DNA from: Myxococcales bacterium
Lineage (GTDB): Bacteria > Myxococcota_A > Bradymonadia > UBA7976 > UBA1532
Direction of reading: 5' to 3'
Assembly: GCA_020633555.1 (NCBI GenBank)
Contig: JACKDL010000026.1
Coordinates: 64,001-82,199 of the forward strand
Length of the DNA: 18,199 nucleotides
A model generated the notes under the pieces. It saw only the letters and a list, made by a program, of their open reading frames with translations. It searched no databases and was not told the DNA's origin. The position numbers and the translations under genes are program-made. Below are positions 1 through 18,199 of the stretch, piece by piece. How positions within the stretch are numbered: the first letter of the stretch is position 1; each line of letters starts with the position of its first letter.

Positions 1-867
1 GGGTCGAAGCGCCGGGCTGGGGGCGAACTCGGGGCTGCGGGTGTAGCCGCCGTAGATGCTCACCCCGTCCAGCACGGCGAAGGGGGCCGTGAAGGTGGGC
101 GCGCCGCCCACCACGATCCCCCGGGTGTTGCGCGCCGCCGCCGCCGCGATGGCGTCGGTGAGCGCGCGGAAGGGCGCCTGCTTGCTGCCGTCGCCTGCGC
201 CACCGTCGAAGTCGGCGTCCACATACAGGAAGGTGCTACCGTCGCGGGTGCTGTCGCACTCCACCTCGCCGGGATCCAGGCCCGGCAGGGTGAGATCGGT
301 GCACACCAGCCCGCCGGCCACCGGATCGCAGCGCTCGCGCCCCAGGCCGCAGAGCCCGCACGGCCGCTCCGGTGGCCCGATGCAGGCGTTGCCGTAGCTG
401 ATCACCCCGTCGGTCACGGTGGGCTGTGGATCGCAGTAGTCGGCCGGGCAGGCCTCGGCCCCGCAAGGCCGCGGCGCGTCCTCGGCGCAGGCTTCACCCG
501 GGCAGCGACACGCGCGCCCTCCGCAGGTGATGGGACTGTACTGACACTGGCCGCCCTCGCAGCCCAGGGCGATCTCGCACGGGCGCGGCGGGCAGTCCTC
601 GCCGAACCGCGCCGGATCGCAGGCGCACAGCCCGCAGTCCAGCACCCCGCCGCAGCCGTCCTCGATGGGCCCGCAGGCCGCCTCTGGGCAGACCCGGGGC
701 GCACAGCCGTCGGGCGCCGCGCCGTCCGGGTCCCGTGCGGCGTCTGCCGGCCCACCGTCTGCCACCTGCCCGTCGCCCGAGCCGGGGGGCATGGGCTCAC
801 CGCCCCCGCCGTCGTCGCACGCCACCCCGGTCGCCAGCACCGCCAGCGTCCACCAGACACCTCGCAT
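1..867 (-). CDS. Secreted Cys-rich protein with the beginning of a right-handed parallel beta-helix (pectin-lyase-like) domain. The N-terminal 289 aa are present; the 3' end runs off the window start.
   Basis: A minus-strand frame opens at the ATG complementary to 865-867 and has no stop before position 1. The GGGAG RBS sits ~7 nt upstream. The N-terminus MRGVWWTLAVLATGVAC looks like a signal or lipoprotein peptide. About 30 Cys follow in CxxC-type spacing (CGPIEDGCGGVLDCGLCACD...). The segment then ends with SKQAPFRALTDAIAAAAARNTRGIVVGGAPTFTAPF, which resembles the start of beta-helix/DUF1565-like secreted proteins. GC3 is very high in this frame. The ORF track lists only antisense or alternate-frame ORFs here (56..397 +, 414..965 -). 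Confidence 0.7.
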   Translation of the reverse strand, partial: MRGVWWTLAVLATGVACDDGGGGEPMPPGSGDGQVADGGPADAARDPDGAAPDGCAPRVCPEAACGPIEDGCGGVLDCGLCACDPARFGEDCPPRPCEIALGCEGGQCQYSPITCGGRACRCPGEACAEDAPRPCGAEACPADYCDPQPTVTDGVISYGNACIGPPERPCGLCGLGRERCDPVAGGLVCTDLTLPGLDPGEVECDSTRDGSTFLYVDADFDGGAGDGSKQAPFRALTDAIAAAAARNTRGIVVGGAPTFTAPFAVLDGVSIYGGYTRSPEFAPSPALRP

Positions 868-1079
868 GTAGCCACTCCCTGACGCATGGGCGCCCGGGCG
901 GAGCACAACAAACCGAGCGAGGGAAACGCAAGGGAGCGTCGCCCGATCCGCCGCAACTTTGGCACGGCGCGCCAGGCGTTCGGCGATGTGAACGCGCTGA
1001 GGGAGACCGCCGCGCCGGAGCGCAGCCTGGCGGCGTCCTTGGGCAGGCCCAGCCGGCGCGGCCGAAGCCCGCGCGGGGC

Positions 1080-3011
1080 TCAGTGCCCGCCGCCGCCCAG
1101 CTCGCTCTCGTCCATGTGCATCATCTTGCTGAGCAGGGGCGACAGCACGAACACCACCAGGGCCGAGGCGCCGGCCACCACGGCGATGATGCCGAACACC
1201 TCGCCGTAGGTGTGCACGGTCTCGGTGGGCGGGGGCAGCACGCTCTTGTCGCCGCCGCCGTGGCCCACGCCGGTGAAGGTGGCGATGATGGCCGACAGGT
1301 AGTTGCTGAAGGCCGTGGCCAGGAACCAGGCGCCCATGGTCATGGACACGATGCGCTTGGGGCTGAGGTTGGTGACCATGGCCAGACCCACCGGTGACAG
1401 ACACAGCTCGCCGGTGGTGATCAGCAGGTAGGACAGCGCCAGCCAGCTCATGCCCACAATGCCGAAGGCGTCGGCCTGCTGGGCGCCGTACCACAGGGCC
1501 CCGAAGCCCAGGGCGAGCTGAGCGATGCCCAGGCCGAACTTCACGGGGGTGCTCGGTTCGAGCCCGCGCTTGCCCAGGAACGCCCACAGGGCGCTGAACA
1601 ACAGCCCGAAGAGGATGATGTAGATGGGGTTCAGCGCCTGGAACTGGCTGGTGGCCACCTCGCTGCCGGCGGTGCCCATGCCCACGTCGTCCTGGCTCAC
1701 GGGCCAGTCGATCTTGGCCGTCTTCGCGGCGCGCCAGCCGTCGATGTCGGCCATGGTGATGGTCTTGTCGCCCATCGTGCGGCCGTTCAGCGCCTGGGTG
1801 ACCTCGACCTGGATGGTCTTGCCCACGTCCGCCTCGCTGACGGTGGCGGTCTCGAAGACGCGGTCCACGTTGCGGTCGGTGAACAGGTTGATGCTGCTGC
1901 CGGCCTGCTCGAAGAAGGCCCAGAACAGCATGCTGAAGAACATCATCACCAGCACCACGATCAGGCGGTCGCGCTCGACGCGCTCGCTGGCGAAGGTCTC
2001 CTTGAACAGCACGCTCAGGGCCACCGCGCCGATGACGATCATCAGCAGGCCGATGAAGCGCATCTCGATGTCGAGCACGGTGAAGAGCACGCCCAGCTTC
2101 TCATCGAGCAGCATGGCGCCGGCCACCAGGGGCACGACGGCGAAGGCGCCGATGTAGACCACCTTCTCGCGGCTCAGGCCGAGCAGCCACGGGGCCTTCA
2201 GCTTCTCCAGGTCGCGGGGCTGGCCGGCCCACTCGGGCAGGCCGCCCTTGCCGATGGCCAGGTAGGCCATGACGCCCGACAGCATGAGGAAGCCGGCCAC
2301 CAGGGCGTTGGGCCCCAGGGCGTAGATGACCTCGTCCAGGTTCAGGTAGATCATCGCCCCGCCCGAGGCGAGGGCGGTGGCCAGGATGGCGATCCGGGTG
2401 ACGCCGGCCGGCAGGATGAAGACGGCCAGGCCCACGAGCATGCCGATGGTGGCCAGCCCGAAGCCGTAGTGCCAGCCGAACTTCTCGCCCACGTACCCGC
2501 ACAGCAGCGGGGCCATGGCGGCGCCCAGGTTGATGCCGATGTAGAAGATGGTGAAGCCCGAGTCGCGCTTGGGGCTGCCCTCGGGGTACAGCGAGCCGAC
2601 GATGGCCGAGATGTTGGGCTTGAAGAAGCCGTTGCCCACGATGAGCAGGGCCAGGGCCGCAAAGAACGGGATCTGCGACTCGATGGTCATGACCAGGTGG
2701 CCGGCGGCCATGAGCAGGCCGCCCAGCACCACAGCCCGGCGCGCGCCCAGCACCTGATCGGCCAGCACGCCGCCGATGAAGGGCGTGGCGTACACCAGGC
2801 CGGTGTAGGCGCCGTAGATGATGTAGGCGTCCGAGTCGCTGCGCTCGAGGAAGCCCTTGATCATGTAGAGCACGAGCAGGGCGCGCATCCCGTAGTACGA
2901 GAAGCGCTCCCACATCTCGGCGAAGAACAGCATGAACAGGCCGGTGGGGTGGCCCCCGAACTGGGCCTGTTCTTCGAGGCGGGGCGAAGGCGGGTTCGCG
3001 GTGCTGGCCAT
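1080..3011 (-). CDS. Proton-dependent oligopeptide transporter, POT/PTR2 family (DtpT-like di-/tripeptide permease)
   Basis: 643-aa ORF. N-terminus FGGHPTGLFMLFFAEMWERFSYYGMRALLVLYM, then GGVLADQVLGARRAVVLGG (PTR2 signature 1) and FYIGINLGA (PTR2 signature 2). About 14 predicted TM helices with a ~75-aa hydrophilic insertion in the middle. An AGGAGA RBS lies 8 nt upstream of the ATG. Confidence 0.9.
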   Translation of the reverse strand: MASTANPPSPRLEEQAQFGGHPTGLFMLFFAEMWERFSYYGMRALLVLYMIKGFLERSDSDAYIIYGAYTGLVYATPFIGGVLADQVLGARRAVVLGGLLMAAGHLVMTIESQIPFFAALALLIVGNGFFKPNISAIVGSLYPEGSPKRDSGFTIFYIGINLGAAMAPLLCGYVGEKFGWHYGFGLATIGMLVGLAVFILPAGVTRIAILATALASGGAMIYLNLDEVIYALGPNALVAGFLMLSGVMAYLAIGKGGLPEWAGQPRDLEKLKAPWLLGLSREKVVYIGAFAVVPLVAGAMLLDEKLGVLFTVLDIEMRFIGLLMIVIGAVALSVLFKETFASERVERDRLIVVLVMMFFSMLFWAFFEQAGSSINLFTDRNVDRVFETATVSEADVGKTIQVEVTQALNGRTMGDKTITMADIDGWRAAKTAKIDWPVSQDDVGMGTAGSEVATSQFQALNPIYIILFGLLFSALWAFLGKRGLEPSTPVKFGLGIAQLALGFGALWYGAQQADAFGIVGMSWLALSYLLITTGELCLSPVGLAMVTNLSPKRIVSMTMGAWFLATAFSNYLSAIIATFTGVGHGGGDKSVLPPPTETVHTYGEVFGIIAVVAGASALVVFVLSPLLSKMMHMDESELGGGGH

Positions 3012-3136
3012 GACGGTCTCCTGGAAGTGCGCGCAACCTAGCAGCCTGGGGGGCGACGCACCACCTCGCCCCCGGGGGGCGCGCGGGCCCCACCCGCTGG
3101 GTCATAGTGGCGGCCCCTTCAACCGGGAGACACGGG
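3012..3136. promoter_or_regulatory. Divergent intergenic region between the POT transporter (-) and the lipoprotein gene (+). It presumably carries both promoters.
   Basis: 125-bp non-coding gap flanked by divergently oriented start codons, with an RBS on each side. No sigma-factor consensus was recognised. Confidence 0.3.
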
Positions 3137-4360
3137 ATGCGCGGGACGACGATGGGGCTGGTGGGGTGCCTGCTGGCCGGGCTGGGGCTGGGCTGCGACG
3201 ACGGCGGCGAGGGGGGCGGCGGCGTGGGCCCGGCCGGGCCTTGCCAGGCGGTGGGGGATCCCATCGCGTTGCCCGCGGCGTCGCGGTTCAAGGCGGCCGC
3301 CCACGGCGACGGCTACCTGGTGGTGGCCGAAGAGGGCGGCTTTGGCTCGGGGCAGTGGGGCACCACGGTCATCGGGGCCGACGGCCAGACCACCCACGTG
3401 GACGGCGCGCCGGGCCGGGATCCGCTGGCCCTGGTGGGCGGCGAGGTGGCCCTGGGGCTGGGGCTGGGGACCCGCTTCGACTTTGAAGAGGAGGTGGCGG
3501 TGCGGGCCTTCGCCAGCGACGGCTGGGCGGCGCCGGCGGAGGGCTTCAGCGCGGCGCCCCCGGCCGAGGCCGAGCTGTTCAACGACGAGGTCGCGCTGGC
3601 CCTGGGCGCGGACGGCACCCTGGTGGTGGCGTGGAGCGCGGGGCGCCCCACGTTGGAGGGGTCGCAGGTCTGGGTGCACCTGAAGCGTCCGGGCGAGCCG
3701 CTGGGCGCCGCCGAGCTGGTGTTCGCGCCCATGGTGGGCGTGCGCGACACGGCCCTGCACCTGGCGGTGGCGGCCGATGGGGCCGTGCACCTGGGCGTCA
3801 CCGCGCGCACCGGTGACACCGTGAGCCTGCTGCACAAGATACGGGAGGTCGACGGGCGCTGGGTGGGGCCCGCCCACGTGGGCCCGGTGCCCGACGCGGT
3901 GGGCAACGCCACCATGACCGGGCTGGTGGGCGGCCCGGCCGGGGTCTTCGCCATGGAGGCCCACGGGGCCGACTACGCGGCGGGCACCGACGGGGCCACG
4001 GTGTTCTACCGGCTCGAGGGCGAAGCCTGGGCCGAGCTGGGCCGGGTGGGGGACGACCGCCCGGTGGTGGTGGGCGCCTCGGCGGCGGCGCTGCCCGACG
4101 GGGTGGTGGCGGCGGTGGGCTACGGCCAGAACAACCTGGACTACCAGGAGAGCCGCGACACGGTGGAGCTGCTGCGCTGCAGCCCCGCCGGTTGCGGGCG
4201 CGCGCTGGTGGTGGCGCCCACGCCGGGGGTCTTCTACGACAACCCGGTGGTGGTCACCCGCGGCGACGCCGGGCTGGTGGTGTGGGCCGCCGAGGGCAAG
4301 GGGCCCGACGGCGTGGAGGCGACCTGGGCCCAGCGCTTCCGCTGCCCCGCGGCGGAGTAG
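3137..4360 (+). CDS. Hypothetical secreted protein or lipoprotein (Gly/Ala/Val-rich, probably beta-rich)
   Basis: ATG at 3137 is preceded by GGGAGA at a 6-nt spacing. N-terminus MRGTTMGLVGCLLAGLGLGCDDGGEGGGG (signal peptide with Cys, lipoprotein-like). High GC3. Recurrent LVVAW/LVVWAAEG-type strands. The upstream GTG at 3107 suggested by the ORF track is less likely. Confidence 0.6.
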   Translation: MRGTTMGLVGCLLAGLGLGCDDGGEGGGGVGPAGPCQAVGDPIALPAASRFKAAAHGDGYLVVAEEGGFGSGQWGTTVIGADGQTTHVDGAPGRDPLALVGGEVALGLGLGTRFDFEEEVAVRAFASDGWAAPAEGFSAAPPAEAELFNDEVALALGADGTLVVAWSAGRPTLEGSQVWVHLKRPGEPLGAAELVFAPMVGVRDTALHLAVAADGAVHLGVTARTGDTVSLLHKIREVDGRWVGPAHVGPVPDAVGNATMTGLVGGPAGVFAMEAHGADYAAGTDGATVFYRLEGEAWAELGRVGDDRPVVVGASAAALPDGVVAAVGYGQNNLDYQESRDTVELLRCSPAGCGRALVVAPTPGVFYDNPVVVTRGDAGLVVWAAEGKGPDGVEATWAQRFRCPAAE

Positions 4361-4438
4361 GCGCCGTAGGCCAGGTCCGGTGCGACGGCGTGCGGGGCGG
4401 CCTGCTAGGCTGACTGCCTGGGTGCCAGAGGGGTGGTC

Positions 4439-5032
4439 ATGACCGCGGCAGGGAAGATGGAGCGCATGTCCGAGGCCGAGTACCTGGCCTGGGAGGCCGA
4501 GCAGGCGGGCAAGCACGAGTGGCTGAACGGCGAGATCGTCGCCATGTCGGGGGCGCGGGCGCTGCACAACCTGCTGGTGGCGAACCTTGTCCGTGCCTTG
4601 CAACGGGGGTTGGACGGGCGGCCCTGCGATGTCCTGGGCAGTGACCAGCGGGTGATGGTGGCCGACTCCACCATGTACGCCTACCCCGATCTGATGGTGG
4701 TGTGTGGCCAGCCGGTGCTCAGCCCCACCGATCGGATGAGCCTGACCAACCCCACGGTGGTGGTGGAGGTGCTCTCGCCGTCCACCGAGGCCCACGACCG
4801 CGGCGCCAAGTTCGCCCACTACCGCCAGCTCCCCAGCCTGCAGGCCTATGTGCTCGTGAGCACCGAGCTGGATCGGGTGGAGGTCTTCGAGCGCGACGGG
4901 GCTGAGTGGCGCTTCCGCGAGGCCGGTGCGTCGGTGCGCCTGGACTGCCTGAGCCTGACCCTGAGCATGGCCGAGGTCTATTGGCGCGCCGATCTGTACC
5001 GCGCCGCCGAGGCCGAGGCCGCGGCGGAATAG
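4439..5032 (+). CDS. Uma2 family endonuclease (DUF820, restriction-endonuclease-like fold)
   Basis: The sequence has the family hallmarks EYLAWEAEQAGKHEWLNGEIV..MSGA...HNLLVANLVRAL, YPDLMVVCG, PTVVVEVLSPSTEAHDRGAKFAHYRQLPSLQAYVLV and LDRVEVFER. A GAGGGG RBS lies 6 nt before the ATG at 4439. The track ORF starts at GTG 4433. Confidence 0.8.
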   Translation: MTAAGKMERMSEAEYLAWEAEQAGKHEWLNGEIVAMSGARALHNLLVANLVRALQRGLDGRPCDVLGSDQRVMVADSTMYAYPDLMVVCGQPVLSPTDRMSLTNPTVVVEVLSPSTEAHDRGAKFAHYRQLPSLQAYVLVSTELDRVEVFERDGAEWRFREAGASVRLDCLSLTLSMAEVYWRADLYRAAEAEAAAE

Positions 5033-5122
5033 CCCCCGCCGTGCGCCCCCGGCCGGCTCCGTGGCATCGACTGCCGTGCTCGGTGTAGAACCCCGCGGCA
5101 ACCCCATCCCTCGGAGCGACCC

Positions 5123-5743
5123 ATGCTGACCCGCCGTCGGATCCTCGCTGGCCTCGTGGCCCTGACCGCCCTGGCCGTGGCCGCCCCCACCCTCGCGGGC
5201 CGCCGCGACAGCAAGCCCGCCCACGAGCAGGCCCTGGGCCAGCTCATCAACAACGTGCGCTACGGGCAGGACAACACCGCCCTGACCTTCCTGGACGGCC
5301 CGCTGCAGGGGCCCGTGCTGCTGGGCGACGCCTGGGGCAAGGGCACGGCCGAGCAGCAGGCGGAGTTCATCAAGCTGTTCCACCACCTGTTCGCGGCGGT
5401 GGCCTTCCCGAAGATGCGCGACAGCTTCCAGCACCTGACCACGGTGACCTACGACGCCCCCAAGGCGGCGGGGGACCGGATCGAGGTGGGCAGCGTGCTG
5501 CACATCCAGGCGGGCCCGAAGGAGCAGGAGCTGAAGCTGGTGTACTCGCTGAGCAAGGCGGCCGACGGCGCCCTGAAGGTGGTGGACGTGACCATCGTGG
5601 GCGAGGCGTCGATGCTGGCGAGCATCCGCGACGATCAGATCACCCCGATCATGGCCGAGGGCGGCTGGCCCAAGCTGCTGGAGCTGCTGCGGGCCCGCGC
5701 CAAGGACCTGCCGGCCATTGTCGATCAGCCGCTGAAGAAGTAG
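5123..5743 (+). CDS. Periplasmic MlaC/Ttg2D-family (HpnM-like) lipid-binding protein with a twin-arginine signal peptide
   Basis: 206 aa. N-terminus MLTRRRILAGLVALTALAVAAPTLAG (Tat-type RR motif plus hydrophobic core). Size and the C-terminal VVDVTIVGEASMLASIRDDQITPIMAEGGWPKLLELLRARAK resemble the MlaC/Ttg2D C-terminal region. It lies immediately upstream of an MMPL transporter, as in hpnM-hpnN pairs. GGAG RBS. Confidence 0.6.
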   Translation: MLTRRRILAGLVALTALAVAAPTLAGRRDSKPAHEQALGQLINNVRYGQDNTALTFLDGPLQGPVLLGDAWGKGTAEQQAEFIKLFHHLFAAVAFPKMRDSFQHLTTVTYDAPKAAGDRIEVGSVLHIQAGPKEQELKLVYSLSKAADGALKVVDVTIVGEASMLASIRDDQITPIMAEGGWPKLLELLRARAKDLPAIVDQPLKK

Positions 5744-5807
5744 CGCGCCGCACCAAGCCCTGACCCATGAACCAGCCGCGCGGCCGCGCGGAAAGGCCAC
5801 CCCCTCG

Positions 5808-8288
5808 ATGGCGAATCGGATCGTGAACGCCTGGTCGAGCCTGCTGGTGCGGCGCCCCGGCGCGGTGCTGCTGGCCGTGATGCTGCTGGCGGTGGCCGCC
5901 GGCGGGGCCGCCAGCCGCCTGACCATCAACACCAACCAGCTCGACCTCATCAGCCAGGATCTGCGGCAGGTGAAGGACGTGAAGCGGGTGGTGGACATGG
6001 TGGGCGGCGCCGGCCACCTGATCCTGGCCCTGCGCGGCACCGACGAGACGCTGCTGAAGGCGGCGGCGGACGAGGTGCACGACCTGCTCATCGCCGACAA
6101 GGCCCACATCCGCGAGATCACTTACAAAGTGCCCGTGGACTTCGTGCGGAAGCGCGCCGCGCTCTTCATGAAGACCGAGGACCTGGCCGAGGTGAAGACG
6201 CGGGTGATGCTGAAGGTGAAGGACGCCATGAAGCGGGCCAGCCCGTTCTTCGTGGAGATCCGTCCGACGCCGCCCTACGAGCTGAAGCTCGACGACATCG
6301 TCGAGAAGTACAAGCGGGTGGGGAAGAAGAGCATCACCGACGACTACTACATCAGCGACGACCGGCAGATGGTGCTGCTGCTGCTCAAGCCCATGTGGGA
6401 TTCGAACCAGCTCGGCGAGACGGGCGAGCTCACCGCGTCCATCCGCAAGACGCTGGCCGAGTACAGCCAGCGCAACGGGCACGGGATCACGATCGTCGAG
6501 GACGCCAGCAGCGAGCCGGCGGCGGATCCCAAGACCATCGAGTTCGGCTTCACCGGCACCTACCAGACCAACTACGACGACAGCTTCCAGATCCAGGCGT
6601 CGCTGGCGCCCGTGAGCCTGCTGTCGCTGGGCGGCGTGGCGCTGATGCTGCTGCTGTTCTTCGGCCGCCACGTCACCGCCATCGGGCTGGTGATCAGCGG
6701 GCTGCTCATCGGGGTGGCGCTGACCTTCGGCTTCGCCTGGCTGGCGGTGGGGCAACTGAACCTGATCACCGTCATCCTGGGCGGGATCCTCATGGGCATC
6801 GGCATCGACTTCGGCATCCACTTCGTCTACCGGCTGAAGCTGGAGCTGGGCGCGGGGCTGGCGGTGGACGAGGCGGTGGCCGAGACGGTGCGCCGCTCCG
6901 GGCCGGCGTCGCTGGCGTCGGCGGCGGGCACGGGGGCGGCCTTCCTGTCGCTGCTGTTCTCGGAGTTCCGTGGCTTCAGCGAGTTCGGGCTGCTGGCGGG
7001 CGCCGGCGTGTTCCTCACCGGCGGCGTGATGTACCTGTGGGTGCCGGCCTGCGTGGTGTGGCTGGAGCGTCGCGCGCCGGGGCTGGCCCGCAGGCTGGTG
7101 GGCACCCGCGCGCCGGCGGATCCGGCGGCCGAGGCGGGGGCCCACGGCGCCTGGGCCCGGGTGCTGCTGTGGGGCTCGGTGCTGGGCTTCGGGGCCCTGG
7201 CCGCCTTCGCGCCCGGCGTGAAGTTCGAGTACAACACCCGCGCGCTGATGGTGGAGGACCAGCCCAGCATCCGCCTGCAGGACGAGGTGAACGCGCGCTT
7301 CCAGATCAGCGCCGATCCGGTGGCGGTGTACACGCCCACCCTGGAAGGGGCCAAGCAGGTGTTCGACCTGTTCAACCCCCTGGATCCACAGCGCTTCAGC
7401 ACGGTGGATCAGGTGGTGTCCATGTACACCTTCGTGCCGCCGGCCGAGCAGCAGCAGGCCAACGCGAAGATCCTGGCCGAGTGGCGCAACGAGCTGGCGA
7501 AGATCGACCGCAAGAAGCTGCCCGCGGACGCCGAGAAGCAGCTCGACGAGGGCCTGCCCTACCTGCAGGTGGAGCCCTACGGCCTGGACGGCATCCCCGA
7601 CCTGTACAAGGGCATGTTCACCCACCTGCCGAGCACGAAGCCCGAGAACCACGGCTACCTGACCTTCGTGTACCCGGTGGTGGATCTGTGGGACGGCAAG
7701 CAGATGCTGAAGTTCGGCGACGAGGTGGAGAACCTGACCGTGGCCGACGGCACCACCTACCACGCCGCGGGGCTGCCCATCCTGTTCGCCAAGCTGGCCC
7801 GCATCGTGCTGTACGACGGCAAGCTGACGGTGGCGCTGACGGGGGCGTTCTTGCTGCTGATCCTGCTGCTGGATCTGCGCCGGCCGGTGAGCGTGGCCGT
7901 GGCCCTGCTGCCGCTGCTGGTGGGCCTGGGGGTCATGCTGGGGGTGATGGCGCTGGGCGACTTCCAGCTCAACTTCATGAACGTGGTGGTGTTCCCCATC
8001 GTGCTGGGCTACGGCGTGAGCCACGGCGTGTACCTGATGCACCGCTTCCAGGAGGGGGTGAGCCCCACCGAGGCGCTGCGATCGGTGGGCGCGGCGGTGG
8101 CGTGCAGCACGCTGACCACCCTGGCGGGCTGGGCCGGGCTGCTGGCGGCCAGCCACCGCGGCCTGAAGTCCATGGGCATCATGGCGTGCCTGGGCATGGC
8201 GGCCACCCTGGTGGTGTCGGCCACGCTGATGGCGGCGGTGCTGCAGATCCTGCACGAGCGGCGGCTGCGCAAGGGGGCTGCGGCGTGA
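5808..8288 (+). CDS. MMPL-family RND superfamily exporter (HpnN-like lipid transporter)
   Basis: 826 aa. An N-terminal TM helix is followed by a periplasmic domain, five TM helices (one carrying GIGIDFGIHFVYR, a GxxxD proton-relay-like motif), a second periplasmic domain and six more TM helices. This is the classic duplicated RND/MMPL topology. High GC3. Confidence 0.9.
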   Translation: MANRIVNAWSSLLVRRPGAVLLAVMLLAVAAGGAASRLTINTNQLDLISQDLRQVKDVKRVVDMVGGAGHLILALRGTDETLLKAAADEVHDLLIADKAHIREITYKVPVDFVRKRAALFMKTEDLAEVKTRVMLKVKDAMKRASPFFVEIRPTPPYELKLDDIVEKYKRVGKKSITDDYYISDDRQMVLLLLKPMWDSNQLGETGELTASIRKTLAEYSQRNGHGITIVEDASSEPAADPKTIEFGFTGTYQTNYDDSFQIQASLAPVSLLSLGGVALMLLLFFGRHVTAIGLVISGLLIGVALTFGFAWLAVGQLNLITVILGGILMGIGIDFGIHFVYRLKLELGAGLAVDEAVAETVRRSGPASLASAAGTGAAFLSLLFSEFRGFSEFGLLAGAGVFLTGGVMYLWVPACVVWLERRAPGLARRLVGTRAPADPAAEAGAHGAWARVLLWGSVLGFGALAAFAPGVKFEYNTRALMVEDQPSIRLQDEVNARFQISADPVAVYTPTLEGAKQVFDLFNPLDPQRFSTVDQVVSMYTFVPPAEQQQANAKILAEWRNELAKIDRKKLPADAEKQLDEGLPYLQVEPYGLDGIPDLYKGMFTHLPSTKPENHGYLTFVYPVVDLWDGKQMLKFGDEVENLTVADGTTYHAAGLPILFAKLARIVLYDGKLTVALTGAFLLLILLLDLRRPVSVAVALLPLLVGLGVMLGVMALGDFQLNFMNVVVFPIVLGYGVSHGVYLMHRFQEGVSPTEALRSVGAAVACSTLTTLAGWAGLLAASHRGLKSMGIMACLGMAATLVVSATLMAAVLQILHERRLRKGAAA

Positions 8289-8884
8289 GCGGGGCGGGGT
8301 GGCGACGGGCGCTGCTGTGCGGGGCGGCCCTGGGCGGCCTGGCGGCCTGCTCCCCGGTCAAGGAGACCTGGGTGCGGCCGGACTACAAGCAGGTGGACCG
8401 CACCAAGACGCTGCGCATCTCGGTGGTGACGGCGCCGGCGCCTGCGGGCGAGGCGAAGCTGGGGGAGCTCTGGTCGGCACTGGCGCGGACCTACATCAAC
8501 CAGCACCGTGACTTCATCGTGGTCGAGGACTACACCGATCAGGCGGTGCCGGCAGACGTGTGCAATGGGAACCTCGAGGGGTTCCTGCACTTCACGCCGA
8601 CGGTGAAGGCCCGCGCCGGCGGCGCCGAGGCGGCCCTCGAGGCGGTGCTCGTGCGCTGCCACGACCGCGAGCCCGTGTGGCGGGCCTCGGCGGCCGGCGA
8701 CTGGGACAGCGACGACGACGATCTGGACGAGGCGAAGCGCCACTGGACGGGGCGCTTCGGCGACGGCATCGCGGCCTGGGTGGTGCCCAGCTACCGGCTG
8801 ATCACGGGCACGTGCGAGGCGCTGCCCGAGCCCGAGCTGCCCACCGAGGCGTACATCCGCGAGAAGATCCAACTGGGGGAGTGA
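8285..8884 (+). CDS. Uncharacterised lipoprotein, translationally coupled to the MMPL gene
   Basis: The GTG at 8285 overlaps the MMPL TGA stop (GTGA). An AGGGGG RBS lies upstream. N-terminus VSGAGWRRALLCGAALGGLAAC|S has a canonical lipobox (LAAC). About 180 aa mature, soluble and acidic (DWDSDDDDLDE). It is the in-frame 3' part of track ORF 6395..8884, whose upstream part is artefact. Confidence 0.7.
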   Translation: MSGAGWRRALLCGAALGGLAACSPVKETWVRPDYKQVDRTKTLRISVVTAPAPAGEAKLGELWSALARTYINQHRDFIVVEDYTDQAVPADVCNGNLEGFLHFTPTVKARAGGAEAALEAVLVRCHDREPVWRASAAGDWDSDDDDLDEAKRHWTGRFGDGIAAWVVPSYRLITGTCEALPEPELPTEAYIREKIQLGE

Positions 8885-8919
8885 CCTGCGGGTCACGGGA
8901 CGAGAAAGGGCCTTCGCCG

Positions 8920-9783
8920 ATGGCAGGCTTTGACATCAAGCGGTTCCTGGAGCTGGCGGGCGCGGTGAAGACCGACGACCTGGACTGGGACGCCTGCGCC
9001 AAGGCGGGCCTCACCCCGCACGAGGCGCGCATCCTGCGCTACATGGCCGACACCGAGTCGCACACCATCCTGTACATGCGCGACCTGCTGGCCGGGCACA
9101 GCACGCGCGATCCCGCCATCACCGCCTTCCTGTCGGTGTGGGTGTACGAGGAGCTCTGCCACGGCCGCGCCCTGAGCAAGGTGCTGGAGGTGTGCGGCTA
9201 CCCCGAGGCCGAGGATCACTACACGCAGGTGACCACGGGCAGCTCCATGCGCGAGCTGATGGAGGCGGTGCTGAGCCACGGCGCCGCCTACCTGACGCCC
9301 AAGTTCATCGCGGTGCACATGACCTGGGGCGCCATCAACGAGGCGGCGGCGGCGGTGGCCTACCAGCGCCTGGAGAAGCTCACGGCCAACCCCGTGCTGG
9401 CCACGCTGTGCAACCGCATGGCGCGCCAGGAGCGGCGGCACTTCAGCTTCTACTACCACCAGGCCAAGGCCCGCATGGAGGGCGACCGGGTGGCACAGTT
9501 CCTCACCTACACGGCCATCAAGCGCTTCTGGACGCTGGTGGGCTCGGGGGTGGCGGGGGACGACAACCTGGCCTTCGTGGCGGCCCACCTGTTCCCCGAT
9601 GAGGCCTCGCTGGCCATCCTGGACAAGGCCGAGAAGCCCATCCGCGATCTGCCGCGGCTGGACTGGTTCCACGGGGTCACCGAGGGCACCCGGGCCAAGG
9701 CCGCGGAGTGGCGGGCGGCCAACGGCGAGCCCGCAGCCTGGCCCGCGCCGCCCGTCCTGGAGCCCCAGGCGGCCGCCTCGTGA
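8920..9783 (+). CDS. Ferritin-like diiron-carboxylate protein, soluble acyl-ACP desaturase-like (FA_desaturase_2-type) oxygenase or desaturase
   Basis: 287 aa from the ATG at 8920, with a GAAAGGG RBS. The two EXXH motifs WVYEELCHG (compare EENRHG) and ARQERRHFSF (compare DEKRH) sit in helical context. Additional candidate Glu ligands are ADTESH and RELMEAV. No TM segments. The first ~120 codons of track ORF 8560..9783 overlap the upstream lipoprotein gene out of frame and are rejected. Confidence 0.65.
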   Translation: MAGFDIKRFLELAGAVKTDDLDWDACAKAGLTPHEARILRYMADTESHTILYMRDLLAGHSTRDPAITAFLSVWVYEELCHGRALSKVLEVCGYPEAEDHYTQVTTGSSMRELMEAVLSHGAAYLTPKFIAVHMTWGAINEAAAAVAYQRLEKLTANPVLATLCNRMARQERRHFSFYYHQAKARMEGDRVAQFLTYTAIKRFWTLVGSGVAGDDNLAFVAAHLFPDEASLAILDKAEKPIRDLPRLDWFHGVTEGTRAKAAEWRAANGEPAAWPAPPVLEPQAAAS

Positions 9784-10160
9784 TCGCCGGCGAGGTGCCC
9801 GCGGGCCTGAAGCGCTGGTTCGTGGTGCACTTCGTGGCGGACTGGCTGTTCGCCCTGCCGCTGTTCTTCGCCCCGGCCTGGTTCCTGGGTCTGCTGGGCT
9901 GGACGACCGTGGATCCCGCCACCGCCCGGCTGGTGGCGGCGGCGCTGGTGGGCATCGGCACCCAGAGCCTCATCGGCAAGGAGGCGTCGCTGGACGCCTA
10001 CCGGGGGATGCTGAACCTGAAGATCCTGTGGTCGGCGTCGGCCACGGCGGGCCTGGTGTGGTCGGCCTTGGAGGGCGGCCCCGCCATGCTGTGGGGCTTC
10101 GTGGCCGTGTTCGGCGGCTTCAACGCCCTGTGGGTGTACTGGCGGCGCCGGATCGCCTGA
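9780..10160 (+). CDS. Small polytopic membrane protein (about 4 TM), function unknown
   Basis: The GTG at 9780 overlaps the TGA of the diiron gene (GTGA). It encodes 126 aa with 3-4 hydrophobic helices (WFVVHFVADWLFALPLFFAPAWFLGLLGW, LVAAALVGIGTQSLIG, ILWSASATAGLVWSAL, MLWGFVAVFGGFNALWVYW). The alternative ATG at 9708 would overlap the diiron gene by 75 nt. Confidence 0.5.
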   Translation: MIAGEVPAGLKRWFVVHFVADWLFALPLFFAPAWFLGLLGWTTVDPATARLVAAALVGIGTQSLIGKEASLDAYRGMLNLKILWSASATAGLVWSALEGGPAMLWGFVAVFGGFNALWVYWRRRIA

Positions 10161-10226
10161 TCGCGCGGTGCAGCGCGGCGCCTTCCGGGCTGGCCGGCGC
10201 GCGGACGCGGTGCTACCTCTTCGCGT

Positions 10227-11126
10227 ATGAACCGCAACATCGTGATGGTGGGGGCCGGGATCGTCGCCGTGGGCGCGTTCCTGGCCGTCTGGCTGCTGGG
10301 GGGCGAGGCCGAGATGGCCGAGGGCTCCACCCCGCGGACGATCCAGGGGACGGAGGGTGAGGCGGCGCCGCCCGCGCCGCTGCCGGTGCTGGGCAGCTCG
10401 GGACGCCCCGATGACCCGGAGCCGGCGCCTGCGGAAGGGCCCCGGCCGAAGGGCGCCGCCGAGCTGGCGCAGGCGCTGGTGGCGAAGCACAACCGGCCCG
10501 ATGGCTCGCTGCCGATGGATCCCGTGGGCGGCGACGCCGGGGTCCCCGAGGGCTGGGCCGAGGGGGACGCGCTGCCGCCGATCCCGATGATCCGCTTCGT
10601 GGCCGATCGCGAGGGCATCCAGGCCGCGGTGCAGGAGCGCAAGCGCCAGATCCAGGAGTGCTACGACGGCTGGGCGAAGTCGCCCGACGCGCCCGAGGGC
10701 AAGATCGTGGCGCGGTTCACCATCGCGCCCGGCGGGCCGGGCATGCCGGCACAGATCAAGGACGCCGGGCTGACGGCGAGCGGGCTGAACCACCTGGCCA
10801 TGGAGGGCTGCGTGCTCAACGCCCTGGAGGGCTTGGGCTTCGAGTCGCCCGAGGGCGAGGTCACCGTCAACTACCCGTTCACCTTCAAGCGGACGGGGCC
10901 GGCAGCGGCGGCGCCCGGCGGCGATCCGGCCGCGGCCATGCCGGAGCCGGGCGCTGAGCCGCCGCCCCCGCCGGGCGATCTGCCGGCGGCCTTCGAGCCG
11001 CCCCCCACCGACGTGCCGCCCGCCGGGGCGCCCACCGATCCGCCGCCCGCCGAGGATCCGCCGCTGCCCGATGTGCCGCCCTCGACGCTGCCCGCGGGGG
11101 ATCCACCGCCGGTGGACGATCCCTGA
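10227..11126 (+). CDS. Membrane-anchored protein with an AgmX/PglI-type C-terminal domain and a Pro-rich tail
   Basis: An N-terminal TM segment (IVMVGAGIVAVGAFLAVWLLGG) is followed by an acidic/Pro linker. Next comes a ~90-aa domain, IQAAVQERKRQIQECYDGW...GKIVARFTIAPGG...MEGCVLNALEGLGFESPEGEVTVNYPFTFK. It aligns residue-for-residue (CY, CVL, YPFxF) with the C-terminus of the gene at 16388-18199. The tail is a PPxP-rich 80 aa. Confidence 0.7.
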   Translation: MNRNIVMVGAGIVAVGAFLAVWLLGGEAEMAEGSTPRTIQGTEGEAAPPAPLPVLGSSGRPDDPEPAPAEGPRPKGAAELAQALVAKHNRPDGSLPMDPVGGDAGVPEGWAEGDALPPIPMIRFVADREGIQAAVQERKRQIQECYDGWAKSPDAPEGKIVARFTIAPGGPGMPAQIKDAGLTASGLNHLAMEGCVLNALEGLGFESPEGEVTVNYPFTFKRTGPAAAAPGGDPAAAMPEPGAEPPPPPGDLPAAFEPPPTDVPPAGAPTDPPPAEDPPLPDVPPSTLPAGDPPPVDDP

Positions 11127-11184
11127 TCGCCGGCGGGCACTCAGCCTTGCGGGCCCTGCCCCACGGCGTTAGCGTCGCCGCCCG

Positions 11185-11787
11185 ATGAGCCGGCGCTTCG
11201 ACCTGACCCCCACCACCGCGTTCTGGGCCTTCGTGGGCCTGCTGACGGCCTGCGGGCTGTACTTCACCGTCGAGGTGGTCCGCTACCAGAGCGCCCGCCG
11301 GGTGGCCCCCACCCAGGCGCCGCTGCGGGCCGGCGAGCCCATCGAGCTGGTGACGGTCATCGACGGCGACGAGCTGACGGCCCGGCGGGGCGACGAGGCC
11401 TTCGTGCTGCGGTTGCTGGGGGTGAAGTGCCCCATGGGCGACGGCGACGGCGCGCTGGCCGTGCACGGGCGCACCTGCCGCGACGCGCTGAGGGGCGCGC
11501 TGGCGAGCGGCACCCTCACCCTGGACTTCGACGGCGAGACCGGCGGCGTGGATCGCCACGGGCGGGTGCTGGGCTATGTGATGGCCGGGCGGCTGGATGT
11601 GGGGGCGGCCCTGGTGAAGCGCGGCGCGCTGGTGGCCTACACTGCCTACCCCTTCGGGCGTGAGGCCGCCTACCTGGCCGCAGAGGCCGAGGCGCGCGCC
11701 CAGGGCCGCGGCCTGTGGGCCGATCCGCAGGCGGTGGCCCAGGTGGACGCCCTGAAGCTCGCCTGGGCGAGCCAGCGGAGCGAGTGA
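11185..11787 (+). CDS. Membrane-anchored thermonuclease (SNase/micrococcal-nuclease-like) family protein
   Basis: An N-terminal TM segment (FWAFVGLLTACGLYFTVEVV) is followed by an SNase-like domain (VTVIDGDELTARRGDEAFVLRLLGVKCP...LTLDFDG...DRHGRVLGYVM.GRLDVGAALVKRGALVAYTAYPF...AEAEARAQGRGLWA). Some canonical catalytic positions look substituted (DTPE is replaced by KCPM). Confidence 0.6.
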   Translation: MSRRFDLTPTTAFWAFVGLLTACGLYFTVEVVRYQSARRVAPTQAPLRAGEPIELVTVIDGDELTARRGDEAFVLRLLGVKCPMGDGDGALAVHGRTCRDALRGALASGTLTLDFDGETGGVDRHGRVLGYVMAGRLDVGAALVKRGALVAYTAYPFGREAAYLAAEAEARAQGRGLWADPQAVAQVDALKLAWASQRSE

Positions 11788-11788
11788 C

Positions 11789-12850
11789 GTGCGGCGCCTG
11801 CTCCACGCCCTGTGGCTGCGGCTGCAGCACAGCTACGGCACCCAGCTCTTCCGGCTGGCGGTGCTGATCGCCGCCATCCTGTTCTTCAGCTCGTCGGGGC
11901 TGCTGTACTTCGAGATGCACGGGCGCCCCGATCTGAGCTGGGGCGACGCCGTGTGGTGGTCGGTGGTGACCATGACCACCGTGGGCTACGGGGATCTGTT
12001 CCCCGAGACGGTGGCGGGGCGCTACCTCATCGGCTTCCCCACCATGCTGTTCGGGATCAGCATCCTGGGCTACGTGCTGTCGATCACCGCGAGCGTGCTC
12101 ATCGAGGTACGCACCAAGGAGCTGCGGGGCATGAGCGACGTGACCTTCGAGGACCACTTCCTGCTGGTGCACTGGCCGGGGCTGGGCCGAGCCCAGGCGG
12201 TGGTGGGCGAGCTGCGGGGCGATCCGAAGACGGCGCGCACGCCCATCGTGCTCATCGACGACCGGCTCGAGGAGCTGCCCGAGAGCCTCGCCCGGCTGGG
12301 CGTGAGCTTCGTGCGGGGCAACCCCACCAAGCTCGACACCCTGGAGCGAGCCCACTACCAGAAGGCCAAGCAGGCGCTGGTGCTGGCCCGCGACCAGCTC
12401 GATCCGGCGAGCGATCACGCGACGCTGGCGGCGGTGCTGACCATCGAGCAGCTCCGCCCCGAGATCAACACCACGGGCGAGTGCGTGGATCCCGACAACC
12501 TGGAGCTGTTCGCCCGCGCGGGCTGTGACGACATGGTGTGCATCGCCCAGCTCAGCTCGAACCTGCTGGTGCAGGAGGCGCTGGATCCGGGCGTGCAGGG
12601 GCTGCTGCAGGAGATCACCAGCAACACCTACGGGCAGAGGGTGTTCGTGGTGCCCATCCGGGCCATGGGCACCTGGCGCTACCAGGAGCTGCTGGACGCC
12701 TTCAGCGGGGCCGACGTGCTGTGCATCGGCCTGCGCCACGAGGACGGGATGGAGCTGAACCCCGCGCCCGGGGCCCGGGTGCGGCAGGGCGACCGGCTGG
12801 TGTGCATCGCGCGGCAGCGGCCCGCGGAGTACGCCCCGGCGGCGAGCTGA
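11789..12850 (+). CDS. Two-TM potassium channel with a C-terminal RCK (TrkA-N-like) domain, MthK-like
   Basis: The GTG start sits 2 nt after the upstream stop. Two TM helices flank a pore helix with the selectivity filter TTVGYGD. A cytoplasmic Rossmann-like RCK region follows (HFLLVHWPGLGRAQAVV...PIVLIDD...VRGNPT). Confidence 0.85.
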   Translation: MRRLLHALWLRLQHSYGTQLFRLAVLIAAILFFSSSGLLYFEMHGRPDLSWGDAVWWSVVTMTTVGYGDLFPETVAGRYLIGFPTMLFGISILGYVLSITASVLIEVRTKELRGMSDVTFEDHFLLVHWPGLGRAQAVVGELRGDPKTARTPIVLIDDRLEELPESLARLGVSFVRGNPTKLDTLERAHYQKAKQALVLARDQLDPASDHATLAAVLTIEQLRPEINTTGECVDPDNLELFARAGCDDMVCIAQLSSNLLVQEALDPGVQGLLQEITSNTYGQRVFVVPIRAMGTWRYQELLDAFSGADVLCIGLRHEDGMELNPAPGARVRQGDRLVCIARQRPAEYAPAAS

Positions 12851-12854
12851 GCCC

Positions 12855-13088
12855 TCAGCCCGCGAACGGGGGCACGGGCTTGTAGCCGGCGTCCATGGGG
12901 GGCACGGGCTTGTAGCCGGCGTCCATGGGGGGCACGGGCTTGAAGCCGACGACCATGGGGGGCACGGGCTTGTAGCCGGCGTCCATGGGGGGCACGGGCT
13001 TGTAGCTCAGGTCGCTCTGCTGGGGGCCGGTGGCGGCCAGGACCGGCGAGGACAGGGCGAACAGGAACAGCAGGGCGAAGCGCTTCAT
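12855..13088 (-). CDS. Small Sec-secreted peptide made of five tandem YKPVPPMDAG decapeptide repeats
   Basis: 77 aa. MKRFALLFLFALSSPVLA|ATGPQQSDLS, then YKPVPPMDAG, YKPVPPMVVG, FKPVPPMDAG, YKPVPPMDAG, YKPVPPMDAG and YKPVPPFAG. The signal peptide is canonical with an AxA cleavage site. A GGAGG RBS lies 7 nt upstream of the ATG. The stop is 4 nt from the K+ channel stop (convergent). Confidence 0.7.
   Translation of the reverse strand: MKRFALLFLFALSSPVLAATGPQQSDLSYKPVPPMDAGYKPVPPMVVGFKPVPPMDAGYKPVPPMDAGYKPVPPFAG
12868..13007. repeat. Direct tandem array of ~4.5 copies of a 30-bp unit (ggcacgggcttgtagccggcgtccatgggg). It encodes the decapeptide repeats.
   Basis: The units start at 12871, 12901, 12931, 12961 and 12991. 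Copies 1, 2 and 4 are identical. Copy 3 has 4 substitutions. Copy 5 diverges after 16 nt. Confidence 0.9.
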
Positions 13089-13199
13089 GGGAGCCTCCAG
13101 GGTCAGGGTTCGCTCCCTCTTCCTGGAGCGCGTCGTCCTCCCTTTTGGCTCCAGACACTTTTCCCGGTCAGCCTGCGGATCGCAGCCCCGAGCCGCTGC
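13089..13199 (-). promoter_or_regulatory. Intergenic leader between the GNAT gene and the repeat-peptide gene, carrying nested inverted repeats. It may act as terminator, promoter or 5'-UTR structure.
   Basis: On the minus strand it reads ctggagc-N18-gctccagg-N20-cctggagg. The second stem includes the RBS. The segment is relatively AT-richer (cttttggctccagacacttttccc). There is no U-tract, so it is not a classic intrinsic terminator. Confidence 0.3.
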
Positions 13200-13735
13200 T
13201 CAGGAGAGGATCTCGGGCGGGGGCGGCGGGCGCTCGAAGCCGCGGCGCTGACAGCGGAACAAGAGGCGGTCGGCCCGGGGCGGGGCGGCGGGGGCGTCCA
13301 CGCCGGTGGCCACCTGCTCGAAGCCGAAGCTGCGGTGCAGCGCGATGCTGGGGCGGTTGGCCGCGGTGGTGGTGTACAGCACCGTGTCGGTGCGCTTGTC
13401 CAGCCACTCCAGGCGGCGCTTCGTGAGGGCGCGGCCGATGCCCAGCCGTCGCCAGCCCTCGGCCACGCGCACGCCCTGCAGGTACCAGCCCGTGGGGATG
13501 CGATCGGGGCCGCTGAAGGGGCGCTCGATCCAGCTCGCCCGGGCCACGGCCACCACGCCCTCGGCCACCTCGGCCAGCACCAGGAAGGTCTGGTCCGCCG
13601 GCACGCGCACGGCGAAGTCATGGGCCAGCCGGTCGGCCGTGGCCTGCGGCTCGCTGCCGGGCGGGGTCTGGAACTCCAGCATGGCCGGGATGTCGGCGGC
13701 GGTGGCCAGCCGGACCCGGTAGCTGCCGCCATCGC

Positions 13736-13739
<4 letters not shown>
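13200..13739 (-). CDS. GNAT-family N-acetyltransferase
   Basis: The GTG at 13737-13739 overlaps the upstream TGA (GTGA). It encodes 179 aa. LATAADIPAMLEF is followed by motif-A-like WRRLGIGRALTKRRLEWL and a C-terminal NRPSIALHRSFGFEQV. It is the in-frame C-terminal portion of track ORF 13200..14738, whose N-terminal 330 aa are an out-of-frame artefact across the hydrolase gene. Confidence 0.8.
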
Positions 13740-15075
<1,336 letters not shown>

Positions 15076-15076
<1 letters not shown>

Positions 15077-16356
15077 CACTCGCCGACCACGGTCCGTGTG
15101 ACGTCGTCGCCCCCGAAGTCGCTGGCCGGATCCAGCAGAGCGGCGTCGGTGTCGTCACCCAGCACGTGCCGCTTCAGGAAGGCCATGGCCAGGCCATTGA
15201 TGATGGGGTAGGCCTCGGCCACCGGCAGGAAGTCGGGGCCGCAGCCGTCGTTGGCGGCCACCTCGACGGGCAGGTCGCAGGCGTTGCTGAAGCTGAAGTG
15301 GCCCGCGTTGGGGAAGTCAACCCGCAGGCTGTCGGGCTGGGTGATGCCCGCCCACAGGGGGTCGCCCTCGGCGGCGTTGGGCAGGGTGGCGTCGCGGCCG
15401 GCGGTCATCATCAGCGTGGGCGTCTGCACCCCCGCCAGGCCGGGCTCGCCCCCGAACAGCGTGTTGCCGGCGGGGGTCATGGGGATCAGCGCCTGGAAGC
15501 GGTCGTCGGCGAAGCCCGCGCGGAAGCGGTCGGCCGCCCGCACGGTGAAGGCGCAGGCCTCCTCCTGGCCCGCGGGCGGGGCCTCGCAGGCGGCGAGCAG
15601 GGCGTCGACGGCATAGCCGGCGCCTCCCACTGCAAGCGTGGTGTAGCCACCGAAGCTGTGGCCGGCCAGCGCGCGCAGGCTGGGGTGGACCCGCCCGGCC
15701 AGCGGGTGATCGGCCGGCAGGGCGTCCACGTAGTCGGCCACCGCGTGGATGTCGGTGGGCCGCAGCTCGAACAGGCGCCAGAAGTCGGCTGAGCTGTCGG
15801 TGAAGGTGTTGCCGGTGTGATCGGGCGCCACCACCACCCAGCCGTGGCTGGCCAGGAACTCGGTGAAGAAGTAGCTCTGCTCGCCGAAGCCCCCGTTGCC
15901 GTGGCTGAACACCAGCACCGGCGCGTCGGCCAGATCGGCCAGGGGCGGGGCGCCGCCGAACACCTCGGGGCGTAGCAGCAGGTTGCCGTAGCGCACCCGC
16001 TCGCCCTCGCTGGCGGCCGTGGGGTACCACCAATGCAGGTCGAGCGGGCGCGGGGCCTCGAGCTCGGGCGCCGCGTACTCGATGGTCTCGACGTGGAAGC
16101 CGACGGCGAAGGGCCCCGGCTCGCCGGGGGCGGGCGGGTCCATGTCCGGGGGGGCCATGTCGGGCGCCATGTCGGCCGGGGCCATGTCGGCCAGGGCCAT
16201 GTCGCCCGCGCCCTGATCGGCCACCGCCTGATCGGCGCCGGCGTCCGCGGTGACGGCCCCGTCGGCGCCCTGCTGGGCGGGCGCGGGATCGCCGTCGTCG
16301 CAGCCGACGGTCAGCGTGAGGGCGAGCAGGGCGAGGGCAGAGCGGGTTCGGAGCAC
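15076..16356 (-). CDS. Secreted alpha/beta-hydrolase lipoprotein, PAF-acetylhydrolase-like, paralog 2
   Basis: The GTG at 16354-16356 has GAGG 5 nt upstream. N-terminus MLRTRSALALLALTLTVGCDD. A DMAP-repeat acidic linker follows. Then WWYPT, VLVFSHGNGGFGEQSYFFTEFLASHGWVVVAPDHTG and GHSFGG. About 45% identity to paralog 1 over the catalytic domain. The track ATG at 16440 would overlap the upstream gene by 53 nt and adds a non-signal-like N-terminus, so it is rejected. Confidence 0.8.
16138..16240. repeat. Short imperfect tandem repeats (units gccatgtcgg and cctgatcggc) encoding the DMAP/ADQ acidic linker of hydrolase paralog 2
   Basis: gccatgtcgggc, gccatgtcggccgg, ggccatgtcggccag and ggccatgtcgccc are followed by ccctgatcggccaccgcctgatcggc. 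The analogous ggcgtcgggctc x2.5 repeat at 14848-14884 encodes the DAEP linker of paralog 1. Confidence 0.6.
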
Positions 16357-16387
16357 GGGGACCTCGGGGCGCTTGGATCGGGCCGGC

Positions 16388-18199
16388 CTATTGGCTCGGG
16401 CTGAAGATGAACGGGTACGCGATGACGCACTCGCCCCCATCGGGCGGGGCCGGGAAGCGGGTGCTGCGGATCACGCCAAGGACACACTCGGCCACCGCGG
16501 CGTCGCCCAGGGTCGAGGACTTGACCTTGGCGCTGCGCACCTCGCCCTGGGGGGTGATGCGCCACTCCACGGTGAGCTTGCCCGACAGCGCGGCAGACTT
16601 GAGCAGGGCCCTCTCGTAGCAGCCCACCACCTTGCCCTGGTGCTGATCCACCGCCGTGCGCACCTGCCCCTTGCTGAGGCTGCAGCTCGACACCTTGGTG
16701 CGGCTGGACAGGTTGCGGACCTTGCCGCGGATGCGGCCGGCGCCCTTGGTGGTCTTCTCGCCCAGGCGACCCACGCGGGCGCCGATCTGCTGGCCCCCGG
16801 TGGTGGCCAGGGGCGCCTGGTCGCGGCCGATGTTCACGTCGCCGCCCGGCAGCGGGGCGCCCACCCCGGGCACCTCCAGGGCGGCGCCGGTGGCGCCCGC
16901 CTTGCCGACGGCGTCGATGTTGCTGGCCACGTCCTTCAAGGTCACGTCGTCGCCCGTGGGGGCGGCGTCGGCGCCCGCGTTGACCGCCGACAGCAGGGCC
17001 TCGGCGTCACCCTGCGCCTGCTGACGCGCGCGCTGCATCTTCCGGCGCACCTTCTGGCGCACCGAGGACGGGAGCTGGGGCGTGGCCTCGGCGGGATCCG
17101 AGGGCCGGGGCGCGGGGGCCTCCTTCGCCTTCGGCGCGCGCTCGGGCCGGGGCTTCGGCGGCTTGGGTGGCGGCGCCTTGGGCTTCGGCTTCGGCTTGAT
17201 CTTCGGCAGCTCCCGGGCGTCCTTCAGGCTGGCGAAGCGCTCCTTGGGCGGGGGCTTGGCCACCGTGAGCTGCACGCCCACCGCGTCCAGCGACACCACG
17301 CCCAGGGCGAACAACAGGTGGAGCACCGCGCCCGCGCCGAGCGCGCCCAGGTACACCCCCCATGGCTTGCGGCGGCCGGTGGCGCGGCCCGCGTCCCGCG
17401 CGGCGTGATCCACGCGGATCCGCCAGGTGGCCTGGGCCCAGCGCAGCTCGGCCCGATCGCCGGGCTCCAGGGGCATCTCGCTGGGGCCTTCGGGCACGGT
17501 CTCGCTGGCGCCCAGGTGCATGCGGCGGCCGGTGGCGCCCGCGGGGATGCACAGGACCACCCCCTGCCCGGTGTGACGCACCACCGGCTGGCCCCGCGGG
17601 AACCGGTCGCGGCTGTGGAGCACCTGCGAGGCGGCCACCACCCCGTCGACGATCCGCGCCACCTCCACCACCACGCCGCCCTGGCGATCGCCGGTGGGGC
17701 GGCCGCTGGTCAGGTCGCCCAGGATGGCGTCCAGGTGCTCTACGGCCGGCGGGCGTGGGGGCTCGGGATCGGCCCAGATGCTCGGCTCGAACCCGTCGGG
17801 GGGCAGGGTCAGGGCGCCGCGGGCCGGGGGCCGCCGACGGGGCTCGGCCTCGGGCGGGCGCACGGCGAAGAGCAGGTCGGTGAACTCGCCCGAGTCCACG
17901 GTGCGCTCGGACAGCGGGCCGGGCGCCTGGGGGCCCGGAACCACGGGCCCCGGGACCGAGCGAGTGGGCTCCTGGCTGGCGCTCGTGGCCTCGCCGGGCA
18001 CCCGGGTGGGCTCCTGCGAGTCGTCCCCCGGCCGCATGGGCACCTGCGCCGTGGGCTCGTCGGTGCCACGGGCCGGGTGGGCGAAGCCGGCGGCCCGTTG
18101 CGGCGCGGCGTGCAGGCGCGTGGGGTCGTCCTCGCCGGGGCTGGGCAGGGGCGCGGTGACCCGCGGCGGCACCAGCGGGGCGATCTCGCCGGGCGGCGT
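16388..18199 (-). CDS. PglI/TonB-like bitopic membrane protein. It has a cytoplasmic N-terminal region, one TM helix, a Lys/Pro-rich spacer and an AgmX/PglI-type C-terminal domain. The 5' end probably lies beyond the window.
   Basis: The frame is open to the window edge. The track start at 18172 is an internal GTG. Architecture: N-terminal ~280 aa with a possible degenerate FHA-like segment (PGDRAELRWAQATWRI), a TM helix (VYLGALGAGAVLHLLFALGVV), the spacer KIKPKPKPKAPPPKPPKPRPERAPKAKEAP, and a C-terminus VRTAVDQHQGKVVGCYERAL...AECVLGVIR...GGECVIAYPFIFS matching the domain in the 10227-11126 gene. Stop at 16388. Confidence 0.7.
   Translation of the reverse strand, partial: TPPGEIAPLVPPRVTAPLPSPGEDDPTRLHAAPQRAAGFAHPARGTDEPTAQVPMRPGDDSQEPTRVPGEATSASQEPTRSVPGPVVPGPQAPGPLSERTVDSGEFTDLLFAVRPPEAEPRRRPPARGALTLPPDGFEPSIWADPEPPRPPAVEHLDAILGDLTSGRPTGDRQGGVVVEVARIVDGVVAASQVLHSRDRFPRGQPVVRHTGQGVVLCIPAGATGRRMHLGASETVPEGPSEMPLEPGDRAELRWAQATWRIRVDHAARDAGRATGRRKPWGVYLGALGAGAVLHLLFALGVVSLDAVGVQLTVAKPPPKERFASLKDARELPKIKPKPKPKAPPPKPPKPRPERAPKAKEAPAPRPSDPAEATPQLPSSVRQKVRRKMQRARQQAQGDAEALLSAVNAGADAAPTGDDVTLKDVASNIDAVGKAGATGAALEVPGVGAPLPGGDVNIGRDQAPLATTGGQQIGARVGRLGEKTTKGAGRIRGKVRNLSSRTKVSSCSLSKGQVRTAVDQHQGKVVGCYERALLKSAALSGKLTVEWRITPQGEVRSAKVKSSTLGDAAVAECVLGVIRSTRFPAPPDGGECVIAYPFIFSPSQ

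What the first reader, a model, noticed from the sequence alone, without database searches (positions are those of the whole stretch)
5123..10160. Five-gene operon coupling an HpnM/MlaC-like lipid binder and an MMPL exporter to a lipoprotein, a soluble desaturase-like diiron enzyme and a small membrane protein
All five genes are co-directional with short gaps: 64 nt, a -4 nt overlap, 35 nt, and a -4 nt overlap. Two junctions are GTGA start/stop overlaps, which imply translational coupling and a 1:1 stoichiometric relationship. The components are a periplasmic Tat-exported MlaC/Ttg2D-type lipid carrier, an MMPL/RND lipid exporter, a periplasmic lipoprotein, a cytoplasmic diiron enzyme of the acyl-ACP desaturase class, and a small membrane protein. 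The first two parallel hopanoid hpnM-hpnN pairs. The diiron enzyme parallels mycobacterial desA genes near mmpL. Together they form a coherent make-or-modify a lipid and export it to the envelope module. To my knowledge no such five-gene arrangement has a described function. In a myxobacterium it could handle sterol-like, ether or oxidised iso-branched lipids.
Basis: partly seen in the sequence, partly recalled or inferred. Interest (0 to 1): 0.75.

Follow-up and report, generated by a model that had tools for sequence, protein, structure and literature searches.

The report
HpnN-like lipid export operon with diiron enzyme
An uncultured myxobacterium carries a conserved three-gene machine that probably carries a membrane lipid from the inner to the outer membrane, often joined by an uncharacterised iron enzyme that may modify that lipid; it is a new variant of a known kind of system, not a new kind.

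Summary
Five co-directional genes lie at 5123-10160 with gaps of 64, -4 (GTGA), 35 and -4 (GTGA) nt, and all five show coding-type GC3 of 0.95-0.98.

Family calls are confirmed:
- g1 is MlaC-like.
- g2 is an MMPL/RND protein whose only solved relatives are HpnN.
- g3 is a TIGR04455 (MXAN_6521/LA_1396) lipoprotein.
- g4 is a diiron protein with all six ligands, and its best fold match is stearoyl-ACP desaturase.
- g5 is a small membrane protein with no family.

Comparative data split the five genes into layers:
- MlaC-MMPL-lipoprotein is the invariant core. MMPL and lipoprotein are adjacent wherever sequence exists, usually overlapping, and two library proteins are in-frame fusions.
- The diiron gene sits next to the core in about half of its close homologues, in at least seven different flanking contexts.
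- g5 is only loosely linked.

The lipoprotein model is PelC-like, a fold of ring-forming outer-membrane lipoproteins. This parallels the proposed HpnN-HpnM-HpnS hopanoid route.

Scores fall far below the HpnN, HpnM and BstA cut-offs, and no hopanoid or sterol genes were seen nearby. The cargo and the diiron reaction are unknown. The Tat and 1:1 stoichiometry claims are not supported.

Verdict: a new variant of a known kind, of moderate interest.

The parts
5123..5743 (+). g1: secreted soluble MlaC/Ttg2D-like lipid carrier (206 aa). It has a signal peptide and no lipobox.
   Evidence: Pfam MlaC scores 48.1 bits against a cut-off of 26. HpnM TIGR03481 scores only 28 bits against 160. A profile of orthologues hits the Ttg2D-like structure 2qgu (E=3e-5) and MlaC structures over residues 22-196. 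There is one N-terminal hydrophobic segment at residues 6-26. The twin-arginine motif is not conserved in orthologues.
5808..8288 (+). g2: HpnN-like MMPL/RND inner-membrane transporter (826 aa).
   Evidence: Pfam MMPL scores 98.3 bits. NCBIfam HpnN TIGR03480 scores 268.6 bits (cut-off 752), BstA 191.7 (cut-off 1400) and HAE3 169.9 (cut-off 352). The only PDB sequence relatives are HpnN entries 6wu0 (E=4.6e-22) and 5khn. GxGIDFGIH (D334) and GYGxSHGVY (S738, H739, Y742) are invariant in 11 orthologues.
8285..8884 (+). g3: TIGR04455 (MXAN_6521/LA_1396 family) lipoprotein (199 aa), PelC-like fold, probably outer-membrane anchored. Its start overlaps the g2 stop (GTGA).
8920..9783 (+). g4: cytoplasmic ferritin-like diiron-carboxylate protein with a desaturase-like fold (287 aa).
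9780..10160 (+). g5: small polytopic membrane protein of an unnamed family (126 aa). Its start overlaps the g4 stop (GTGA).
   Evidence: It has no Pfam or NCBIfam hit. There are 187 homologues of 122-145 aa, all unannotated. H17, D21, D45, P46, R50, K81 and W84 are invariant. It lies next to the diiron gene in the window, L001, L002, L006, L007, L008 and L094, but stands alone or beside unrelated genes in L090-L093 and L095.

Best explanation
The locus encodes a three-component route that moves a still unidentified lipid between the inner and outer membranes.
- g2 is an HpnN-like RND/MMPL transporter. It would use the proton gradient to extract the lipid from the inner membrane.
- g1 is a soluble MlaC-like carrier that would ferry the lipid across the periplasm.
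- g3 is a PelC-like lipoprotein anchored in the outer membrane. It would act as the docking or insertion station, playing the role proposed for MlaA-like HpnS in hopanoid transport.

Fused to this core in a sub-lineage of uncultured Myxococcota is g4. It is a cytoplasmic O2-activating diiron enzyme with a desaturase-like fold. It most likely desaturates or hydroxylates the acyl or alkyl part of the cargo, or of its precursor, before export. g5 is a small membrane protein translationally coupled to g4. Its role is unknown and its link to the system is weak.

Shown here: gene structure, family and fold assignments, conserved catalytic and relay residues, and synteny. Inferred: the direction of transport, outer-membrane location in this organism, the identity of the cargo, the chemistry of g4, and co-transcription.
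For: Core trio:
- In every locus recovered with a lipoprotein profile that holds upstream sequence, an MMPL gene lies immediately upstream. MlaC lies upstream of that in all but L084.
- The MMPL-lipoprotein junction is a 4-11 nt overlap in the window, L094, L004, L009 and L010.
- Two library representatives, P0294 and P0320, are in-frame MMPL-lipoprotein fusions that keep the signal peptide and lipobox.
- The lipoprotein family is tiny, with 221 clusters among 1.84 billion proteins, so these adjacencies cannot be chance.

Transporter: only HpnN is related among solved structures. The TM4 Asp motif (GIDF, aligned with HpnN GVDF) and a TM10 S-H-x-x-Y motif are invariant.

Carrier: the profile matches phospholipid-binding Ttg2D and MlaC structures.

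Lipoprotein: it has a PelC/PqiC/LptE-type fold. It has no +2 Lys, and its M. xanthus namesake was found in the outer-membrane fraction.

Published analogue: the HpnN-HpnM-HpnS proposal (PMC12324291).

Diiron link:
- The gene is adjacent to the trio in the window, L004, L005, L006/L094, L009/L097 (divergent orientation), L010, L014, L081, L082 and L086. These have at least seven different flanking contexts.
- It stays next to MlaC and the lipoprotein even where the MMPL gene is missing (L001-L003).
- A paralogous subfamily in Myxococcaceae and Polyangiales always follows CDP-alcohol phosphatidyltransferase and LPG_synthase_TM genes (9 loci).
- One locus has a 2Fe-2S ferredoxin beside it.
- All six diiron ligands are invariant, and the best fold match is stearoyl-ACP desaturase.
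Against: - There is no experimental datum for any member of the lipoprotein, diiron or g5 families.
- About eight close diiron homologues (50-67% identity) with adequate flanks have no trio nearby (L007, L008, L012, L013, L015, L016, L018, L096, L098). At least two trios lack the diiron gene (L084, L085).
- The in-frame fusions would tether the lipoprotein domain to the inner membrane unless signal peptidase II releases it. That would argue for an inner-membrane rather than an outer-membrane role.
- MXAN_6521 was identified in the outer-membrane fraction from a single peptide.
- No ferredoxin or reductase is encoded in the window.
- The direction of transport cannot be read from sequence. The Mla system, from which the MlaC analogy comes, is usually considered retrograde.
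Confidence: 0.5

Rival explanations
1. Only the trio is a functional unit. The diiron gene and g5 are neighbours through shared ancestry within one Myxococcota lineage, and they act in an unrelated pathway.
For: The diiron gene occurs without the trio in about eight close homologues, and the trio occurs without it in L084 and L085. More distant family members sit in unrelated contexts such as TetR regulators, anti-sigma factors and TPP-decarboxylase halves. g5 is stand-alone in L090-L093 and overlaps an unrelated gene in L095.
Against: Adjacency of the diiron gene to the trio persists across at least seven different flanking contexts. It holds over 54-71% diiron identity, in both same-strand and divergent orientation, and even after loss of the MMPL gene (L001-L003). 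Inherited synteny alone rarely survives that much rearrangement. The lipid-enzyme neighbours of the paralogous subfamily point the same way.
Confidence: 0.27
2. The module works in the retrograde or homeostatic direction. Like Mla, it would remove mislocalised lipid from the outer membrane and return it to the inner membrane, rather than exporting lipid.
For: g1 belongs to the MlaC/Ttg2D superfamily, whose best-studied system is generally regarded as retrograde (established knowledge). A PelC/PqiC-type outer-membrane lipoprotein could equally be a pick-up point.
Against: The membrane engine is an RND/MMPL protein related to HpnN. HpnN is required for outward delivery of hopanoids to the outer membrane (Doughty 2011, as cited in PMC3924187 and PMC10942540). 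All characterised MMPL/HAE proteins export. The linkage to a cytoplasmic tailoring enzyme fits biosynthesis followed by export.
Confidence: 0.12
3. It is a genuine hopanoid (HpnN/HpnM) or sterol (BstA) transporter locus.
For: The best NCBIfam hits of g2 are HpnN (268.6 bits) and BstA (191.7 bits). g1 weakly hits HpnM. Some myxobacteria make sterols (PMC10942540).
Against: All scores are far below the curated cut-offs (752, 1400 and 160). No squalene or oxidosqualene cyclase or hpn genes appear in the window or in the roughly 20 syntenic loci inspected. The lipoprotein is neither MlaA-like HpnS nor BstC-like. The lipoprotein family is named after members in M. xanthus and Leptospira, which to my knowledge are not reported to make hopanoids or sterols.
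Confidence: 0.06
4. It is a solvent or drug efflux and tolerance system (Ttg2-type toluene tolerance plus an RND pump). The diiron enzyme would detoxify a hydrophobic xenobiotic.
Against: There is no membrane-fusion protein or outer-membrane factor gene. g2 scores only 15 bits on AcrB. It belongs to the lipid-exporting HpnN/MMPL branch. g4 lacks the partner subunits of multicomponent monooxygenases.
Confidence: 0.05

Closest known systems
HpnN-HpnM-HpnS hopanoid trafficking route (HpnN shown in Rhodopseudomonas and Burkholderia; HpnM and HpnS proposed by Lawrence et al. 2025, PMC12324291)
   Same: It has the same three-part logic: an HpnN-type RND/MMPL inner-membrane transporter, a secreted MlaC-like carrier and an outer-membrane lipoprotein, all encoded together. 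HpnN is the only solved relative of g2.
   Different: g2 and g1 score far below the HpnN and HpnM family cut-offs. The lipoprotein has a PelC-like alpha/beta fold (TIGR04455), not the MlaA-like fold. No hopanoid genes are nearby. A diiron enzyme gene is attached.
BstA-BstB-BstC sterol transport system of Methylococcus capsulatus (PMC10942540)
   Same: It also has an MMPL-family inner-membrane transporter related to HpnN, plus a periplasmic binder and an outer-membrane-associated binder, encoded near lipid-modifying genes.
   Different: g2 scores 192 bits against the BstA cut-off of 1400. BstB is PhnD-like and BstC is TatT-like, whereas here the partners are MlaC-like and PelC-like.
Mla and Pqi intermembrane phospholipid transport (MlaC shuttle, MlaA; PqiC lipoprotein ring)
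   Different: The engine here is a proton-driven RND protein, not an ABC transporter or MCE protein. There is no MlaD, MlaE or MlaF. The direction is probably outward.
Soluble acyl-ACP desaturases (castor delta-9 desaturase 1oq4; mycobacterial DesA1 and DesA2)
   Different: Structural-alignment identity is only 14%. The protein is about 70 residues shorter. The Pfam match covers a third of the profile. Sequence relation to DesA2 is marginal (E=0.005). It carries its own signature motifs, EEL[WC]HGRA and M[TA]WGA[IL]NE. Acyl-ACP use is untested.
PelC, outer-membrane lipoprotein of the Pel exopolysaccharide exporter

Membership tests
MlaC / Ttg2D superfamily (Pfam PF05494) | Profile score above the gathering threshold over most of the domain; secreted soluble protein. 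| tested here: met
   g1 scores 48.1 bits against 26, covering profile positions 45-165 of 166. An orthologue profile hits 2qgu (E=3e-5) and MlaC structures over residues 22-196. There is a signal peptide and no lipobox.
HpnM (TIGR03481) | Score above the curated cut-off (160.1 bits); linkage to hopanoid biosynthesis genes. | tested here: not met
   g1 scores 28.1 bits. No hopanoid genes are in the window or in the syntenic loci.
MMPL family RND transporters (Pfam PF03176) | Profile score above threshold; two MMPL repeats; conserved TM4 and TM10 charged or polar relay. | tested here: met
   g2 scores 98.3 bits against 20.5, with two stretches. D334 in GIDFGIH and S738, H739 and Y742 in GYGxSHGVY are invariant in 11 orthologues.
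HpnN hopanoid transporter (TIGR03480, NF052374) | Score above the curated equivalog cut-offs (751.85 and 1100 bits). | tested here: not met
   g2 scores 268.6 and 165.6 bits. PDB HpnN gives 81 bits, E=4.6e-22. It is a relative, not an orthologue.
BstA sterol transporter (NF045600) | Score above the cut-off of 1400 bits; BstB and BstC partners. | tested here: not met
   g2 scores 191.7 bits. The partner genes are MlaC-like and PelC-like instead.
TIGR04455 MXAN_6521/LA_1396 family lipoprotein | Score above the cut-off (60 bits); lipobox cysteine. | tested here: met
   g3 scores 152.3 bits, covering profile positions 11-192 of 192. The LAAC lipobox Cys22 is invariant in 13 sequences. NCBI names the identical protein this way.
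Soluble acyl-ACP desaturase (Pfam PF03405 FA_desaturase_2) | Six diiron ligands (E, ExxH, E, ExxH) on a four-helix core. | tested here: met
Soluble acyl-ACP desaturase (Pfam PF03405 FA_desaturase_2) | Full-length profile match. | tested here: inconclusive
   g4 scores 28.4 bits against 22.7, but only profile positions 97-219 of 325 are matched. Most homologues carry no PF03405 hit, or a Rubrerythrin hit instead. The PDB profile search gives DesA2 at only E=0.005.
Soluble acyl-ACP desaturase (Pfam PF03405 FA_desaturase_2) | Acts on acyl-ACP with ferredoxin as electron donor. | not testable with these tools
   This needs enzymology. The only hint is a 2Fe-2S ferredoxin gene beside the homologue in L097.
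PelC-type outer-membrane lipoprotein | PelC fold; sequence family membership; dodecameric ring at the outer membrane. | tested here: inconclusive

The most novel reading that the evidence does not exclude
The MlaC-MMPL-TIGR04455 trio is a previously unrecognised class of RND-driven lipid export route to the outer membrane. A PelC-like, possibly ring-forming, lipoprotein replaces MlaA-type acceptors. In a lineage of uncultured Myxococcota the route is dedicated to a lipid that is oxidatively tailored (desaturated or hydroxylated) in the cytoplasm by a new family of soluble diiron enzymes. The locus would therefore define both a new outer-membrane lipid and its private delivery route.
Probability: 0.3. 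Interest if true: 0.7.

Novelty: new variant of a known kind. Interest (0 to 1): 0.45.

Why it matters
How Gram-negative bacteria deliver non-LPS lipids to the outer membrane is still largely open. Apart from Mla/Pqi/Yeb and AsmA-like bridges, the only RND-based routes with any data are HpnN (hopanoids) and BstA (sterols).

This trio extends that logic to bacteria not known to make hopanoids or sterols. The lipoprotein family is named after M. xanthus and Leptospira genes, and one member comes from a Planctomycetota MAG. It also brings in a different outer-membrane partner with a PelC-like fold.

Because M. xanthus carries the family, the hypothesis can be tested directly by genetics and membrane lipidomics.

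The attached diiron protein belongs to a widespread family found in at least 577 species-level genomes. None of its members has been studied, and its neighbours repeatedly point to lipids. Assigning its reaction would annotate many genomes.

Tried and rejected
1. Promoter and terminator scan of 4300-11300, plus folding of the four intergenic regions. There were no sigma-70-like sites, no terminator in any gap, and fold energies no better than shuffles. This says nothing about operon boundaries.

2. Word-indexed homologue search with the lipoprotein returned only 8 hits. The exhaustive profile search was needed to size the family, but its hits cannot be placed in genomes.

3. The metagenome scan with the lipoprotein profile gave only 9 loci. 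This was enough to show the core trio but too few for statistics.

5. The afdb50 fold library was unavailable.

6. Literature searches for MXAN_6519 to MXAN_6523, LA_1396 and TIGR04455 found nothing beyond one proteomics table.

7. A 127-aa ORF after the diiron gene in L003 first clustered as a possible g5. It is unrelated to g5 by BLASTP, and from the translated sequence it looks like a CrcB-type fluoride channel, though that identification is by eye and no family search was run.

8. The 279-aa gene that overlaps g5 in L095 is not a diiron homologue.

9. The flanking window genes (Uma2, AgmX-C-domain protein, SNase, K+ channel, PAF-AH-like hydrolases, POT, GNAT) are not conserved beside the module elsewhere, so they were excluded from it.

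10. The listing of cluster members gave almost no taxonomy for the distant lipoprotein homologues.
Full report
**1. What is in the sequence**

The window is 72% GC DNA. NCBI holds proteins identical to g3 and g4 under 'MAG: Myxococcales bacterium'.

Codon-position GC separates real genes from shadow ORFs. The five ORFs of the finding have GC3 of 0.95-0.98 and GC2 of 0.42-0.52. Their coordinates are 5123-5743, 5808-8288, 8285-8884, 8920-9783 and 9780-10160.

There is a 64-nt gap, a GTGA overlap, a 35-nt gap and a second GTGA overlap.

The co-directional run is longer than five genes. An unknown lipoprotein-like gene (3107-4360) and a Uma2 gene (4433-5032) lie upstream. An AgmX/PglI C-terminal-domain protein, an SNase-like nuclease and a K+ channel lie downstream, up to 12850. 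None of these flanks recurs next to the module in other genomes, so the five genes are the relevant block. Consensus scans and folding of the intergenic regions gave no promoter, terminator or unusually stable structure. Co-transcription is therefore inferred from spacing only.

**2. Family and fold assignments**

*g1.* It passes Pfam MlaC (48.1 bits against 26) but not HpnM (28 bits against 160). A profile of nine orthologues matches the phospholipid-binding Ttg2D-like structure 2qgu (E=3e-5) and MlaC structures over nearly the whole length. It has a cleavable signal peptide and no lipobox. The TRRRIL motif of this copy is not conserved, since orthologues begin for example MRIHRWFLRG, MKRILLL or MRKILRN. 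Tat export is therefore unsupported.

*g2.* It passes Pfam MMPL (98.3 bits). Its best NCBIfam hits are HpnN (268.6 bits, cut-off 752), BstA (191.7, cut-off 1400) and HAE3 (169.9, cut-off 352). Among all PDB sequences only the two HpnN proteins are detectable relatives (E=4.6e-22 and 2.7e-20). The TM4 motif GxGIDFGIH has an Asp aligned to the HpnN GVDF. A TM10 motif GYGxSHGVY is also present. Both are invariant in 11 orthologues, which is consistent with a working proton relay (inference).

*g5.* It has no family. 187 homologues of 122-145 aa exist, all unannotated. Polar residues in or near the hydrophobic stretches are invariant: H17, D21, D45, R50 and K81.

**3. Comparative genomics: three layers**

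They come from Myxococcota, Actinomycetota, Rokubacteria/Methylomirabilota, Binatia and Acidobacteriota. I mapped the five window proteins onto 98 fetched loci.

*(a) Core trio.* MMPL and the lipoprotein are adjacent in every locus that contains the lipoprotein and has upstream sequence, except for the L001-L003 variant. MlaC precedes them in all but L084. The MMPL-lipoprotein junction is a 4-11 nt overlap in several lineages. Two representatives in the 1.84-billion-protein library are in-frame MMPL-lipoprotein fusions that retain the signal peptide and lipobox (P0294, P0320). The lipoprotein family has only 221 representative clusters, so the linkage is highly specific. Trios without a diiron gene exist (L084, L085).

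*(b) Diiron gene.*
- It directly follows the lipoprotein in the window, L004, L005, L006, L010, L014, L081, L082, L086 and L094.
- It is divergent from the trio in L009/L097.
- It follows MlaC-lipoprotein in L001-L003, where the MMPL gene is exactly absent.
- These loci have at least seven different sets of flanking genes.
- About eight equally close homologues (50-67% identity) have no trio within 10 kb (L007, L008, L012, L013, L015, L016, L018, L096, L098).

The link is therefore frequent, robust to rearrangement, and not obligatory.

More distant paralogues (34-44% identity) have other neighbours. In nine Myxococcaceae and Polyangiales loci they always follow a CDP-alcohol phosphatidyltransferase gene and an LPG_synthase_TM gene. 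LPG_synthase_TM is the family to which hopanoid-associated HpnL belongs (PMC12324291). This again points to lipids. In L097 a 2Fe-2S ferredoxin gene abuts the diiron gene.

*(c) g5.* It follows the diiron gene in the window, L001, L002, L006, L007, L008 and L094, with the same 4-nt overlap in L094. It stands alone in L090-L093 and overlaps an unrelated gene in L095. Its membership of the system is weak.

**4. Mechanism proposed**

By analogy with HpnN, g2 would extract a lipid from the inner membrane using the proton gradient. HpnN is required for hopanoid delivery to the outer membrane (cited in PMC3924187 and PMC10942540). The 2025 proposal adds that MlaC-like HpnM shuttles hopanoids to the MlaA-like lipoprotein HpnS (PMC12324291). 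Following that scheme, g1 would carry the lipid across the periplasm, and g3 would receive or insert it at the outer membrane. g4 would modify the cargo or its precursor oxidatively in the cytoplasm.

Shown: the families, folds, conserved residues and linkage. Inferred: the direction of transport, the localisation of g3 in this organism, the cargo, the chemistry of g4 and any role of g5.

Hopanoid or sterol cargo is unlikely as a general answer. Scores are far below the equivalog cut-offs. No cyclase or hpn genes were seen in any locus. The lipoprotein family is named for M. xanthus and Leptospira, which to my knowledge are not reported to make such lipids.

**5. Rivals**

- The diiron gene and g5 are unrelated neighbours (0.27).
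- Transport is retrograde, as in Mla (0.12).
- The locus is a true hopanoid or sterol transporter (0.06).
- The locus is a solvent or drug efflux system (0.05).

The in-frame fusions raise a caveat for the outer-membrane docking model. If the lipoprotein domain is not released by signal peptidase II, it would be tethered to the inner membrane.

**6. Comparison and novelty**

The system works like HpnN-HpnM-HpnS and BstABC, but it fails their membership tests. It uses a PelC-like lipoprotein instead. M. xanthus was noted in 2013 to have four HAE3-family transporters of unknown role (PMC3924187). No paper found here addresses this trio, TIGR04455, the diiron family or g5.

I rate it a new variant of a known kind. 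The 'five-gene unit', 'acyl-ACP desaturase class', 'Tat-exported' and '1:1 stoichiometry' statements are over-readings. Interest is moderate (0.45): it is a testable, uncharacterised lipid-trafficking module with a tractable model-organism homologue, but it is not conceptually surprising.

Noticed in passing
library proteins P0294 (1040 aa) and P0320 (1076 aa); no window coordinates: These are in-frame fusions of the HpnN-like MMPL transporter with the TIGR04455 lipoprotein. The signal peptide and lipobox are retained at the junction. P0280 looks like a frameshift artefact.
   Followed up: partly
L001 8698-11235, L002 8553-11262, L003 4426-6638: This is a variant module, MlaC-lipoprotein-diiron (with g5 in L001 and L002), in which the MMPL gene is precisely absent. 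MlaC and the lipoprotein overlap by 4 nt. No MMPL gene lies within 10 kb.
   Followed up: partly
L097 10872-11273 (-), next to the diiron gene at 10001-10846: A 133-aa 2Fe-2S ferredoxin (PF00111) lies convergent, 26 nt after the diiron gene, in the locus where the trio is divergently oriented. It could be the electron donor.
   Followed up: no
L027, L029, L032-L035, L040, L060, L076 (about 3 kb upstream of the diiron match): In Myxococcaceae and Polyangiales MAGs a paralogous diiron subfamily (34-37% identity) always follows CDP-alcohol phosphatidyltransferase and LPG_synthase_TM genes. SelA-like and HNH genes usually lie further upstream.
   Followed up: partly
window 13736-15079 (-) and 15076-16440 (-): These are tandem paralogous lipoprotein alpha/beta hydrolases with weak PAF-acetylhydrolase and chlorophyllase hits. 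They overlap by 4 nt. They may be lipases, and they are not conserved next to the module elsewhere.
   Followed up: partly
window 10227-11126 (+) and 16388-18172 (-): These are two proline-rich proteins with a similar C-terminal domain. The first scores as an AgmX/PglI C-terminal (myxo_SS_tail) domain. The second has a weak TonB_C hit.
   Followed up: no
window 9780-10160 (+); alignment A4: The g5 family has invariant polar residues in or near its hydrophobic segments (H17, D21, D45, P46, R50, K81, W84). This suggests a specific binding or relay function rather than a mere membrane anchor.
   Followed up: no
window 11185-11787 (+) and 11789-12850 (+): An SNase-like nuclease gene is followed, one base after its stop, by a K+ channel gene with an RCK/TrkA-N domain. 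L098 also has a Castor/Pollux-type channel just upstream of its diiron homologue, which is probably coincidence.
   Followed up: no
window 4433-5032 (+): A Uma2-family putative restriction endonuclease (109.8 bits) lies directly upstream of the module. A Uma2 homologue also appears in L027, far from the diiron gene.
   Followed up: no
L093 4641-5225 (+) and neighbours: A stand-alone g5 homologue lies about 3 kb from a MiaE-type diiron gene, a ketoacyl synthase and an acyltransferase. This is a different diiron and lipid neighbourhood for g5.
   Followed up: no

Follow-up and report, generated by a model that had tools for sequence, protein, structure and literature searches.

Proteins of the ferritin-like diiron-carboxylate superfamily have a common fold and widely differing sequences and functions (PMC9314684), so rank in a fold comparison cannot alone fix the chemistry of a new member. 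Among them, R2lox co-purifies with C16/C18 hydroxy fatty acids and its function is still not established (PMC9314684). The soluble acyl-ACP desaturases are represented by the castor stearoyl-ACP delta-9 desaturase (PDB 1oq4/1afr; PF03405), whose sequence as used here is identical to 1oq4_A over 363/363 residues, and M. tuberculosis DesA2 (PDB 1za0) is deposited under the title of a 'possible' desaturase only. AurF-type enzymes have an additional His ligand one turn ahead of the second ExxH. For envelope transport, the published HpnN/HpnM/HpnS model of hopanoid trafficking (PMC12324291) combines an RND pump, an MlaC-like protein and a lipoprotein; it comprises no diiron enzyme, and the terms desaturase, ferritin and diiron have 0 occurrences in that paper.

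The window, which is the whole stretch of 18,199 nucleotides analysed here from a Myxococcales bacterium, has a GC content of about 72%. Long spurious ORFs are common for this reason, and real genes were told apart from them by third-position GC. Five co-oriented genes form a tight block:

5123-5743, + strand: MlaC-like periplasmic lipid-binding protein, 206 aa, first gene of the module (PF05494, 48.1 bits vs a cutoff of 26)
5808-8288, + strand: RND-superfamily inner-membrane transporter, 826 aa, MMPL/HAE3 type, HpnN-like (PF03176 MMPL, 98 bits)
8285-8884, + strand: lipoprotein of the MXAN_6521/LA_1396 family (TIGR04455), 199 aa, lipobox LAAC at aa 19-22
8920-9783, + strand: predicted soluble, ferritin-fold diiron-carboxylate protein, 287 aa, of an uncharacterised desaturase-like family
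9780-10160, + strand: small integral membrane protein, 126 aa, about four hydrophobic helices by eye (gene call; candidate membrane partner)

ORF 8920-9783 is coding, with a third-position GC of 0.96-1.00 over its length and a change of coding frame at about 8900. ATG 8920 is taken as its start because its Met, opening the sequence MAGFDI, is the start in 40/40 aligned homologs, and the 287-aa product is also obtained from independent gene calls on three metagenome contigs. A start at GTG 8560, giving a 407-aa ORF, was ruled out by the third-position GC signal and by the homologs, which all begin at ATG 8920. No 19-residue window of the protein exceeds a Kyte-Doolittle value of 1.18, so it has no transmembrane helix, in agreement with the soluble protein described by the first-pass annotation. 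The EELCHG (aa 77-82) and QERRHF (aa 170-175) motifs singled out there are present and are the only E-x-x-H motifs of the protein. Four elements carry the predicted metal ligands:

9055-9057, + strand: codon of E46, predicted ligand on the first bundle helix (residues 33-47), invariant in 40/40 and 70/70 homologs
9148-9165, + strand: EELCHG box (E77, E78, H81, G82) on helix 65-91, invariant, aligned with castor EENRHG
9340-9342, + strand: codon of E141, ligand on helix 127-154, kept in 71/72 homologs, aligned with desaturase E196
9427-9444, + strand: QERRHF box (E171, H174) on helix 158-186, aligned with castor DEKRHE and DesA2 DEVRHE

E46, E77, E78, H81, E141, E171 and H174 are invariant among the 40 aligned homologs, and so are W74, W136, N140, Y148, R166, Y178 and R185. 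In 72 genome homologs (34-70% identity; Myxococcota, Actinomycetota, Rokubacteria, Binatia) the six ligand positions are kept in 70/70 (E46), 71/72, 71/72, 71/72, 71/72 (E171) and 72/72 (H174), the sole exception being one degenerate tandem paralogue. This invariance shows that the two motifs did not arise by chance. The structure prediction proposed in the first-pass annotation was run with AlphaFold2 and gave a confident, all-helical model (pLDDT 91.4, pTM 0.89) in which four long helices carry the ligands in the classical E / ExxH / E / ExxH order. This four-helix bundle with its ligand set is that of the ferritin-like diiron-carboxylate superfamily. The gene is predicted to encode a soluble two-iron enzyme.

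Alignment of the family profile to the castor desaturase with hhalign (probability 21.6%, E 0.001, 111 columns) pairs E77/E78-H81-G82 with E142/E143-H146-G147, W74 with W139, E141 with E196, E171-H174 with E229-H232, and Y178 with Y236. The castor ligands E143, H146, E196, E229 and H232 find their counterparts in E78, H81, E141, E171 and H174, and the two boxes fall on castor EENRHG and DEKRHE, as expected from the EE-x-x-HG and [DQ]E-[KR]-RH likeness to soluble desaturases noted earlier. E46 lies outside the aligned block and is the probable counterpart of castor E105, being invariant and on the expected helix; its spacing to E78 is 32 residues, compared with 38 in the castor enzyme. The four top structural neighbours of the model are acyl-ACP desaturases, DesA2, R2lox and aldehyde-deformylating oxygenases. 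AurF/CmlI-type, PaaA-type and other oxygenase folds score below the desaturase, and so does R2lox/RNR R2 (PF00268), to which the protein has no Ribonuc_red_sm match. The desaturase is therefore the nearest solved relative, in a remote relationship confined to the metal-binding core: structural comparison with desaturases gives TM 0.52-0.58 at 14-17% identity (14% to the castor protein).

Position 143 of the window protein, two residues past ligand E141, is Ala (codon 9346-9348) and is Thr or Ser in 66/72 genome homologs. Among the sequences checked, Ala143 is otherwise found only in cluster representatives P0161, P0212, P0213 and P0252; the closest relatives of the window protein (P0002, P0004, P0005) also have Ala at 143 in alignment A1. 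Georgenia satyanarayanai (L046) carries a tandem pair of family genes, at 4468-5244 and 5256-6101 of its locus, whose second copy has lost four of the six ligands (pattern E-Q-L-A-K-H). The pair resembles the association of catalytic and degenerate subunits in PaaA/PaaC, and similar degenerate ligand patterns occur in cluster representatives P0193, P0257, P0265, P0268 and P0212.

An exhaustive profile search retrieved 1,188 representatives of 50%-identity clusters at E <= 1e-3 (696 at E <= 1e-10), a cluster set of its own as compared with the castor desaturase family. The names attached to the 1,705 word-indexed homologs disagree (rubrerythrin, phenylacetyl-CoA epoxidase subunit, ferritin-like, hypothetical). 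The family lacks an NCBIfam model, and a literature search on bacterial soluble-desaturase-like families found no characterised member. Seven longer members (P0144, P0171, P0223, P0230, P0232, P0257, P0234) have no additional Pfam domain, leaving the check for fusions uninformative. The protein is assigned to a large, separate and uncharacterised desaturase-like family. The novelty is modest but real and lies in a large distinct family for which neither a curated model nor a characterised member was found. Its fold, ligand set and general chemistry are textbook knowledge, and the automated NCBI name is likewise 'acyl-ACP desaturase'.

The MlaC-like protein has an N-terminal signal peptide with a twin-arginine-like RRRILAG sequence and a hydrophobic segment at aa 7-25; its top NCBIfam match is HpnM (TIGR03481), at 28.1 bits vs a cutoff of 160.1. 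The RND protein has about 12 hydrophobic segments and scores 268.6 bits to HpnN (TIGR03480, cutoff 751.85), 191.7 bits to BstA (cutoff 1400), 169.9 bits to HAE3 (TIGR00921) and 165.6 bits to NF052374 (cutoff 1100). The predicted fold of the lipoprotein resembles PelC, an outer-membrane export lipoprotein, whereas HpnS is an MlaA-like lipoprotein. A literature search on MXAN_6521 and TIGR04455 returned one proteomics listing of MXAN_6521 and nothing functional. The set has the same three kinds of component as the Hpn system, but none of the three window proteins reaches the Hpn family cutoffs and no hopanoid biosynthesis gene is found in the window, which sets it apart from the HpnN hopanoid transporter system. 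The 126-aa membrane protein has no Pfam or NCBIfam match.

GTGA start/stop overlaps join the RND and lipoprotein genes, and also the stop of the diiron gene and the GTG start of the 126-aa membrane protein gene. No terminator-like hairpin is found in the intergenic gaps of the block. The earlier placement of the diiron gene within a transporter operon holds, since the MlaC-like, RND and lipoprotein genes precede it on the same strand and the gaps between the genes hold no terminator-like site. The translational link to the exporter that had been claimed with it does not: a 35-nt spacer with a Shine-Dalgarno-like AGAAAGG separates the diiron gene from the lipoprotein gene. The operon has no recognisable gene for a reductase or ferredoxin, and an Rfam scan of the window found no RNA family. 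A sigma-70 promoter scan of 4300-13000 gave no sites, such a scan being uninformative for a myxobacterial genome of 72% GC.

A Uma2-family putative endonuclease gene (4433-5032, + strand; PF05685, 110 bits) lies directly 5' of the MlaC-like gene and likely marks the 5' boundary of the module. Proteins with the myxobacterial AgmX/PglI C-terminal (TonB-C-like) domain are encoded at 10227-11126 (+) and 16388-18172 (-), the latter resembling the gliding-motility protein GltG with a score far under the cutoff; their presence is in line with an origin in Myxococcota, which it supports. A staphylococcal-nuclease-like gene (11185-11787, +) is followed after 1 nt by an RCK-domain potassium channel gene (11789-12850, +), both conserved on Logan contigs that carry an identical diiron gene. 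Region 12850-13735 has a strong third-position GC coding signal with no single long + strand ORF in frame. The + strand ORFs of that frame are 12538-12885, which mostly overlaps the potassium channel gene, 13030-13251 and 13306-13722; alternatively the signal belongs to - strand genes at 12855-13088 and about 13200-13735. The region may be a disrupted gene or a set of short - strand genes. About 3.5 kb past the module, the opposite strand carries two tandem, overlapping alpha/beta hydrolase genes (13736-15079 and 15076-16440, both -), whose products weakly match PAF acetylhydrolase and chlorophyllase (lipase-like).

Genes were called in 80 genome loci with diiron relatives, their neighbours clustered and the recurrent clusters annotated. 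A universal conserved neighbour was sought across the family and none was found, contexts being clade-specific, each on one coherent clade. In the clade of the window protein (56-70% identity; Myxococcota and Bradymonadia MAGs), 9 further genomes have MlaC-like and/or lipoprotein genes next to the diiron gene, arranged in three ways:

L004, L005, L006, L010, L014: diiron gene co-directional with the RND gene
L001-L003: MlaC-like, lipoprotein and diiron genes, with no RND gene between
L009: diiron gene divergent from the MlaC-RND-lipoprotein genes

MlaC-like orthologs (cluster 4) occupy the equivalent position in L001-L006, L009 and L014, and RND orthologs share 56-71% identity in L004-L006, L009, L010 and L014. 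The linkage survives rearrangement, which argues for a functional tie. An ortholog of the 126-aa membrane protein lies directly 3' of the diiron gene in L001, L002, L006, L007 and L008 only; in the last two, whose diiron homologs share about 63-67% identity with the window protein (tblastn or family alignment), the pair stands without transport genes. Conversely, homologs of the lipoprotein (8 close matches with a single-sequence search, 41 with a profile) are found at 25-36% identity with MlaC-like and MMPL genes in L084-L089, loci in which tblastn finds no diiron homolog; RND orthologs there share 49-59% identity in L086-L089. Since each also occurs without the other (L007/L008; L084-L089), two independent modules are joined in one lineage, and the link to lipid-export genes holds in this single myxobacterial lineage only. 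The partner, an undescribed MlaC-like / RND / PelC-fold-lipoprotein module, is a modest but real novelty.

Taken by itself, the trio of MlaC-like, MMPL/RND and TIGR04455 proteins appears to make up an undescribed module for lipid transport in the envelope. The RND gene is also absent from the L084 locus.

The other contexts of the family are as follows:

Myxococcaceae and Polyangiales, at L036:492-6840: SelA-like PLP enzyme, HNH, CDP-alcohol phosphatidyltransferase, LPG_synthase_TM and diiron genes
L012: divergent PlsY-domain gene
Streptomyces: TetR, thioester-reductase/HAD protein, LarC
Rokubacteria: split TPP enzyme, unknown protein of about 500 aa, DUF2229
Acidimicrobiia: ECF sigma factor, DUF4395, acyl-CoA dehydrogenase
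Binatia: ECF sigma factor, epoxide hydrolase, acyl-CoA dehydrogenase and SDR, or Hsp33 and DsbD
Georgenia: photolyase, aldo-keto reductase

The Myxococcaceae and Polyangiales proteins form a second clade (34-37% identity). Their diiron gene is the last of a same-strand string with gaps of about 10-70 nt, found also in L041, L042, L047 and L066, in which the CDP-alcohol phosphatidyltransferase is weakly PIP-synthase-like and the LPG_synthase_TM protein flippase-like. The recurrent association of the family with membrane-lipid genes, seen in two myxobacterial clades independently, is a modest but real observation.

The same string looks like an operon for an unusual phospholipid. In Acidimicrobiaceae (L038:6880-7395, L058, L062, L072) a DUF4395 membrane protein is encoded directly 3' of the diiron gene, so that a small membrane protein stands downstream in two clades. 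The two proteins are unrelated; the 126-aa membrane protein was considered as a distant DUF4395 protein and this was rejected (hhalign probability 0.3%).

We tentatively favour the hypothesis, quite possible though short of an even chance when taken as a whole, that the diiron protein is a lipid-chain oxidase acting beside the exporter in a cargo or conditioner role, as an accessory in this lineage. The analysis shows a canonical dimetal site made up of six invariant Glu and His residues on four helices, a cytoplasmic location, and close packing of the gene with the lipid-transport genes and the small membrane protein gene. The protein would be a carboxylate oxidase on the four-helix bundle, with a diiron or possibly an Mn/Fe centre. 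As in its superfamily, the reduced site would activate O2 and carry out a two-electron C-H oxidation in a hydrophobic chain, either desaturation or hydroxylation. Such a substrate is suggested by the top four structural neighbours, which bind long aliphatic substrates, R2lox being found with fatty acids. Electrons would come from a ferredoxin or reductase encoded elsewhere. From the gene context, the substrate in this Myxococcota lineage may be a membrane lipid or an acyl precursor, and the co-translated small membrane protein could keep the enzyme at the inner membrane. The modified lipid would then be cargo or conditioner of the route formed by the RND transporter, the MlaC-like shuttle and the PelC-fold lipoprotein, with the enzyme an accessory added to the transport module in this lineage rather than a core part of it. 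Several findings weigh against this hypothesis. The transport module stands without the diiron gene in the distant lineages L084-L089, and close homologs stand without the module in L007 and L008. Most of the family is found in unrelated contexts, some of them stress-flavoured (ECF sigma factors, Hsp33/DsbD, photolyase). The diiron gene does not overlap the exporter genes, no reductase or ferredoxin gene accompanies it, and its residue 143 is Ala instead of the Thr or Ser seen in 66/72 homologs.

Part of this evidence would also suit a ferritin-like protective, sensing or ligand-binding protein whose adjacency to the exporter has no mechanistic meaning, an explanation that we consider unlikely. 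Such a protein would handle peroxide or iron in the manner of rubrerythrin-type proteins, or bind a ligand without turning it over, as R2lox or DesA2 may. In its favour, Rubrerythrin PF02915 is matched by 31 of 40 relatives at E <= 0.01, and JGI gives the name 'rubrerythrin' to many family members. ECF sigma factor, Hsp33, DsbD, photolyase and aldo-keto reductase genes are neighbours in several clades, contexts vary from clade to clade, the transport module is independent of the diiron gene, and even R2lox has no established function (PMC9314684).

A bona fide acyl-ACP desaturase of fatty-acid synthesis, with a neighbourhood explained by unsaturated lipids that end in the envelope, corresponds to the name that NCBI gives to an identical MAG protein ('acyl-ACP desaturase [Myxococcales bacterium]') and is improbable. 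The profile search suggested in the first-pass annotation did place the protein above the PF03405 gathering score (28.4 vs 22.7 bits), but only across the central third of the profile (positions 97-219 of 325). PF03405 is matched by 32 of the 40 relatives at E <= 0.01, with a best E of 3e-08, hardly more often than Rubrerythrin. For the window protein itself Rubrerythrin (19.6 bits) and COQ7 fall just under their Pfam cutoffs. In a search of PDB sequences DesA2 is the best match, reaching E 0.13 when the single sequence is the query and E 0.0067 with the family profile, which gives E 0.58 to a plant desaturase. The DesA2 signal is itself very weak (15-19 bits), its genomic setting is unlike that of the diiron gene, and it is titled a possible desaturase. 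To the short hhalign block and low structural identity described above is added a length 60-75 residues below that of plant desaturases (about 75 for castor). Searches by tblastn and phmmer with E. coli AcpP as query found no AcpP-like ORF in the window or within about 6 kb of the gene at 83 loci. A neighbourhood of ACP or fatty-acid synthesis genes, a supportive trait and not a strictly defining one, is not seen. Of the desaturase identity first proposed, the nearest solved relative and the aligned ligands stand, and membership in the acyl-ACP desaturase family was not demonstrated.

A diiron oxygenase with a small molecule as substrate, non-lipid or CoA-activated, either an AurF, CmlI or VlmB-like N-oxygenase/azoxy synthase, as had also been envisaged earlier, or a PaaA or BoxB-like epoxidase, is improbable, since the window protein and 40 members have no AurF, PaaA_PaaC or RNR small-subunit Pfam match at E <= 0.01, the protein lacks the His of AurF/CmlI-type enzymes four residues before E171, no secondary-metabolite genes lie in the window and such folds all score under the desaturase.

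The hypothesis of a lipid-chain oxidase beside the exporter can be extended to a new soluble diiron lipid-tailoring family that would act on complex lipids and not on acyl-ACP, modifying here a dedicated outer-membrane lipid exported by the hitherto undescribed RND/MlaC-like/PelC-fold route and finishing, in Myxococcaceae, a new phospholipid that the operon with the CDP-alcohol phosphatidyltransferase and flippase genes would make; we regard this broader proposal as somewhat unlikely. At present the result refines the annotation on good grounds and offers a lead that can be tested; it is no surprise. How particular lipids get to the outer membrane is still largely open, and if the enzyme modifies the exported lipid, cytoplasmic lipid tailoring would be tied to a specific outer-membrane delivery route in diderms. 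If true, this would also give a function to a widespread and inconsistently labelled family that spans at least four phyla and about 1,200 clusters at 50% identity.

Follow-up and report, generated by a model that had tools for sequence, protein, structure and literature searches.

A taxonomically restricted decapeptide-repeat mini-gene, probably encoding a Sec-exported peptide and most likely gained recently, in uncultured Myxococcales

In-frame variable-number tandem repeat (VNTR) loci are known from bacterial surface proteins, for example the Mycoplasma Vlp lipoproteins and the streptococcal alpha-C protein. The repetitive proline-rich proteins (PRPs) of plants are built from the unit (PPVYK)n. 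Decapeptide repeats, (AKPSYPPTYK)n, make up the mussel foot protein Mfp-1 (PMC6282983). In fungi, the dikaritin precursors UstA and PhomA carry a signal peptide and repeated cores flanked by KR (Kex2) sites, and their genes adjoin tyrosinase and DUF3328 genes (PMC6514808). Bufferins, which are folded mini-proteins containing Cys, carry a Sec signal and are encoded beside MNIO (DUF692) and DUF2063 genes; bufferin BGCs have been found in Myxococcota too (PMC11626156).

The locus described here lies in an 18,199-nucleotide stretch of DNA, referred to as the window, from a Myxococcales bacterium (GCA_020633555.1, JACKDL010000026.1:64001-82199). A first-pass annotation had reported a secreted mini-protein of five near-identical decapeptide repeats encoded by tandem DNA repeats, lying downstream of an acetyltransferase gene and two hydrolase genes. 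The gene and its start signal are as follows.

12855..13088, minus strand: mini-gene coding sequence, 77 codons and a stop, with ATG at 13088..13086 and the TGA stop at 12857..12855
13094..13098, minus strand: Shine–Dalgarno (SD) sequence GGAGG, 5 nt 5' of the mini-gene ATG, as read from the sequence

The translation is MKRFALLFLFALSSPVLAATGPQQSDLS-YKPVPPMDAG-YKPVPPMVVG-FKPVPPMDAG-YKPVPPMDAG-YKPVPPFAG*. A test of the frame was needed because the genome from which the window comes, at approximately 73% G+C, teems with spurious ORFs. There is no earlier in-frame start, the ATG being the first possible one past the in-frame stop. G+C contents at codon positions 1/2/3 are 0.67/0.49/0.99 over the whole ORF and 0.64/0.46/1.00 over its 28 non-repeated N-terminal codons, and the mean for 15 neighbouring genes is 0.72/0.50/0.96. 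With the base composition of the window as null, G or C at 28 of 28 third positions has a probability of about 1.5e-4. The host's major codons are used almost throughout. Outside this frame no coding signature is present: the overlapping minus-strand ORF at 12679..13158 and the plus-strand frames either lack one or contain stops. The reading frame originally proposed is therefore upheld, with an SD sequence and a signal peptide in place. Given the third-position G+C, the host codons, these two signals and the lack of a rival coding frame, the mini-gene is very probably a real protein-coding gene.

Two further features concern the predicted product.

13035..13088, minus strand: predicted Sec signal peptide, residues 1–18, MKRFALLFLFALSSPVLA, with cleavage between VLA and A, as read from the sequence
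12858..13034, minus strand: predicted mature peptide, 59 aa, described by its composition

By inspection, the signal peptide consists of a charged n-region (MKR), a hydrophobic h-region (FALLFLFALSS), a Pro at −5 and then V-L-A, with cleavage before the following A. The mean Kyte–Doolittle hydropathy of FALLFLFALSSPVLA is 2.25. The mini-protein contains no Cys, hence no lipobox, and a twin-Arg (RR) is likewise absent. With small residues at −3/−1, the N-terminus has the features expected of a Sec/signal peptidase I substrate, and its earlier description as a textbook Sec signal peptide is borne out. The mature length, first given as 56 residues, requires correction, as the −3/−1 rule gives 58–59.

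The mature peptide is 27% Pro, with 5 K, 4 D, 4 Y and 4 M, and has no C, H, W, R or E. In a single-sequence AlphaFold2 model (pTM 0.17) the sole helix is the signal peptide (H3–13); beyond residue 18 there is no secondary structure and pLDDT is about 61–68. The model is consistent with a mature part that is extended or disordered and proline-rich. From these signals, the mini-gene would be translated from its own GGAGG and ATG, and Sec would export the product, with signal peptidase I cleaving it after VLA. This would leave a Cys-free, near-neutral peptide of about 59 residues without a globular fold. Composition and model together point to a chain in which stiff, polyproline-II-like (PPII) YKPVPP segments probably alternate with flexible MDAG linkers; because of its prolines, it may also resist general proteolysis.

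Sec export delivers proteins to the periplasm only, and the mini-protein has no signal for outer-membrane export or for anchoring. One periplasmic role to consider is the buffering of Cu(I)/Ag(I) through spaced Met, Asp and Tyr residues, like that of Met-rich copper-resistance proteins, and each repeat does place one Met beside an Asp. However, Met occurs just four times, never in MxxM-type clusters, and His and Cys are absent; the window contains no copper-resistance genes, and there is no similarity to metal-binding families. Metal buffering is thus highly improbable.

The repeated part of the gene corresponds to a single feature.

12868..13006, minus strand: 30-bp tandem array (Tandem Repeats Finder: period 30, 4.6 copies, 94% matches, score 257)

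By a wide margin this is the strongest array that Tandem Repeats Finder identified in the window, and the ORF translation has five near-perfect decapeptide repeats after the signal peptide, as had been annotated. The accompanying statement that three of the DNA units are identical depends on the register. In the register MDAGYKPVPP, three 30-bp units (12868–12897, 12898–12927 and 12958–12987) are 100% identical; in the YKPVPPMDAG register of the first-pass annotation, just two are fully identical. All three differences, Y>F, D>V and A>V, are held by the variant unit at 12928–12957, each at a second codon position. The locus thus has near-identical DNA units with a length divisible by 3, as an in-frame VNTR does.

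The mini-gene sequence recurs in one NCBI MAG and one ENA contig, as well as in five Logan contigs, which derive from three sequencing runs; the ORF is uninterrupted in every strain-level variant recovered. The ENA contig (L001, 509 bp, MEGAHIT) has an array of two units, with an in-frame gap of 90 bp relative to the window; leader and ORF are otherwise identical, and there are four synonymous SNPs in the neighbouring K+ channel gene. This allele, known from that single contig, matches the exact product of recombination between unit 1 and unit 4, but also that of assembler collapse, which could mimic it. In contrast, the independent NCBI MAG contig (L183, GCA_020430665.1), retrieved through an exact K+ channel match and with the mini-gene called on it, has the same gene order as the window and the same five-unit array, including the variant unit; it differs by a non-synonymous SNP (L27P) in the mini-gene and, in the channel gene, by one that is synonymous. 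The five Logan contigs end exactly at the array edges; this is expected, because assembly at k=31 should fail at three or more identical units.

The prediction of a copy-number-variable locus therefore finds support in the two-unit contig but not in the second assembly, and the data are suggestive of copy-number variation among strains. The array is not hypervariable, since two independent assemblies share identical five-unit arrays, and its variability may be low. Replication slippage or unequal recombination could lengthen and shorten it in frame, generating the five-unit and probably the two-unit allele. In its signal peptide, its short, near-identical units with a multiple of 3 nt, and putative alleles that differ by whole units (five versus two, the latter from the 509-bp contig), the locus resembles VNTR surface proteins and orphan tandem-repeat proteins. 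Unlike Vlp and alpha-C, the mini-protein lacks both lipobox and anchor, is of far smaller size (59 aa when mature) and is not hypervariable, and its sequence is related to no such family.

Searches for homologues were extensive. A word-indexed search of 5.8 billion proteins gave one match, a 47-aa protein (P0001) identical save for 2 repeat units. With phmmer, 1.84 billion cluster representatives were searched exhaustively, which gave 57 matches at E<=1e-3. Inspection led to their rejection as homologues: all have a ten-residue period but no relationship to the mini-protein, most being translations of eukaryotic minisatellites (YRPIPPNTAQ-like), and they include an actinobacterial Rpf-like protein as well as other period-10 repeats. 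An exact-sequence look-up of the 77-aa mini-protein returned no record. Pfam, NCBIfam and PADLOC contain no family for it, viral contigs, plasmids and phages yielded no match, and no report of a YKPVPP motif was found in the literature. Among 80 loci from a K+ channel synteny search (one genome per species) there was no KPVPP ORF; the best named relative by K+ channel in that set was Paraliomyxa miuraensis (49%), and the loci of named relatives retained the SNase–K+ channel order with different downstream genes. A homologue search with the C-terminus of the K+ channel returned no further array-spanning contigs.

The sole sequence match in the PDB was Legionella IcmE/DotG, at a whole-sequence E of 7.5e-5. 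Like the decapeptide (pentapeptide-type) repeats of that protein, the mini-protein has D-A-G-[FY] every 10 residues. The relationship was rejected as a periodic coincidence, each aligned stretch having an i-Evalue of at least 37 and the KPVPP half being unshared. Unlike IcmE/DotG, the mini-protein has three Pro per unit, which would make compatibility with a beta-helix unlikely, and the pentapeptide-repeat profile A(D/N)LXX gave no Pfam match in it even at E<=10. The earlier remark that no homologue came to mind thus stands, with near-identical strains as the only exception across 5.8 billion proteins, 1.84 billion representatives and the family, viral, plasmid and phage sets. The mini-gene is a taxonomically restricted (orphan) gene, confined to one species-level lineage of uncultured Myxococcales. 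As is the case for other orphan tandem-repeat genes, it has no homologue beyond a narrow lineage, and its product is a homologue-less example of a familiar kind, the small, secreted, taxonomically restricted tandem-repeat proteins.

A search of metagenome contigs for the DNA pattern KPVPP-x5-KPVPP gave 94 loci. None is a homologue; they are (KPVPP)n pentapeptide tracts, LPXTG surface proteins and hairpin REP-like arrays with stops. Four loci (L101, L133, L137 and L152) are hairpin arrays with a period of 30 bp that translate as ...KPVPP..., and spurious ORFs are abundant in high-GC genomes. It could accordingly be proposed that the array in the window, flanked by convergent genes, is non-coding, either a minisatellite or a REP-like series of hairpins, with the ORF as a high-G+C by-product. 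However, the metagenome arrays carry stops and perfect hairpins (CACAGGxxxxxxCCTGTG), and the mini-gene array has neither. The RNA fold of 12855–13199 is not unusually structured (z = −0.25 versus shuffles), and the third-position signature, SD sequence and signal peptide are found in a frame whose alternatives have stops or no coding signature. This explanation is largely refuted, and hardly any probability attaches to it. Descent of the array from the metagenome 30-bp hairpin element was also rejected, as the array lacks a hairpin signal and the likeness simply follows from the search pattern.

Comparison with relatives centres on the intergenic segment and the genes that flank it.

12851..13199, no strand assigned: lineage-specific segment of ~349 bp between two convergent stop codons, comprising the 111-nt leader and the ORF
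13089..13199, minus strand: leader, 111 nt, from the GNAT stop to the mini-gene ATG, lineage-specific along with the ORF
11789..12850, plus strand: RCK-domain K+ channel gene, convergent, with its stop 4 nt from the mini-gene stop
13200..13739, minus strand: GNAT acetyltransferase gene, its start overlapping the hydrolase 1 stop by 4 nt, kept in relatives without the mini-gene
13736..16440, minus strand: two paralogous alpha/beta hydrolase genes, hydrolase 1 at 13736..15079 and hydrolase 2 at 15076..16440, with a 4-nt overlap

The locus was compared with those of two relatives, L084 and L085 (GCA_030424955.1), whose GNAT orthologues belong to a graded series found with the GNAT as query. GNAT identities are 83% between the window and L084, 70% between the window and L085 and 67% between L084 and L085, which identifies L084 as the sister and L085 as the outgroup. 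The K+ channel of the sister is 94% identical to that of the window. In the sister, the convergent GNAT and K+ channel stops are separated by 22 nt, and in the outgroup by 18 nt. Neither relative has an ORF between the two genes, and the mini-gene is absent from the orthologous position in both. As L085 is the outgroup and both relatives lack the mini-gene, a single gain in the lineage of the window is more parsimonious than two losses. The mini-gene and its 111-nt leader (~350 bp) were thus most likely gained recently in this lineage. A blastn comparison of the 349-bp segment with plasmids, phages, the window itself and every locus retrieved identified no donor, and a scan of viral contigs was also blank. 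The perfect codon periodicity speaks against a very recent de novo origin from non-coding DNA, and favours acquisition as an already coding sequence, which may derive from another part of the genome or from a high-GC source not yet sampled.

These observations bear on a further explanation, in which the mini-gene is a proto-gene without an established function: a recent ORF, weakly expressed at most, neutral and likely to be lost. It is present in one lineage only, with the syntenic site empty in both sister and outgroup; amplification of one 30-bp unit accounts for most of it; and a 90-bp deletion allele, that of the 509-bp contig, is possibly tolerated. In addition, none of the four substitutions observed in the mini-gene is synonymous (three, Y>F, D>V and A>V, distinguish units, and L27P distinguishes strains), so that nothing positively indicates purifying selection on the peptide, although four are too few to demonstrate relaxed selection. 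Against neutrality, codon periodicity in the non-repeated part is perfect and its codons are those preferred by the host; raw intergenic DNA would not be expected to supply a textbook signal peptide or an SD sequence; and the ORF is intact in all the strain-level variants recovered. A proto-gene is therefore considered unlikely, although it is not a negligible alternative.

The position of the genes upstream, on the same strand as the mini-gene, is as first annotated (13200..16440). Because there is a 4-nt overlap at each junction, hydrolase 2, hydrolase 1 and GNAT probably form one operon. Both hydrolases have lipoprotein-like signals, and their family matches, to PAF-AH (PAF-acetylhydrolase), chlorophyllase and PETase-like proteins, are to esterases and lipases, not peptidases; an exact-sequence look-up of hydrolase 2 returned no record. 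The GNAT, an identical copy of which is on an NCBI record labelled 'Myxococcales bacterium', has no signal peptide. It corresponds to no specific equivalog, all NCBIfam matches being far under the family cut-off, and its top-scoring models are aminoglycoside and small-molecule N-acetyltransferases. The leader contains an imperfect hairpin (13095–13108/13115–13128) that overlaps the SD sequence; a promoter and terminator scan detected neither a sigma-70-like promoter nor an intrinsic terminator around it. By Pfam and NCBIfam, the 15 genes of the window include POT, Uma2, MlaC, MMPL, desaturase-like, SNase, K+ channel, GNAT, two lipase-like hydrolase and TonB_C genes, and some without a family; the 18 kb contain no gene for a RiPP maturase, for a dedicated protease or peptidase, or for an exporter.

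The first-pass annotation had likened the architecture to that of a multi-core precursor processed or modified by these neighbours. The repeats would then be cores of a secreted signalling or otherwise bioactive decapeptide, for example MDAGYKPVPP cut after Pro-Pro, with the GNAT and hydrolases perhaps acetylating or trimming it. Comparable designs would be the dikaritin and cyanobactin precursors and the multi-copy precursors of pheromones or antimicrobial peptides. A signal peptide is indeed followed almost solely by identical short units, giving five repeated cores, and the mini-gene is preceded on its strand by the genes for the secreted alpha/beta hydrolases and the GNAT, without a predicted terminator in between. 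There are also precedents, since Sec-signal RiPP precursors are known in bacteria (bufferins; PMC11626156) and precursors with a signal peptide and repeated cores in fungi (PMC6514808). Like UstA and PhomA, the mini-protein has an N-terminal signal peptide and then repeated, short, Tyr-containing units, and like the bufferins it is bacterial, small and equipped with a Sec signal peptide.

However, the units abut, with no KR or other dibasic site, no GG and no other spacer or protease recognition motif. The 18-kb window is without genes for radical-SAM, YcaO, MNIO, P450, ATP-grasp, tyrosinase/DUF3328, prolyl oligopeptidase or peptidase-ABC exporter proteins. A GNAT and a hydrolase are retained in both relatives without the mini-gene, and in L085 the pair is split by an unrelated gene, the order there being one hydrolase, FTHFS (formate-tetrahydrofolate ligase), GNAT and then K+ channel. 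The GNAT lacks a signal peptide, whereas the mini-protein is predicted to be exported, and the lipase/esterase families to which the hydrolases belong are not peptidases. The differences from UstA and PhomA are therefore the lack of recognition sites and of a nearby maturase, and neighbours that are conserved without the mini-gene; those from the bufferins are the lack of Cys, of a predicted fold and of MNIO and DUF2063 genes in the window. RiPP families normally recur across taxa, and the protein searches (5.8 billion proteins and 1.84 billion representatives) yielded no related precursor. With no spacers or recognition motifs, and neighbours kept in genomes that lack the mini-gene, processing of a precursor by these neighbours is unsupported, and a multi-core precursor of any kind is very unlikely. 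Judged from gene content and order, the mini-gene has no functional link with the GNAT/hydrolase operon upstream of it.

The other likeness drawn at the outset, to Tyr/Pro-rich adhesive or envelope peptides, is a possible one by analogy. Like Mfp-1 and the plant PRPs, the mini-protein is predicted to be secreted and has a Y-K pair, Pro-Pro and a ten-residue period, and its composition suggests an extended, sticky or cross-linkable polymer. It differs from them in having five repeats and not tens and in containing Met and Asp, and the likeness is one of composition, not homology; no tyrosinase, peroxidase or prolyl hydroxylase genes are present in the window. Tentatively, and with considerable doubt, the mature product could act as a non-enzymatic repeat peptide, making multivalent, weak binding or adhesive contacts in the periplasm, at the cell surface or in the extracellular matrix.

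Taken as a whole, the evidence makes it reasonably probable that this is a real orphan gene, recently gained, which encodes a Sec-exported, unstructured, proline-rich repeat peptide and whose array changes in length by slippage or recombination. A more ambitious version would have a cassette of ~350 bp (leader, SD sequence, signal peptide and amplified 30-bp unit) fixed at a junction of convergent genes in one myxobacterial lineage as a young secreted gene, its repeat number still changing and its peptide already functional, either as a PPII ligand of the envelope or matrix or as a source of social or predatory decapeptides. This is improbable, but if the young-gene reading were true, the locus would be a tractable bacterial case of new-gene origin by signal peptide plus tandem amplification; alternatively, it would represent the first Sec-dependent bacterial precursor of a multi-copy peptide signal without a dedicated biosynthetic cluster.

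At present the locus opens no new class of natural products and addresses no long-standing question. It does offer a lesson for annotation: third-position G+C, codon usage, SD sequence and signal peptide can together distinguish an orphan ORF of 77 codons from the many spurious ones in a genome of 73% G+C. If the mini-gene is expressed, it would be a cleanly datable gene gain, as the same 20-nt junction is empty in a relative with a 94% identical K+ channel. The gain of a secreted tandem-repeat gene would then bear on how bacteria acquire envelope and extracellular proteins and on how in-frame minisatellites shape them, and the main value of the locus is as a well-bracketed instance of recent gene gain.

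The genes immediately upstream of the mini-gene for the predicted secreted repeat peptide are tightly packed. Two hydrolases precede the GNAT acetyltransferase gene, and their coding sequences contain repeats of their own.

13736..16440, minus strand: two paralogous hydrolases, ~50% identical to each other
14841-14987 and 16136-16228: DNA with imperfect tandem repeats, of periods 12-36 and 15-30, respectively
13095-13108 / 13115-13128, minus strand: two imperfectly matching 14-nt arms of an inverted repeat that lies in the leader of the mini-gene and overlaps the Shine-Dalgarno GGAGG

At the hydrolase-hydrolase-GNAT junctions, stop and start codons overlap by 4 nt (ATGA, GTGA). In the outgroup lineage (L085 1924-4932) there is one hydrolase only, followed by a formate-tetrahydrofolate ligase gene and then GNAT. 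This single hydrolase is 64% identical to window hydrolase 2, so hydrolase 1 may be a lineage-specific duplicate. The imperfect repeats encode Asp/Ala/Pro-rich low-complexity linkers (e.g. DMALADMAPADMAPDMAPPDM), which come after the lipoprotein-like signals of both hydrolases.

The inverted repeat could occlude the Shine-Dalgarno GGAGG of the mini-gene; no significant fold was found over the entire leader. Window 12640-13240 was compared with L001, a contig from a near-identical strain with two repeat units. The K+ channel gene shows four SNPs over 207 nt, all of them synonymous, and the ~294 nt of leader and mini-gene show none. Possible reasons for this contrast are that the inserted segment has spread recently or that the contig is chimeric.

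Further genes border the region.

11185..12850, plus strand: SNase-like gene and RCK-domain K+ channel gene, 1 nt apart
10227..11126, plus strand: proline-rich protein with a hydrophobic N-terminal segment and a PPPPPGDLPAAFEPPPTDVPP... tail; no Pfam family
16388..18172, minus strand: proline-rich TonB_C-domain protein with a KPKPKPKAPPPKPPKP spacer

The SNase-like/K+ channel adjacency is kept in Paraliomyxa and several MAGs (loci L020, L028, L003 and L084), and the SNase-like protein matches a candidate-defence model of PADLOC, PDLC01096 'SNc+LTD', with E = 1.4e-10. Nuclease and channel, conserved as a pair, might form a functional module. The region is also flanked by the two proline-rich proteins, both of which lack the KPVPP unit.

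Tandem hairpin elements of 30-bp period (CACAGGxxxxxxCCTGTGCCACC...) occur in four metagenome contigs, which are unrelated.

L101, 7958-8061
L133, 601-644
L137, 455-498
L152, 4155-4198

They translate to HRLKPVPP, TGYKPVPPAR or TGWKPVPPAF, in many cases interrupted by stops. Such elements give false 'repeat proteins' when motifs are searched.
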